NCBI GenBank assembly: GCA_049320885.1
Contig: JBMORA010000012.1
Location: 1 to 64,000 of the forward strand
Reading direction: 5' to 3'
DNA: 64,000 nt
Source of the DNA: Thermodesulfobacteriota bacterium
GTDB taxonomy: Bacteria; Desulfobacterota; Desulfobacteria; Desulfobacterales; SURF-7
In this document: one piece after another, positions 1-64,000 of the stretch
How positions within the stretch are numbered: position 1 is the first letter of the stretch
Layout: the number at the start of each line of letters is the position of its first letter
Notes under the pieces: generated by a model
The model's database searches: none
Told to the model about the DNA's origin: nothing
What the model saw: the letters and a program-made list of their open reading frames with translations, nothing else
Translations under genes and position numbers: made by a program

Positions 1-262
1 GAGTAATACCACGAGCCTCAACCAGTAATCGGTCAACAAGTTTCTCATATTCATCGGATTCATAAATTTTGGTATCTTGTGGCTTCCGCAAAAACTGGAT
101 AGTAACAACAAGGTTATATAGCCCTTTGTCTTTTATCTCGACAGCTGCGACAACAGTACCAGCCTCTCTACTGTAGCCGGAGTTTGAGGAATAAAACCCA
201 GCAAGTGCGTTTGAGGAAAATAGTATTAGTGCAAATAAAGCGATAGATAATTTTTTCACCAT
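1..262 (-). CDS. Secreted hypothetical protein, second integron cassette ORF (runs off window edge)
   Basis: Manual translation MVKKLSIALFALILFSSNALAGFYSSNSGYSREAGTVVAAVEIKDKG..., open to position 1; signal-peptide-like N-terminus; AAGGA upstream; starts just after the attC R' box. Confidence 0.75.
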   Translation of the reverse strand, partial: MVKKLSIALFALILFSSNALAGFYSSNSGYSREAGTVVAAVEIKDKGLYNLVVTIQFLRKPQDTKIYESDEYEKLVDRLLVEARGIT

Positions 263-289
263 TTTATATTCCTTTTCTGTGCCTCAGAG

Positions 290-354
290 GTAAAACGCTG
301 AAAATAACCGGTCGGCGAGCTTTTCCGCCGGTCGGGTTGATTTTTATGTTAGGG
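290..354 (-). mobile_element. Integron attC site (65 bp)
   Basis: Minus strand CCCTAAC-ATAAA-AATCAACC-(25 nt imperfect hairpin)-GGTTATT-TTCAGC-GTTTTAC; L''/L' are complementary except one extra C; the stop codon of the upstream ORF lies inside R''. Confidence 0.9.
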
Positions 355-864
355 CATAGTTGGGTAATGCCAGTCGATTATCTTTAGACGAAATGCCTCA
401 AGTTCATTAATAGCATCATTTATTCGTTTGAAATACTCTTTAAAATTTACTTCGGTCATATCTTCCGACTCTTCAATTCTTGCTCCCTTACCACCGCTAA
501 GCTTTGAGTTTTCACGTACCAATGCTACAGTTTCATCACCATCGACCAAATCAAAGTATTGCGAGTGAACAAGATTATTACGAATCTCTGCTAGCTTTAA
601 GCATTCTACGATTATATTATGGAATTTAGCTTTTTCAGAATTATCAATCGCCCGTTCATCTACATACCGAGAAAAAAGTACATCTGTGGTTTTTATTAAA
701 TTTGAAAATTCATGCTGCCTTATTAATATTCTAACGAACTCAGAGTTCCCCTTAACGATTAGAAGTACAATATCAGTTATCTGAGCTTCAAGACCCTGAA
801 AATCAACTATGAACTTTCCAAGCTGATGATATAATGGATTTTCCATATTTTTCCTGAGCCCTAA
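296..864 (-). mobile_element. Integron gene cassette 1 (about 569 bp)
   Basis: Begins G|TTAGGGC (865-858), the exact complement of its own R'' GCCCTAAC (355-348); single promoterless low-GC ORF followed by attC. Confidence 0.85.
349..846 (-). CDS. Cassette protein with HEPN-like RxxxxH motif (165 aa)
   Basis: ATG at 846 preceded by AGGA; N-terminal LGKFIVDFQGLE and RNNLVH motif; appears mostly helical. Confidence 0.7.
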   Translation of the reverse strand: MENPLYHQLGKFIVDFQGLEAQITDIVLLIVKGNSEFVRILIRQHEFSNLIKTTDVLFSRYVDERAIDNSEKAKFHNIIVECLKLAEIRNNLVHSQYFDLVDGDETVALVRENSKLSGGKGARIEESEDMTEVNFKEYFKRINDAINELEAFRLKIIDWHYPTMP

Positions 865-894
865 CATATATTATTATCGAGCCCGCTCGAATAA
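858..894 (-). mobile_element. attI-like (non-attC) cassette entry site
   Basis: Minus strand TTATTCGAGCGGGCTCGATAATAATATAT-GTTAGGGC; GTT core at the cassette 5' boundary with no attC-type L/R symmetry upstream. Confidence 0.6.
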
Positions 895-1037
895 CCGCAA
901 CAAATCAATTCCCGCCTATTTCACCGCAAAGTGTAGAAATTTCCAACAAAACCTGATATATAAATATTACTAAATAATACTATATGTTATAAATAAATGA
1001 GACTTTTTGTCGGCTCGTTTACGCATTAATTATGCAC

Positions 1038-1057
1038 TTATAGAGCCGGCTCGATAA
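1038..1057. repeat. 20-bp near-perfect palindrome, second copy of the motif at 874-894
   Basis: TTATAGAGCCGGCTCGATAA versus TTATCGAGCCCGCTCGAATAA. Confidence 0.8.
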
Positions 1058-1145
1058 TTTTTTGAAAAATTATCGCCCACTGTTTTTATTGAAAATATTT
1101 CTGAAAAAGGAGCTATTTCCCGAGAAAAACGTGTCGCTTGAGAAG

Positions 1146-1174
1146 GCCATACAACTGATTGATATAAAAGTCAA
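1146..1174 (-). promoter_or_regulatory. Exact IHF consensus site within a possible weak cassette promoter
   Basis: Minus strand TTGACT-17 nt-TATGGC; TATCAATCAGTTG (1164-1152) matches WATCAANNNNTTR. Confidence 0.45.
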
Positions 1175-1289
1175 TCGTTAATGCTTAACCGTGATTATTC
1201 GAAGAGGATTACAAATTGGACAGGCCTTGATACCTGTATCAAACTTTTTTTACAGGAAAATAATTCCGAATTGATTTTCCACCCAAAAA

Positions 1290-1466
1290 TTATTCACCCG
1301 ATTTCTTAACATTTTTATCCGGCGATTTGAAAAGCCGGGCAACCAGTTCCATAAGCACCGCCTCTGCATTTGCCTGCCGCTCCCTGACTTCCGCCATTCT
1401 CACCAGATTATCGCCGATTTTTTCAATCTTCTTTTCAATATCAGGTGGCAAAGCATCCAGCATCAT
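1290..1466 (-). CDS. Small hypothetical coiled-coil-like protein (about 58 aa)
   Basis: MMLDALPPDIEKKIEKIGDNLVRMAEVRERQANAE...; follows the zinc-ribbon gene closely on the same strand. Confidence 0.5.
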   Translation of the reverse strand: MMLDALPPDIEKKIEKIGDNLVRMAEVRERQANAEAVLMELVARLFKSPDKNVKKSGE

Positions 1467-1477
1467 CGCTATCCCAA

Positions 1478-1738
1478 TTAACGTGAACCAGCCAACCGGC
1501 CGCCGCAATTCCGGCAGGTTTTGCCTTCTTCATATTGGAATAACATGCATTTTTTGCAGAAGACCCCCTTGATGGGCAACCGCGCTTTATGGGCATCAAA
1601 GAAAATACATTCCCCTTCATCCGTGATTTCAAAATCAGTGAGACATGCCGGACAGGATACCTTGCCGGGTTTGACTTCGAATTCATGGCTCATGCAGAAA
1701 GGGCAACTGATGGTACCGGCCAGGCTATCCGTTGTCAT
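1478..1738 (-). CDS. Double zinc-ribbon protein (86 aa)
   Basis: Four CxxC motifs (CPFC, CPAC, CKKC, CRNC); overlaps the end of the IHF gene. Confidence 0.7.
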   Translation of the reverse strand: MTTDSLAGTISCPFCMSHEFEVKPGKVSCPACLTDFEITDEGECIFFDAHKARLPIKGVFCKKCMLFQYEEGKTCRNCGGRLAGSR

Positions 1739-2012
1739 TCACCAGGTCCCGTAAGTTCCGAGAGCAGGTGAACGTTACAACCTTCCGGGCGTCCAGCAAC
1801 ATGGTTTCGCCGGTGGCCGGATTTCTGCCTTTCCGCTTGCGTTTTTCCTTCACATTGAATTTGCCAAAACCGGAAATCATGACATCGTCGCCGGATTCAA
1901 GGGTTCGTTTGATCAATTCGATGGTTGTTTCGATGAGCTGATCGCTTTCATTTCGGGACAGGTCGAGTTGTTTCTGTAATTCTTCGGCAATCTGGACTTT
2001 TGTGAGTGTCAT
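1725..2012 (-). CDS. ihfA: Integration host factor alpha-like (HU/IHF family)
   Basis: MTLTK..., ISGFGKF, RKGRNPATGE, ARKVVTF motifs. Confidence 0.9.
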   Translation of the reverse strand: MTLTKVQIAEELQKQLDLSRNESDQLIETTIELIKRTLESGDDVMISGFGKFNVKEKRKRKGRNPATGETMLLDARKVVTFTCSRNLRDLVNDNG

Positions 2013-2278
2013 AAGGGGTTCCAATGATATGATGAAGGTGGATAAAGATGTGATGACTGGTTGAAAATATTATATAAAACAAATTAAGTCAAGTAAATTG
2101 GTTGGTTGTTCAATAAAAGGGCAGAAAAGAGATGGTCGCAGGAGCTGATTTCAATCTTCCCGATCCATCTGTGGTCCCATTTCAATTGCGGGGTATGGCG
2201 CAACAAAAAATGATCGCGATTTTTTCACGGAGCCATCGAATGTTCAAACGATTTACCTGGATTATTTCATCGGTTATC

Positions 2279-2307
2279 TTGACAGGTATCAATTCTAAGG
2301 GTAGTCT
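2279..2307 (+). promoter_or_regulatory. sigma70-type promoter pointing out of the island, antisense to tRNA-Sec
   Basis: TTGACA-17 nt-TAGTCT. Confidence 0.55.
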
Positions 2308-2363
2308 GCGAGTGAAAAACGGTGCTTTTGAAAATACTTATCTATTTAAGTTTATTGAAAAAA

Positions 2364-2461
2364 TGGCGGAAGTGCATGGGAATCGAACCCACCCGGGACG
2401 GTATTAGCGCCCCACACCGGATTTGAAGTCCGGGAGCCTCACCAGTAAGCTGCGCACTTCC
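2364..2461 (-). tRNA. selC: tRNA-Sec (anticodon UCA)
   Basis: Minus strand GGAAGTGCG...CCGGA-CTTCAAA-TCCGG, long variable arm, GGTTCGATTCC, ends GCACTTCCGCCA; 98 nt. Confidence 0.97.
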
Positions 2462-2526
2462 GTGACGGTTCGTAAAATAGGATATTTGAATGGATTCTGT
2501 CAACCCCCTTATCCGGATCGAAGAGA

Positions 2527-3681
2527 ATGAAGATGATCAATGAACGACGAATGGCCGATGTGTTTACAGCTCTTGTGGAAATCGACAGTGTCTCCAGGCA
2601 GGAGGGACGGGTGGCGGCCCGCATCCGGCAACTGGCCGAAAATCTGGGCGCCCGGGTATTGACCGACGCCTCGGCGGCGAACACCGGCAGCGATACGGGC
2701 AATCTGGTGCTGAAATTCACGGGCAACCGGGATGTCGAACCCATGCTGCTGAGCGCCCATATGGATACGGTGGAGCCGGGCAAGGGAATCCGGCCCCGTT
2801 TCCAGAACGGTGTGTTCACCAGCTCGGGGGACACGATTCTCGGAGCGGACGATAAAAGCGCCATCGCCATTATTGTTGAGGCCCTGCAGATCCTCAAGGA
2901 AAAGAACTTGCCCCACGGACCCATCGAAGTGGTTCTGACCACCTGTGAGGAAATCGGTCTCCAGGGGGCCAAGCACCTGGATTTCAACTTGCTCGGCGCC
3001 AGGTTCGGCTATGTGCTGGATACCACCGACACGGAAGCGATCGTCACCCGCGCGCCGGCGGCCAATAAGATGACCTTCCGGATTCACGGCAAGGACGCGC
3101 ATGCGGGCGTGGCGCCGGAAAAAGGCATCAATGCGATTTCCCTGGCGGCCCGGGCCATTGCTTCCCTGGACCTCGGCCGCATCGATCCTGAGACCACTTG
3201 CAACATCGGTACCATCGAGGGCGGCGTGGCCACCAATATCATTCCCAGCCTGGTGACCATGCACGGCGAGGTCCGCAGCCACGATGAATCCAAACTGGAG
3301 CGGCTGACCCGACGCATCGTGGCGGCGTTTCAGCAGGCGGTGGAAGGCTATGAACCGGCGGATGCGAGTGCCGGCAGGGCGCGCCTGGAATCGGAGGTGG
3401 AGACCGATTTTTTCGCCACCCATATTCCCGAAGACCATCGGGTGGTGGTCCTGGCCAGACGGGCCGCGGCGGCGCTGGATCGCAAGCTGGCCCTGCGGAC
3501 CACCGGCGGCGGCTCGGACGCCAACATTTTTTTCAAGCAGGGCATCATCACCGGTGTCCTGGGGACCGGCATGCAGGACATGCATACGGTCCGCGAGTCC
3601 ATCCGGATCGACCACATGACGCGGACCGCCGAGCTGTTGCTCGGCATCATTCAGCTGCACGCCGAAAACGGGAGCGTCTGA
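2527..3681 (+). CDS. M20 family peptidase T-like metallopeptidase
   Basis: AHMDTV, GADDK, CEEIG, GGGSDAN and terminal MHT metal-binding motifs. Confidence 0.9.
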   Translation: MKMINERRMADVFTALVEIDSVSRQEGRVAARIRQLAENLGARVLTDASAANTGSDTGNLVLKFTGNRDVEPMLLSAHMDTVEPGKGIRPRFQNGVFTSSGDTILGADDKSAIAIIVEALQILKEKNLPHGPIEVVLTTCEEIGLQGAKHLDFNLLGARFGYVLDTTDTEAIVTRAPAANKMTFRIHGKDAHAGVAPEKGINAISLAARAIASLDLGRIDPETTCNIGTIEGGVATNIIPSLVTMHGEVRSHDESKLERLTRRIVAAFQQAVEGYEPADASAGRARLESEVETDFFATHIPEDHRVVVLARRAAAALDRKLALRTTGGGSDANIFFKQGIITGVLGTGMQDMHTVRESIRIDHMTRTAELLLGIIQLHAENGSV

Positions 3682-3683
3682 GC

Positions 3684-4847
3684 ATGCACGTCCATTTCGA
3701 TTGCTTCTCCGGAATCAGCGGGGATATGACCCTGGCCGCTTTGGTGGACCTGGGAGTTCCCGTGGAATGGCTGCGGGACCGGCTGGGCCGGGTGTTGCCG
3801 CCGGACGATTTCGACCTGACCGCTTCGCCGGTGCAGCGGGGCGGAATCCGGGCCATGGACGTCCAGGTGCGGGTCAGGCGGCACGAGCACGCCCGGCATT
3901 TCACCGATATACGGGAAATGATCCTGGGGGGCGGCTTGCCGGAAACGGTCCAAAAGACCAGCCTGGAGATGTTTCAACGGATTGCCGAGGCCGAGGCCGG
4001 TATTCACGGCTGCCGCCTGGAGGAGGTTCATTTCCACGAGGTCGGGGCCGTGGACGCCATGGTGGATATCATCGGCACGGCCCTTGGCGTGGACTACCTG
4101 GGAATCGCTTCCATCAGTTCCTCGCCGGTGGCCCTGGGCAGCGGCTTCGTCGAATGCCGTCACGGCCTGCTGCCGGTGCCGGCCCCGGCGACCCTGAAAA
4201 TTCTGGAGGGGCTGCCGGTATATGGAACCAGCGTCCCCCATGAGCTGGCCACGCCCACCGGCGCGGCCATCGTGGCTACCCTGGCCGCGGAGTTCGGTCC
4301 CCTGCCGGACATGACCGTGGCGCGGACCGGTTATGGCGCCGGCAAGCGGGAACTCCGGCAACAGCCCAATCTGTTGCGACTGGTGGCAGGCAAACGGACC
4401 CGGTCGGCGGAAGCGGAAAACGGGACGGTGGTGATCGAAACCACCATTGACGACATGAATCCCGAATTGTTCGGCTTTGTCATGAACCGCCTGTTCGAGG
4501 ACGGCGCCTTGGATGTCTGCTGGATTCCGGTGCAGATGAAAAAGAACCGTCCCGGAACCCTGGTGCAGGTGCTGAGCCGGCAGGAGCACCGGGCCGCCAT
4601 CGTGCAGCGGTTGTTGTCCGAGACCAGCACCACCGGCGTCCGCTATCATGAAGTCCGGCGGGAAAAGCTGGCGCGGGAGCTCCGGCTGGTGGAGACGTCC
4701 CTGGGCCGGATCCAGGTGAAGGCCATTGTCCGGCCGGACGGCGGCGTCCGGTTGACCCCTGAGTACGAGGTGTGCCGGGAAATCGCCCAGCGTCTGGACC
4801 TGCCCCTCCAGGAGGTGTACCGGACGATTCTGAAGGAAGTGGGGTGA
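3684..4847 (+). CDS. larC: Nickel pincer cofactor biosynthesis protein LarC
   Basis: FDCFSGISGDM, HFHEVGAVD, HGLLPVPAPAT, ETTIDDMNPE, MKKNRPG, PEYE. Confidence 0.93.
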   Translation: MHVHFDCFSGISGDMTLAALVDLGVPVEWLRDRLGRVLPPDDFDLTASPVQRGGIRAMDVQVRVRRHEHARHFTDIREMILGGGLPETVQKTSLEMFQRIAEAEAGIHGCRLEEVHFHEVGAVDAMVDIIGTALGVDYLGIASISSSPVALGSGFVECRHGLLPVPAPATLKILEGLPVYGTSVPHELATPTGAAIVATLAAEFGPLPDMTVARTGYGAGKRELRQQPNLLRLVAGKRTRSAEAENGTVVIETTIDDMNPELFGFVMNRLFEDGALDVCWIPVQMKKNRPGTLVQVLSRQEHRAAIVQRLLSETSTTGVRYHEVRREKLARELRLVETSLGRIQVKAIVRPDGGVRLTPEYEVCREIAQRLDLPLQEVYRTILKEVG

Positions 4848-4850
4848 GGC

Positions 4851-5321
4851 ATGAATCCATCGGCGCTGAAACACCAATTGATCCTGCTGCTGGCCACGGG
4901 CTTTCATTCCGGGAGGATGCCGGTCGCCCCGGGGACCTTTGGTTCCCTGGCGGGCCTGGCGCTCTGCTATCTGCTGTCCGTCATGCCGGCCCTGAAAAGC
5001 ATTCCGGTTCTGATCATCTTCATCTGCCTGTCCATGTGGATCGCCGGGGAAGCGGAAACCCTCCTCGGCGCCAAGGATCCGGGAAGCATCGTGATCGATG
5101 AGGTGGCCGGCATGGCCGTCACCCTGACGGGATTGCCGTTTACCCCGGCGAACGCCCTGGCCGGATTCGTCCTGTTCCGGTTTTTCGACATTCTGAAACC
5201 GTTTCCCATCCGTCAACTGGAAAAGCGCATTCCCGGCGGCATCGGAGTGGTCCTGGACGATCTGCTGGCCGGGGTATATGCCCTGCTGGTGCTGCGCATG
5301 GGGAAAGCCCTCTGGATGTGA
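4851..5321 (+). CDS. pgpA: Phosphatidylglycerophosphatase A
   Basis: APGTFGS, KDPGSIVIDEVAG, FRFFDILKPFPI, GVVLDDLLAG. Confidence 0.95.
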   Translation: MNPSALKHQLILLLATGFHSGRMPVAPGTFGSLAGLALCYLLSVMPALKSIPVLIIFICLSMWIAGEAETLLGAKDPGSIVIDEVAGMAVTLTGLPFTPANALAGFVLFRFFDILKPFPIRQLEKRIPGGIGVVLDDLLAGVYALLVLRMGKALWM

Positions 5322-5322
5322 A

Positions 5323-5895
5323 ATGAATTCCATGCGCGTCTTCATCGCCCTTGAATTGCCGGAAACGATCATCGCCGCCCTTGCCAGGGTCCAGAAAGAC
5401 CTGCGGCCCCATGGCTTGAAAACCAAATGGGTGAAACCGGAAAACATCCACCTGACCCTGAAATTCCTCGGCGACATCCGGCCGGAACAGGTGGAGCCGG
5501 TAGCCGGAGTTCTTCAGCGGACGGTTGCCCGGAAAACGGCTTTCCCGCTGACGGCAAAAGAGGCCGGCGTTTTCCCCTCCATCCGGCGTCCGAATGTCTT
5601 TTGGATCGGACTGGCCGGGGAACTTGCCCCGCTGGTTCTGCTGCAGCAGGAACTGGACCGGGGCCTCGGTGAACTCGGGTTCGCCCTGGAAACCCGGCCG
5701 TTCAAGGGGCATCTGACCCTGGGCCGCTTTAAGGGCCCGGTGGACCCGGACCGCCTGATCCAGGCCCTGCGTTCCCTCGCCGATTTCCAGACGCCGGCCT
5801 TTACGGCCGAGACCGTTACCTTGTTCAGGAGCGACCTGCATTCCGCCGGACCGGTGTACACCCGCCTTTCGTCCGGGCGCCTGAATCCTTCCTGA
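5323..5895 (+). CDS. thpR: RNA 2',3'-cyclic phosphodiesterase (2H family)
   Basis: MRVFIAL start; two HxT motifs (IHLTLKFLG, GHLTLGR); upstream of recA. Confidence 0.92.
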   Translation: MNSMRVFIALELPETIIAALARVQKDLRPHGLKTKWVKPENIHLTLKFLGDIRPEQVEPVAGVLQRTVARKTAFPLTAKEAGVFPSIRRPNVFWIGLAGELAPLVLLQQELDRGLGELGFALETRPFKGHLTLGRFKGPVDPDRLIQALRSLADFQTPAFTAETVTLFRSDLHSAGPVYTRLSSGRLNPS

Positions 5896-6120
5896 TCCGC
5901 ATTCGCCGGGTCCAGCGTTTGTCCGATTGCATTCGACGACGTTTAATAGTATAGGAGACTCAATTTTTGCGGTGTTGCACATCCGGCTGGTTCCGGCAAT
6001 GACTCGGCAATGAACCCGGTGCGGCGTTGATGGGCGGTGGGCCGCGACCGCTGAACCACACATTCCGTTCCCGACTGGCCAACCGACGGTGGCGGATAAC
6101 GATTATCTCAGGAGGGGATC

Positions 6121-7203
6121 ATGGTCAATTCCACGGAAAAGGACAGGGCGGTCGAGGCCGCCATCAGCCAAATCGAACGGCAGTACGGCAAAGGCTCCAT
6201 CATGAAGCTGGGCAGCGGCGAGATCATCGAGGTGCCGGTGATCCCCACCGGCTCCCTGGCCCTGGACAAGGCCCTGGGTATCGGCGGACTGCCCAAGGGC
6301 CGGGTTACGGAAATTTATGGCCCGGAATCTTCCGGGAAAACCACCCTGGCCCTGCATGCCGTTTCCGAGGCCCAGCGGCGGGGGGGAATCGCGGCTTTCA
6401 TCGACGCGGAGCATGCCCTGGATACTTCCTATGCCAGGAAGCTCGGAGTGAACTGCGACGAGCTGCTGGTTTCCCAGCCCGATACCGGGGAACAGGCCCT
6501 GGAAATCACCGATATGCTGGTGCGCAGCGGCGCCATCGACATTCTGGTGATCGACTCGGTGGCGGCCCTGGTTCCCCGGGCGGAGATCGAGGGGGAGATG
6601 GGCGATTCCCACATGGGGCTCCAGGCCCGGCTCATGTCCCAGGCCCTCCGGAAACTGACCGGAACCATCGGGAAAACCATGACCTCGGTGATTTTCATCA
6701 ACCAGATCCGCATGAAGATCGGGGTGATGTTCGGCAATCCCGAAACCACTACCGGCGGCAATGCCTTGAAATTCTATGCCTCGGTGCGCATCGATGTGCG
6801 GAAATCCAATTCCATCAAGGAAGGCCAGGAGATCGTCGGCAACCGGACCAAGGCCAAGGTCGTCAAGAACAAACTGGCCCCGCCTTTCAAGGAAGCGGAG
6901 TTCGACATCATGTACGGCGAAGGCATTTCCAGGACCGGCGACCTGCTGGATATGGGCGTGCTGGTGAACGTCATTGAAAAAAGCGGGTCCTGGTATTCCT
7001 ACAACGGGGAACGCATCGGACAGGGCCGTGAGACGGTGAAGAAATTTTTCGGCGATAATCCGGCCCTGTATGAAGAAATTTTATCAAAGGTCCGCGAAGG
7101 ACTGGGGCTGGTGAAAAGCGCGCCGGAGAATGCCAAGCCGGAAAACATCAAACCGGAGAGCAGCAAGACGGAAAAAATCAAATCCGAAGCTGCCGGGAAA
7201 TAA
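6121..7203 (+). CDS. recA: Recombinase RecA
   Basis: [39 protein letters not shown]. Confidence 0.99.
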
Positions 7204-7264
7204 ACGTCAAGGCGGATCGATCCGCCGTGAATCATCGGAAACGCAAGGAAGGTTGGAGTGCCCC

Positions 7265-9895
7265 ATGACAGGCAATGAAGTCAGAAAGAAGTTCATCGAT
7301 TATTTTGCAGCCAAAAACCATCAGCTGGTGCGGAGTTCCTCCCTGGTGCCCCACGATGATCCCACCCTGCTGTTCACCAATGCCGGCATGGTGCAGTTCA
7401 AGCGGGTTTTCATCGGCGAGGAATTCCGGCCCTACACCACCGCTGCCACCGCCCAGAAATGCGTCCGCGCCGGCGGAAAACACAACGACCTGGAAAATGT
7501 CGGTTATACCGCCCGGCATCATACGTTCTTCGAAATGCTGGGGAACTTCTCCTTTGGAGACTACTTCAAGGAAAAAGCCGTTGAATACGCCTGGGACCTG
7601 CTGGTGAACGGGTATGGCCTGCCGCCCGAAAAATTGTGGATTTCCATTTATCTCGATGACGATGAGGCCTTTGAGATCTGGAACCGGAAAATCGGCGTTC
7701 CCGGGGAACGCATCATCCGGCTGGGGAAGAAGGACAATTTCTGGGCCATGGGGGATACGGGGCCTTGCGGACCCTGCAGCGAAATCCATATCGACCGGGG
7801 GGATCAGCATGGCTGCGGCAGACCGGACTGCGCCGTGGGATGCGACTGCGACCGTTTCCTGGAAATCTGGAATCTGGTTTTCATGCAATACAACCAGGAA
7901 GCCTCCGGCGAATTGACGCCGCTGCCCAAACCGAGCATCGACACCGGCATGGGCCTGGAGCGGATTGCCTCGGTGCTCCAGCAGGCCCACACCAATTATG
8001 AGACCGATCTGTTCCTGCCCATCATCCGGCAAGTGGAGGAACTGTCGGAAAAGCGGCTGGGACAATCCCCAACCGTGGATGTGGCCATGAAGGTGATCGC
8101 CGACCACAGTCGTTCCACGGCGTTTCTCATCGGTGACGGCGTGCTGCCTTCCAATGAGGGCCGTGGATACGTGTTGCGCCGGATCATGCGCCGGGCCATC
8201 CGCTATGGCCGTAACATCGGCCTCAAGCGTCCGTTCCTGCACCGGACGGCCGGCGTCGTTTTCGACATCATGGCCGGGGCCTATCCGGAATTGAGGGATT
8301 CCGGGGCCTTCATCACCAATGTGATTGAAAATGAGGAGATCCGTTTTGCCGAGACCCTGGACAACGGCCTGAAGCTGCTCAACGACACCCTTGCGGAACT
8401 CAAGAGCCGGCAAATCAAGACCATCCCGGGGGACGTGATTTTCAAACTCTATGACACCTATGGCTTCCCGGTGGATATCGTCCGCGATGTGGTGCGGGAT
8501 GACGGCATGCAGCTGGATACCGATGGATTCCAGACCGCCATGGACGCCCAGCGGGCCAAATCGCGTTCCGTCGCGGCGTTCACCAAGATCGGCGATGCCT
8601 ACAAGTCCCTGTCGGCCGGTGGTTTCAAGACGGAATTCGTGGGCTATGAAACCCTCCGCTGCGAGGCGACGGTGAAACTGCTGGTGGCGGAAGGCGAGGC
8701 CCTGGATACCGCCGGGGCCGGCATGACGGTGGAAGTCGTTACGGATCGGACGCCGTTTTATGCCGAATCCGGCGGTCAGGTGGGCGACGCCGGCGAAATC
8801 CATAACGGTGCCTTTTCCATGGATGTCATCCATACGGTCAAGGACCCTACCGGGCTGGTGATCCACAAGGGAACGATCCGCCAGGGCGGGGTCCGGTGCG
8901 GTGACAGCGTGACCCTGACCGTAGCGGACGACGGCCGCAATGCCACGGCCCTGAACCATACCGCCACCCATATTCTGCATGCGGCGTTGCGGAAAATCGT
9001 CGGCGAACATGTCAAACAGGCCGGCTCCCTGGTGTCGCCGGAACGCCTGCGGTTTGACTTTTCCCATTTCGCGGCCCTGGACCGGGGAGTTCTGGATCGC
9101 ATCGAAACCTATGTCAACGGACGGATCCGGGAGAACTTCCCGGTGATCAGCGAGGAAATGGCCGCCGAGGAGGCCTTCAGGACCGGGGCCACGGCCTTGT
9201 TCGAAGAGAAATACGGTGACCGGGTCCGGGTCATCTCCCTGGGGGAATTCAGCAAGGAATTCTGCGGTGGAACCCATGCCCGACGGACCGGCGACATCGG
9301 CTTTTTCAAAATCATCGGCGAGGCCAGTGTCGCCGCCGGCGTCCGCCGCATCGAGGCCCTGACCGGGGAAAGCGCCCTTACGCATGTCCAGGATACGGTC
9401 CGGATCGTCCAGGAGACCTCCCTGTTGTTGAAGGAAAAGCCGGAGTCGCTCAGACCGCGGGTGGAAAAACTGATGGCCGACCTGAAAAACCTGGAAAAGG
9501 AAACCGAACGCCTCAAGACCCGGATGGCCCTGATGTCGTCCGGGGACGGCGGCAGGGAGGAGTATCCGGTCATCGCGGGCGTGCGGGTGGTCGTGCGGAA
9601 AGTCGCCGTGGATAAACCGGCGGCGTTGCGGGAGCTGGCCGATCAGTTCAAGGACCGGATCAAATCCGGGGTGGTGGTGCTGGGCGCCGAGGCCGACGGC
9701 AAGGCCATGCTCATTGCCGCGGTGACCAAGGATTTGACCGGCCGTTTTCATGCCGGAAACATCGTGAAGCTGGTGGCGGCGGAAGTCGGCGGTGCGGGCG
9801 GAGGCCGGCCGGACATGGCCCAGGCCGGGGGCAGCCAGCCGGAGAAGCTGGACGCGGCCCTTGCCAAGGTGCCGGAATTTTTACAAGCCGTTTGA
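7265..9895 (+). CDS. alaS: Alanine--tRNA ligase
   Basis: DPTLLFTNAGM, RHHTFFEMLGNFSFGDYFK, NHTATH, CGGTH, GGGRPDMAQAGG. Confidence 0.99.
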   Translation: MTGNEVRKKFIDYFAAKNHQLVRSSSLVPHDDPTLLFTNAGMVQFKRVFIGEEFRPYTTAATAQKCVRAGGKHNDLENVGYTARHHTFFEMLGNFSFGDYFKEKAVEYAWDLLVNGYGLPPEKLWISIYLDDDEAFEIWNRKIGVPGERIIRLGKKDNFWAMGDTGPCGPCSEIHIDRGDQHGCGRPDCAVGCDCDRFLEIWNLVFMQYNQEASGELTPLPKPSIDTGMGLERIASVLQQAHTNYETDLFLPIIRQVEELSEKRLGQSPTVDVAMKVIADHSRSTAFLIGDGVLPSNEGRGYVLRRIMRRAIRYGRNIGLKRPFLHRTAGVVFDIMAGAYPELRDSGAFITNVIENEEIRFAETLDNGLKLLNDTLAELKSRQIKTIPGDVIFKLYDTYGFPVDIVRDVVRDDGMQLDTDGFQTAMDAQRAKSRSVAAFTKIGDAYKSLSAGGFKTEFVGYETLRCEATVKLLVAEGEALDTAGAGMTVEVVTDRTPFYAESGGQVGDAGEIHNGAFSMDVIHTVKDPTGLVIHKGTIRQGGVRCGDSVTLTVADDGRNATALNHTATHILHAALRKIVGEHVKQAGSLVSPERLRFDFSHFAALDRGVLDRIETYVNGRIRENFPVISEEMAAEEAFRTGATALFEEKYGDRVRVISLGEFSKEFCGGTHARRTGDIGFFKIIGEASVAAGVRRIEALTGESALTHVQDTVRIVQETSLLLKEKPESLRPRVEKLMADLKNLEKETERLKTRMALMSSGDGGREEYPVIAGVRVVVRKVAVDKPAALRELADQFKDRIKSGVVVLGAEADGKAMLIAAVTKDLTGRFHAGNIVKLVAAEVGGAGGGRPDMAQAGGSQPEKLDAALAKVPEFLQAV

Positions 9896-9906
9896 GCGGC
9901 GGCCCT

Positions 9907-11412
9907 TTACATGGAGCTGAAGCGGCTGACCATGTTGTTGAGCTGCCTGGCGAGTTCCAGGAGTTCACCCACATTGACGTTGACCTGATTGCTCTGGGCG
10001 GCCATTTTTCCGGCCGCCTGATTGACCTCGCCGATGTCCCGGGAGATTTCCTCCGCGGCGACGGTGGTCTGGGCCATGCTTTCATTGATCGCGGAGATGC
10101 CGGTGGAGGATTGGGCCACATTGCCGGCGATCTCTTTGGTGGTGGCGGATTGCTCCTCCACGGCGGAAGCGATGATGGTGACGAAATCGTTCAGCTGGTT
10201 GATGATGTTTGAAATCTGGTTGATTTCCCGGACGGTTTCCGCCGTGGCGTCCTGAATGCCTTCGATCTGCACCTTGATCTGCTGGGTCGCGGTGGAGGTC
10301 TGCCTGGCCAGTTCCTTGATTTCATTGGCCACCACCGAGAACCCCTTGCCGGCCTCCCCGGCCCGGGCCGCTTCGATGGTGGCATTGAGCGCCAGGAGAT
10401 TGGTCTGCTCGGAAATATCCTTGATGGCTTCCGTCACGTTGCCGACTTCCTGGGCGGACCTTCCCAGACGGTGCACTTTTTCGGATATGTTTTTGGATTG
10501 GGACACGGAATCCAGGGCGATTTTTTGGGCGCTGTTGGTGTTCTGGGCGATTTCGTTGATGGTGCCCGTCATCTGCTCCACCGAGGCGGCCACCATGTTG
10601 GCGCTGGTGGAAAGCTGTTCCATGGAGGCGGCCACGGATTTGGTGTGGTCGCTGAATTTCTCATAAGCCCCGGCGACATTGTCCGCAATGGTGGACATTT
10701 CCTTGGCCCCGCCGGACATCTGACCGGAGAGACCCGAGAGATCCACCGAGGATGAATTCAGAATTTCCGCATGGTGCTGGATCTCCAGGATGGCCTCATG
10801 CAGTTTGGCCTTGCTGGACTGGAGTTCCGCTTCCCTGGATTTCAGCTTGTCCCGCATCCGGTTCAGGTAGCTGCCGATAAAGGCGAGCCAGCTCAAGCCA
10901 AGGGCGCAGATCACCCACTGCACCAGGTTGATGGCCAGATTGAATTCCGGCGGTTTGTTGGCAATGTTCAGCAGGATGACGACGCCGTATCCGCAGATGG
11001 CCACCAGGGCGACGATGATGAAATCCCGGCGGCTGAGCTGGAAGGCGCCGAACAGAATCGTCAGAAAATAGAACACCATGACCCCGCCCCGGACTTCGTG
11101 GACAAAATACAGGAAATAGGTGATGGAAAGCAGCGCGGCGCTGATTTGCGGCATGGTCAGGCTCGGATCCCGGAACCCCTTGTTCATGCCGGTGCGTAAC
11201 ATGAAGTAGAAAGCGGCTTGAATGAAAGCCACCGCGAAAAAGAATCCGACCAGCTGGCCGAAGGTCATTTTGACGAGTCCTACCTTGGCGGCAATGAAGA
11301 CCACTATAAAACAGAGGACAAAAAAAGCGTCGGCCATGAGCTGACGCGATACCCGCACCGCTTGCGCCTTGTCGCCCTTGGGGATAATCGCAACCATAAT
11401 CGCCTCTTCCAT
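9907..11412 (-). CDS. Methyl-accepting chemotaxis protein with multi-TM N-terminal sensor
   Basis: [34 protein letters not shown]; about six hydrophobic segments at the N-terminus. Confidence 0.93.
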
Positions 11413-11461
11413 GTTGTCAGTGGGTTGATCGGTACGATAAGAAGGTGGATTTCGCCGGCCG

Positions 11462-11484
11462 TATCATAACTAGTGTTTATGATA
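11462..11484. promoter_or_regulatory. 8-bp inverted repeat upstream of the MCP gene, possible TF site
   Basis: TATCATAA-CTAGTGT-TTATGATA. Confidence 0.4.
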
Positions 11485-11833
11485 TCACAGCATTCGATGA
11501 AGTTCAAGATTGGGAAGCGCGCCACAGCAAGGTAATCCCAGGTAACGTAAATACTGCTTTTTTTTTAATCGGCAGATTACAAAGCTTTACGCAGATGATG
11601 CCGAAGGTAACACCGGGGCTCCTTCATTTCCCTGGAAGCAAGGCCAAAGGGAAAAGCAGTGGAAACTGCATATAAAATGGTTTCTGCGGTTGACATCCTG
11701 GGGCCGGTTGCATAATTTGGCTCCTCACGGTGGAGGGCCGCGCGGCATCAGGGGAACACCGGGAACCGATCCCCGGAATGATCCGGCCCGGCAAACCCGA
11801 CTTTTATAAGGTAACCATGGGAAGCAGGTTGGA

Positions 11834-12952
11834 ATGAAAGCGACGATTTTGATTTTTTTAACCGGTTGGTGGCTGTGGACCGGTTCCGCCTTGTGTGCCT
11901 GGGCCGGGGAATCGGAACCGGCCACAGCACCCGCAGGGGCAACCGCGGGTGAAATACAGGATTATCAGAAATGGGCGTTTTTCCCGGTGATCGCCAGCAG
12001 CACCGAAACCGGCCTGCAACTGGGCGCCCTGGCGGTGCGGTTTTTCCAGCCGGACACACCGGGCGGAAAGTCCTCCACCATTGACTTTATCGGTTTCGGA
12101 ACCGTTGAGGGACAATATTTCGCCGGCATTACGCCGAATTTCTATTTCAATAAGGAATTGTATCATGCGTTCGGCAGTCTGAGCGGGAAATTCTGGCCGG
12201 CGAACTACTACGGGATCGGCAATGATACGGCAGAGGAGAACAAGGAGACTTACGACGCCACCGGAGTGGGGGCCCGGATCGGTCTGGAAAGGAAGTTTTT
12301 TGACCTTTTCCATGCCGGGGTCCTGTATCGGTATGTCAATGAACGCATGGACGCGCCCGAAAACGGCGAGTTGGTGCGGGAGGGGGTCACCGGTGTGGAC
12401 GGCGGGGTGCGGTCCGGCGCCGGCGTCGTGTTTTCCCATGATACCAGGGACAATATCAATGACGCCCGCCGCGGCGCGTATCTGAGATATGAAGCCCTTT
12501 TCTTTGAGGAAGGGCTCGGCAGCGATTACCGGTATTTGGATCATGAGCTGGATCTCCGGACGTATTGGCCCACGACCCCATCCACCTCCCTGGCCGTGCG
12601 CGGCTTTCTGACCATGAAACGGGGGCGGATACCCTTTCAGGACCTCAGCACTCCGGACGGATTCGATCTGCTGCGTGGAATTGAAAAAGGGCGCTACCGG
12701 GAACGGGACATGGCGGCCGCGCAGCTGGAATGGCGGTTTCCCATCTACGGCCGCTTCAACGGTACGGTATTCGCCGAAACCGCCCAGACGGCTTATGAAA
12801 TCAGCGCCCTGAACAACGACGGCTGGAAGTACTCCCTCGGCTCCGGCCTTCGGTATGCTCTCAATCCGGCCGAACGCTTCAACATCCGATTGGATCTCAG
12901 CTTCGTGGACGGCGGCTTCGGTCTGGCGCTGGGCATCCGGGAAGCGTTCTAG
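11834..12952 (+). CDS. Omp85 (BamA/TamA) family outer-membrane barrel without POTRA domains
   Basis: Signal peptide; HDTRDN, LLRGIEKGRYR loop motif, GSGLRY, NIRLD, C-terminal F. Confidence 0.8.
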   Translation: MKATILIFLTGWWLWTGSALCAWAGESEPATAPAGATAGEIQDYQKWAFFPVIASSTETGLQLGALAVRFFQPDTPGGKSSTIDFIGFGTVEGQYFAGITPNFYFNKELYHAFGSLSGKFWPANYYGIGNDTAEENKETYDATGVGARIGLERKFFDLFHAGVLYRYVNERMDAPENGELVREGVTGVDGGVRSGAGVVFSHDTRDNINDARRGAYLRYEALFFEEGLGSDYRYLDHELDLRTYWPTTPSTSLAVRGFLTMKRGRIPFQDLSTPDGFDLLRGIEKGRYRERDMAAAQLEWRFPIYGRFNGTVFAETAQTAYEISALNNDGWKYSLGSGLRYALNPAERFNIRLDLSFVDGGFGLALGIREAF

Positions 12953-13198
12953 AACAAACGGAACGGCAGTGGATTTCAGCCCCGGCAAGGCCCTTCAGCT
13001 CTCCGGGCTTGTCCCGGGGTGCAATTATCGGCCACACGGTTTCGGTTGCTTTCGTGGTAACATTTTGATAATATAAAAATATTCTTCATATTCCCTATGA
13101 TTCGGCAAGGGTTTTTATTCCATCGAAATCATTCCATAATAACCGGATATTCGGTCGGCTGGTGAACCGGGCACATCCACCCAAACAAGGAGGTCAAC

Positions 13199-13972
13199 AT
13201 GAAACGGGTTGCTGTCGGCATTCTCCTTTTGTCACTTTGTCTCGGTGTGCCGGTGCCTGATGGGCATGCGGATCAGATCGTCATCGTTTCGGATGACTGG
13301 TGTCCGATCAATTGCGATCCGGGCACACAGGCTCCGGGCTTTATGGTGGAATTCGCCAAAATCATTTTTGCCAAAGCCGGGCACAGCGTGGAATACAAAC
13401 AGGTTCCATGGACCCGGGCGGTCATGGAAGCCCGCAAGGGCAACTATCATGGCATCATCGGCGCGTATCGCGGGGATGCCCCGGATTTTATTTTCCCGGA
13501 AAACGAGCAGGCCGTGATCGGCAATTCGTTTTTCGTCCTCCGGGACAGCACCTGGACTTACACCGGCCTGCCATCCCTCGACCGGGTGAAGATCGGCCTG
13601 ATCCTTGGTTATGACTATGGCGAGGAAATCGATCAGTACACCCAAAAAAACAAGGATTCGACCAAGGTCCAGATGAACAGCGGTGAAAAGGCGCTGGAAA
13701 AAAACATCAAAAAACTGCTGGCCGGCAGAATCGATGCGGTTCTGGAAAACAACTACGTGTTCGAGTATAAAGCCTCCCGGATGAACATCATGGACAAGAT
13801 CAAGCCTGCCGGAGTGGCTGTGCAGCCCGACAAAGCCTATATCGCCTTTTCTCCGGCCCATCACAAATCGAAGGAATATGCCGAAATCCTTTCAAGAGGA
13901 ATGGAAGAGATTCGCGCTTCCGGCGAGTTGGCCAAAATCCTTGAACAATATGGGCTGAAGGACTGGAAATAG
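13199..13972 (+). CDS. Periplasmic substrate-binding protein, family 3
   Basis: Signal peptide; DDWCP, PWTRA, KLLAGRID, YIAFS. Confidence 0.85.
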   Translation: MKRVAVGILLLSLCLGVPVPDGHADQIVIVSDDWCPINCDPGTQAPGFMVEFAKIIFAKAGHSVEYKQVPWTRAVMEARKGNYHGIIGAYRGDAPDFIFPENEQAVIGNSFFVLRDSTWTYTGLPSLDRVKIGLILGYDYGEEIDQYTQKNKDSTKVQMNSGEKALEKNIKKLLAGRIDAVLENNYVFEYKASRMNIMDKIKPAGVAVQPDKAYIAFSPAHHKSKEYAEILSRGMEEIRASGELAKILEQYGLKDWK

Positions 13973-14052
13973 CTTTCCGGCGGTGTCCGGTGGAAGGAAT
14001 CCGGAGGGCAGGATTCGGAGCAATGGATACCAGCAGGTCGCAGGAGAAATGA

Positions 14053-14640
14053 ATGAGCCCGGTAACCCATTTGCTGGCAAGCTGGGTGATCGCCAACGCA
14101 ACGCGCAGCCGGTCCCGGGACCGGGTCTGGATCACCCTGGCCGGAGTGCTTCCTGATCTCGACGGCCTTGGCTTCCTGGTGGAGATGGTAACCGAGAACT
14201 CAGCGACACCGCTTCTCTGGTACAGCCGCTACCACCATGTATTGTGTCACCATATCGGATTCGGGCTGGCGCTGATGGTGGTGACGGCGATTTTTTCCCT
14301 CAGGCGCCGGGTCACGGTGCTCTTGGCGCTGACAGCCTTCCACCTGCATCTATTGGGCGATCTGGTCGGTTCCCGGGGACCGGACGGCTATCAGTGGCCG
14401 ATTCCCTTTCTGCTGCCTTTTTCCGATGCGTGGCAATTGACCTGGACCGGTCAGTGGACCTTGAACGCCTGGCCCAATTTTCTGGTCACCGGAATTCTGT
14501 TCGGCATAACGGCGTATCTGGCCTGGAAACGGGGAATATCACCCATCTCCCTGCTTTCGCCGCGGCTGGACCGCGCCGTGGTGTCGAAACTGCGGAACCG
14601 CCTGGGCCGGCCGGAATCGGTTTCCGACCTACCGGGATGA
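14053..14640 (+). CDS. Membrane metal-dependent hydrolase (YdjM-like)
   Basis: MSPVTH, LPDLDG, HHVLCH, HLHLLGD motifs. Confidence 0.75.
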   Translation: MSPVTHLLASWVIANATRSRSRDRVWITLAGVLPDLDGLGFLVEMVTENSATPLLWYSRYHHVLCHHIGFGLALMVVTAIFSLRRRVTVLLALTAFHLHLLGDLVGSRGPDGYQWPIPFLLPFSDAWQLTWTGQWTLNAWPNFLVTGILFGITAYLAWKRGISPISLLSPRLDRAVVSKLRNRLGRPESVSDLPG

Positions 14641-16131
14641 ATTCCGCATGATCCTCAGGATGGCCCCGGTGTCGACGAATTGTCGGAAATGTTCCGCCAG
14701 AAGGTCGTAATGGCGTTCTTTTTCCAGCCAGAAATCTTCCCGCCGGAGATTGGGAGTAACCGCCAGGCCTTTGCGGGAAGCCAGGCTTTCCAGCAGCCTG
14801 GCGCGGAATCCGGCGCTGTCGAACAGACCGTGGAGATAGGTTCCGAATACGTTCCCTTCCCGGTTGCTGGCGCCTTCCGCGCCGGAATCCAGATCCAGGA
14901 AGGCCTCCGCGGCGCCTCCCCTTTCGGTTTGGCCCATATGGATTTCGTATCCCCGGACCCGGGTGCTGAACAGTCGGTCGGTTCCCGTGGACAGCCGCAC
15001 GATTTTGGTTTTTTCCATCCGGGTGAAAACGTCCAGCAGGCCAATGCCGTTAACGCGCGGCCGGTTGCTTTCCACAGCGTGGGGGTCCAGGATTTCCCTG
15101 CCCAGCATCTGGAAACCGCCGCACAAGCCGATGACCATGTTGCGGCCCGGGGCTGCGAATTCCCGGATCGCGGCGCACCAGCCGGTTTTCTCCAGCCAGG
15201 CCATGTCGTTCAACGTGTTTTTGCTGCCGGGGATGACCAGCAGGTCATACGGTTCGAGAGCGACCGGCTGCTCGAGCCAGTTCAGCAGCACGGATCCTTC
15301 CCGGGCCAGGGCGGCCAGATCGGTGAAATTGGAAACATGGGGCAGCCGCACCACGGCGATATTGATCTTGTCAGGCCGGGGCGGCTTGACGGCCGCCGCC
15401 GCATCGAGGGACATGCTGTCTTCCGTGTCGATGGAAAATCCGGTGTACACGGGAACCAGACCGAACACCGGTTTACCGGTGGATTGCTCGATGTAGTCGA
15501 TTCCGGATTGAAACAGACATGGATCGCCGCGGAATTTGTTGATGAGGAAACCGGCCACCAGATCGCGTTCCCGCGGCGCGATCACGTTCAAGGTGCCGAT
15601 GATCTGGGCGAAGACCCCGCCGCGATCGATATCCGCCACCAGCACCACCGGCGAGCGGGTCATGAGGGCCATTTCAAAATTGACGATGTCATGGTCCCGC
15701 AGGTTTATCTCCGCACAGGAGCCGGCTCCTTCCATGATGATGGCGTCATACTGTTCTTCCAGAAGGCGAAAACTTTCCTGAACCGCTTCCTTGAGTTTCG
15801 GTTTCAGCGCGTAATATCCGGCAGCGGAAAAATTTCCCAGCACCGCTCCCTGCATGACTACCTGGGAGCCCAGATCGCTGTTGGGTTTCAGCAGCACGGG
15901 ATTCATGTGGACGGAAGGCGGCAGTCCGCAGGCCTCTGCCTGGGCCGCCTGGGCCCGCCCGATTTCTCCGCCCTCGACGGTGACAAAGGAGTTGTTGGAC
16001 ATATTTTGGGCCTTGAAGGGCGCCACCCGGAGGCCGTTTTGTTTCAGTATCCGGCAAAAGGCCGTGGCCGTTACACTTTTGCCGACATCCGATCCGGTTC
16101 CGAGAAACATGAGGCTCGAGGTTCTATGCAC
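14629..16131 (-). CDS. cobQ: Cobyric acid synthase
   Basis: GTGSDVGKS, PFKAQNMSNNS, EGAGSCAEINL, DIDRGGVFA, GYEIHMG, GTYLHGLF. Confidence 0.97.
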   Translation of the reverse strand: MHRTSSLMFLGTGSDVGKSVTATAFCRILKQNGLRVAPFKAQNMSNNSFVTVEGGEIGRAQAAQAEACGLPPSVHMNPVLLKPNSDLGSQVVMQGAVLGNFSAAGYYALKPKLKEAVQESFRLLEEQYDAIIMEGAGSCAEINLRDHDIVNFEMALMTRSPVVLVADIDRGGVFAQIIGTLNVIAPRERDLVAGFLINKFRGDPCLFQSGIDYIEQSTGKPVFGLVPVYTGFSIDTEDSMSLDAAAAVKPPRPDKINIAVVRLPHVSNFTDLAALAREGSVLLNWLEQPVALEPYDLLVIPGSKNTLNDMAWLEKTGWCAAIREFAAPGRNMVIGLCGGFQMLGREILDPHAVESNRPRVNGIGLLDVFTRMEKTKIVRLSTGTDRLFSTRVRGYEIHMGQTERGGAAEAFLDLDSGAEGASNREGNVFGTYLHGLFDSAGFRARLLESLASRKGLAVTPNLRREDFWLEKERHYDLLAEHFRQFVDTGAILRIMRNSSR

Positions 16132-16147
16132 GGGCGGTCTCCGGTGG

Positions 16148-17098
16148 TCACAACAGGGTGCGGATCACGGTAAATGCGAAAAGGGCCGAAAGGCCGGCGG
16201 TGAGGGATATCCGCCAGGCCGATGAAATATCTTCCATGCGGACGGGATTGCCGCCGGCGTTGAGGCAGGGTTTTTCCACCAGCTCCCCGTGATAGCGGCT
16301 GGGACCGCCCAGGCGCAGATTCAGGACAGCGGCCATGGCGGCCTCGGGATGGCCGGCGTTGGGGGAAGGGTGGCAATGCCGGTCCCGCAGGGCGATCCGA
16401 AAGGAACGGATCGGATGGTTGCCGCCGCAGATGCCGGCAGCCAGGATCAGCAACAGGGTGAGACGCGCCGGTATCCAGTTGAGCAGATCGTCGCATCGGG
16501 CCGCAACACATCCTAGCTGGAGGTAGCGGTCGTTCTTGTATCCCACCATGGAGTCCATGGTGCTCACGGCCTTGTAGAGTACCGCCAGCGGAGCCCCCCC
16601 CAGGAAGGCATAGAACAACGGTCCGATGACGCCATCCGAGAGATTCTCCGCAAGGGTTTCCACGCAGGCCCGGGCCACGGCCTCCTCATCGAGTCGGTCG
16701 GTTTCCCGGCCGACAATGGCGCCGAGGCGCTGCCGGGCCTGCTCCAGATCGCCCGCCGCGAGGGCCGCACGCACCCGCTCCACATGCTCCCCCAGGTCCT
16801 TCATGGCCAGGCAGGCATACACCAGGTACAGGTTGAACAGAAAAAAAGCCACCGGCCAGGGCGACAACAGCCGGTTGATGACAAGGACCAGTCCCACGGA
16901 AACCCCCACCGTCCAAATCACGAGCAGGAGCCCGCCGGTCCGGGTGGCCATGCCCAGCCGCCTCAATCCTTTTTCCATGGGTGCGATCAGGCCGTTGCCG
17001 ATCAGGCGCACCGGATGACAGCCGTAAACCGGATCGCCGATGAGGAGGTCGAGGATAAAAGCGCCCAGCACCAGGAGGGTGATCCGGTCAAGACACAT
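16148..17098 (-). CDS. cbiB: Adenosylcobinamide-phosphate synthase CbiB
   Basis: DLLIGDP..HPV, IVGRET, ENLSDG, TMDSMVGY, HPSPNAG; start approximate. Confidence 0.95.
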   Translation of the reverse strand: MCLDRITLLVLGAFILDLLIGDPVYGCHPVRLIGNGLIAPMEKGLRRLGMATRTGGLLLVIWTVGVSVGLVLVINRLLSPWPVAFFLFNLYLVYACLAMKDLGEHVERVRAALAAGDLEQARQRLGAIVGRETDRLDEEAVARACVETLAENLSDGVIGPLFYAFLGGAPLAVLYKAVSTMDSMVGYKNDRYLQLGCVAARCDDLLNWIPARLTLLLILAAGICGGNHPIRSFRIALRDRHCHPSPNAGHPEAAMAAVLNLRLGGPSRYHGELVEKPCLNAGGNPVRMEDISSAWRISLTAGLSALFAFTVIRTLL

Positions 17099-17457
17099 CG
17101 TGGTTCCATTGTTTGCCAATCATGTTTTTCCGGCCGGTTATGGGAAACAGGCCGCTCCTTCGTTCCAAAACCAAGGAGGCACGATTTCACCATTCCGCCA
17201 AAAGATCAAGGAGAAAAGCGCCGGGGCGGCAATCCCCGCAGGCGCGCCGTCCCGATGGCATGGATGCCCCCTTGAAAGCCTCTCGGCATTGCCGGGTTGC
17301 CGATCTACCCGGAAGGATATGCCCTCCCGAAACCTTCAGACCGCATAGAAAAAACTTGACAAAAAAACAGAGGGATGCCTTCTATGAGGGCATTGCAGCG
17401 TCAGGATGCCGCCCGCCATTGTCCGGCAACAGTGCACTACAGGCAAGGATATCCTTC

Positions 17458-18048
17458 ATGAGTCCGAAAAAACACAAGCCCAGAGGCCGCGAAGCAGTCA
17501 CCAGGGCCCTGATTGAAGCAGCGGCGGAACTGTTTTCCAAATATGGACTGGAAGCGGTTTCGGTCCGGGACATCGCCGCCAGAGCGGGTGTCAATCACGG
17601 ACTGATTCACCGGCATTTCGGCTCCAAGGAGGTGTTGCGGCAGAAAACCCAGGAATATCTGGCCGCCGGGATCCGAGATGAAATCGGCGTTCCGGCCGAT
17701 TTTGAAGATGCCATGTTGAGAGGCTTCGAGACGCTTCAGAAACAGCCGGCATTCTGGCGGGTTCTGGCCCGGACTTTTTTGGACGGTGAAGAACACGGTG
17801 AAGTCCAGAGCGAATTTCCATTTATCCGGTTTCTCGTGGAGTTGGCCCGGGAAGGCCAGTCCGGAAAGAGAATCAACACTTCCATGGATCCTCGTTTTCT
17901 CGTGGCCTCCATTCTCGCCTTCGGTCTCGGCATGCTGGTTTTCGAAAAATACATACTTGCCGGCACCGGCTTGGATGCGGAACCCCCTGAATCCATCCGG
18001 CAACAGATGACGGCGGCCTTGTCCAATTTCGTTACCGGCGCTTATTGA
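17458..18048 (+). CDS. TetR/AcrR family regulator
   Basis: LIEAAAELFSKYG..VSVRDIAARAGVNHGLIHRHFGSKE helix-turn-helix. Confidence 0.92.
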   Translation: MSPKKHKPRGREAVTRALIEAAAELFSKYGLEAVSVRDIAARAGVNHGLIHRHFGSKEVLRQKTQEYLAAGIRDEIGVPADFEDAMLRGFETLQKQPAFWRVLARTFLDGEEHGEVQSEFPFIRFLVELAREGQSGKRINTSMDPRFLVASILAFGLGMLVFEKYILAGTGLDAEPPESIRQQMTAALSNFVTGAY

Positions 18049-18133
18049 CGGTGAAACGGGGAGCCGCGGTTGGCCAAGTGGGCGGACCGTATCCCGGATG
18101 ACAACCCATTGCAGCATTCCATAGTCAGGCATC

Positions 18134-19495
18134 ATGAAACCGATTATCGCCATTGTCGGCCGGCCCAATGTCGGCAAATCAACCCTTTTCAACCGCATCA
18201 TGGGCAAAAAAGACGCCCTGGTGGATGATTTCCCCGGTGTCACCCGGGACCGCCATTACGGCGAAACCGCATGGAACGATATCCCGTTCACCATCGTGGA
18301 TACCGGCGGGTTCACGGGGGACGACGAGGACGGTTTCGGAGACAAAATCCGCTTCCAGGTCCGCCTGGCCATGGAAGACGCGGATGTCATCATTCTGGTC
18401 CTGGACGGCAAGGGGGGGATTTCTCCCTTCGACAGGGAAATCATCGCGCTCCTGAGGTCCGTGTCCCTGCCGGTTTTTTATGTGGTCAACAAGATCGATT
18501 CCGAGGAAAAAGAGATCCAGCTGTACGATTTTTATCAACTCGGGATTGAACGTTTCTATTCCCTTTCCGCGGAGCACGGCTACGGCGTGCCGGATTTTCT
18601 GGACGATTTGACGGCGGTGCTGCCCCAGTCCGCGCAGGATGAGCCGGACGACGCCATCAGCGTGGCGGTGGTCGGCCGGCCCAATGTCGGCAAGTCCTCC
18701 CTGATCAACAAGATCCTGGGGGAAGAACGCCTGGTGGTGAGCGATACCCCCGGAACCACGCGGGACGCCATCGACACCATGTGCCGGGTCCGCGGCAGGA
18801 ATTACCGGTTGATCGACACCGCCGGCATCCGGCGAAAAGCCCGTGTTTCGGAAAAAATAGAGAAGTTTTCGGTGCTGAAGGCCCTGAAAAGCCTGGAACG
18901 TTGTGATGTGGCGCTGATCGTGCTGGACGCCGAAGAGGGGGTCACGGACCAGGATATCCGGGTGGCCGGATATGCCTACGAGCGCGGGTGCGGCTGCGTT
19001 TTCATCCTCAACAAATGGGACCGGATCGAAAAAGACAATCGCACCGTCCGACGTTTCACCGAACAGATTCGAACAGCCGCCAAATTCCTCGGTTTCGCGC
19101 CCATCCTGGCCGTATCGGCCCTTACCGGGCACCGGGTGTCGAGAATTTTCGGGCAGATTGACGCGGTCTACGGCCAGTACAGCATGCGCCTGGATACCGG
19201 GCCGCTCAACAAAATTCTGGAACAGGCCCTTTCCCGGACGGAACCCTCCCTCCATAAAGGCAAGCGGCTGAAATTTTATTACGTCACCCAGGTCGGCGTC
19301 AAACCGCCGACCTTCGTTTTTTTCGTGAACTATCCGGAAGGCGTGCATTTTTCCTACCAGCGGTACCTGATCAACCAGATCCGGGAAACCACCGGGCTCG
19401 ACAGCACACCCATCCGGGTGATGTTTCGACTGCGCACCGGCCGCATCGAATTCGCCAGGAAAAAACAGCGGCCGCGGGATAACAAGAGAAGGTAA
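18134..19495 (+). CDS. der: Ribosome biogenesis GTPase Der
   Basis: Two GRPNVGKS G-domains, DTGG/DTAG, C-terminal PPTF domain. Confidence 0.98.
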   Translation: MKPIIAIVGRPNVGKSTLFNRIMGKKDALVDDFPGVTRDRHYGETAWNDIPFTIVDTGGFTGDDEDGFGDKIRFQVRLAMEDADVIILVLDGKGGISPFDREIIALLRSVSLPVFYVVNKIDSEEKEIQLYDFYQLGIERFYSLSAEHGYGVPDFLDDLTAVLPQSAQDEPDDAISVAVVGRPNVGKSSLINKILGEERLVVSDTPGTTRDAIDTMCRVRGRNYRLIDTAGIRRKARVSEKIEKFSVLKALKSLERCDVALIVLDAEEGVTDQDIRVAGYAYERGCGCVFILNKWDRIEKDNRTVRRFTEQIRTAAKFLGFAPILAVSALTGHRVSRIFGQIDAVYGQYSMRLDTGPLNKILEQALSRTEPSLHKGKRLKFYYVTQVGVKPPTFVFFVNYPEGVHFSYQRYLINQIRETTGLDSTPIRVMFRLRTGRIEFARKKQRPRDNKRR

Positions 19496-19498
19496 CGC

Positions 19499-20860
19499 TT
19501 GGATCTGTTTGAATACCAGGCCGATAAGGCTCTCGGGGGGACACAGCCCCTTGCGGAACGGATGCGTCCGAAACATCTCGGGGAATTTGTCGGTCAGCTG
19601 CAGATAGCGGGGGAAAACGGTCTGATCCGCAACGCCATCGAGAAGGACCGGATTTTCTCCATGATTCTGTGGGGACCGCCGGGATGCGGCAAGACCACCC
19701 TCGCCGCCATCATCGCCGGAGAAACCCGCTCCCATTTCATCCAGATCTCGGCGGTGCTGTCCGGCGTCAAGGAGATCCGGGAGGTGATCGAGGAGGCGCG
19801 ACGCCAGAAGTCGCTGCATCAAAGACGGACGATCCTGTTCGTGGATGAGATTCACCGGTTCAACAAGTCCCAGCAGGACGCCTTTCTGCAGCATGTGGAG
19901 AACGGCCTGATCACCCTGATCGGCGCCACCACCGAGAATCCCTCCTTTGAGGTGATTCCCGCCTTGTTGTCCCGCTGCCGGGTGGTGGTGCTGGAACCGC
20001 TTTCGTCGGCCCAGATCCGGGAAATTATGGCGCGGGCCCTGACCGATCCGGAGCGGGGGCTCGGACAAAAAGAAATGGCCCTGGATGACGATGCGGCCGA
20101 GCACCTGGCCGGGATCGCCGACGGCGATGTGCGCTGCGCTCTCAACGCCCTGGAAATCGCCGTTTCCCTGGCATCTCCCGGCAGCGGCGGGGATCGCCGG
20201 ATCCGGCTGGCGGATGTGGAAAAAGCCTTGCTCCAGAAGGCCCTGCGTTATGACAAAAGCGGCGAAGAGCATTACAACATCATCTCGGCTTTCCATAAAA
20301 GCATGCGCGGCAGTGATCCGGATGCGGCGGCCTACTGGTTGCGGCGGATGCTGGCCGCCGGCGAGGATCCCATGTATGTGGCCCGCCGGATGGTGCGGTT
20401 CGCTTCCGAGGATGTGGGCAATGCCGATCCCTATGCCCTGCAGGTGGCCCTCAATGCGGCGGAGGCCTTCCGGTTTCTCGGGCATCCGGAAGGGGACCTT
20501 GCCCTGGTCCAGGCGGCGGTGTATCTGGCCACCGCGCCCAAAAGCAACAGTCTGTATGTGGCCTTGGGTGAGGTGGATCAGGTTATTGCCAAAACCGGTT
20601 CCCTGGCCGTCCCCCTGCACATCCGCAATGCGCCCACCCGCCTGATGAAGGAGCTGGGCTACGGCCGGGGATACCAGTACGCCCATGATTTCGAACAGGC
20701 GTATGTCCCCCAGAGCTATCTGCCCGGGGAATTGGAAGGAACCCTGTTTTACAACCCCACGGACAGGGGCTATGAAAAAACCGTCAAGCAGCGGCTGGAC
20801 AAATGGCGCGCCTTGCGAGCGGGGGGAAACGAGAAGAAAGAGAAAAAAGCTGAATTATAA
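19499..20860 (+). CDS. rarA: Replication-associated recombination protein A
   Basis: PLAERMRP, WGPPGCGKTT, DEIHRFNKSQQD, GATTENP, SAFHKSMRGSD. Confidence 0.96.
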   Translation: MDLFEYQADKALGGTQPLAERMRPKHLGEFVGQLQIAGENGLIRNAIEKDRIFSMILWGPPGCGKTTLAAIIAGETRSHFIQISAVLSGVKEIREVIEEARRQKSLHQRRTILFVDEIHRFNKSQQDAFLQHVENGLITLIGATTENPSFEVIPALLSRCRVVVLEPLSSAQIREIMARALTDPERGLGQKEMALDDDAAEHLAGIADGDVRCALNALEIAVSLASPGSGGDRRIRLADVEKALLQKALRYDKSGEEHYNIISAFHKSMRGSDPDAAAYWLRRMLAAGEDPMYVARRMVRFASEDVGNADPYALQVALNAAEAFRFLGHPEGDLALVQAAVYLATAPKSNSLYVALGEVDQVIAKTGSLAVPLHIRNAPTRLMKELGYGRGYQYAHDFEQAYVPQSYLPGELEGTLFYNPTDRGYEKTVKQRLDKWRALRAGGNEKKEKKAEL

Positions 20861-20917
20861 AACCGCCGGGCATCGGTAAAGAGCTTATAACCTGCGATTC
20901 AGAAATGGAAAACGGTA

Positions 20918-20945
20918 TTGACAGGGCAACCTGATATATTACAAT
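20918..20945 (+). promoter_or_regulatory. sigma70-type promoter of fba
   Basis: TTGACA-16 nt-TACAAT. Confidence 0.6.
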
Positions 20946-21027
20946 TCATTTCACCCTATGCCTGCGGTGATGAAACGTGTCTGCCGCATGAATCAATAAA
21001 TGTGTGGATTAATGAGGAGGTGAATTC

Positions 21028-22323
21028 ATGCCAGGGAAAAACGCGGTGAGTGTTCCGGATTTTGAAAAAGCCCTTGAAATCGGCCGTCCGCCCAATGTGC
21101 GCAAGCTCTTCCCCCACTCCCGGGCCTTGATCGTCAGCGGCAAATTCATCGACCGGGCCATGCTGGCCAAAGGCAAGGCCATGACCATCGCGGCCAATGG
21201 GCGCAGTCATTTCGTCATCCGGGGGGCGCTCCGGGCCGCTCAAAAGGCCAACGCCGCCATCATCGTCGAGATCGCGAGGTCCGAAGGCGGGGCCGGGGCC
21301 TATTGCGCGGTGAATTTCTGGAACATCGCCCGGCAGGTGGACGCGGTGTGCAACGAACTCGGAATCACGATTCCGGTGGCCATCCACGCGGATCATTACG
21401 GCATCAAGAAAGCCGCGGATCTGGCCAAGGCCAAAATCGAAATACCGACCCTTTTCGAGGCGGGTATCACCTCCATTGCCATCGATGCTTCCCACATGCC
21501 CGACGATCAGAACCTGCTGGCCAATATCGAATTGAACCCCTTGATTCCCAAATGGGCCGGACTTGAAACCGAAAGCGGCGAAATCAAGGGGAAAGAAGGT
21601 TTGTCCACCCCCGCCGAGGCCCTTTTCCTGATCCAGGGTCTGAACGCCAACGGGATTTTCCCGGACTGGATCGCCCTCAACAACGGCACCACCCACGGCA
21701 TCGAGGCCAGCGACCAGGGCATCCAGGTGGAACTCACCGCCGCCATTCATAAGGCGATCGAGAAATACCAGGTGTCCGGCGCCCAGCACGGCACATCCGG
21801 GAACAATTCGGACCGCCTGCGGGAAATCGCCGCCAGGACCCGGACCACGAAGGCCAATGTGGCCACGGCCCTGCAAATGATTTCCTGGGGACTGGAGGTC
21901 AATGATTACGGCAACGCCATCCTGGATTCCGCGGGAAATTTCATCAAAGTGCAAAACCAGGGCGTCACGGAGGAAATGTGGGCGGAAATGCTGGCCTTTG
22001 CCGGGGACAAGAAATTCAAGGGCGGCGATTTCAAAAAACTGAACCTGCCGTTTGAAAACAAACTGTTGGGGCAGGCCGCGGACATCCGGGAGCGCATGAT
22101 CGACCGGGTGGAAGCCTTTGTATACAATCTGCTGGTCAGCGTGTTCAACGCTTCCGACACGGCCCCCTTGGCCGTGGAGGCCATCTTGAAAGCCGGTTCC
22201 CATGACGCCGGCGCCAAGGCGGGGCGGATCGAATCCCCCCGGGAATGGACCCCGGCCCAAATTGCCGAAAAGGCCGCGAAGCTCACCGGTGATAAAGGCC
22301 CGTCGGGCAATTTTGAAGATTGA
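21028..22323 (+). CDS. fba: Class II fructose-bisphosphate aldolase
   Basis: AIHADH, IDASH, NGTTHG, AQHGTSG, KANVAT motifs. Confidence 0.88.
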   Translation: MPGKNAVSVPDFEKALEIGRPPNVRKLFPHSRALIVSGKFIDRAMLAKGKAMTIAANGRSHFVIRGALRAAQKANAAIIVEIARSEGGAGAYCAVNFWNIARQVDAVCNELGITIPVAIHADHYGIKKAADLAKAKIEIPTLFEAGITSIAIDASHMPDDQNLLANIELNPLIPKWAGLETESGEIKGKEGLSTPAEALFLIQGLNANGIFPDWIALNNGTTHGIEASDQGIQVELTAAIHKAIEKYQVSGAQHGTSGNNSDRLREIAARTRTTKANVATALQMISWGLEVNDYGNAILDSAGNFIKVQNQGVTEEMWAEMLAFAGDKKFKGGDFKKLNLPFENKLLGQAADIRERMIDRVEAFVYNLLVSVFNASDTAPLAVEAILKAGSHDAGAKAGRIESPREWTPAQIAEKAAKLTGDKGPSGNFED

Positions 22324-22333
22324 TGGCACCGTC

Positions 22334-22843
22334 ATGATGTTGGAAAAGAAATATTGTCATGCCTGCGGCACCCGGTTGATCGAAACGGTGGTCGAGGGAC
22401 GGCCGCGGAAATTCTGCGCCACCTGCCAAGAGCCGGCCTATGAAAATCCGTTGCCGGCCTCCTGCCTGGTGGTGGCCGACCATGATGACCGGATCCTGCT
22501 GGTGCGGCGGGGGGTCGAGCCCAAAATCGGTTTCTGGTGCCTGCCGGGTGGCTTCATGGAAATTGACGAGAGTCCGGAAGAGGCCGCGCTTCGGGAACTG
22601 AAAGAGGAAACCGGACTGATGGGGACCATCGACCGGTTACTGGGAGTCGCCACCACTCCGAGCCGGATGTATCGGTCGGTTCTGATGGTCGGCTATCTCG
22701 TGATCCGGTTCGAGGGAGCGCCGGTGGCTGGAGATGACGCTGTGGATATCGGTTTTTTCGATCAACGGGAGCTGCCGGAAATCGCCTTTGAAAGTCACCG
22801 GCGGTTCATGGGCATCTATGCTGAAAGCAGCCGCCACCGATAA
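22334..22843 (+). CDS. NUDIX hydrolase with N-terminal zinc ribbon
   Basis: CHAC/CATC; PGGFMEIDESPEEAALRELKEETGL Nudix box. Confidence 0.92.
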   Translation: MMLEKKYCHACGTRLIETVVEGRPRKFCATCQEPAYENPLPASCLVVADHDDRILLVRRGVEPKIGFWCLPGGFMEIDESPEEAALRELKEETGLMGTIDRLLGVATTPSRMYRSVLMVGYLVIRFEGAPVAGDDAVDIGFFDQRELPEIAFESHRRFMGIYAESSRHR

Positions 22844-22960
22844 CTGCCTCTTGCCAGGGCGCGGGGAGCTGCGACAAAGAACAGCCTTTTCCAAATAACC
22901 GTTAATTTATAATTATATCAAGTTGTTTATAAAAAAATTCGATTTCCGGCCTTTTTTTTC

Positions 22961-22988
22961 TAAAGTTCCCCCAATGCCCGACCGATAG
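22961..22988 (+). promoter_or_regulatory. sigma28 (FliA)-type promoter
   Basis: TAAAGTTC-12 nt-ACCGATAG directly upstream of the flgM-containing operon. Confidence 0.7.
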
Positions 22989-23007
22989 GGAAAGTAAGGA
23001 GAAATGT

Positions 23008-23430
23008 ATGGAGATACCGACCTATCAGATTCACCGGGTAATGAAGGTGTACACCAAGCAGCTGACCCAGAGCAAGATGATGGAAAAGCAAAAGGCGCTT
23101 GGCGCGAAACCTTCCATGGACAGGATCAATATTTCCGCCGAAGGCAAACGCAAAGCGATTATCGACAAAGTGGCGAGCGATGTGGTGGAACGGATTACCA
23201 ATTTCGGGCCCCGGGATGAGTTTGATCAGGAACTCATTGACCAACTGGAACAGGAAATCGGTCAAAAGGTTCAATTCCAGAAATCCGGCAACGCGCAATT
23301 TGTTTTCAATGTGATTGATGCCAACAACGAGAAGAAAACCACCAGCCTTTCCGTTGAAGGGTCTGAATTTTTAGTGAAAAGACTGGAACAACTGGCAAAA
23401 GAAGCGGTGGACAAAAACATGGAAGCCTGA
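23008..23430 (+). CDS. FlgM-associated protein (DVU0524-like)
   Basis: MEIPTYQIHRVMKVYTKQL, DRINISAEGKR; directly upstream of flgM; family recalled, not searched. Confidence 0.7.
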   Translation: MEIPTYQIHRVMKVYTKQLTQSKMMEKQKALGAKPSMDRINISAEGKRKAIIDKVASDVVERITNFGPRDEFDQELIDQLEQEIGQKVQFQKSGNAQFVFNVIDANNEKKTTSLSVEGSEFLVKRLEQLAKEAVDKNMEA

Positions 23431-23445
23431 CGGGAGGAAAGCCGA

Positions 23446-23787
23446 ATGAACAATATCACGAAACCGGTAAATGCCGCGGGGACTTATGAACGACAGGCAT
23501 ATATTGGAGAAACCACCGATCGGAAACTGGCGACCCGCGAAGGCGTAATGCCGGATAAAAAAAACGAGTCCGCCGGGGACCGGGTCAGCCTTTCCACCGA
23601 GTCCAAGGACATGCAGACAGCCCGGCAGGCGGTGCTGGCCTCTGCGGACAACAAGGAGAACGCGGATTCCAACCGGGCGGAAAAGGTGGCCGGTCTGCAA
23701 CAGGCGGTGGCCGAGGGGCGGTATCAGATCAACCCGGAGAAGATAGCGGAGAAACTCATCGGTTCGATGGTGGATGAGCTGGTTTGA
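23446..23787 (+). CDS. flgM: Anti-sigma28 factor FlgM
   Basis: DRVSLS..., RAEKVAGLQQAVAEGRYQINPEKIAEKL. Confidence 0.9.
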   Translation: MNNITKPVNAAGTYERQAYIGETTDRKLATREGVMPDKKNESAGDRVSLSTESKDMQTARQAVLASADNKENADSNRAEKVAGLQQAVAEGRYQINPEKIAEKLIGSMVDELV

Positions 23788-23902
23788 TCCGTCAGAATTC
23801 CGGGAATTCACCCGGCATTTTTTTCCCACCGGTTGCCGCCGGGAACCGCAACCGAACCTGACGATGGAAAATAACGTATAAAATCAAATTAGTTAAAAAC
23901 AA

Positions 23903-23933
23903 AAAAAGCAGGCCGGAAATTGGCCTGCTTTTT
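23903..23933 (+). terminator. Hairpin terminator after flgM, overlapping a sigma54-like motif
   Basis: AAAAAGCAGGCC-GGAAATT-GGCCTGCTTTTT. Confidence 0.6.
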
Positions 23934-24066
23934 GCTTTTCATGAGAATGGAATTCATCCCAAATCAACGGGGTTCCTGAAAGCCCTCCGAGGGGTGATCC
24001 AGCCGGGGGGCTTTCCGCGGCAACAGCCAACAACCGCTTTCGGCGGTTCAAATTGAGGTGAACAGG

Positions 24067-24519
24067 ATGAGCAAAATTTACGATGTTTCGGGATTGAATA
24101 CGGCATCTCCGGTCCAAAAACCAGTCAAACGGCCGGAAAGCGGTGATTTCCAGAAAGTATTCCACCAGGCCCTTGATTCCCAACCGTCAGGTACCGCGTC
24201 TCCGGCGGCCGCCGGCTCGTTGGGTGAAATCCGGTTGACCACGGTGCCCATCGTGGAGGAAAGGACCGATCCCTTGATGGATCAAACCGCCGATCTGCTG
24301 GACCAATTGGAACAGTTCGCCCAAGCATTGGGTGATCCCTCGCGTTCCTTGAAGGATATGGAATCCATGGTGACGGAACTGAAGAAAAAAGCCGACCTGG
24401 TCGCGGAAAACGCGGGAGTCCCGGAAGGACAAGCCAACCCCCTGAAGCGGATCGCCCGGGAAAGCGCCATGACCGCCTCCCTGGAATATGTCAAATTTTA
24501 TCGGGGGGATTATCTGTAA
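24067..24519 (+). CDS. Hypothetical protein
   Basis: GAGGTG RBS; helical C-terminal half ending EYVKFYRGDYL. Confidence 0.75.
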   Translation: MSKIYDVSGLNTASPVQKPVKRPESGDFQKVFHQALDSQPSGTASPAAAGSLGEIRLTTVPIVEERTDPLMDQTADLLDQLEQFAQALGDPSRSLKDMESMVTELKKKADLVAENAGVPEGQANPLKRIARESAMTASLEYVKFYRGDYL

Positions 24520-24526
24520 TTCTGAA

Positions 24527-25342
24527 TCAATCCATTTTTTTGGCTTCCGCCCATAACCGTTCCAGTTCGTCACGGGGTGCGGCATCGATGCGTTTCCCCT
24601 CCGCTGCAAGCCACTGTTCCATCAGCCGGAACCGATGTTCGAATTTCCGGGTGGACTCGGACAGGGCGGTCTCCGGATGAACGCGGGCCAACCGGGCGAC
24701 ATTGACCATGGTGAACAGGAGATCCCCCAATTCCATGGAAATTTCCGACGGTTCTTTTTGTTCAACCGCCCGGTTGAATTCGGACCATTCTTCCTCCAGC
24801 TTTTTCATTACGCCTGAAAGATCATCCCAGTCGAAGCCGACTCCGCCGGCCCTTTCGGAGATCCGGTAGGCCCGAATGAGGGCCGGCAGGCTGCCGGGAA
24901 CAGCATCCAGAACGGATTCCCGGGGCCCCGCCTTTTTTTCCTCGCGTTTGATCTCCTTCCATTGCCTGCGGACATCCTCCACGGTGGATACCTGGCTTTC
25001 GCCGAACACGTGGGGATGGCGCCGGATCATTTTTTCGGAGATTCCACGGGCTGCGTCTGTAATATCGAACTTCCCGGATTCATGATAAATTTTGACTAAA
25101 AACAGGAGTTGGAACAGAACATCGCCGATTTCCTCGCAGATGTCTTCCACCCGCCCGGAGCCGATGGCTGCCACCAGTTCATACACCTCCTCGACCAGAT
25201 AAATCGACAGGGATGCCGGCGTTTGTTTCCGATCCCAGGGGCAGCCGTTCTCACCGCGCAATTCCTCGATGATCTTCGTCAAACGGTCCAGTTGATTCAC
25301 GGGTTCCTGGCGTACGGTGTTGTCCGAATCGGATGGGGGCAT
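24527..25342 (-). CDS. mazG: Nucleoside triphosphate pyrophosphohydrolase MazG
   Basis: GCPWDRKQT, EEIGDVLFQ, KMIRRHPHVFG, GFDW, ELGDLLF. Confidence 0.96.
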   Translation of the reverse strand: MPPSDSDNTVRQEPVNQLDRLTKIIEELRGENGCPWDRKQTPASLSIYLVEEVYELVAAIGSGRVEDICEEIGDVLFQLLFLVKIYHESGKFDITDAARGISEKMIRRHPHVFGESQVSTVEDVRRQWKEIKREEKKAGPRESVLDAVPGSLPALIRAYRISERAGGVGFDWDDLSGVMKKLEEEWSEFNRAVEQKEPSEISMELGDLLFTMVNVARLARVHPETALSESTRKFEHRFRLMEQWLAAEGKRIDAAPRDELERLWAEAKKMD

Positions 25343-25869
25343 TATTTCCGAAGCCCCCATGCTTCCTTGATGGTTTTCATATTGGCGGCGAATTTGGTTT
25401 TCATATCCGCGCCGATGAACCGCGCCATCTGTTCGGATAGAATCATGACGTGGGGCGAAAGAAGCGAATTCCGGACAACGGACGAATCCTTGGAGAGAAA
25501 CGCCGTGAAGACGGTGAGCAGAACCGCTGCGATCAGGATAGCCTTGACGGCGCCGAAACCGGCGCCGCAGAGCCGGTCGAACCAGGAGAGAAATGTGATT
25601 TTCAGCAAAAAGCGCAGCAACACCCCCAGAAGGCCGATCAGGACGAAGACCCCGCAGAAAATCAATAAAAAGGAGATGATATTCAGATAGGCGGTATCGG
25701 CGATCCATCTGGTCAGATGGGGGGACAGGGATCGGAAATAGAAGTATGCCGCGTAAAATCCGGCGATCACCCCGATGATGGAGGCCAGTTCCTTCACCAG
25801 ACCGCGGAACAGGCCGCGGATCAGACAAAACGAGAGAATGACGATGATCAGGATGTCAAAGGGATTCAT
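25342..25869 (-). CDS. cvpA: CvpA family membrane protein
   Basis: MNPFDI...RGLFRGLVKE...DRLCGAGFG. Confidence 0.9.
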   Translation of the reverse strand: MNPFDILIIVILSFCLIRGLFRGLVKELASIIGVIAGFYAAYFYFRSLSPHLTRWIADTAYLNIISFLLIFCGVFVLIGLLGVLLRFLLKITFLSWFDRLCGAGFGAVKAILIAAVLLTVFTAFLSKDSSVVRNSLLSPHVMILSEQMARFIGADMKTKFAANMKTIKEAWGLRK

Positions 25870-26067
25870 GATGGCACCGGATTAACAGAGCAACCAATCG
25901 GAGTCAAGGCAATTTTCCCCGGTGATTTGCCGATTGCAATCCCGAGAATCTCTGTGGTATGAAGGGGCAACTTTTTCGATCCCCGGGGGAGGGGGAATCT
26001 CCTGACGGAATCGATCGCGTTTTGGGTATATCTAAGGAAAACGAAGGCCATCACGATTCAGAATGCC

Positions 26068-27045
26068 ATGGAAGCTCCTGACGATCATCAAGTCCGGCTG
26101 ACATTTGAGGATATCCACCTGACCCGCCAGTTGTTCGGGGAAAGGAACACGAATCTTCAGCGTCTGGCCGATGCCCTGGAAATCAGCATCCACGCAAGGG
26201 GCAATACGGTTTTCCTGCAGGGAGACCCGACGGAAACCAGCCTGGCGGAAAACGTGCTGCAGCAACTGTATGGCCTGCTGCAGGACAACTATCCGGTTTA
26301 TTTAAAAGACATTGACTATGCCGTACGGGTTCTCAGCGAGAATCACAGCCGAAAACTGAAAGACATTTTTCTGGATACGGTGTATGTCACGGCCAAGAAA
26401 CGGGCCATTGCGCCGAAAAGCCAGGCCCAAAAGCAATATATCGAATTTATTCGTCAATTTGATATCGTTTTCGGCATCGGGCCCGCCGGAACCGGCAAAA
26501 CCTATCTGGCCATGGCCATGGCCGTGGCGGCCCTGAGCAAAGAAGCGGTGAGCAGGATCATCCTCACCAGGCCGGCGGTGGAGGCGGGCGAGGCCCTGGG
26601 ATTTCTTCCCGGTGATCTGGCGGATAAGGTGGACCCGTATCTGCGCCCTTTGTATGATGCGCTTCACGATATGATGCGGTTTGAGAAGGTGGCCAGTCTC
26701 ATGGAACAGGGGATTATCGAAGTGGCTCCGCTGGCGTTCATGCGCGGCCGGACGCTGAACGATTCCTTTATCATCCTGGATGAGGCGCAAAATACCACCA
26801 GCGAGCAGATGAAAATGTTTTTAACCCGCATCGGGTTCAATTCCAAAGCCGTCATTACCGGCGACATCACCCAGATCGATCTGCCCCATAACAAGCCGTC
26901 GGGACTGATCGAAGCAAAGGATATTCTCCAGGGGATTAAAGATATCGGATTCGTCTTTTTTTCCAAAAAGGACATTGTCCGTCACCGGCTGGTTCAGGAT
27001 ATTATCCGTGCCTATGAAGAAAAAGGATCAACCCGTCGATTTTGA
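26068..27045 (+). CDS. phoH: PhoH-like ATPase (YbeZ)
   Basis: GPAGTGKTYLA, RPAVEAGE, AFMRGRTL, DEAQN, GDITQIDLP. Confidence 0.96.
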   Translation: MEAPDDHQVRLTFEDIHLTRQLFGERNTNLQRLADALEISIHARGNTVFLQGDPTETSLAENVLQQLYGLLQDNYPVYLKDIDYAVRVLSENHSRKLKDIFLDTVYVTAKKRAIAPKSQAQKQYIEFIRQFDIVFGIGPAGTGKTYLAMAMAVAALSKEAVSRIILTRPAVEAGEALGFLPGDLADKVDPYLRPLYDALHDMMRFEKVASLMEQGIIEVAPLAFMRGRTLNDSFIILDEAQNTTSEQMKMFLTRIGFNSKAVITGDITQIDLPHNKPSGLIEAKDILQGIKDIGFVFFSKKDIVRHRLVQDIIRAYEEKGSTRRF

Positions 27046-27109
27046 AACCGGCTCGGAATTCATATGGCTGATCAATCAGAATCATTAAAGCGCTTGTTGG
27101 CGAATCGTC

Positions 27110-29479
27110 ATGGATATTTTACAGTCAAGCAAGAAACTGCGATCCCATATTGATTCCGGAAGACTGTTTCTGCTGCTTCTGTTGACGGGTGTGACCGCGG
27201 CCCTCATCCTGATCCTGTTCCCGGCCATGAGCACCACCCGATACAGCTATCAAATCGGCGATGTGGCCCAGCGCGACATCAAAGCCAACACCGATTTTTT
27301 CATCGAGGACCTGGAAGCCACGGAAGCGAATCGTCAGCAGGCGGCGGAAGCGGTTCTGGTTGTCTATGATCACGATACGACCCTCATCGGCAATACCCTG
27401 CAGCGGTTGAGCAATTCCTTTTCAGCCCTGCGGGCCGTCATGGAGCCGGCAAGTCCCGACGAGTCGGGGATGGAAACCGTCGGCGCCCATGCCCGGGTGA
27501 TGCAGGCAAAGGGGCTGTTTGAGGAAAAACTCGGATTTGAAATCAGCGACGCCTCCTATCGGCTGCTGGGAAACGACTCGTTTTCAAAGGAGACCGAAAC
27601 CCTTATCGGTGAAATTGTCGGCAAAATATTGGCCAATGGCGTTGTGGCCAATAAGGAAGTCCTGTTGCAGGAGCTGGACAAGGGAATCAACCTGCGGAAT
27701 CTGGAAACCGGAGAAGAACGGTTGGTTCAATCCCTGAAGCCGTTCTACGGTCCGGATCAGGCCAGGGCCATGGTCCGGGTCATCGGCCAGCCGCTGATGG
27801 AACAAACCAATCCCCAGATCAAGAACGTGGTGGTGGAGATCGCCCAGCGCCTGGTGCTGCCGAACATAACCTTGAACCTGAACGAGACCAAGGAGCGCAG
27901 GAAAAAGGCCGCCCTGGATATCAAACCGTTCCTCTATCAGATTAAAAAAGGGGAAATGATCCTACGGGAGGGGGAACGGGTGACGGAATTTCAGCTTCGC
28001 AAACTTTCGGCCATGCAGGCCCATGCTCCCGAAGAGAGCATCATCACCAGCCGGCTGGGAACCGCTCTGATTTTCATCTGCATCCTCATCGTCGGTTATG
28101 TGCTGTTCCTGCGGCAGCATCCGGTTTTCAAGCAGGATCGCAACAAAAATCTGTTGTTTTTATCCAGCGTATTGATCATTTTTTTGCTGGTGACCCGGAT
28201 TTCCGCATCCCTGGCCGAAGGTCTGGCTCCCAGCGCCCCGTTTTCCATTCAGGAAACGTCCATGTACTGCGCCATCCCCTTGTCGGCCGCCGCCATGACC
28301 GTCGCGCTGTTCATGGGGATCAACCTGGCCTTGCCGTTCTCCATGATCATTGCCATTTGCGCCACGGTGATCTTCAACAACCGTTTCGAGTTGTTTCTTT
28401 ATTTTTTGTTGAGCAGCGCCATGGGGGCCCACTGGATGCGCCACTGCCGGGAACGGGTAGTATTTATCAAGGCCGGATTGAAACTCGGCTTGATCAATGT
28501 GCTTTTCATTTCCGTGGTCAATGTTTACATGGCCGATTTTTCGGCGATCAAATTTCTGTGGGACTGGATTTTCGCCTTTCTCGGCGGGCTGGTTTCCGGG
28601 ATTGTGACGGCGGGCATTGCGCCCCTGGTGGAAAGCGCCTTCAAATACACGACGGATATCAAACTGCTCGAACTGGTCAACCTGGACCGGCCGATTTTGA
28701 GAAGCATGATGATCGAGGCTTCCGGGACCTATCACCACTCGGTGATTGTCGGTTCCATGGTGGAGGCGGCGGCGGCGGATATCGGCGCCAATCCGCTGCT
28801 GGCCAGGGCCTGCGGGTATTATCATGATATCGGTAAAATCAGGAAACCGCTGTATTTTATAGAGAACCAGGCCAACGGCCGGAACAAGCACGACAAGTTG
28901 GCGCCTTCCATGTCCAGCCTGATCCTGATTTCGCATATCAAGGACGGAGTGGAAATCGCCAAGGAAAACAAACTGGGCCAGGCGATTATCGACACCATCC
29001 GGCAGCATCACGGCACCAGCCTGATCAGTTATTTCTATGAAAAAGCGAAACAGATCAAGGGCGAGGATGTCGTCAACATCGACGATTTCCGCTATCCGGG
29101 ACCCAAACCCCAGACCCGGGAGGCAGGCCTGGTGATGCTGGCGGATGTCATCGAGGCTGCCTCCAGAACATTGGAAAATCCGACCCATTCCAGAATTCAG
29201 GGGCAGGTTCAGAAGCTGGTGAACAAGATTTTTTCCGAAGGGCAGCTGGACGACTGCGAACTGACCCTGCGCGACCTCCACAACATAGCGAAAAGCTTCA
29301 TCACCATTCTGGACGGGATCTACCACAACCGGATCGAATATCCGGAAAGCCAGCCAAGCATAGCGGGAAAGGGGAAAAATGGGCATTCTGATCGACAACC
29401 GGCAAAGCCGGGTGATGATGGCGGAGGAGAAGGTCCTGCTCAAAGCGCAAGCCATCTTAAGCGTCTTGGACAATCGTGA
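27110..29479 (+). CDS. 7TM-HD phosphohydrolase (PgpH-like)
   Basis: Large extracytoplasmic domain, seven TMs, GTYHHS, YYHDIGK, QHHGT, FRYPGPKP. Confidence 0.92.
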   Translation: MDILQSSKKLRSHIDSGRLFLLLLLTGVTAALILILFPAMSTTRYSYQIGDVAQRDIKANTDFFIEDLEATEANRQQAAEAVLVVYDHDTTLIGNTLQRLSNSFSALRAVMEPASPDESGMETVGAHARVMQAKGLFEEKLGFEISDASYRLLGNDSFSKETETLIGEIVGKILANGVVANKEVLLQELDKGINLRNLETGEERLVQSLKPFYGPDQARAMVRVIGQPLMEQTNPQIKNVVVEIAQRLVLPNITLNLNETKERRKKAALDIKPFLYQIKKGEMILREGERVTEFQLRKLSAMQAHAPEESIITSRLGTALIFICILIVGYVLFLRQHPVFKQDRNKNLLFLSSVLIIFLLVTRISASLAEGLAPSAPFSIQETSMYCAIPLSAAAMTVALFMGINLALPFSMIIAICATVIFNNRFELFLYFLLSSAMGAHWMRHCRERVVFIKAGLKLGLINVLFISVVNVYMADFSAIKFLWDWIFAFLGGLVSGIVTAGIAPLVESAFKYTTDIKLLELVNLDRPILRSMMIEASGTYHHSVIVGSMVEAAAADIGANPLLARACGYYHDIGKIRKPLYFIENQANGRNKHDKLAPSMSSLILISHIKDGVEIAKENKLGQAIIDTIRQHHGTSLISYFYEKAKQIKGEDVVNIDDFRYPGPKPQTREAGLVMLADVIEAASRTLENPTHSRIQGQVQKLVNKIFSEGQLDDCELTLRDLHNIAKSFITILDGIYHNRIEYPESQPSIAGKGKNGHSDRQPAKPGDDGGGEGPAQSASHLKRLGQS

Positions 29480-29819
29480 TGCGGAGCTTTCCATTGTGAT
29501 TGTGGACGACGAAGAGATGGCGGCCCTGAACCTTCAATTCCTCGGCCGCCAGGGACCGACCAATGTCATCGCCTTTCCCATGCAGGAAGGGGAATTTTCC
29601 CATATCAATCCCGGTTTGTTGGGGGATGTGGTGATTTCCGCCGATACGACGGAAAGGGAAGGGGCGGCGGACGGCATGGGATTCAACGCTCGTTTCGATC
29701 AATTGCTGGTTCACGGGATTCTGCATCTGCTTGGCTACGATCATGAAAACAGCGAGGAGGAAGCGGAGCGCATGGAAGCGAAGAGTGAAGCGGTGCTGAA
29801 GGCGATCGCGGAAATCTGA
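29379..29819 (+). CDS. ybeY: rRNA maturation RNase YbeY
   Basis: PTNVIAFP, LGDVVIS, HGILHLLGYDH. Confidence 0.95.
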   Translation: MGILIDNRQSRVMMAEEKVLLKAQAILSVLDNRDAELSIVIVDDEEMAALNLQFLGRQGPTNVIAFPMQEGEFSHINPGLLGDVVISADTTEREGAADGMGFNARFDQLLVHGILHLLGYDHENSEEEAERMEAKSEAVLKAIAEI

Positions 29820-29855
29820 AATCATTTTGCCCCAGGACGGTACGGGAGGGAAATA

Positions 29856-30581
29856 ATGGCGGGACTGGCCGTAAACATCGATCATATTGCAACTATCCGG
29901 GAAGCTAGAAAAAGCGCCTATCCGGATCCGGTGGCGGCGGCGATATTGGCGGAACTTGCCGGCGCGAACGGAATCGTCGTCCACCTGCGGGAGGACCGCC
30001 GGCATATTCAGGACCGCGATGTCCGGTTGTTGCGCAGTGTGGTGCAAACCAAATTGATCCTGGAAATGGCTTCCACCGCGGAAATGGTGGGCATCGCCCT
30101 TGACATCAAGCCGGATATCGTGACTCTGGTTCCGGAAAAACGGGAGGAGTTGACCACGGAAGGCGGGCTGGATCTGATCATCCACAAGGACTCCGTTGCC
30201 GAAACCGTGGATACCCTGCAAAACAACGGCATTCCGGTCAGTCTTTTCATTGATCCCGATCCGGAACAGATCAAGCTGGCCCATCGCATCAACGCCAGCA
30301 TGGTGGAGCTTCACACCGGTCGGTTCTGTGAAACCAGGCTGCCGAACCTCAAGACCCAGGCGTTTGAGGAACTCAGAAACGCGGCGAGGTTCGCCAAAAA
30401 ACTGCGGCTTGGAATTCATGCCGGACATGGGTTGTGTTACAACACGATCCAGGCCTTCCGGGAGCTGGAAGAAATCGATGAATTCAGCATCGGTCACAGC
30501 ATTGTGGCAAGAGCCGCGCTGGTGGGGATGGAGCGGGCGGTGCAGGAAATGAAAGCACTGATCGACGCCTTTCCGTTCTGA
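29856..30581 (+). CDS. pdxJ: Pyridoxine 5'-phosphate synthase
   Basis: VNIDHIATIREAR, HLREDRRHI, TTEGGLD, HAGHGL. Confidence 0.98.
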   Translation: MAGLAVNIDHIATIREARKSAYPDPVAAAILAELAGANGIVVHLREDRRHIQDRDVRLLRSVVQTKLILEMASTAEMVGIALDIKPDIVTLVPEKREELTTEGGLDLIIHKDSVAETVDTLQNNGIPVSLFIDPDPEQIKLAHRINASMVELHTGRFCETRLPNLKTQAFEELRNAARFAKKLRLGIHAGHGLCYNTIQAFRELEEIDEFSIGHSIVARAALVGMERAVQEMKALIDAFPF

Positions 30582-30635
30582 AGGTAACAGGACCGGTGGC
30601 GGGGAAAACAAGAGCAGAAAAGGGTTTGTCGGATC

Positions 30636-32237
30636 ATGTATCTGGTAACTGCCGATGAAATGCAGGCCATGGACCGGATGACCATGGAGTCCTTCGGTCT
30701 TCCGGGCAGGCTTTTGATGGAGAATGCCGGTCGTGGAGCCGTCCGGATGCTGCTGGAATGGATGCCGGAGGCCCTTCAACAACGAATCGGTATCGTGGCC
30801 GGCCGGGGCAACAACGGCGGCGATGGATTCGTGATGGCGCGATATCTGGCCCAGCTTGGTGCGGACATAACGGTTTTCCTGCTGGCCGAAAAAGATCGGA
30901 TCGATGGCGACGCGGGCGCCAATCTGCGGTTGCTGGAAGCCCTCAGCGTGGAAGTACTGGAAGCACCTGATGGAAACCGTTTTCAAGATTGCCGGCGGAG
31001 GATGCAGGAATGCCGGGTCTGGGTGGACGCCATTCTGGGCACAGGTCTGCGTTCGGAAGTGAAAGGGCTGTATCATGCCGTGATTGACTTCCTGAACCGG
31101 ACGGAGCGGCCTGTTTTCAGCGTCGATATTCCGTCGGGCCTGAACGCGGATACCGGTCAGCCCCACGGCATCTGTATCCGGGCTGCGGCCACGGCCACGT
31201 TCGGGTTTGCCAAAACCGGGCATATGCTGTATCCGGGGGCGGACTGCACCGGCCGCCTGGGAATCGTCGATATTGGAATTCCGGATCATATCCGGGAAAG
31301 GATCAACCCGCGGCAGGTCCTGATCACGCCGGAGCTGCTCCGCGAGAGCTGGGTCCATCGGAAGCCCGACGCCCATAAAGGCGACACCGGCCATCTGCTG
31401 GTCGTCGCCGGCTCCACCGGAAAGACCGGCGCCGCGGCGCTTTGCTCCCTTTCGGCCATGCGCGCCGGCGCCGGGCTGGTGACCCTCGGCGTGCCGGAAA
31501 GCATCAACAGCCTGCTGGAACCGCAGGTACTGGAAATGATGACGGAGCCGTTGCCGGAAAAGGAGCCCGGCCATGTCGGGGAAGCGGCCTGCCGGCGGAT
31601 CCTGGAGCTGCTGGAAGGCAAAAAGGGCTTCGCCGTAGGTCCCGGGCTGGGGCGCGCGGAAACCACCAGGAAGATGTTGCAACGGATTCTGCCGGAGATT
31701 CGCGTTCCCATGGTGATCGATGCGGACGGGCTGACTCTTCTGGAAGGCGCCACGGATTTGTTGAAGCAAATCACGGCGCCGGTGATCCTGACGCCGCATC
31801 CGGGGGAAATGGCACGACTGACCGGTATGGGGACCCGTATGATTCAGCTCGATCGGGTTGCCTGCGCCAGGCGATTCGCCGAGGAATTCGGCGTCCTTCT
31901 GGTGCTGAAGGGCGCCGGGACCGTGGTCGCCGATCCGGCGGGAAAGGTGTATGTAAACCCCACCGGCAATTCCGGCATGGCCGCCGGCGGAATGGGCGAC
32001 GTGTTGACCGGTATCATTGCCGGATTGCTGGCCCAGGGCTTTGATCCCGTTGTTGCCGCGACAGCGGGAGTTTATCTGCACGGCGCCGCCGCGGATTTGA
32101 CGGCCGCAGCTGTCGGGGGGTATGGATATCAGGCCGGGCAGGTAGCCGATGCCTTGCCCCGGGCGGTTTCCCGGCTGCTCAACCGGAATGGGGACGGGGA
32201 AGGGACATGGCGCCTGCCCGAGCAACGGGGTCTGTGA
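30636..32237 (+). CDS. nnr: Bifunctional NAD(P)HX epimerase/dehydratase
   Basis: LMENAG, GNNGGDG, DIPSG, HKGDTG, DADG, TPHPGE, GGMGDVLTG. Confidence 0.95.
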   Translation: MYLVTADEMQAMDRMTMESFGLPGRLLMENAGRGAVRMLLEWMPEALQQRIGIVAGRGNNGGDGFVMARYLAQLGADITVFLLAEKDRIDGDAGANLRLLEALSVEVLEAPDGNRFQDCRRRMQECRVWVDAILGTGLRSEVKGLYHAVIDFLNRTERPVFSVDIPSGLNADTGQPHGICIRAAATATFGFAKTGHMLYPGADCTGRLGIVDIGIPDHIRERINPRQVLITPELLRESWVHRKPDAHKGDTGHLLVVAGSTGKTGAAALCSLSAMRAGAGLVTLGVPESINSLLEPQVLEMMTEPLPEKEPGHVGEAACRRILELLEGKKGFAVGPGLGRAETTRKMLQRILPEIRVPMVIDADGLTLLEGATDLLKQITAPVILTPHPGEMARLTGMGTRMIQLDRVACARRFAEEFGVLLVLKGAGTVVADPAGKVYVNPTGNSGMAAGGMGDVLTGIIAGLLAQGFDPVVAATAGVYLHGAAADLTAAAVGGYGYQAGQVADALPRAVSRLLNRNGDGEGTWRLPEQRGL

Positions 32238-32743
32238 TGACGGCCCTCCCATCCGATCCCAGGGGTCCCATGGGCAGTCTCCGCGTGCTCAGCGCCACGC
32301 CCGATGAAACCCGCAGCCTGGGATACCGGATGGGGCAACGACTGACAGGTGGAACCATCCTGGCCCTGGAAGGGGAACTGGGCAGCGGCAAAACGGTTTT
32401 CGTCCAGGGGCTGGCCAGCGGACTGGATGTCCCGGAATCGTATTATGTCGTCAGCCCCACCTATACGATTGTGAACGAATTTCCGGGAAGATTTCCCTTG
32501 GTGCACGTGGATCTCTACCGGATATCCGCGGCCGATGAAATGGATGCTATCGGCCTCGCAGACGCGTATACGGGCAGGGAAGTCGTTGCCGTGGAATGGG
32601 CCAACCGGCTTCCGGAAGGATATTGGCGAATTCATATCCGGGTGGTTTTCACCGTCACGGGGGATGACCTTCGCGAAATCAACTTGATTCCGTATGGACA
32701 GGCAGCGGCGGATCTGATAGGAGAAATCAAAAATTGCGTGTAA
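32237..32743 (+). CDS. tsaE: t6A biosynthesis ATPase TsaE
   Basis: GELGSGKT, SPTYTI, HVDLYR, VEWA. Confidence 0.95.
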   Translation: MTALPSDPRGPMGSLRVLSATPDETRSLGYRMGQRLTGGTILALEGELGSGKTVFVQGLASGLDVPESYYVVSPTYTIVNEFPGRFPLVHVDLYRISAADEMDAIGLADAYTGREVVAVEWANRLPEGYWRIHIRVVFTVTGDDLREINLIPYGQAAADLIGEIKNCV

Positions 32744-32752
32744 GGAGCGGAT

Positions 32753-33976
32753 ATGGGATTATATGTACAGAAATTCGGCGGCACATCGGTGGCCAATGTT
32801 AAACGAATTCGAAATGTTGCATCGCGAGTGGCCCGGACTTACGATCAGGGGAACGACGTCGTCGTAGTGCTGTCGGCCATGGCCGGCGTCACGGACGGGC
32901 TGCTCGAGCTGGCCGGCTCGGCCTCCTCCAACCCGGACAGGCGCGAACTGGACGTGCTGCTCGCGACGGGTGAGCAGACAACCGTGGCGCTTTTGGCGAT
33001 GATGCTGCGGGATATGAATTATCCGGCCACGTCCCTGCTGGGATTTCAAGCCGACATTCTGACCAACGATCAGGCCTGCAATGCAAGGATCGTCAGCATC
33101 GGAGCGGATCGCATCCGCGCTCTGCTGGAAAAACGGCATATTGTCGTGATCGCCGGATTTCAAGGCTACGACCCGAACGGCAATATCACCACCCTGGGCC
33201 GGGGCGGATCCGACACTTCCGCCGTGGCCGTGGCTGCGGCCATCAAAGCCGACGCTTGTGAAATTTATACGGATGTGGACGGCATTTACACCACCGATCC
33301 GAATGTCTGTGACAAGGCCAGGAAAATCAAACGGATCTCGTACGACGAAATGCTGGAACTCGCCAGCCTGGGGGCCAAGGTGTTGCAGATCCGGTCGGTG
33401 GAATTCGCGAAAAAATACAATGTTCCGGTGCATGTCAGATCATCTTTCAGCGAGGAGGAAGGGACTATGGTGGTTCAGGAAGATATGGATATGGAGCGCC
33501 TTGTGGTTTCCGGCGTCACCTGTAATAAAAACGAATCCCGGATTACGTTGAAAAAGGTTCCAGACCAGCCCGGGACGGCGGCAAAAATTTTTACGCCCCT
33601 GGCCGACGCCAATATCCAGGTCGATATGATCATCCAGAACTTCCGCGCCGGTGGTGAAACGGATGTGAGTTTCACCGTGCCCAGGGGCAGCTTCAAACAG
33701 GCCCTGGAAATCTCGAAAAAAACGGCGGAAGCGATCAACGCGACCGAGGTCCTGACCGCCGAGAACATCGCCAAAGTGTCGGTGGTGGGCGTAGGCATGA
33801 GAAACCATTCCGGCGTCGCCGCCAGGATGTTCAGCGCCCTTGCGGCGGAGAACATCAATATCCGGCTCATCAGTACATCGGAAATCCGGATTTCTTGCGT
33901 CATCGAGGAAAAATATGCCGAACTGGCGGTGCGGGTGCTGCACAGCGCCTTCGGTCTGGACAAGGATCCGGTTTAG
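32753..33976 (+). CDS. lysC: Aspartate kinase
   Basis: [25 protein letters not shown], two ACT domains. Confidence 0.97.
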
Positions 33977-34015
33977 CGTCAGCACCGGCGCACCCCTCAT
34001 GGAAACGACAAGAAG

Positions 34016-34111
34016 ATGAAGGCCTTCGATCCGGATCAATTGACCGTTGCCGTCCTGATCGGACTCCTCATCTTCTTTCTCTATCTGGCACGACTGGTTA
34101 CCGCACTATGA
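34016..34111 (+). CDS. Small single-TM protein (31 aa)
   Basis: MKAFDPDQLTVAVLIGLLIFFLYLARLVTAL; fills the lysC-mlaE gap; below the ORF-track cutoff. Confidence 0.55.
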   Translation: MKAFDPDQLTVAVLIGLLIFFLYLARLVTAL

Positions 34112-34127
34112 ACAAGACGAAATCCAT

Positions 34128-34931
34128 ATGGCCAGAATAGGCGCCCTCATCGATATGCTCTCCGCCCTGGGCGGCCCCCCGTTGGCCCGGCTCCAGGAAA
34201 TGGGACGCATGGCCGTTTTTTTTTTCAACGGACTGTTTCTGGTTTTCAGTTATCCGTTCCAGCTGCGTAAATTCGTCCAGCAGGTGTATTTCATCGGCGC
34301 CAAATCCGTCGTCGTGGTGGCCCTCACCGGAGCGTTTACCGGAATGGTGCTCGGGCTTCAGGGATATTACACCCTGGTTAAATTCGGCTCCGAGGGCTTG
34401 CTTGGCGCCGCCGTGGCCCTGTCCCTGATCCGTGAACTCGGGCCGGTATTGACCGCCATCATGATCATCGGCCGGGCCGGATCGGCCATAGCGGCCGAAC
34501 TCGGAATGATGAGGGTTTCCGAACAAATCGACGCCCTGGCCACCATGGACGTCAACCCGATCCGGTTCTTGATCAGTCCCAAACTGGCTGCCGCCGCCAT
34601 CAGTTTCCCGTTGCTGACCGCCATCTTCGACGTTGTGGGAATTTACGGGGGATACCTCACCGGTTCGATGCTGCTGGGCATCAGTCCGGGCGCCTATTTC
34701 GCCAGGATCGAATCGAGTGTTTCCATGACGGACATCAACGGCGGTTTCATCAAATCCATTGTTTTCGCCGCGGTGGTGATGGCGGTCTGCTGTTACCGGG
34801 GTTATTTCGTCCATACCAGAAAGGAAGGCTTCGGCGCCAAGGGGGTCAGTCTGACGACGACCTCCGCGGTGGTGATGTCCAGCGTGCTTGTTCTGGTGGC
34901 GGATTATGTATTAACATCCTTTTTATTGTGA
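34128..34931 (+). CDS. mlaE: Mla ABC permease MlaE
   Basis: RELGPVLTA, GRAGSAIAAELG.MRVSEQIDAL. Confidence 0.95.
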   Translation: MARIGALIDMLSALGGPPLARLQEMGRMAVFFFNGLFLVFSYPFQLRKFVQQVYFIGAKSVVVVALTGAFTGMVLGLQGYYTLVKFGSEGLLGAAVALSLIRELGPVLTAIMIIGRAGSAIAAELGMMRVSEQIDALATMDVNPIRFLISPKLAAAAISFPLLTAIFDVVGIYGGYLTGSMLLGISPGAYFARIESSVSMTDINGGFIKSIVFAAVVMAVCCYRGYFVHTRKEGFGAKGVSLTTTSAVVMSSVLVLVADYVLTSFLL

Positions 34932-34935
34932 CGTC

Positions 34936-36147
34936 ATGAACCAGTCGCTCATTCAATTCGATGGGGTCGTCAAGTCCTTCGGGGATAATACGGTGTTGAA
35001 AGGCGTGAGTCTGTCGATACCCCGGGGAGCCATCACCGCCGTTATCGGAAAAAGCGGAACGGGGAAAAGCGTCCTGCTGAAGCACATGATCGGACTCATC
35101 CGGCCGGACAAGGGACAGGTGCTGTTCCAGGGGAAATCCATCCTGAAATTGAAGGGGGCTGAAAAAAGGGCTTTCAAAAGTAAAATCAGCTATATGTTTC
35201 AAGGTTCGGCCCTGTTCGACTCCATGACGGTTTATGAAAACATCGCGCTGCCGCTTCTGGAGCGAACGCGGCTGCAAAAAGAGGACGTACGCCGCAAGGT
35301 CAGGGAAAAAATGGATCAACTGGAACTGTTCAATGTGGATCAGCAGTATCCATCCCAGATTTCGGGTGGCATGAAGAAAAGAGTCGCCCTTGCCCGGGCC
35401 CTGGTGACCGATCCGGAAATCATTCTGTTTGACGAACCCACCACGGGTCTCGACCCCATTCGCAAACACGCCGTTCACAGCATGATATCGGATTACCAGA
35501 AGCGTTTCGGTTTCACCGGGGTAGTGGTCAGCCATGAAATTCCGGATGTATTCCATATTTCCCAGCGGATCATCATGCTGGATGAAGGCGCGATCATTTT
35601 CGAAGGTCAGCCGGACCTTCTTCAGGAATCGAACGATCCGGTGATCCGTGATTTTCTGCGCGGCAACGAAAGCCGTATGGTCGATAACAGCGGGATGGCG
35701 CCTCAGCCGGTGGGGGAAAAGCGTTTCCGGGAGGAGATAGCCCGGATGCTGCGTTTCCGGATGCCGTTCTCCGTCATACTGTTGACCATCACCAACATGG
35801 ATGAGATCAATTCCAGGATCGGCCATATGGCGACCCAGGCCGTCATGAAGGATTTCGCCGGAAAAGTCCAGAAGCACCTTCGAATCATCGACACCTGTTT
35901 CCGCTGCGGTTTGAACCGGATGATGATCATTCTTACCTGCAGTATGTTGGAACAGGCCCGGAACGCCTGTGCGCGGTTGTCCCATGAACTGAGCCGGGCG
36001 GAGATCATCGAGCTGATGCCGTATCCGGAATTCTGTTTTCGAATCACGGCCGGATTCCTGGAAATCCGGGAAGAGTGTCGTTTGGAAGATATTCTATCCA
36101 GCGCGGATTCATGGCAGAACATGCGTTATGAATTCCGGATCTGCTGA
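34936..36147 (+). CDS. mlaF: MlaF ABC ATPase with C-terminal degenerate GGDEF-like domain
   Basis: GKSGTGKS, FQGSALFDS, ISGGMKKRVALARAL, DEPTTGLDP; about 155 extra C-terminal residues. Confidence 0.9.
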   Translation: MNQSLIQFDGVVKSFGDNTVLKGVSLSIPRGAITAVIGKSGTGKSVLLKHMIGLIRPDKGQVLFQGKSILKLKGAEKRAFKSKISYMFQGSALFDSMTVYENIALPLLERTRLQKEDVRRKVREKMDQLELFNVDQQYPSQISGGMKKRVALARALVTDPEIILFDEPTTGLDPIRKHAVHSMISDYQKRFGFTGVVVSHEIPDVFHISQRIIMLDEGAIIFEGQPDLLQESNDPVIRDFLRGNESRMVDNSGMAPQPVGEKRFREEIARMLRFRMPFSVILLTITNMDEINSRIGHMATQAVMKDFAGKVQKHLRIIDTCFRCGLNRMMIILTCSMLEQARNACARLSHELSRAEIIELMPYPEFCFRITAGFLEIREECRLEDILSSADSWQNMRYEFRIC

Positions 36148-36162
36148 ATATAGGGAGGTGCT

Positions 36163-36609
36163 ATGAAGCGCGTAACCATGGAGACGATCACAGGCGCGTT
36201 TGTGCTGGTGGGTATCATCTGTATCGGTTATTTGACGATCCGATACGGGAAAATGGAAATCGTGGGTGAGAATACCTATGAAATCATCGGACGCTTTGAG
36301 TCGGTGACCGGACTGAAAACCGGAGCCAGTATCGAACTGGCCGGGGTGCAGGTCGGCCAAGTGAGCAGGATCAGACTGGATGAGGAGCAGCAACGAGCCC
36401 TGGTGACCATGAAAATTCAGAAAGATCTGGTGTTGACCGATGACGTGATCGCCTCCATCAAGACGGCCGGACTCATCGGGGACAAATACATCAAGCTCTC
36501 GCCGGGCGGCTCCGATGAATTGCTGAAACCGGGTGACATGATCACCGAAACGGAATCGGCGCTGGACCTGGAGGAGTTGATCAGCAAATACGTTTTCGGC
36601 AAGCTCTGA
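36163..36609 (+). CDS. mlaD: MCE protein MlaD
   Basis: N-terminal TM; FESVTGLK.GA, AGVQVG, IKTAGLIGDKYI.LSPGG. Confidence 0.95.
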   Translation: MKRVTMETITGAFVLVGIICIGYLTIRYGKMEIVGENTYEIIGRFESVTGLKTGASIELAGVQVGQVSRIRLDEEQQRALVTMKIQKDLVLTDDVIASIKTAGLIGDKYIKLSPGGSDELLKPGDMITETESALDLEELISKYVFGKL

Positions 36610-37265
36610 TGCAGATAAAGGAGAGAACTATGAAGCAATGGATGAGAGCCGTAGCGACGGCCGTATTCATACTGGGGATGGCCTGGAATGCCGCCTGGTC
36701 GGCGACTCCCGCCGAACCCATGGCGGCATTGAAGATTCCCGTTGATGAAGTCATTTCCCTCTTGAAGGATCCGCAATGGAAGGAACCCGGCAGGGAAGTC
36801 GCTCAGCGGGAAAAAATCATGACGGTGGTCGGAACTATTTTTGATTTCACGGAAGTGTCCAAGCGGACGCTGGCGCAAAATTGGAAGCGGTTCAATCCGC
36901 AGCAGCGGAAAGAGTTCACCGAGGTTTTCGGCGATTTCCTTGGGTTCACTTATTATAAGAAAGTGCGGGACTCCTACCAGGGCGAAACCGTCGTCTATCT
37001 CGCCCAGGAGATGAACGGTTCGGACAAAGCCGTGGTCAAGACGAAGATACCGCGACCGGCCGGTGACATCCCGCTGGATTACCGCATGCTGAAACGCCGG
37101 GAGAACTGGCGGGTGTATGATGTCGTGATTGAGGGCGTCAGCCTGGTGCAGAACTACCGCACCCAGTTTAAAAAGATCCTGGACAAGGAAACCCCCGATC
37201 AGTTGATCGCGAAATTGAAGGAAAAAACGGCGCAACAGAAAAATGATTCTGAAAAAGAGCCGTGA
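36609..37265 (+). CDS. mlaC: Periplasmic lipid shuttle MlaC
   Basis: FDFTEVSKRTL, WRVYDVVIEGVSLVQNYRTQF; start may be 36630. Confidence 0.93.
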   Translation: MQIKERTMKQWMRAVATAVFILGMAWNAAWSATPAEPMAALKIPVDEVISLLKDPQWKEPGREVAQREKIMTVVGTIFDFTEVSKRTLAQNWKRFNPQQRKEFTEVFGDFLGFTYYKKVRDSYQGETVVYLAQEMNGSDKAVVKTKIPRPAGDIPLDYRMLKRRENWRVYDVVIEGVSLVQNYRTQFKKILDKETPDQLIAKLKEKTAQQKNDSEKEP

Positions 37266-38218
37266 TGAACTTCGAAATCCCTTCCGCCCCGTCCGGTTTC
37301 CGGTTGCAACCGGTCCGCCGCATCCCGGGGAGTGAAAAACCGCGAACAAGCTTCGGTCGTCATTCATTCGGATTCATGGGGTTGGTGCTGCTTTTCTGGA
37401 TGGGCATGATCGGCGGAGACATCCCTGCCGCAGCCGGGGAGGTAAACACTCCGGCCCTTGCGGGGATATCCGCGGAGGAAAGACAGGCGCTCTCCGGAAC
37501 GTCCGGTGTTGTCGCGGAACCGGAAGACATCCGTTCCGGGGAGGAGGGTGACGAGGATTTTGACGATGAGGATCTCGATTTCCTGGATGAAGAGGAACTG
37601 GACGATCCGGCGGCAAGCGTGCCCGACCCGCTGGAACCCTGGAATCGCGCTATGTTTCATTTCAATGACCGTTTGTACTTCTGGCTGCTGAAACCCGTCT
37701 GCCGCGGATATAACTACCTTCTGCCCGTTTTCGCGCGGACGGGGATCAAGCATTTTTTTGTCAATGCGGCTGCGCCCATCCGGATCTTCAACTGCCTGCT
37801 CCAGGGCCGGGTGATGGACGCGGAAGCCGAATGGGCGCGTTTCCTCATGAACAGCACGGTGGGTGCGGCCGGCTTCGGGAACCCCGCGGAAACGATCCCG
37901 GATCTGTACCGGCGAGACGAGGATCTGGGGCAATCGTTGGGGGCATTCGGCATCGGCGACGGCTTCTATTTGATCTGGCCCGTCATCGGCCCGTCGACCC
38001 TGCGGGATTCGCTGGGCGATATCGGCGATGGCTTCCTCAACCCCCGCTTTTATCTGAATCCTTTTCTGCTGTCCGCCGGATTGTGGTCCCTGGAAAAAGT
38101 GAACGATACTTCCTTCCGCCTGGGAGATTATGAAACCCTGATGGAGGCGGCCATGGAACCTTACGATGCCTTGCGTGACGGCTATATCCAGTCGCGGATG
38201 AAAAAAATCGCTGAATGA
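37262..38218 (+). CDS. mlaA: MlaA/VacJ family protein
   Basis: DPLEPWNRAMFHFND, EDLGQSLG, GPSTLRD, PYDALRDGY; start uncertain. Confidence 0.92.
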   Translation: MMNFEIPSAPSGFRLQPVRRIPGSEKPRTSFGRHSFGFMGLVLLFWMGMIGGDIPAAAGEVNTPALAGISAEERQALSGTSGVVAEPEDIRSGEEGDEDFDDEDLDFLDEEELDDPAASVPDPLEPWNRAMFHFNDRLYFWLLKPVCRGYNYLLPVFARTGIKHFFVNAAAPIRIFNCLLQGRVMDAEAEWARFLMNSTVGAAGFGNPAETIPDLYRRDEDLGQSLGAFGIGDGFYLIWPVIGPSTLRDSLGDIGDGFLNPRFYLNPFLLSAGLWSLEKVNDTSFRLGDYETLMEAAMEPYDALRDGYIQSRMKKIAE

Positions 38219-38219
38219 T

Positions 38220-38300
38220 GAGATTTGAAATTTGAGATTGGAGATTTGAGATTGGAACACGAAGTTGGAGCTCTCAAATCTTAAATTTCAAATCTCAAAT
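38220..38300. repeat. Heptamer tandem repeats arranged as an inverted-repeat hairpin
   Basis: GAGATTT GAAATTT GAGATTG GAGATTT GAGATTG ... TCTCAAATCTTAAATTTCAAATCTCAAAT. Confidence 0.85.
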
Positions 38301-38323
38301 TGTCTTTCCCAAAGGAGGTGACG

Positions 38324-39583
38324 GTGATCGCCGAAATTCTAGCCACAGGGGATGAGGTCTTGACTGGAGCAGTGGTGGACAGCAATTCCGCCCATATATC
38401 CGAAAGGCTGGGCGGCGCCGGGATAGCGGTGACCTGCCATACCTGCGTCGGCGATGACCTTGACCGGCTGACGGAAATCCTTATGGCCATCGCCGGGCGA
38501 TCCGACATCGCCGTGGTCACCGGCGGCCTTGGACCGACCTTCGACGATCTGACATCCGATGCCGTGGCAAAAGCTGCGGGCGTGGAACTGGCTTTCAATG
38601 CCGAAGCCGACGCTTCCATCGACCGGTTCTTTGCCGCCCGGCGGTTTCCGAGAACCGCGTCGGATCGCAAACAGGCCATGCTGCCCGTTGGCTCCACCTG
38701 CCTGCCGAATCCGGTGGGATCGGCGCCGGGGTTCATGCTGCGGATCCGGCGGTGCCTTTTTTTCTGTCTTCCCGGCGTGCCGTCCGAGATGCGTCGGATG
38801 CTGGATGATGAAGTGCTGCCGCGTATCGAGACGGTATCGGGCAAGCAGGGGGATATCCGCCGGATGAAAACCCTCTGTCTTTTCGGGTTGCCGGAGGCGG
38901 CCGTGGGCGAAAGACTGGCGGGATGCGATGGCGAATTGCCGGATGTGAAAATCGGACTGCGGGCGACGTTCCCCATTATTCAGGTCCGGCTGTACGCCGA
39001 TGGGAGAACGGAGGAAATCGTGCGGGAAAAAATCGCCGCCGCATCCGACTGGGTCAAATCGCGCCTGGGGTCACGCGTCTATTCCGATGACGGGGAAACC
39101 CTGGAGGAAACCGTCGGGCGGCTGCTGCGGGAGCGCGGCAGCACCCTGGCCGTGGCGGAAAGCTGCACCGGCGGGCTGCTGTCCCATATGGTGACCAATG
39201 TGCCGGGGAGTTCGAGCTATTTCCTCTCCTCCGTGGTGGCCTATTCCAATCCGGCCAAGCAGGCGTTTCTGGGCGTCTCCGCCGCGACCCTGTCGGCTTT
39301 CGGCGCCGTTGACGAGGCGACGGTGAAGGAAATGGCTGCGGGCGTCCGCCGCATGGCCGATGCCACCTATGGGCTGGCCACGAGCGGTATCGCGGGGCCG
39401 GACGGCGGCACGGATCAGAAGCCGGTGGGCACGATCTGCGTCGGAATCGCCACACCCGCGGAGACCCGATCCATGCGACTTTCGCTTTCTTTCGGCAGCC
39501 GGTCCCGCAACAAGCTGTTTTTTGCCGTCCTGGCGTTGGAAATGCTGAGAAAGGAGTTGCTGGCGTTGCCGCCGGGTTTGTGA
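38324..39583 (+). CDS. cinA: CinA family protein with C-terminal PncC domain
   Basis: GDEVLTG.VVDSN, TGGLGPT.DD, LPGVPSEM, AESCTGG, SGIAGPDGG. Confidence 0.95.
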   Translation: MIAEILATGDEVLTGAVVDSNSAHISERLGGAGIAVTCHTCVGDDLDRLTEILMAIAGRSDIAVVTGGLGPTFDDLTSDAVAKAAGVELAFNAEADASIDRFFAARRFPRTASDRKQAMLPVGSTCLPNPVGSAPGFMLRIRRCLFFCLPGVPSEMRRMLDDEVLPRIETVSGKQGDIRRMKTLCLFGLPEAAVGERLAGCDGELPDVKIGLRATFPIIQVRLYADGRTEEIVREKIAAASDWVKSRLGSRVYSDDGETLEETVGRLLRERGSTLAVAESCTGGLLSHMVTNVPGSSSYFLSSVVAYSNPAKQAFLGVSAATLSAFGAVDEATVKEMAAGVRRMADATYGLATSGIAGPDGGTDQKPVGTICVGIATPAETRSMRLSLSFGSRSRNKLFFAVLALEMLRKELLALPPGL

Positions 39584-40839
39584 AAATGAAGGCTTCCAAG
39601 ACGTTTTATTGCCGGGCCGGCTGGCTGGTGGACGGCTTAGGCGGTCCCATCCGGCGGGATGCGTTGCTGGAAATCAGCGACGGGGTGTTTGGCTCCATCC
39701 ATGGGCATCCGGAGGATTTCCTTGCGGTCAATGCCGAAATCCGCCTTCGGACGGTGGATTTCAGCGATTGCACGCTGTTGCCGGGATTGATGGACGGCCA
39801 TGTCCATTTGTCCATGTCCGGAACCACGGATGATGCCGCCCGAATCCGACAGCTGGAGAACGGCTATGGGGAGAGCCGCGAGGTTATCCGCTTCCATCTG
39901 CAACGCCATTTGGAGCACGGCATCGTGGCCGTGCGGGACGGGGGGGATCACCATGGTTTCGTCGCGCGTTTTCAGCAGGAAAGCGGATCCCATGGGGGCG
40001 CGGATGTCCGGATACGGTCAGCGGGCAGGGCTTTTCATGCCCATGGCCGCTACGGCCGCCTGATCGGCCGGCCGCCGGTTACCGGACGATCCCTGGCGGA
40101 TTCCGTCGCGGATGACCCGGAAGCCAAAGACCACCTGAAAATCGTCAACTCCGGTCTCAACAGCCTGAAAGAGTACGGTCGCCAGACCGCTTGCCAGTTC
40201 GCCGCGGCGGATTTGAAGAAAGCCGTGGCAACGGCCGCGGCAAGGGGCTGGAAAACCATGATTCACGCCAATGGCCGGCTGCCGGTGACCGATGCCGTGG
40301 AGGCCGGATGCTGCTCCATCGAGCATGGTTTTTTCATGGGAACGGACAACTTGAAGCGCATGGCGGATTGCGGAACCGTCTGGGTGCCGACGGCGGTGAC
40401 CATGTCTGCGTATCTGCGCTTGATGGAACCGGGGAGTCCGGAGCAATCGGTGGTCCGGCGGACCCTCGATCACCAACTGGAACAGATGGCGGCAGCCAGG
40501 CGTCTGGGGGTCGCGGTGGTGCTGGGTACCGACGCCGGCAGTCCGGGAGTGCATCATGGCCAGGCGGTGAGGGAAGAACTGGGGTTGCTGATGAAGGCCG
40601 GTTTTTCCATCGAGGAGGCGATAAAGTGCGCATCTTCCGCGGCCGCCCGTCTGCTCGGACTGGAAGCATGGGGTCGGATCGAAGCCGGCGGAAGGGCCTG
40701 CTGGATAGCGGTGAAGGGCGCGCCGGATGGACTCCCCGGCAGTCTGGCGCAAATACGGGCTATTTACATGGATGGCCAACTGCGCTATGAAACAGATCAG
40801 GGGGGATGCCGTTCAGCGTCTCCGCCCCCGGCCCGATGA
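39580..40839 (+). CDS. Amidohydrolase superfamily protein
   Basis: PGLMDGHVH, IHANG, SIEHG, GTDAG. Confidence 0.88.
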   Translation: MKMKASKTFYCRAGWLVDGLGGPIRRDALLEISDGVFGSIHGHPEDFLAVNAEIRLRTVDFSDCTLLPGLMDGHVHLSMSGTTDDAARIRQLENGYGESREVIRFHLQRHLEHGIVAVRDGGDHHGFVARFQQESGSHGGADVRIRSAGRAFHAHGRYGRLIGRPPVTGRSLADSVADDPEAKDHLKIVNSGLNSLKEYGRQTACQFAAADLKKAVATAAARGWKTMIHANGRLPVTDAVEAGCCSIEHGFFMGTDNLKRMADCGTVWVPTAVTMSAYLRLMEPGSPEQSVVRRTLDHQLEQMAAARRLGVAVVLGTDAGSPGVHHGQAVREELGLLMKAGFSIEEAIKCASSAAARLLGLEAWGRIEAGGRACWIAVKGAPDGLPGSLAQIRAIYMDGQLRYETDQGGCRSASPPPAR

Positions 40840-40878
40840 GACATCGGGGCAATCGCCAAGGAAGAAGAAGGTATTATC

Positions 40879-42468
40879 ATGCGGTTTTTATTGGTCAATC
40901 CCCATTATCCGATTTCCGAGGGCCCGTCCCCCCCATTGGGTCTGGCCTTTATTGCAGCGGCCCTGGAAGCCGCTGGCATCGAAGTCCGTATCCTGGATCT
41001 GGTCGTTACCCCTTACAGCCGTGAATTGCTTGAATCCGAGCTGAATTCCTTCCGTCCTCAGGTGATCGGCGCAACGGCCGTCACCATGACCGTTGATAAC
41101 GCTCTCCGGGTTCTTGGGGATGCCCGGGAGCTGGATGCCGATATCCTGACCGTCATGGGCGGCCCCCACGTCACCTTCTGCGCGGAAGCTACCATGGAAC
41201 GGTTTCCGTTCATTGATCTGGTTGTGCTGGGGGAAGGCGAGAAAACCGTTGCCGAACTCATGCGGGCCGCGCGAAATGGGCGGAATTTCCAGGAGGTGGC
41301 CGGAGTGGTCTGCCGGAATGGAAACCGGCTTGTTCGGACTCCGGCGCGTGAAGCTCTGCTGGACGTCGATTCATTGAATGCGCCCGCCAGACATCTGCTT
41401 TCGTTGGGGCGCTACCGGGCATTGGGAATGCCCATCAGCATGACCACCAGCCGGGGATGCCCGCATCAATGCATTTTCTGCGTGGGCAGAAAAATGGTGG
41501 GCGCAAAAGTGAGATACCGCGGGGCCCAAAGCGTGGTGGACGAACTCGAATATCTGGGTTCTCTCGGTTTCCCGCAGATCAATATCGCCGATGATTTGTT
41601 CACGGCCAATAAAAAGCATTGCATCGGCATCTGTGATGAAATCCTGCGGCGGAATCTCAAGATCAAATGGTCCTCCTTCGCCAGGGTGGATACGGTTTCC
41701 CCGGAAGTACTGGGCAAAATGCACGCGGCCGGATGCGATTCGGTCAGTTTCGGGGTGGAGACCGCCAATGCCGGCATACTGAAAACCATCCGCAAGGGCA
41801 TCACCACGGATCAGGTGATCGCGGCGGTCCGGATGTGCAATGATGCCGGCATCCAGCCGAGCGCCTCCTTCATTCTGGGCCTGCCGGGAGAAACCCCGGA
41901 AACCATAGAGGAAACCGTGTCTTTCGGCAAGAAACTCCGGGAGATGGGGGTGATCTACGGGTTCCATCTGCTGGCCCCCTTCCCGGGAACCCGGGTGCGG
42001 GAGGAATGCGAACATTATGGTATCCGGATTTTGACCGACGATTGGCGTGAATACCATGCCAACCGCGCCATTGTCGAGACCGCCGCCGCGGACAAGGAGA
42101 TGCTCGACGCCATTGTCATTGAATGGGAAAAAAATATCGACCTCTGGCTTGGCGACATCGGCCGGCGGATCCAATCCGGCGAAGCCACCGAGGAGGAGGC
42201 CTTTCCGTTGAAAAATCTGGAGCGAACCGTTGCCGTCTACGATTTGATGATGGATCGGGCCATCGAAACTTGCGGGAAATGGGCGACGGATGGGCGGCCG
42301 GCATCGGATGAGGAGGGCCTGCGGGAACTGGTGGCAAGAGTCAAGGATCGGGTGCCCCATTCCCCCGAAAGGTTGTACGATGCGTTGCAGCATGCTTTCC
42401 AGAAAGGGAATCTGTCCAATACGCGGGAAAACGGTACCATCCAATGGCAGTGGGTGGAACATTTATAG
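40879..42468 (+). CDS. Cobalamin-binding radical SAM enzyme
   Basis: PPLGLAFIAA, GGPHVT, GEGE; SRGCPHQCIFC (CxxxCxxC). Confidence 0.92.
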   Translation: MRFLLVNPHYPISEGPSPPLGLAFIAAALEAAGIEVRILDLVVTPYSRELLESELNSFRPQVIGATAVTMTVDNALRVLGDARELDADILTVMGGPHVTFCAEATMERFPFIDLVVLGEGEKTVAELMRAARNGRNFQEVAGVVCRNGNRLVRTPAREALLDVDSLNAPARHLLSLGRYRALGMPISMTTSRGCPHQCIFCVGRKMVGAKVRYRGAQSVVDELEYLGSLGFPQINIADDLFTANKKHCIGICDEILRRNLKIKWSSFARVDTVSPEVLGKMHAAGCDSVSFGVETANAGILKTIRKGITTDQVIAAVRMCNDAGIQPSASFILGLPGETPETIEETVSFGKKLREMGVIYGFHLLAPFPGTRVREECEHYGIRILTDDWREYHANRAIVETAAADKEMLDAIVIEWEKNIDLWLGDIGRRIQSGEATEEEAFPLKNLERTVAVYDLMMDRAIETCGKWATDGRPASDEEGLRELVARVKDRVPHSPERLYDALQHAFQKGNLSNTRENGTIQWQWVEHL

Positions 42469-42494
42469 AACCGGAAGCGGCAAGGTGACGGTGA

Positions 42495-43265
42495 ATGAGA
42501 ACCGACCAGGTGGAATTACAGGTTAGCCGGATATACCGTCCGGGGATAAAAGTCGAGGTCGTCTATGAGCTGGACAGCGACAACCCCATTGTGCTCCCGT
42601 CCCTGCTTTATGAGTGCCAGCATCCGTCCATGCAGCTGGTGATCGCCCAGACAAATCCCGAGATGGCACCCGGCAGGCAGGCCGGGAAAATGACCCTCAC
42701 CGCCCTGGTGAGCGGCGAGTTGAACCGAAAGTTCCGCGCCGGAATCGATTGCGGCCTCCTGGAATGCTATCCGGAATATCGGCTATCCAGCGGCAATACC
42801 GCCCGGGCCGCCCGGATTCGATATGACGAGGATTCGCTGAAAGTGGTGAATATCCGCACGGCATACCGTTTCAGTCCGAATCCGGTTTTCCGGGTCGATG
42901 CGGAGATTCGGTTTGACGACCTGACGTTTTTTTCCGAACAGGATTTCAAGATTCATAACATCTCTTTCACTGGAATCGGTTTGTTGATCCCGCGCCTGGT
43001 GGGCGGCAAGGTCAATCCCATGATGGAGCTGACCGTCGGTCAGACGCTGAGTATCGAAATCCGGCTGACCGATACCCGGAAAGAAATCCAGAGTGCCGAA
43101 TTGAGTTGCGAGCTGCTGGTGGTGAGAAAGGAGCCGGATTTCAACCGCAGGAGCGGTTATGCCGGTTTCCGCCTGACCGGGTTGTCGAACCCGGATGTGG
43201 AGAAGCTCAACCGGTTCATCCATCACGCCCAGCTTCATGAGATCCGCAACGGCGGCGGGTTATAA
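42495..43265 (+). CDS. PilZ-domain protein
   Basis: RTAYR (RxxxR) and NISFTG (D/NxSxxG). Confidence 0.75.
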   Translation: MRTDQVELQVSRIYRPGIKVEVVYELDSDNPIVLPSLLYECQHPSMQLVIAQTNPEMAPGRQAGKMTLTALVSGELNRKFRAGIDCGLLECYPEYRLSSGNTARAARIRYDEDSLKVVNIRTAYRFSPNPVFRVDAEIRFDDLTFFSEQDFKIHNISFTGIGLLIPRLVGGKVNPMMELTVGQTLSIEIRLTDTRKEIQSAELSCELLVVRKEPDFNRRSGYAGFRLTGLSNPDVEKLNRFIHHAQLHEIRNGGGL

Positions 43266-43296
43266 GGAAGCCCGGGTTTCCTGCCGGTCCGCTGCT

Positions 43297-44067
43297 TCAA
43301 AACACATTGAAATACCAACCGATGATCGCTTTCCCATAAAAGAGGTATAAAATCGAACCGATGGCGAGGAAGGGGCCGAAGGGAATGGCGAGCCGGAAAT
43401 TCTTTTTGGACGCCAGCATGACGATCAAGCCGGCGCAGGCGCCCACGGCCGATGCGATATAAATGGTGAACAGCACCCCTTTCCAGCCGGTCAGGGCGCC
43501 GATCATCGCCAGCAGTTTGACATCTCCGCCCCCCATGCCTTCGCGTTTGGTGATCAGCCGGTAGGTCCAGCCCACCAGCAGCAGGCTGCCGCCACCGGCG
43601 GCGATACCGGCCAGGGATTCCAGCAAAGTCGGCTCCGGCAGGGCCAGGGTTGCCGAAAGGAAGATCGGGATTCCCGGCAGGGTGATCTGGTTGGGAATGA
43701 TCTGGTGATCCAGATCGATATAGGTGATGAGAATCAGAACGGCGATGAAACAGAAATACACCAGTGCCTGGATGGAAAGACCGTACCGGATGACCGTGGC
43801 CAGGGCGCAGAGTCCGGTGATCAGTTCCACGACGGGGTACCGGATGGAAATGGCTGCTCCGCATTGCCGGCAGCGGGCCATCAGCAGCAGGTAGCTGAGA
43901 ATCGGGATGTTATCGTAAAAGCGTACCGCGTTCCCGCAATGCGGGCACCTGGACCGGGGCGTGACGATGGATTCTTGCAGGGGTATCCGGTAAATACAGA
44001 CATTTAAAAAACTGCCGATGCAGGCTCCGAAAAGGAAGGCCATGATTCTGATGGGGATTTCCGGCAT
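43297..44067 (-). CDS. pilD: Prepilin peptidase/N-methyltransferase
   Basis: GSFLNVCIYRIP, two CxxC, IDLDHQIIP, GMGGGDVKL, IPFGPFL. Confidence 0.96.
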   Translation of the reverse strand: MPEIPIRIMAFLFGACIGSFLNVCIYRIPLQESIVTPRSRCPHCGNAVRFYDNIPILSYLLLMARCRQCGAAISIRYPVVELITGLCALATVIRYGLSIQALVYFCFIAVLILITYIDLDHQIIPNQITLPGIPIFLSATLALPEPTLLESLAGIAAGGGSLLLVGWTYRLITKREGMGGGDVKLLAMIGALTGWKGVLFTIYIASAVGACAGLIVMLASKKNFRLAIPFGPFLAIGSILYLFYGKAIIGWYFNVF

Positions 44068-44379
44068 GAAGCATCACATCAAACAGCCGGCGGCGCGGAT
44101 CATCCTCCGGCGGCGATCAGGGGGTTCGTCTACGGCCCGTCTGTCCGCTAACGGGCGTCCTCCATTCCAGTCGGGTCATTTCCGGTTGAACGTTTAAGAT
44201 TGACTATTTTAGAGGGCTTGCATAAAAAAAGCAAGGTTGTTATTGTCAACCGGAAAACGATTGTTATATTGGCTGGATGCCGAAGGCGTAAATTTTGTCG
44301 GGCATCCGGGCGCATTCCATGCGCGGGCAACCATCCGGTTCGGATACGACCACCGGAGATAATCAGTCAGGTAGGGGAA

Positions 44380-46842
44380 ATGGCGGAAACAGACAAGGAC
44401 GATTTGGTCAGTATCATCGAAGAGGAGGAAACGGAATTTTCCATTCCGGCGATTCTTCCGTTGCTGCCGGTGCGCGATGTCGTTATTTTCACCGACATGC
44501 TGCTGCCGCTGTTCATCGGACGGGAAAAGTCCATTCATGCCATGGAAGAGGCCATCGGCAAGGACAAGATTCTCTTTCTGGCCACCCAGAAAGATCCCAC
44601 CATTGAAAATCCCTCTCCGGAGGAAATTTATAAAACCGGAACCGTCGGACGGATTCTGCGGATGCTGAAGCTTCCCGATGGCCGCCTGAAGGCGCTGGTC
44701 CAGGGAATCGCCAAGGGCCGGATCATCGAATACACCCGCAAGCGGACCTCCTACCGGGTCAAGGTCGAGGTCGTCAAAGAGCTGCCCGCATCCAAATTGG
44801 GTCTGGAAGGCGAAGCCCTGATGCGGAATGTCCGCGAGCAGTGCGAAAAAATATTGTCGCTGCGCGGCGAAATGAGCGCCGACATCAACACGATCCTGGA
44901 AACCATCGAAGACCCGGGAAAACTCGCCGATCTGGTGGCCTCGAACCTGCGCCTGAAAATAGAGGACGCCCAGGGCCTGCTGGAACTCATCGACCCGGTG
45001 GCGCGCCTGAATAAAATCAACGAGCTGCTCTCCAAGGAAGTGGAACTCTCGGCCATGCAGGCCAAGATCCAGTCGGATGTCCGGGATGAAATTTCCAAGA
45101 GTCAGCGGGATTATTATCTGCGTGAACAGGTGCGGGCGATCCACAAGGAACTGGGCGACATGGATGAGAAGGCCCAGGAGCTGGAGGAATACCGGAAAAA
45201 CATCAAGAAGGCCAGGATGCCGAAGGAAGCGGAGACGGAGGCTCTCAAACAGCTGAAGCGGCTGGGGCAGATGCATCCGGATGCCTCCGAGGCTTCCATT
45301 GTGCGGACCTATCTGGACTGGCTGGTGGATTTGCCGTGGAACAAATCCTCAAAGGAACACATCGACATCAAGGAAGCCCAGAAAATTCTCAGCACCGAGC
45401 ACTACGGGCTGAGCAAGGTGAAGGACAGAATCCTGGAATACCTGAGTGTCCGCAAGCTGAATCCGAAAATGAAGGGTCCGATCCTCTGTTTCGTGGGGCC
45501 TCCCGGCGTGGGGAAGACTTCCCTGGGTCAGGCCATCGCCCGGGCCATGAAACGGAAATTCGTCCGGGTTTCCCTGGGCGGGCTGCATGACGAGGCGGAA
45601 ATCCGGGGGCATCGCCGCACCTATATCGGCGCCCTGCCCGGCCGGATTATACAGGGGTTGAAGCAGAGCGGTTCCAACAATCCCGTATTCATGATGGATG
45701 AAATCGATAAAATCGGCGCTGACTTTCGCGGCGACCCGTCCTCGGCTCTGCTGGAAGCCTTGGACCCGGAACAGAATGTCGCCTTCAGCGATCATTACCT
45801 GAACATCCCCTTCGATCTATCCAAGGTCATGTTCATCCTCACGGCCAACATCACCGACACCATTCCGTCCGCGTTGCTGGACCGCATGGAGGTGATCAAT
45901 ATCGCGGGATACACCCCGGAAGAAAAAATGGCCATCGCCGAATCCTATCTCCTTCCCAGGCAGATCCGGGACAATGGATTGCGGTCCCCCAAAAGCCTGG
46001 TCATCAGCCGTTCGGCCATGGAGCAGATCATCGCCGAGTATACGTCCGAAGCCGGCCTGAGAAATCTGGAGCGCGAGCTTGGGAAGATCTGCCGCAAGGC
46101 GGCGAGAATGCGGGCGGAAGGCGCCAAGGGGAACATCACGATAACCCGCTCGAACCTGCATAAAATGCTGGGCCCTCCGGTATTCCAGCCGGAGATGGAC
46201 CAGGAGGGCAGTCAGGTGGGATTGTCCACGGGATTGGCCTGGACCCAGGTGGGTGGCGAGGCCCTGTACGTGGAGGCCTCCCTCATGACCGGCAAGGGGG
46301 ATTTGATCATCACCGGCCAGCTCGGCGAAGTGATGCAGGAGTCCGCCCGGGCCGCGGTCTCCTTTGCCAGGGCCCATCTGGATGATTACAATGTGGAAAA
46401 GAATTTCTTCGAGAACATCGATGTCCATATTCATGTGCCGGCCGGCGCTATTCCCAAGGACGGACCCTCGGCCGGAATCGCCATGGCCACGGCGCTGATC
46501 TCCGTCATCACCAATGTTCCGGTGAACAAGGATGTGGCCATGACCGGCGAAATCACCCTGCGCGGCAGGGTGCTGCCCATCGGCGGTCTGAAGGAGAAAG
46601 CCCTGGGAGCCATGCGGGCGGGGATTCGAACCATCATCATGCCGGAGAAAAACAAGAAGGATCTGGTGGAGATTCCCTTGAACGTGAAGCGCCGGATCAA
46701 ATTCGTGCCCGTGAAGCACATGGATGAGGTGCTTGCCATCGCCATGCAGGGGCCGGCGAGGAAAACCGGCCGGAAACCCGCTGCGATGCGAAAGCCGAAA
46801 AGGGGCGCCGCCCGGAAAAAAAATGATCGTTCTCGCCGTTGA
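44380..46842 (+). CDS. lon: Lon protease
   Basis: [42 protein letters not shown]. Confidence 0.98.
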
Positions 46843-47545
46843 TACCGCTTCCAGAAGCAGCAGCGTCGCCGTTCTGGAGGAGGATTCCCTGCTGGTTGAA
46901 ACGACATTGGTGAATCGGGAAACCCATTCGAGACATCTCATGGACATGATCCACGGGGTCATGGGCCTGGCCGGACTGCGACCCGACCGGGTGGAGTTGT
47001 TCGCCGTCACGGTGGGGCCGGGGAGTTTCACCGGCCTGCGCATCGGGATCAGTGCCGTGAAAGCCATGGCTTTCGCCCGGGGAAGGCCGGTGGTGGGGAT
47101 TTCCACCCTGGATGCCCTGGCGGAGCCTTTCCGGCACAGGGATGGGCTTGTCTGTCCCATGCTGGATGCGCGCCGGGAGGAGGTATATTCCAGTTGCTAC
47201 CGCGTCCAGAGCGGCAGCCTGCACAAGCTGTTCGAGGAGCAGGCCCGGCGGCCCGCCTCGCTGCTGGCGGATATTCCCGGTTCCTGCCTGTTCGTGGGGG
47301 ACGGCGCCCGGGCCTACCGGCGGGATATTGAAGCGGCCCTGGGCGGAAAGGCGTTATTCGGTTCACCGGAGCAGGATGGGGTCCGCGCTGCCGTGGTGGG
47401 GAGGATGGGCGTCCATCTTTTCCAGCAGGGAAGAAACGGTAATCCCGCGGATCTGGTTCCCTGCTATATCCGCCGATCGGACGCGGAAACGCATGCGGAT
47501 CGGGGGAAACGGGAAAAAGTCGCCGGCGCCGGACCGACAACATGA
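46823..47545 (+). CDS. tsaB: t6A biosynthesis protein TsaB
   Basis: [30 protein letters not shown]. Confidence 0.95.
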
Positions 47546-47645
47546 TTGACAATCGTATCCGGTTTTGATAGACGGATAAAATTGTTTTTAATAAGCGGAA
47601 TCGAAGTGTTAGAAAGAACAAAGGCTTCGATAAACAGGAAGTTGA

Positions 47646-48317
47646 ATGAACACATACGCATGGATTGATCCACCGGGGCAGAGCGCTTTTCCAGTGGCCC
47701 GGCCCGGTTATCCGTTTATTTTCGGCGCCGGTTTCACAACGGCAGTGCTGGCCATCGTCGGTTTCAAGGCCCTGGCCCTGCTGGGGCTGGGTATCACGGT
47801 CTTCATATGCTGTTTTTTCCGGGATCCGGACCGGGCGATACCGGTGGTGGATCGCGCGGTCGTATCCCCGGCGGATGGCAAAGTGGTTCTTGTCGACCAT
47901 GTGGCCGGGAATCCGTTTTCCGACCAGCCTTGCCTGAAAATCAGCGTTTTCATGTCGGTATTCAATGTCCATGTCAATCGCATTCCGTACACGGGTACGG
48001 TGACGGGCATCCGCTATTTTCCGGGGAAATTCTTCAACGCCAGTCTGGACAAGGCCTCCAAGGATAATGAACGGAACGCCATCCGGATCGAAACCGAAGA
48101 CGGCCGCGGGATTTGTTTTGTCCAGATCGCCGGACTGGTGGCCCGCCGCATCATCTGCAACATCCGGGAGGGCGATTGCCTGCAACGCGGCCAGCGTTTC
48201 GGGATGATTTGTTTCGGTTCCCGGCTGGATGTGTATTTACCGGAAAATGCGGAGCCGAACGTGGCGGTGGGTGATAAAGTGCGGGCCGGAACATCGATTC
48301 TGGGATATCTGCGATGA
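47646..48317 (+). CDS. psd: Phosphatidylserine decarboxylase proenzyme
   Basis: FFRDPDR, SPADGKV, FNVHVNR, QIAGLVARRI, FGSRLD. Confidence 0.95.
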   Translation: MNTYAWIDPPGQSAFPVARPGYPFIFGAGFTTAVLAIVGFKALALLGLGITVFICCFFRDPDRAIPVVDRAVVSPADGKVVLVDHVAGNPFSDQPCLKISVFMSVFNVHVNRIPYTGTVTGIRYFPGKFFNASLDKASKDNERNAIRIETEDGRGICFVQIAGLVARRIICNIREGDCLQRGQRFGMICFGSRLDVYLPENAEPNVAVGDKVRAGTSILGYLR

Positions 48318-48526
48318 GCAAGCCGAAACCGTTTGGAGGCGAAAAACGGAAACAGGGTGTTCGCATTCTTCTGTATGGTACTACTGCCCGGGCGCGTCAA
48401 TTTCCACCCGTCTTTCTCCTGATCAGGCCCTGATCGGACTCCTGCCAGGATGAAAAACCGGGAAAATCCGAACCCTGCAATTTAAGCGCACCGATTCCGG
48501 AACCCTTGCGGCGGTGCTGGGATATG

Positions 48527-48556
48527 AAACGGCTGGTCTTTCGGCCAGCCGTTTTT
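48527..48556 (+). terminator. Intrinsic terminator-like hairpin just upstream of leuB
   Basis: AAACGGCTGG-TCTTTCGG-CCAGCCGTTT-TT. Confidence 0.7.
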
Positions 48557-48593
48557 ATGCATTGATCGAAATGATGGTACAAGGAGAGTGTTC

Positions 48594-49664
48594 ATGACCA
48601 AGACATACCAAATCGCCGTCATACCCGGTGACGGCACCGGCCCCGAAGTGGTGGCCGAAGGCATCAAAGTGCTGGACGTGGCTGCACGCAAGGCGAATTT
48701 CGCCTTGAAATATACCCATTATCCCATCGGCGGGGATTATTACAAGGCAACCGGCATCACCGTGACCGATGAGATCAAACAGTCGCTGGCGGCGGCGGAC
48801 GCCATTTTTCTGGGAGCCATCGGACATCCGGATGTGCAGCCCGGCATCCTGGAAAAGGGCATTCTGCTGGACCTCCGTTTCCATTTCGACCAGTACATCA
48901 ATTTGCGACCCGTCAAATTATATGAAGGCGTCGCGACTCCGCTCAAGGACAAGGGGCCCAAGGATATCGACTTTGTCGTCGTCCGCGAAAACACGGAAGG
49001 ATTGTATGCCGGCGCGGGCGGATGCCTGAAGCGTGGAACACCGGACGAGGTGGCTGTCCAGGAATCCATCAACACCCGCAAGGGGGTGGAGCGTTGCATT
49101 CGTTTCGCCTTCGAGTATTGCCGCAAACGCAACAAGGCCCGGAAACTCACCCTGTGCGGTAAAACCAATGTCTTGACCTTCGCCTTCAATCTGTGGGAAA
49201 GGGCGTTTTATGAAGTCGCCAGGGAATATCCGGATATCCAGACCGATTATGCCCACGTGGACGCCATCTGCATGTGGATGGTCAAGAATCCGGAATGGTT
49301 CGACGTCATTGTCACGGATAACATGTTCGGCGATATCATTACGGATCTGGCTGCCATGATCCAGGGCGGAATGGGAACGGCGGCCGGCGGCAATATCAAT
49401 CCGGCCGGGGTTTCCATGTTCGAACCCATTGGCGGTTCGGCCCCCAAATACACCGGCAAACAGATGATCAATCCCATTGCCGCCATCATGGCCGGACAGC
49501 TGATGCTGGAATCCTTGAAAGAGGAGACGGCGGCCGGTTGGATTGAGAAAGCGGTCATGAAGGTGTTGCGGGAGGATATCAAGGACGTTGCCGCGGGTAA
49601 AATGGGTTTCACCACCAGTGAGGTCGGCGACCTGGTTGCCGGCTATATCGAAAAAAGCTGTTGA
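48594..49664 (+). CDS. leuB: 3-isopropylmalate dehydrogenase
   Basis: IPGDGTGPEV, YINLRP, VRENTEGLY, NMFGDI, FEPIGGSAP; specificity within the family inferred. Confidence 0.85.
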   Translation: MTKTYQIAVIPGDGTGPEVVAEGIKVLDVAARKANFALKYTHYPIGGDYYKATGITVTDEIKQSLAAADAIFLGAIGHPDVQPGILEKGILLDLRFHFDQYINLRPVKLYEGVATPLKDKGPKDIDFVVVRENTEGLYAGAGGCLKRGTPDEVAVQESINTRKGVERCIRFAFEYCRKRNKARKLTLCGKTNVLTFAFNLWERAFYEVAREYPDIQTDYAHVDAICMWMVKNPEWFDVIVTDNMFGDIITDLAAMIQGGMGTAAGGNINPAGVSMFEPIGGSAPKYTGKQMINPIAAIMAGQLMLESLKEETAAGWIEKAVMKVLREDIKDVAAGKMGFTTSEVGDLVAGYIEKSC

Positions 49665-49689
49665 CCATCGAATCGACAGGAGGAGGAAA

Positions 49690-50157
49690 TTGGAACGCGT
49701 ACCCATAACCAGACCCGGTTTTGAAACCCTGAAGGCTGAGCTTGCCCAGTTGAAATCCGTGGCGCGGCCCCAGATCATCAAGGCCATCGAGGAAGCCCGG
49801 GCCCACGGTGATTTATCGGAAAATGCCGAATACGAGGCGGCCAAGGACCGGCAAAGCTTCATCGAGGGCCGCATCAGCGAACTCGAGTACAAACTCGCCC
49901 ACGCGGATGTCATTGACCCGAGCACGCTTCCAAAGGACAAGGCGGTATTCGGCAGCCATGTGGTCCTGGAAAACGTGGAAACCGGCGACGGCGTTTCCTA
50001 TCAATTGGTGGGACCGGACGAATCGAATATCGATGCCGGACGTATTTCCGTCTCCTCTCCCCTGGGCAAGGCCATCATCGGTAAAAAACCCGGCGACGAG
50101 GTCGTGCTCCAGGCTCCGGGGGGCAAGCGCAGCTACGAACTGCTGGAAATCCGATAA
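49690..50157 (+). CDS. greA: Transcription elongation factor GreA
   Basis: TTG start after AGGAGG; ARAHGDLSENAEYEAAK, ISVSSPLG. Confidence 0.97.
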   Translation: MERVPITRPGFETLKAELAQLKSVARPQIIKAIEEARAHGDLSENAEYEAAKDRQSFIEGRISELEYKLAHADVIDPSTLPKDKAVFGSHVVLENVETGDGVSYQLVGPDESNIDAGRISVSSPLGKAIIGKKPGDEVVLQAPGGKRSYELLEIR

Positions 50158-50244
50158 CAACCGTCTCCTTGGGTTTACGCCGGCAGGGCGCATGGCGGAG
50201 GCACGAGGCGACATGACCGAATATAAGCATGGAGGGAAATTCTA

Positions 50245-50460
50245 TTGGCTAGAATAACGGTTGAAGATTGTTTAAAAAAAATTGATAATCGCTTTGAACT
50301 GGTACACATGGCGGCCAAACGCGTCCGCCAAATCCGGGAAGGTTCCGATTATCTGGTGTATTCCCCCAAGAACGAGGACATTGTGGTCGCGCTTCGCGAG
50401 ATTGCTGCCGGAAAAGTGGTGACTCGCAAAGGACTGGACCGGACTTCGGAGGTGAGCTGA
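50245..50460 (+). CDS. rpoZ: RNA polymerase omega subunit
   Basis: MARITVEDC, NRFELV..AAKR, ALREIA. Confidence 0.97.
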   Translation: MARITVEDCLKKIDNRFELVHMAAKRVRQIREGSDYLVYSPKNEDIVVALREIAAGKVVTRKGLDRTSEVS

Positions 50461-50470
50461 TTTCCGTTTG

Positions 50471-51196
50471 ATGTCTACGTCTCTATACAGGGAAATCAAT
50501 CGTGGTGTCGGCCGGGCAATCCATCGTTATGATATGATCGCGGACGGGGATCGGATCGTGATCGGAATTTCCGGCGGCAAGGACAGTCTCACGCTCATGC
50601 AGGTCCTGACGGAACGGCTGGCGCGGATCCCGATATCCTATGAATTGGTCGGGGTCTATGTGGATCCGGGTTTCGAGAACGGTTTCGGCGGAGAACTTGC
50701 GGCCTACTGTCAGGAAAAAGGGTTTCGCCTGAAGGTGATCCATACGGACAACGGCATCGTGGCCCATGGCCCGGCAAACAGGGAGAATCCCTGTTTTCTG
50801 TGTTCCCGCCTGCGCCGGAAAGTCCTGTTTGAAACCGCGGCGGAAATGGGTTTCGGCAAAATCGCCCTGGCCCATCACAAGGACGATCTGATCGAGACCC
50901 TGCTGATGAATATGTGTTACACGGGGGAAATCAGCACCATGAGGCCGGTACGGACGCTTTTCGACGGCCGGCTGGCCATCATTCGGCCCCTGGCCTTTGT
51001 GGATGAGGATGTCATCAGACGATTCGCCAGGCGGGAAGGATTTCCGGAATTCATCAATCCATGCCCCACGGCATCCGTTTCCAAACGCCGGGAAATCAAG
51101 GATCTGTTGACGAACCTGTATCGGAGCAACCGCAAAATCAAAGGGAACCTGTTTCGTTCCATGACTCGGATCAAGACCGATTACCTGCCGATATAG
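50471..51196 (+). CDS. ttcA: tRNA 2-thiocytidine biosynthesis TtcA family protein
   Basis: SGGKDS PP-loop, PCFLCSRLRR, HHKDD, IIRPL. Confidence 0.88.
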   Translation: MSTSLYREINRGVGRAIHRYDMIADGDRIVIGISGGKDSLTLMQVLTERLARIPISYELVGVYVDPGFENGFGGELAAYCQEKGFRLKVIHTDNGIVAHGPANRENPCFLCSRLRRKVLFETAAEMGFGKIALAHHKDDLIETLLMNMCYTGEISTMRPVRTLFDGRLAIIRPLAFVDEDVIRRFARREGFPEFINPCPTASVSKRREIKDLLTNLYRSNRKIKGNLFRSMTRIKTDYLPI

Positions 51197-51211
51197 TACG
51201 GGATCAATGGC

Positions 51212-52024
51212 ATGATCATTATGAAAGACATCCAGAACCTCCACGACGACCGCAACATACCCATCAACAAGGTCGGCATCAAAAACCTGCGGTACCCCAT
51301 CAAGGTGCTGGACCGCAAGAACGGTTTCCAGAGCACGGTGGCGTCCATCAACATGTATGTCGATCTGCCCCATGACACCAAGGGGACCCACATGAGCCGT
51401 TTCGTGGAGATGCTGCATGTGTTCCGGTCGGAAGTCTCGCTCAAATCCTTTTCCGATATTCTGAATCAGATGAAGCAGGATCTGAACGCCGCTTCCTCCC
51501 ACATCGAGGTCGCCTTTCCCTATTTCATCGAAAAATACGCCCCGGTGAGCGGTTCGCCCGGCTTGATGGATTACAACTGCCGGCTGATCGGTTACAGTGA
51601 TCCTTCCGGGCGGCTGGATCTGGTTTCCGAGGTCCTGGTGCCCATCACTTCCGTCTGTCCCTGTTCAAAGGAGATCAGTGACGGTGGAGCCCACAACCAG
51701 CGGGGAGAGGCCCGCCTCAGCACCCGTTTCAAGCGGTTTATCTGGATTGAGGACATGATCACCCTGGTGGAATCGGCGGCTTCCTGTGAGGTCTATTCGG
51801 TCCTGAAGCGGGTGGATGAAAAATTTGTGACCGAGAAGGGTTTCGGCAACCCCAAATTCGTTGAGGACATTGTCCGGGATATCGCCCAGAAACTGCTGGA
51901 GGACGATAACATCACCTGGTTTGCGGTCAGTGTGGAAAATTTCGAATCCATCCACAATCACAGCGCCTATGCCTTCATCACCAGCAACGGCCGGAAGGAA
52001 ATAGAAGGAACCGGCTGGAAATAG
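51212..52024 (+). CDS. folE2: GTP cyclohydrolase FolE2
   Basis: KGTHMSRF, CPCSKEIS, AHNQR, NPKFVED, ESIHNH. Confidence 0.97.
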   Translation: MIIMKDIQNLHDDRNIPINKVGIKNLRYPIKVLDRKNGFQSTVASINMYVDLPHDTKGTHMSRFVEMLHVFRSEVSLKSFSDILNQMKQDLNAASSHIEVAFPYFIEKYAPVSGSPGLMDYNCRLIGYSDPSGRLDLVSEVLVPITSVCPCSKEISDGGAHNQRGEARLSTRFKRFIWIEDMITLVESAASCEVYSVLKRVDEKFVTEKGFGNPKFVEDIVRDIAQKLLEDDNITWFAVSVENFESIHNHSAYAFITSNGRKEIEGTGWK

Positions 52025-52101
52025 ACCGGAAAACAATTCCGGATCCGTCTCATCATCACCGTCCGGATTTATCCGGAAAGCAGCCCCGGGAATTGTTCCG
52101 T

Positions 52102-53349
52102 TCATTTCAAGTCGGCGCCTGACCGCAGCGCCTGAAACAGGCGGGTCATGACCGGTACCACGGATTTGCCGGGGGTGTTGATCATGATCACAAAACGAAA
52201 CGGTCTTCCGGTTTCGGTTTCCACATATCCCGCCCGGGTCTGGACTCCTGAAAGGGTGCCGGTTTTGAAATACTGCCCGTTTTCCTTGCGCATCAGCCGC
52301 CGATGAGGTTCGAAGGCGGTCAGGATTTTTTCGAGCATCCGGGCCGACAGGCGGTTTCCCCGGGACAGCCCCGAACCTTCCTCGATCCGCAAGCCCTTGA
52401 TTCCCAATATCCGATCCGCGTAACCGGTGATGGCCCGGACCCCTTTGTCCAGATTCCCCGGCGGACCGAACTGCCCGGCGCCGGCGGCGATGAACAGCTG
52501 GTTGGCGATGTAGTTGTTGGAGAAATAGAGCATCCTTTCGATGACCTCCGCCAGCGGATAGGGGGATACCTGCCGGTACAGGAGCCGGGAGGATTCCGTC
52601 CTGACCGAGCCTGGCCGGACCGTCCGGCCGGTCTGAATTCCCGCCTTGGTCAGGAAATGGTCAAACAGGTGCCCGGCGTACAGAACCGCTTCATGGCCTT
52701 CGTTGGTGAGAAGGATTCTGCCGCTGGCGAGCTTCGTGGACCGGATCCGGGGAAGGACGACGGGTACGAGGGGGGTTTGGGGTTCGGCGCTGACATACCG
52801 TCCGGTTCCGGGATCTTTTCGAAAGGCGACGGAGTTGAAATTCACGCACAAGCCGCCGTTGGGGGCGTCATAGGGCTCCAGGGAGCGGGCGGCTGCTCCG
52901 GGAACGAGAACAGGGGCGCTGAAATAGCTGTCGTCCAGAATGATCCCGCGGACCCGGGTGATCCGCCTGGCCAGTTCCTCGGCCGCTTCCGCCACGACTT
53001 CGGAGACCAGCAGGGGATCGCCGTAGCCTTTGATGACCAGGTTCGATTCCGCATCGAGATAAAAATCCGTATAAAAGCGAAAATCCGGCCCCAGGGCATG
53101 GAGGGCGAAAAGGGCGGTGAGGACTTTGGTTACCGAGGCCGGCACCAGCAAGCTGTCCGCGTTTTTGGCGACCACCGTGCGACCGGTGGGATCCGTTACC
53201 AGCAGGGAGTCCCGGCTGCCGATCATGGCGGTGAGGTTCACCGGAGTCGCCCCGGAATGGGCGGTTCCGGAAACCGCCAGCAGGCAGGCCAGGAGGAGTC
53301 CGGGCAGCAGCCGGGGATGACGGTGACGTGAAACCGCTTTCGGCATCAT
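52102..53349 (-). CDS. dacB: D-Ala-D-Ala carboxypeptidase/endopeptidase (S13, PBP4)
   Basis: PASVTK (SxxK), SNN, GSGLSR, KTGTL. Confidence 0.9.
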
Positions 53350-53789
53350 GCGCCGCTTTCCAGAATCAGGGTGACCGGACCGTCGTTGATGAGATGGACC
53401 TGCATCATGGCGCCGAAGCGGCCGGTGGCTGCCTGCAGGCCGCGGCCGCGAAGCCTTTCCACAAAGGATTCATAGAGCCGATTGGCTGTATCCGGTGGGG
53501 CGGCTCCCGTGAAGGAGGGCCGGCGGCCCTTGCGGCAGTCGCCCAAAAGCGTGAACTGGGAAACCACGAGTATCCGGCCGCCGGTTTCCAGCAGGGACCG
53601 GTTCATTTTTCCGTTTTGATCCTCGAAAATCCGCAGGTTGGCAATCTTGTCCGCCAGATAGTCCGCCTCCGCGTCGGTATCGCCCGCGGCGACGCCCAGC
53701 AGCACCAGGAGGCCCCCGGAAATGGCGGCGATTTTCTCGCCATCCACGTGGACACTGCTTTCCTTGACTCTCTGAATCACCGCGCGCAT
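53346..53789 (-). CDS. dtd: D-aminoacyl-tRNA deacylase
   Basis: [27 protein letters not shown]. Confidence 0.97.
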
Positions 53790-53845
53790 GAACAGCCGCA
53801 TATCAGAAATCGGGCAGGGACTCAATGCGGAAATGACCAGCCGGA

Positions 53846-55252
53846 TCAGGAAATCAGATTGATCACATCCCCCTTCAAGGTGTTTTCGACTTCGATGACT
53901 TTCAGATTCGCCTCGAAATGACGCTGGAACAGGGTCAGGGCGGCGAATTCCTCCACCAGATCGACATTGGAGGATTCCAGGGCCTGGGGAACGATGCCGC
54001 CGAAGCCGCCGGAGCCCGGGCTGCCGGTGAGGGCGGCGCCGGAATCGCCGGTTTCGGCGTATAGATTGTTGCCCAGCTGCTGGAGGCCGTTCGGATTCCG
54101 GAATCTAGCCGTGGCCACTTGGAACAGATCGACCAGGTCGCCGTTGGAATAACTGCCGGTAATGACCCCGTCCGCGCCCACGGATATGGAAACCAGCTCT
54201 CCGGCATGATAGCCGTCCGAGGCGGAAAAAACCGTGTGGGAGGGTGCGGCGAACTGGGTGGAGGATGGCTCGGTCATGGCCCAGTTGTTTCCGTTGTAGG
54301 CAGCGCCGAAATCCAGCGCCACCGTCATGGGAGGGGCGCCACCGCCGGAAAAATCGGCCTGAAACGCGAAATGGCCGTTGACCAGGTCGGCGGAGGCATC
54401 CGCGGGAGACCAGGAGCCGTCGCCGTTGTTTTGTTCCATCGTCATATCGGTAAACTGGCCGGAGTTGTTGAATTTCAGTTCCCCCCTGGCCAGCAGGCCT
54501 TTGTTTTCTCCGGCAGCTTGAGGGCGTTGATCCTCCGCCGGGTTCACCGTTACCATATATTCCCAGCTTCCTTCGTTTTCCCCTTTGTCGAAATAAATGG
54601 TCACATCGTGGGCGGCGCCCAGGGAGTCGTAAACGGTCACGGTGGCTTGGTAGGCATAATTCCGGTCGGCGATCGGGCGTCCGTCCGGTGATTCGCCGTT
54701 CCAGGCCGCCGAAAGACCGTTGGTTCCGGCGCTGTGATTCGCCGAAGCCGCGTCGAGATTGACGATCTGGGTGACCATGGTGGTTTCCCGGGGAGGGGAG
54801 GTGAACAGGGTCGCCGAAATATTCCCGATGGCCCCCTGGGGGGCCGAGGTGGCGGGGTCTATTTTCCAGCCCTGCACCACATAACCACTGGAATTGACAA
54901 GGCTGCCTTTCTGATCAAAATGGAAGTCGCCTTCCCGGGTGTAATAAGATCCGCCGTCCGGGTCCCGGACAATGAAAAAACCGTCCCCGCCGATGGCCAT
55001 GCTGGTGGGAGAATCGGCCCGCTCAAAGGCGCCCTGTTGAAAAATCTGGGAAATATCACCGAGGGTCGAACCCCGGCCCACCTGGTCGGTGCCGGAAGCC
55101 GTGGCCACCGAATAGGTCGGAAGGGAAGCAGCGGTGGAGCGGCTCTTTTTATATCCCTGGGTGGAGACATTGGATACGTTGTTGGCGGTGTTGCGGATCC
55201 GTTCCCCCAGACTTCTGACCGCCGAGATGGCCGGCGTGATTCCTTGGATCAT
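53846..55252 (-). CDS. flgE: Flagellar hook protein FlgE paralog
   Basis: [46 protein letters not shown]. Confidence 0.85.
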
Positions 55253-55308
55253 GGCGATCCCTCCTGTATTGTTCTCGATCTTGTTCCCAGACAAACCACT
55301 ACGGTTTG

Positions 55309-55336
55309 TTATCGGCAGGTCGGCGGGAAAACTGTA
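55309..55336 (-). promoter_or_regulatory. sigma28-type promoter of the flgE paralog
   Basis: Minus strand TACAGTTT-12 nt-GCCGATAA (exact -10 consensus). Confidence 0.7.
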
Positions 55337-55490
55337 GCCTTTTCGAATGGCGGCGCTGCTTGGCGGGCCAATTTTTTCACCACGGATGTCACCGATAAAA
55401 GCAGACGGGCTTTTCCGGCAATGCCGACAGCCGGTAGTCCCGAAGGAGCAGGGTGGGCATTTTTTGTCGCGTATCTTGGGGCCAGCCTGG

Positions 55491-56729
55491 TTACTGGCCC
55501 GTCAGCTGCTGCGTGATGGCGACGAGGATATTGTCGATCGTCCCGGCGGTCAGGGTGAGAACCGGTGAGCCGGTGGCCGGGTTGACATAAAAACCGACCA
55601 TATCCCCCGCCGTGGGTTCCGGCAGGCCGCTTTGGTTGTCGGGGTCCCACAAGCCTACCACCAGGACGCCGTCGCCGGGTTTCAGCCCGCTGTCGGACAG
55701 ATCAAGGTGAAAATCGAGGGTGTTGTCCGGCAGGCGCTGGAAATGACGCAGGTTCTGGACGATGCTGTCCAGGTCGTAGGGATTCGCCTCGTCCGTGGCA
55801 ACCATCACGAACAGCGGTCCGGGAACGGCGGTTTGCCCTGGAACAATCAATTCTCCGTGGATCTCGAGGGGTTCGGTTCCAGAAGGCCGGTCCGCCACGG
55901 TCACCAGAAACCCGAGGTCGATCCCGGCGGTCACTCCCGCCGGGATGGTCAGGGCCGCCGGCAGGTAGGGCGGTCCCATGGTGAAATAGCCGATTTTGTC
56001 GCCGGCGTTCATGCCGCCGTTTTCATCGGCATCCAGCAGCGCCAGGATCCGCACTTCTTCAATGGGAACATTGTAACCGAAGGGTAGAATGGGCAGAACA
56101 TAGTCCACCGGCGCGCCCTGTATTTCCAGCCGGGAAAAGCCCACGATCTTGTCCGGATCAATTGCGGCCGAATCCAGGGAGGCGATGGCGCCGGCATAGG
56201 CGATCAGGGTGACATCGCCGTTCTCGGTGCCCAGAATCCTTCCGGTCACGGCGGCTGAAAAATCAAAGATTTCCCGGCTGATGTGGATATTCAGGCCGCT
56301 GTTGTCACCTTGGGCCAGGGTATAGGAAATCGACAGTGTCGCGGGATCGATCCAGAAACCGATGATATCCCCGGTATCCGGAAACGGCGCCCGGTCCGCG
56401 GGCGACAGGTCGATGAAAGCGGCGATAAAGACCTGATCGCCGGCGGTCAGACCCCGGTCGCTGAGATCGACATGAAAGGTGTTATCGGACGGATTCACGC
56501 CCACATAGGCGATGACGGAATTCAGCGGGTCGTTCAAAATGGCCGATACGTCGTTGCCGCGGGCCACCAGCAGCATCACCGGCTGGCCGGGATGCTCGGC
56601 CAGGGCCTCGCCGCCTACGCTGCCGGAAATACTCATTCCCATCGGGGGGTCGGGTTCACCGCAGGCGCAGAGCGCCAGGACCGCCGAAAGGAAGATCAGT
56701 CGCCGTAATGTGGAACCGCATGTATTCAT
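55491..56729 (-). CDS. Lipoprotein with three repeated beta-rich domains
   Basis: LALCAC lipobox-like; three units of about 125 aa each containing D....GD(I/K/M)(I/V)G(F/Y). Confidence 0.75.
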   Translation of the reverse strand: MNTCGSTLRRLIFLSAVLALCACGEPDPPMGMSISGSVGGEALAEHPGQPVMLLVARGNDVSAILNDPLNSVIAYVGVNPSDNTFHVDLSDRGLTAGDQVFIAAFIDLSPADRAPFPDTGDIIGFWIDPATLSISYTLAQGDNSGLNIHISREIFDFSAAVTGRILGTENGDVTLIAYAGAIASLDSAAIDPDKIVGFSRLEIQGAPVDYVLPILPFGYNVPIEEVRILALLDADENGGMNAGDKIGYFTMGPPYLPAALTIPAGVTAGIDLGFLVTVADRPSGTEPLEIHGELIVPGQTAVPGPLFVMVATDEANPYDLDSIVQNLRHFQRLPDNTLDFHLDLSDSGLKPGDGVLVVGLWDPDNQSGLPEPTAGDMVGFYVNPATGSPVLTLTAGTIDNILVAITQQLTGQ

Positions 56730-56762
56730 GTGAGTTGCGAACATGGTCCGTTATCCTTGTGG

Positions 56763-58319
56763 TTAGTATTCATACCGCAACTGAAACGTCACCATATCGT
56801 TGTCGCGGTAATAATAGAAGGAATTCTGAATCAGTTCTCCGGGTTCTTCCTGGCCGGAGATTCCGGCGTAGGCCAGCTCCAGGGTGATACCGTTCTGGAA
56901 ATCCCAGCCGATTTCCGGTTTGTACATCCGGCCGCCGTTGCGGGTGTCGAAAATGGCGGTGAAGGCCACCGGAATGCGACCGTTGTAAAACGTGTCCTCG
57001 TATTTGAAGCTCAGGAGATCGCTGAACAGATAGGGCTGGGACACGTCCTTTTTGAAAAATTTGGATTGAAACCATTCGAAGGTGAAGACGGATTCCCCTT
57101 CATGTTCTTCCAGCAGGCGGTGGAGGGGAATGAAATAATTGAATCCCAGGGCATAGGAAACATAGGGCGACTCCTCCACCTCGTAGGGAAAGCGGACATC
57201 CGTGAAGGATACGTTCTGCTCCACGATATTGGGTTTGTTGGGCGAGTAGGCGGCCTCGCATTGGACAACGAAATCGCCGATGGTGCGGCTGAAATCCAGG
57301 CCGAAGTAATTCACCACGGAATATTGCTGCTGGATGACCACCGATACGGGCCGGTTGGTCTCCACTTGCACGGCGGTGGGCACCAGGGCCGGTTCACGGT
57401 CGGGTCCATGGTAGGCGCTGACGGACACGTCGCTCTCCAGAATATTGGTGGACAGCCGGAAGCCGTACCCGAAATTTTTCGGTTCCACCGTCATGCCGTC
57501 GCTTTCCTCGAACACCATGCGGTAGAGGATGTCGTCCTGGCGCAGGGACCAGAAATTGTCGTTGGGGGCGAGTTGCATGGAAACATGGACGGGCATGAAC
57601 ACCAGTTCCAGGGTATGGTCATCCAGGAAGAGCATGGAGGAAACGGCCGGCACGCCGAAGCGGAATTCATCGTCGTCGCGGAAAACGAATTCGCGCAGAT
57701 CGTAGGGATTAAAATAGGCGGTGGGGTTGATGCCGTCGGCGGTACCCCAGCTGAACATCTGGTTGCCCAGGCGCAACCGGAAGCTGTCCCGGCCGTAATT
57801 CAGGTAGAGTTCGTTGAAGGCGATTTCACCATCCGTGGAGGTGATCCGCAGATTCCGCTTGATATCCGATTCGGCGGTATACCGATAGTCTTTTTCATCA
57901 TCCTCTTTCCAGAAAACCGCCTGGTAATACTGGTCCGACGCCATGAACAGATGCAGATCATCCTCGCCGAACCTGGCTTCCAGCCGGTTCCGGATCTCGT
58001 TTTTCTTGACGGCGTCCCCGAAATCCTGATCCCGGTAGGTGTTGAGGAAAGATTGCAATTCGATGAATCCGTTATAGGTCAACAGCGAGTCTTCCTCCTC
58101 CTCCGTATCTTCTTCCAGGTCGTCTCCTTCCGTTGCGTCTTCATCGGACCCGGGCTCTTCCGTTTCATCGGGCCCGGAACCGCCGGTGCCGACGGCGCTC
58201 GAGGCAGCCGGGGGTTGCTCGGCAGCCGAAGCGTCGGGGGAGGCGGATGAAAAGAACAGGCCGCCGCAAAGAACCAGGATGGCCAGAACAACAGCTGGGT
58301 GAAAGTTCCTCGTTTTCAT
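56763..58319 (-). CDS. Outer-membrane beta-barrel protein (DUF1302-like)
   Basis: Signal peptide, acidic N-terminal tract, LRLGNQMFSWGTADGINPT, terminal FQLRYEY. Confidence 0.75.
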   Translation of the reverse strand: MKTRNFHPAVVLAILVLCGGLFFSSASPDASAAEQPPAASSAVGTGGSGPDETEEPGSDEDATEGDDLEEDTEEEEDSLLTYNGFIELQSFLNTYRDQDFGDAVKKNEIRNRLEARFGEDDLHLFMASDQYYQAVFWKEDDEKDYRYTAESDIKRNLRITSTDGEIAFNELYLNYGRDSFRLRLGNQMFSWGTADGINPTAYFNPYDLREFVFRDDDEFRFGVPAVSSMLFLDDHTLELVFMPVHVSMQLAPNDNFWSLRQDDILYRMVFEESDGMTVEPKNFGYGFRLSTNILESDVSVSAYHGPDREPALVPTAVQVETNRPVSVVIQQQYSVVNYFGLDFSRTIGDFVVQCEAAYSPNKPNIVEQNVSFTDVRFPYEVEESPYVSYALGFNYFIPLHRLLEEHEGESVFTFEWFQSKFFKKDVSQPYLFSDLLSFKYEDTFYNGRIPVAFTAIFDTRNGGRMYKPEIGWDFQNGITLELAYAGISGQEEPGELIQNSFYYYRDNDMVTFQLRYEY

Positions 58320-58933
58320 CGGATGGGACCACCTGTGATTTGGTTTTGTTGACCCAGATAATATGCCTTGATCCCTTCCCAGTGGATCAGGAGCGCTTCC
58401 GCCAGAAAGGCCGTGATCTCCTGTTCGCCCTTCAGTTCCCGGACGTACTGGTGGAGGGAGTTGTTGATCAGACTGGCCAGGCCGTGACTGAATATCCAGT
58501 TGGAGAACAGAAACCGCTCCCGTTGCTTGTCGGTAAAGGAACTCATCAGCGGATACTCGGAAAGCATGTTCAGATCGTCGTACCAGATGACCTCACCGTG
58601 CTTGACATACAGGGCCATGCGGTCTTCATCGTTGATGAACCGGAAAAGATGTTTTTCCTTCATGGCGAAGAGAATGTACCCGACCCCCTTGTTAAGCAGC
58701 TTGTCGCCTGTTTCGACCTCCTGCTGGTATTTCCGCATGACCAGCAGGGATTCCTTGATCAGTTCGCTTTCGAGGTTTTTCATCGATTTGAGGTAGGTGT
58801 AGATCGGCGTGGTGGAGGATTGCAGGGCCTTGGCGATGGAGCGGGCGGACACTTCCTTCCAGCCGCTTTCCCGGAGAACGGCAAAAGCGGCGGCGATGAT
58901 ATCCTCATTCGAGAAGCGCGTCTTGGGCGGCAT
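58316..58933 (-). CDS. TetR/AcrR family regulator
   Basis: IIAAAFAVLRESG...SARSIAKALQSSTTPIYTY helix-turn-helix. Confidence 0.88.
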   Translation of the reverse strand: MPPKTRFSNEDIIAAAFAVLRESGWKEVSARSIAKALQSSTTPIYTYLKSMKNLESELIKESLLVMRKYQQEVETGDKLLNKGVGYILFAMKEKHLFRFINDEDRMALYVKHGEVIWYDDLNMLSEYPLMSSFTDKQRERFLFSNWIFSHGLASLINNSLHQYVRELKGEQEITAFLAEALLIHWEGIKAYYLGQQNQITGGPIR

Positions 58934-58958
58934 GTTGTCCTTGGAACGGCAATTTTGG

Positions 58959-59010
58959 GAACATTTGTTATATAACGCATGTTATAGGAACAAGCCGTCC
59001 CCTATGTCAA
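58959..59010 (-). promoter_or_regulatory. tetR promoter with two tandem operator-like inverted repeats
   Basis: Minus strand TTGACA-18 nt-TATAAC; GAACATTTGTTA (58959-70) and TAACGCATGTTA (58973-84). Confidence 0.6.
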
Positions 59011-59196
59011 GTATCATTTTTTCATTCATGTAAATCGGCTGATGTTCATGTATACAGGGCAAAGTGAATCGCTGTTCCGACTTTAGCTATTTTGGCTGTG
59101 GAAATGATGTCAAAGCCGCGCTATCCGGTATTGACAGGAGGGGTGTTGCGCCGGTAATGTAGTCGAATGTATACAAACCAATTCCGGTTATAGGGG

Positions 59197-62100
59197 GTGG
59201 ATATGCATTCCATGGGACGAAGAACCTTTCTGAAGGGTGCGGGGTATGGAGCTGCCCTGCTTGCGGGACAAACCGTCGGAAATCCTGTGAAAAAAGCCAA
59301 GGCGGCCTGCCTGGCGCGACCAAGAGGCACCGGCATGTATTCAACCGGCCCGGCGCCGGAAATCGACGCCGCCGGCTTTGATTTTTATACGCACCATAAA
59401 TCGAAACTCGTGGCGGCCGTCGCGGATCCGGAGATGCGCAGGGCGGTGTTTGACGTTTCCGTAAATCCGATATCACCATCCCGGGAACCCCTGACGTTTT
59501 CCGTTGTTCCGGAAACACCGATGGACGGATGGAGCCTCGATCTGTCAACGGCTTCCCTCGTTCTTGGAAAAGAAGGGAAAACGATTCAATGCCGTGTTAC
59601 CGCGCCAGCGGAAATTCCTGAACAAAAAACCATCCGCTTCAAGGTGATCGGCAGACGCGGCGCTGAAACCCAGGAAATCAAATTGAAGGTAACGGTGTTG
59701 ACCGCCATGCCGAAGCTGGAACCCGGGCTTTCCGATACCGGGGTGCGGGAGCAACTGGTGAAAGTCACCGCCGGAGAACCGGTCGCTTTCCGGCTGTCCC
59801 TTGCCAATTCAGGACATGCCGAAGACCGGTTTGATCTGCATGTCAAGGGGCCGGCCGGCTGGCGCATCAGAATCCTGGATTCCCGGGGACGCGAGATCCG
59901 GCATCTGGATGTCCAACCGATGGGCGGGATGTTTCAATGGGAATACCCGGAAGAATTCCGTCTTGAAATCATCCCGCCGCAAGGCGCTCCCAGGAAAAGA
60001 ATGGAGGCCTTTACCGTTCAGGCACTTGCCCGGGCCACCGGAATGACGGATTTCCTGACGGTGCGGGTTTTTCATTCCGAATCCCTGTTTTCCATCCATG
60101 ATCTTGATGGATTCGATCCTCACAGCCATTACCTCCGGCCCGGCGCCATGACCAGTTACATTCTGCATGTGACCAACCCTTCCGACAAACCGGAACCATT
60201 CCGGTTTACGGTAACAGCCTTGCCGGCCGGCTGGAAAACCAATTTCAACCAGCAGACCATCACCGTGGGCGGCGGCGGCCATGACACCTTGATGCTGCGC
60301 CTGGAGTCGCCCCATACGGCCAAAGCCGGCGACTGCTGCATCATCGAGGTCGTTGCTGAAAACGCCTCCGGAGAGCGGGCCGGGCGCGTCCGGCTGCGAG
60401 CCGAGGTCTACCTGATTCCGAAAATCTATTTTCTAGTAATCGATTCGTTGGATTATGCCTATCTGGAGCTGAACCGCGACGGCGAGGGACCGGGGAAGGA
60501 GGGCGACTGGCTGTGTCCCGCCATCCGGCGATTCATGAAGAAAGGAACCTCCTTCTCGAACGCCCGTTGCGGAATGCCGGCCGCGACGGACATGAATCAC
60601 ACCACCATCATGTCCGGGGCCGTCACCGGCACCCTGGGGGCTTACTGGGTCTCCGGCTATTACGCCGGACTGGATGATGTGGGCGATATCCGGATCGTCC
60701 GTCCGTCCCCGGAGGTCCTGCGCCACGGAAAGGACGGGAAAAAACTGAAGCGGATTTTCGACCTGGTGAAGGAGCGCTATCCGGAAGCCCGCTCCGCGGT
60801 GATCAGCAACAAACCCTGGGTCAGCCACCTGCACGAGGACGGCGAAGCAGTGGCGTTGGGGGTGACGGGATCACGTTTTCCGGTGTACGGTTCGCCGCCG
60901 CCGCCGTATGTTCTCGGCGATCCACCCACGGATGACGATTCTTCGGACCGCCGCCCCATCAAGCCGCCGGATCTGATTGTGAACGGCAATCCGATCGAAC
61001 TCCTTCCCCAGGTGCTCAGCGGCGATTTTCATCTGTTGAGGGCTGTGATCCAGGATATCGGTGAGTACCTCGGCGCCAAACCCGGCGCATTTCCGGATGA
61101 CCGTTGGATTGCCGACACGGCGCGTGCGATGATCCGGGAGGAGGATCCGGAGGTGTTGTATGTCAACCTGGCGGCCACGGACGAGGCCGGGCACGTTTTC
61201 GGGGCCGCCTGGGACCCGGAAGAATGGCGCAGGTCCAAGGGGTTACTGTATGGCGAACACTGGGTCAGCCGGTATTCGGAGCAGGCCAGGAGGGGGGAAA
61301 TCCTGGATGTTGTCCGGGAGGCGGACCGCCGCTTCGGCGACATCGTTCAGGAGATCGAGGACAGGGGCATGACGGAACATTCCCTGATCGTTTTCGCGGC
61401 CGATCACAGCATGATCACCGAAGGATACTGCCAGCAGGGATTTGCTCCCCTGGATATCAAGGAATATCTGCGCTCCCGGGGCATCATTTCTCCCCGTCAT
61501 TACGGCACCGCCTGGGCCCTGAATCACTGGGCGGCGATCTTCGATGTCCGGGATGACGCCACGCGGCAGGTCATCGCCGATCAATTGAGATCCATGGCGG
61601 TGGATGATCCGTTGTCGGGGAATGGGTTCCATCCCTGTATTGTCCTGGATGAAGAAGGCCTGCGGAGCGGCAAGGACCGGACCAACCCGTTCATACCGGA
61701 AGCCGAACAACGCATCACCGAGCCGGATGAACTGTATTCCGAATATTATAAGATGGTTGCCTCCGACGGGATCCGCTGGCCGGAAATCGCCGTGTTTTTT
61801 CGCGGACATTATCAGGCCACGACGCCAGGGGACGCCATGATCCGGGGTGTCAACGGCATGGGGGAACGGGTGCCGGTCCTGGCCAAATCCGGCAACCGTC
61901 TGGTGGGCATTCACGGTTCCGCCATGACCACCCACGTGCCGATGGTTTTCTCCGGACCGGGGGTGATTGCCGGAAAGGAGATCCCGGATCCGGCGCGGCT
62001 GCACGACATCCTGCCCACCCTCTGCCATCTTTTGGGATTCGAGATCCCGGAAACAGCGGCTGGAGTCATCCGGCGGGAAATTCTGACGGCGGGGCGGTAA
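59197..62100 (+). CDS. Tat-exported alkaline-phosphatase-superfamily (NPP-type) enzyme with N-terminal Ig-like repeats
   Basis: GRRTFLK twin-arginine; three beta-sandwich units with P.GW; IDSLD, PAATDMNH, DEAGHVFG, ADHS, GIHGS. Confidence 0.8.
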   Translation: MDMHSMGRRTFLKGAGYGAALLAGQTVGNPVKKAKAACLARPRGTGMYSTGPAPEIDAAGFDFYTHHKSKLVAAVADPEMRRAVFDVSVNPISPSREPLTFSVVPETPMDGWSLDLSTASLVLGKEGKTIQCRVTAPAEIPEQKTIRFKVIGRRGAETQEIKLKVTVLTAMPKLEPGLSDTGVREQLVKVTAGEPVAFRLSLANSGHAEDRFDLHVKGPAGWRIRILDSRGREIRHLDVQPMGGMFQWEYPEEFRLEIIPPQGAPRKRMEAFTVQALARATGMTDFLTVRVFHSESLFSIHDLDGFDPHSHYLRPGAMTSYILHVTNPSDKPEPFRFTVTALPAGWKTNFNQQTITVGGGGHDTLMLRLESPHTAKAGDCCIIEVVAENASGERAGRVRLRAEVYLIPKIYFLVIDSLDYAYLELNRDGEGPGKEGDWLCPAIRRFMKKGTSFSNARCGMPAATDMNHTTIMSGAVTGTLGAYWVSGYYAGLDDVGDIRIVRPSPEVLRHGKDGKKLKRIFDLVKERYPEARSAVISNKPWVSHLHEDGEAVALGVTGSRFPVYGSPPPPYVLGDPPTDDDSSDRRPIKPPDLIVNGNPIELLPQVLSGDFHLLRAVIQDIGEYLGAKPGAFPDDRWIADTARAMIREEDPEVLYVNLAATDEAGHVFGAAWDPEEWRRSKGLLYGEHWVSRYSEQARRGEILDVVREADRRFGDIVQEIEDRGMTEHSLIVFAADHSMITEGYCQQGFAPLDIKEYLRSRGIISPRHYGTAWALNHWAAIFDVRDDATRQVIADQLRSMAVDDPLSGNGFHPCIVLDEEGLRSGKDRTNPFIPEAEQRITEPDELYSEYYKMVASDGIRWPEIAVFFRGHYQATTPGDAMIRGVNGMGERVPVLAKSGNRLVGIHGSAMTTHVPMVFSGPGVIAGKEIPDPARLHDILPTLCHLLGFEIPETAAGVIRREILTAGR

Positions 62101-62752
62101 CTTCCTTGGGAGACTTTCCGGTCTTAGCCTGCTTTTGTTTCCGGATCTCGTCCAATTCCGGGTACAGGCGTTTCAGGCAATCCGGACAGATGCCGTGTGA
62201 AAAATTGGCCTCGGAATGGGAGCGGATGTACGATTCGATGTGGTGCCAGGAGCCTTTTTCGTCCCGGATTTTTTTACAGTTGGCGCAGATCGGCAGAAGG
62301 CCGCTGAGTCGTTTGACCTCAAGCAGGGCTTTCTCCAGTTTGGCGATGAGGATTTCCTTTTCCTTGGCGGCTCGATGCTTGATCAGCGTAATTTCGATGG
62401 TGGATCGCAATTCCGCGGTATTGTATGGCTTGACCACATACCCGAAGGGCCTGGTTTGGATGGCCCGGTCCAGGATATGCTGGTCGCTCAGGCAGGAAAG
62501 AAAGATGATGGGCACGTCCATCCGGCGGTTGATCTGTTCAGCCGCTTCGATTCCGTTCATCTCGCCCTCCAGCAGGATATCCATGAGCACCAGATCCGGA
62601 TGATGTGAGAGCGCGCTGGCGATGGCCTTCGGACCGGTCTTTGCGATGTCGCATACTTTGTGGCCAAAGGATTCCAGGCGGGCTTCCAGAACCGCGGCCA
62701 CATTGGTATCGTCTTCAACCACCAGAATTGTTGTTGCATGAGCCATGTCCAT
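62066..62752 (-). CDS. Response regulator with C-terminal Cys/His motif
   Basis: ILVVEDD, DLVLMDI, YVVKPY; GLLPICANCKKIRD...SHGICPDC. Confidence 0.9.
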   Translation of the reverse strand: MDMAHATTILVVEDDTNVAAVLEARLESFGHKVCDIAKTGPKAIASALSHHPDLVLMDILLEGEMNGIEAAEQINRRMDVPIIFLSCLSDQHILDRAIQTRPFGYVVKPYNTAELRSTIEITLIKHRAAKEKEILIAKLEKALLEVKRLSGLLPICANCKKIRDEKGSWHHIESYIRSHSEANFSHGICPDCLKRLYPELDEIRKQKQAKTGKSPKEVTAPPSEFPAG

Positions 62753-63251
62753 TTCCCCGCAATTGGTTGACCGGTTGCATTTTTGTTCTTCCGGTTGCAT
62801 TTTCGTACTCAACAATTCATTCCCTCCGCTTGTAACGGCACGGTATCGAGAGTCCTCCGGACCGGTCTGCACAATTCTGTAACATTCAAAAATAATTGTA
62901 TTATCAGTATAATCCGCCAGAGGCGCCAGCCGCCGGCAAGGGCGCTGGACGCTTCCTTCCTCCGGTTGTTTCCACCATCCTGTCAGTGAATAAAGCAAAT
63001 CGCTTGCCACTGTATCGGCCATCCTTTTCATGGCCTCGGGCATTGTGCATGCGCCGGTCAATTTTCCATCCGGATCCGTCGACGTCTTCCCCCTATCCGC
63101 CGGATGGGTGGTAAAATATAACAAAAATGTTAAAAATATATATATAGCAAACAAATATGAAATAAAAATTGGATGGATGTAAATGGTCGATGGCTGCATA
63201 ACTAACTATAAAAATAATAAAATAAACTAATAATATCGATAAGTGACACCA

Positions 63252-63267
63252 TGGCACAGTGAGTGCA
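63252..63267 (+). promoter_or_regulatory. sigma54-type promoter
   Basis: TGGCAC-AGTGA-GTGCA with correct GG/GC spacing, downstream of an AT-rich tract. Confidence 0.65.
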
Positions 63268-63323
63268 GAAGCCATGGAAAGATCGGAGAAGTTTGGGTAA
63301 CGGATTATTTCAGGAGGAGATGG

Positions 63324-64000
63324 ATGAAACAGTTTCTTTTGATTCTTGCCGCCGTTGCTGCGGCGATTGGATTCCGTATTGCAAACACCTTCGCCGCCGA
63401 TGCAACCGCGGCGGCGGAGGTAAATTCCGCTTATGTATGGCGCGGACTGACTTTTAATGATGGATTGGTGGTGCAACCATCGGTGGGGGTTGCCCAGGGA
63501 GGATTCGGGGTGAATGTTTGGGGAAACCTGGACGTTGACGACTTTGACGGCGCCCTGGAAACCGGAGAATTTTCCGAAATCGACTTGACCCTTTCTTATG
63601 GCTTCAAGATCAAATCCGTTTCCATCAATCTGGGATACATCGAATATTTGTTTCCGTACCGGGAAACCTCCGCAACAGTGGCCGGCACCCGGGAGCTCTA
63701 CGCCGGTCTCGGGATCGAACCCATCGATGGGTTGACGACGGGGCTGACCGGTTATTGGGATTTCGACGAGGTGCGGGGATATTATCTGAACCTGAATATC
63801 GGCTACAGTCGTGAGCTTGTGGAGAAACTGACCGCCGCTGTGGGCGCATCCGCCGGATATGCGGCGGAAAATTTCGCCATGGCCTACGGCGGTACAGAAA
63901 GCGGTCTTTATGATTACAACTTTTCCCTGGTATGCACCTACGCCGTATTGGAATCCCTTTCCATCAGCGCTAAGATCGCTTACACAAATATGTTCGACAC
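63324..64000 (+). CDS. TorF/Gcw_chp-like outer-membrane porin (runs off window edge)
   Basis: Manual translation MKQFLLILAAVAAA...NSAYVWRG....VVQPS...EIDLTLSY...GYIEYLFP; AGGAGG RBS. Confidence 0.8.
   Translation, partial: MKQFLLILAAVAAAIGFRIANTFAADATAAAEVNSAYVWRGLTFNDGLVVQPSVGVAQGGFGVNVWGNLDVDDFDGALETGEFSEIDLTLSYGFKIKSVSINLGYIEYLFPYRETSATVAGTRELYAGLGIEPIDGLTTGLTGYWDFDEVRGYYLNLNIGYSRELVEKLTAAVGASAGYAAENFAMAYGGTESGLYDYNFSLVCTYAVLESLSISAKIAYTNMFD

Follow-up and report, generated by a model that had tools for sequence, protein, structure and literature searches.

Integrons are usually pictured as one integrase, one attI site and one array of cassettes, and the integrase-less arrays that are common in genomes are mostly regarded as debris or off-target insertions. 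The locus described here raises the question of what such an array is joined to when no integrase gene stands beside it. The array lies at the start of contig C12 of an environmental Desulfosudis-like sulfate reducer; the window, the whole stretch of DNA that we analysed, comprises the first 64,000 nucleotides of this contig. We find that the array begins at the edge of a conserved non-coding element, here called the platform, which ends in ATAATATATGTT, and that circular cassettes were joined at the platform GTT, producing the array on C12. Our favoured reading, held with moderate confidence on the basis of sequence comparisons, is that 863-1106 acts as an orphan attI-like platform at which integron cassettes dock, and that it is served in trans.

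Table 1. Features at the start of the C12 window and the other platform copies of the same genome; positions without a contig name are window positions.
Feature	Position	Strand	Remarks
Cassette 2, incomplete	1..296	-	begins at G296; R' GTTTTAC; continues past contig start
Cassette 2 ORF	262-2	-	N-terminus resembles a signal peptide; no family match
attC of cassette 1, 65 nt	290..354	-	R'' 354-348, R' 296-290
Cassette 1, complete, 569 bp	296..864	-	TT at 864 to G at 296
Cassette 1 ORF, 165 aa	349..846	-	open reading frame
Crossover GTT	863..865	-	border between conserved platform and cassette sequence
Platform, ~245-bp conserved non-coding element	863..1106	-	one of four copies in the genome
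12-nt core ATAATATATGTT	863..874	-	same as attI crossover core on C8 and G001:C104
Proximal palindrome TCGAGCCCGCTCGA	877..890		12 nt from crossover
Distal palindrome, long form of platform	1041..1054		one mismatch
Small ORF, 72 aa	1290..1508	-	no family match
Zinc-ribbon-like ORF, 86 aa	1478..1738	-	sub-threshold matches only (DZR_2, 19 bits vs 27)
IHF-alpha/HU-family gene	1725..2012	-	Pfam Bac_DNA_binding 3.8e-27; NCBIfam IHF-alpha 110.2 bits vs cut-off 111
tRNA-Sec	2364..2461	-	same orientation as array; 1258 bp from platform
Platform copy	C58:5682-5935	+	
Platform copy	C22:21628-21875	-	
Platform copy	C33:6009-6254	-	

The array on C12 and its surroundings

A preliminary description of the sequence had recognised an array head with an attI-like site and no adjacent integrase, and every element that it named lies where it had been placed: a complete cassette and its attC are present, and intI is not. 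The attC of cassette 1 consists of inverted R'' and R' sites around an imperfect hairpin. Core sites follow a consensus of the RYYYAAC type for R'' and the GTTRRRY type for R'. The R'' of cassette 1 is GCCCTAAC (355-348, minus strand, with the eighth complementary base at 355), and its R', GTTTTAC, is off consensus after GTT. The start of the cassette, GTTAGGGC (865-858, minus strand), is the exact 8-nt complement of its own R'' (348-355), and complementary ends of this kind are the circular-intermediate signature of an integron cassette. A ribosome-binding site and ATG follow from 20 nt past the GTT, and the stop codon lies within R''. The encoded protein matches no family above cut-off, its sole match being Bromodomain at 20.9 bits (cut-off 21.7). 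One attC and the start of a second cassette are visible before C12 ends, and the ORF of cassette 2 is cut off because position 1 of the window is also position 1 of the contig.

The window attC folds into a single imperfect hairpin with bulged bases, and its bottom strand is the + strand under the orientation assigned to the array. The centroid fold of the + strand confines its two single-base bulges to the 3' arm, and the minimum-energy fold has an additional unpaired base on the 5' arm. The site is not unusually stable: at -10.1 kcal/mol on the + strand (z -1.07), 29 of 200 shuffles are as good, and on the other strand z is -1.30 with 19 of 200 shuffles equal. The attCs of the C58 and C33 copies are more stable (z -3.94 and -2.39). 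We accept the window attC as real because its architecture and the end rule fit; folding energy plays no part in this.

A contig of the likely source run spans 263-1094, crossing the junction, with zero differences (read evidence throughout takes the form of contigs at 2-30x depth), and window positions 1-865 have no second copy elsewhere in the assembly. The likely source sample also yields a variant contig that is ~91 % identical up to 1440 and divergent beyond. An AT-rich stretch (~866-1290) separates the crossover from the small ORFs. The same pair of small ORFs, together with an IHF/HU gene, is found in the sister species G002 (contig C98). The IHF-like gene, a conserved neighbour of tRNA-Sec that recurs there in genus g2, has probably long stood beside it and belongs to its context, outside the platform, because in G003, a member of another genus, an IHF/HU homologue lies ~800 bp from tRNA-Sec.

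The preliminary description had pointed to tRNA-Sec as an integration spot, and this holds in part. In G002, a canonical intI-attI-cassette unit starts 221 bp from tRNA-Sec, in the same orientation as at C12. No significant repeat of the tRNA 3' ends was found downstream of the C12, C22 and C33 copies, the C12 contig ending within its array, and the best second match of the tRNA-Sec 3' end across the genome is 17 nt (E 0.03).

Platform copies and the cassettes at their GTT

With an nhmmer profile, four platform copies are found in the genome (E 4e-59 to 1.3e-76; next match E 1.3). A 96-position model (R1) matches in 4 of the 18 genomes of the family, and a 50-position model (R2), which covers the last 50 nt of the platform, in 6 of the 18, at about 19 places: four in the present genome (G000), eight in G001, one in G002, four in G009, one in G003 and a weak one in G006. 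R2 has no match in the 148 genomes outside the family from a 151-genome sample of the order. Exact IUPAC scans returned two loci among genome contigs, both in one MAG titled Desulfosudis oleivorans, and none among metagenome contigs; an Rfam search of 11 loci gave tRNAs only. The context common to the approximately 19 copies is 50-245 nt long. Conservation halts precisely at the GTT in all copies, and the downstream sequence is unlike in every one. The left flanks are mutually unrelated, including tRNA terminators and housekeeping genes, and none is an attC site.

In 8 of 13 tested copies, from three genomes, a different cassette obeying the end rule begins at the same GTT (six of ten within the genus, two of three in genus g8). 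Each of these cassettes opens with 8-9 nt whose reverse complement is an R'' some hundreds of nucleotides downstream, and an attC follows. As a control, we ran the rule on 1500 GTT sites drawn at random from the genome, counting a site when a 7-mer reverse complement lay no more than 4 kb away and led into complementary arms with GTT at their end. Of these sites, 78 qualify; in 26 of them the complementarity reaches at least 8 nt, and 11 of the 26 have R'' within 1100 nt. No recognisable cassette follows the GTT in the remaining five copies (C22, G001 C21a, G001 C13b, G002 C88 and G009 C160). The expectation of the preliminary description that cassettes would vary at this exact GTT is borne out by these eight copies and by an independent sediment metagenome (run X2), in which a 151-nt contig is identical to the window over 862-921 and unlike it over the remaining 91 nt.

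The array that begins at the C33 copy has five or more attC-like sites and is broken by an IS66 element; it fits the definition of a CALIN (at least two attC sites, no intI within 4 kb). In G009, a conserved 62-nt right flank stands behind a single cassette in two separate copies, which is what a two-sided site would give. None of the cassette proteins scanned matched a resistance family. Weak pairs from a genome-wide arm and chain scan (C12 54359-57993, C14, C28 and C45) are probable false positives and were set aside.

The end rule is symmetric between strands, so the orientation of the arrays rests on ORF direction and on the bulges of the attC, where the arm that carries them marks the strand orientation. 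All five cassette ORFs seen in the genome point away from the platform and finish at an attC, and they start 17-21 nt past the GTT where the cassette directly adjoins the platform. The C58 attC has single-base bulges confined to the 3' arm of the presumed bottom strand, and the C33 attC has a 2-nt loop on the 5' arm; bulges point unambiguously to one orientation in two cases only, the C58 attC and the window attC in its centroid fold.

Integrases encoded elsewhere and their attI sites

The platform occupies the position of an attI, at the junction with the first cassette and with the crossover in GTT. A complete integron has intI adjacent to attI, and this is not the arrangement on C12. TIGR02249 detects no integron integrase on the contig at E <= 0.001, and tblastn of the two IntI proteins of the genome against window 1-2600 gives at best 25 aa at 32 % identity (E 0.047). 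The preliminary description had seen no intI in the space where it would be expected, and our search of 870-1290 for a remnant agrees, since this 25-aa match is unconvincing and has no further collinear pieces.

Two full integron integrases are encoded on other contigs, C8 and C56 (460 and 449 bits; cut-off 265), with both genes positioned at contig ends. The 12-mer ATAATATATGTT is found three times in the 5.6-Mb genome: in the attI on C8, in the C12 platform and in the C33 platform. It is also the core of the attI on G001:C104, where the crossover is confirmed by an 11-nt cassette-end match. Beyond this core, comparison of the platform with canonical attI sites gives z values of 0.2-2.9 (C8 type) and -0.6 to 2.3 (C56 type); these local alignment scores are within those of shuffles, so homology with attI is not established. 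Two other genomes with platform copies, G009 and G003, hold no integron integrase above cut-off (best 82.9 bits), at 90-91 % completeness.

The array that leaves the contig on its left side was formed when circular cassettes were joined to the platform at the GTT. As the recombinase we propose an integron integrase whose gene lies on another contig of the genome and which would act in trans. Of the two such enzymes, the C8 type is the better candidate, since the attI beside it shares the 12-nt core. Among the possibilities raised in the preliminary description, an attI served in trans is the best fit, with two integrases on other contigs and an identical 12-nt core at the attI of one of them.

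Alternative explanations and known systems

One alternative, which we consider unlikely, takes the platform for a MITE-like sequence or promoter module, small and either mobile or duplicated, that moves with the adjacent cassettes or within tRNA-gene islands and is no recombination site. It is indeed multi-copy, with palindromes close to both ends of its long form, and for three of its four copies in the genome a tRNA gene of the same orientation stands 100-1260 bp upstream; these regions vary between species. In addition, the sequence beyond the C22 copy is 97 % identical to another G001 locus, far above core-gene identity, and G002:C98 contains a 28-nt copy of the tRNA-Sec 3' end. However, the cassettes are unlike between copies and the junction is exact, so the platform was not simply duplicated along with a cassette. 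The left flanks, moreover, are not attC sites, the copies have no associated transposase, target-site duplications are absent from sequence views, and the C22 and C33 copies have no tRNA 3'-end repeats downstream, C12 being ended by its contig. An IS200/IS605-like or MITE origin was considered because the hairpins are subterminal, and was rejected when neither a transposase nor a longer parent element was found.

We regard it as improbable that the locus is a decayed integron, in which an intI-attI unit once stood at tRNA-Sec, intI was deleted and an ordinary CALIN was left. Loss of intI is among the CALIN origins given in the available text of published accounts (PMC4889954, PMC8618304), and the unit beside tRNA-Sec in G002 has its attI and cassettes oriented as at C12. 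A canonical attI can also outlive its intI: on G001:C100, five cassettes in a chain come after a 133-nt copy of a canonical attI (91 % identity), and a tblastn search of 7.5 kb, with ~1.7 kb of it upstream of the attI, detects no intI. Integrase-less attI heads that occur independently in the genus, as at G001:C100, equally speak for the docking-site reading. What argues against such decay at C12 is that the platform is unlike either canonical attI region past the 12 nt, that its roughly 19 copies are sharply bounded and have left flanks unrelated to one another, and that no intI remnant is found either in window 1-2600 or upstream of the four copies, over 10 kb for three of them and, for C58, over the 5.7 kb that reach back to the start of the contig.

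Off-target insertion at a chance attG-type GTT in AT-rich DNA, with a conservation unrelated to recombination, is likewise improbable. Integrases insert cassettes at many sites with a short GWT consensus, according to the available text of one study (10.1101/2022.09.11.507474), and the platform resembles these attG sites in that cassettes enter outside the integron at a GTT with an integrase in trans. As far as that text describes them, attG sites are scattered and have a very short consensus with no conserved context beyond it, whereas the platform is a long conserved element that is used repeatedly (8 of 13 tested copies, against 11 of 1500 random GTT sites). In the genome, the 12 nt shared with a true attI core are confined to that attI and to platforms, and the right flank conserved in two G009 copies fits a two-sided site.

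It is very improbable that 858-930 is the degenerate last attC of the C8 or C56 integron at a contig end, or an assembly artefact: although the window begins at a contig end, both intI genes lie at contig ends and the cassette-end rule is strand-blind, this stretch has no attC-like fold (-3.5 and -4.3 kcal/mol, z -0.37 and +0.24), as the preliminary description had supposed, lacks R' and is the conserved end of a repeated element, the ORFs begin just past the GTT and finish at an attC, and the source-run contig crosses the junction unchanged.

The reading of the platform as an orphan docking site has a partial precedent. An attI-headed CALIN has been published from Shewanella sp. prophage M16-3: its array opens with a 28-nt attI copy that is the same as that of the integron, a single case in which, in the available text, the complete integron is in the same replicon as the CALIN (PMC9892861). 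As in M16-3, an array without an adjacent integrase opens here with an attI or attI-like sequence, and an integrase elsewhere could act in trans. Unlike in M16-3, the head is a separate element of ~50-245 nt that has the 12-nt core alone in common with a true attI, is present in four copies in the genome and about 19 across the family, and carries palindromes and a promoter-like motif of its own. Within the genus, G001:C100 corresponds directly to the M16-3 CALIN.

CALINs and SALINs are attributed to intI loss, rearrangement, insertion sequences and secondary-site insertion in the available text of two accounts (PMC4889954, 10.1101/2022.09.11.507474), and secondary-site insertion is there proposed for SALINs and small CALINs (10.1101/2022.09.11.507474). 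The arrays described here are like CALINs and SALINs in having attC sites and cassettes, no intI nearby and an IntI encoded elsewhere, and an automatic annotator would label them so; they differ in their conserved multi-copy head element, which the same portions of those accounts do not describe. Our literature search, confined to main texts, found no multi-copy attI-like element. In common with the canonical attI sites (G000:C8, G001:C104 and G002:C46), the platform borders the first cassette on its 5' side, with GTT at the crossover, AT-rich sequence upstream and a core identical to that of the C8 type. It differs from them in lying away from intI, in being dissimilar past 12 nt and in being multi-copy.

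The platform is a concrete, testable sequence that is short, repeated in the genome and in at least three genera, and followed by different cassettes at its GTT. Should the resident integrases act on it in trans, cassettes would be captured and expressed beyond the integron itself, some of the arrays that lack an integrase would have a function, and the 12-nt core could suffice for attI specificity. More tentatively, the family may have a distributed integron, with satellite platforms around the chromosome, mostly behind tRNA genes, that combine an attI core, palindromes and a promoter. One or two distant integrases would then dock and express cassettes at many loci simultaneously, and the platform would be an evolved, possibly mobile module and no relic. 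A class of CALINs and SALINs would in that case be working sites and no debris.

The platform probably provides an outward promoter in most copies, judging from a motif that is weak in the C12 copy. In the other three copies of the genome, the proximal palindrome lies inside the spacer of a promoter-like TTGTCG-17-GATAAT; the first hexamer in C12 is TTGCGG, and the promoter scan raises no flag there. The motif scores 9 of 12, a level at which shuffles of AT-rich regions yield 1.5-2 sites, and its first hexamer is not kept in other genera. The palindrome was also considered as the operator of a wider regulon and set aside, as the genome has eight sites at no more than one mismatch, five of them in platforms. 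Separately, a resemblance to terminator-like hairpins that follow a regulator gene in G001:C84 is seen in the middle part of the platform's long form.

A repeated element at the head of cassette arrays

The attI-like site of the window is a repeated element, which is our main new result: a conserved non-coding sequence, here called the platform, ends at the GTT where different cassettes join and has the core of a true attI, with the integrases elsewhere in the genome. A BLAST search of 866-1300 against the genome finds three more copies (first ~210 nt, ~69 % identity), and a four-copy profile recovers exactly those four (E 4e-59 to 1.3e-76; next match E 1.3). All four carry a terminal palindrome, TCGAGCCGGCTCGA, one base off in the C12 and C22 copies, followed by ...ATAATA(A/G)TATATGTT, for which C22 has the variant ...TGATAACATATGTT. 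Conservation ends at the GTT, and the sequence beyond differs copy by copy. The left flanks are unrelated: the tRNA-Sec neighbourhood in C12, tRNA-Glu with its terminator in C22, tRNA-Gln and gltX in C33, and nuclease-like genes in C58.

The C58 copy leads into a NYN/LOTUS cassette (90-nt attC), and the C33 copy into two cassettes, the first SUFU-like and the second SnoaL-like (attCs of 61 and 63 nt). Each of these satisfies, over 8-9 nt, the end rule that a cassette has an attC and a start complementary to its own R''. Past its IS66 insertion the C33 array has at least three further attC-like sites; in the extracted locus (L011, 189-5428) the IS66-family transposase lies at 2867-4453, and the sites toward the contig start lie at 2381-2471, 1656-1727, 1023-1084 and perhaps 189-312. 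No attC can be recognised after the C22 copy, which precedes a small ORF and an acyltransferase gene. This acyltransferase region (L010 5606-6406) shares 97 % identity with another locus in G001, a genome of the same genus (C76:238775-239575), as against 68-90 % for neighbouring core genes, which suggests a recent transfer.

Features of the genome under study (C12 is the contig of the window)
Feature	Contig	Positions	Strand	Remarks
tRNA-Sec	C12	2461-2364	-	
IHF-alpha/HU-family gene	C12	2012-1725	-	Pfam 3.8e-27; NCBIfam IHF-alpha 110.2 bits vs cut-off 111
Zinc-ribbon-like ORF	C12	1738-1478	-	
72-aa ORF	C12	1508-1290	-	
Platform copy	C12	863-1106	-	
Crossover GTT	C12	865-863	-	cassette begins after
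attC of cassette 1	C12	terminal GTTTTAC at 296-290	-	65 nt
Platform copy	C58	5682-5935	+	
Platform copy	C22	21628-21875	-	
Platform copy	C33	6009-6254	-	
Integrase, C8 type	C8	468-1409	+	TIGR02249 460 bits
Integrase, C56 type	C56	52009-52959	-	TIGR02249 449 bits

The array in the window

Re-reading of the window, whose position 1 is the first base of its contig, located every element where the preliminary description had placed it; the observation of an array head with no adjacent integrase is confirmed, and its interpretation as a non-canonical cassette platform is supported. Downstream of the 72-aa ORF on the minus strand, AT-rich non-coding DNA runs up to the GTT. The region 858-930, which had been taken not to be an attC, indeed has no attC-like fold (-3.5 / -4.3 kcal/mol, z -0.37 / +0.24). 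Cassette 1 then opens with GTTAGGGC, followed by a ribosome-binding site and an ATG 20 nt on; its 165-aa ORF has its stop codon within GCCCTAAC (355-348, minus). Cassette 2 comes next, and its ORF leaves the contig end. The cassette 1 protein (349-846, minus) has no family match; it contains R-N-N-L-V-H, which we take, as a hint only, to fit the Rx4H pattern of HEPN nucleases.

The initial 8 nt of cassette 1 are exactly complementary to its R'', as expected if the cassette was once a circle. As a control, 1500 random GTT sites in the genome were searched for a 7-mer complement at most 4 kb away, then complementary arms ending in GTT: 78 pass, 26 of them with at least 8 nt of complementarity, and R'' lies within 1100 nt in 11 of those 26. 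The hairpin energy of the window attC is unremarkable alone (z -1.07), and the cassette call for 296-864 is based on architecture, with hairpin energy set aside. The end rule is blind to strand, since all links genome-wide turned up on both strands, so array orientation rests on ORF direction and attC bulge side. Cassette ORFs begin shortly after the GTT and finish at the attC. In attC bottom strands, extrahelical bases are located on the R''/L'' arm; centroid folds of the presumed bottom strands place the bulges on the 3' arm, with the C58 attC as the clean case. The minimum-energy fold of the window attC additionally leaves one base of the 5' arm unpaired, and the C33 attC fold has a 2-nt loop there.

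Core, integrases and proposed working

The genome holds two full integron integrases (TIGR02249, cut-off 265 bits), 58 % identical as proteins, with both genes at contig ends. The last ~200 nt of C56 (53354-53549) are 85 % identical to C27:1-204, with an additional partial copy at C27:56975-57063, a repeat that probably broke the assembly at this second-integrase contig. The absence of intI beside the window's array, noted from the sequence at first reading, holds: contig C12 has no TIGR02249 match, and tblastn of both IntI proteins against 1-2600 gives at best 25 aa at 32 % identity (E 0.047), with no collinear pieces.

The C8-type attI is readable in G001:C104, where an 11-nt cassette-end match confirms the crossover, and by homology in C8 itself. 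The last 12 nt of both, ATAATATATGTT, recur unchanged in the C12 and C33 platforms, and with one base altered in C58 and C22. In the 5.6-Mb genome the 12-mer occurs only three times, at the C8 attI and these two platforms, and its reversed pattern has 0 occurrences. Outside the 12-nt core, similarity between platform and attI regions is not above that of shuffles. For the other integrase type the core is related, though not the same: AATAATATGTT on C56 and GAATAATTGTT on C46 of the sister species G002, the latter confirmed by an 8-nt end match.

G001:C100 (L080) carries a 133-nt copy of the end of the canonical C8-type attI region, with 91 % identity to the one next to the C104 intI of the same genome. 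The attI-like end (C100:114775-114786, minus) is followed by a chain of five rule-obeying cassettes, and tblastn (E <= 1) finds no intI in 7.5 kb around it (C100:109000-116500, ~1.7 kb upstream included). Within the genus, attI heads without an integrase also occur independently.

We infer that a resident integron integrase, more likely of the C8 type, would carry out recombination at G|TT between the attC of a circular cassette and the double-stranded platform. The platform might also drive the first cassette from a putative promoter, TTGTCG-17-GATAAT. This motif is flagged with a score of 9 of 12 in the C33 and C58 copies, and shuffles of AT-rich DNA yield 1.5-2 such sites; the scan does not flag the C12 copy, whose first hexamer is TTGCGG. 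Family-wide, the second hexamer is conserved and the first variable. The conserved palindrome, restricted to platforms, occupies the promoter-like spacer and may serve as an operator or as an accessory site for a recombinase.

An automatic annotator would label platform-headed loci CALIN or SALIN (attC sites with no intI close by). The available text of two papers traces these to intI loss, rearrangement, insertion sequences or insertion at secondary sites (PMC4889954, PMC8618304), and the available part of a preprint gives a GWT-type consensus as all that secondary attG sites have in common (10.1101/2022.09.11.507474). An attI at a CALIN head has one precedent in print, Shewanella prophage M16-3, where, in the text available, an identical 28-nt attI heads both an integron array and a CALIN (PMC9892861). 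The literature searched yielded no distinct multi-copy, family-wide element sharing the attI core alone.

Relatives and other populations

A scan of genome contigs finds the platform in a MAG labelled Desulfosudis oleivorans. A model built on the proximal part (96 positions) matches 4 of 18 family genomes, and a 50-position model built with variants from two other genera matches 6 of 18: the genome under study (4 matches), G001 (8), G002 (1), G009 and G003 from other genera (4 and 1), and the further family member G006 (1, weak). The latter model has no match in 148 genomes beyond the family (a 151-genome sample of the order including three family members), and exact-pattern scans of metagenomes give no platform match.

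Cassettes vary at the same GTT, as the platform reading had anticipated: among 13 copies having GTT and sufficient downstream sequence, 8 head at least one rule-obeying cassette (genus 6/10, G009 2/3), and content differs between copies of the genome under study. Outside this count are the G003 copy, with 155 nt left, G001 C72 (GCT replaces GTT), C88, C64 and C18, G002 C49, G009 C150 and the G006 copy. Two single-cassette arrays of G009 (L017, L031) terminate GTTAAGT(A/G)CAGATAT... and have a common, partly palindromic 62-nt right flank (85 % identity), so in that genus conservation of the docking element extends to either side of the GTT; a two-sided site with one cassette mid-site would look like this. 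In G009 (91 % complete) no integron integrase passes the cut-off. Short platform copies in G001 (L015, C21 1-100 and 660-800; L034, C76) are preceded by another repeated non-coding module (...GTGCA.AATGGCA...TTCATTTTCAGCC...), with no Rfam match; on G001:C41 (L079) it is joined to a palindrome-less platform core.

Biofilm metagenome X1, in which 0.95 of the sampled words are present, is a possible source sample. One X1 contig (depth 12) spans 263-1094 without any difference; a second (depth 31) has 20 differences across 868-1094 and terminates at 868; over the cassette part the only cover is at depth 12. The second variant, comprising the platform and 335 bp upstream at ~91 % identity and higher depth, diverges totally past 1440, so the common block is 868-1440, the IHF/tRNA-Sec side excluded. 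In sediment metagenome X2, from another study, a 151-nt contig is exact to 862-921 and its other 91 nt are unlike the window; further exact matches in X2 cover 1-102, 1025-1175 and 2018-2181. This junction, on low-depth contigs, is consistent with other populations carrying different cassettes at the GTT.

The tRNA-Sec and peptidase genes of G002 align to window 2361-4000 at 81 % identity, and a full intI lies 221 bp past tRNA-Sec (C46:24000-29721, L044), then attI, ending in GAATAATTGTT, and cassettes in the window's orientation. The first cassette there is 703 bp, and the array leaves the contig end. Downstream of tRNA-Sec, G001 has ORFs of 112, 118 and 476 aa, the last with a GKS (P-loop-like) motif near its start, then other genes; G003 has an IHF/HU homologue ~800 bp away. 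This differing content marks the downstream DNA as a variable hot spot, and the G003 homologue suggests that the IHF-like gene is probably a long-standing neighbour of tRNA-Sec. The assembly of the genome under study has no repeat of the tRNA-Sec 3' end. A 28-nt copy of that end is found in G002 (C98:8119-11686, L069 238-265), 1.2 kb from a zinc-ribbon/HU pair and beside the apparent 3' end of another tRNA (~365-397), and may be an old island border.
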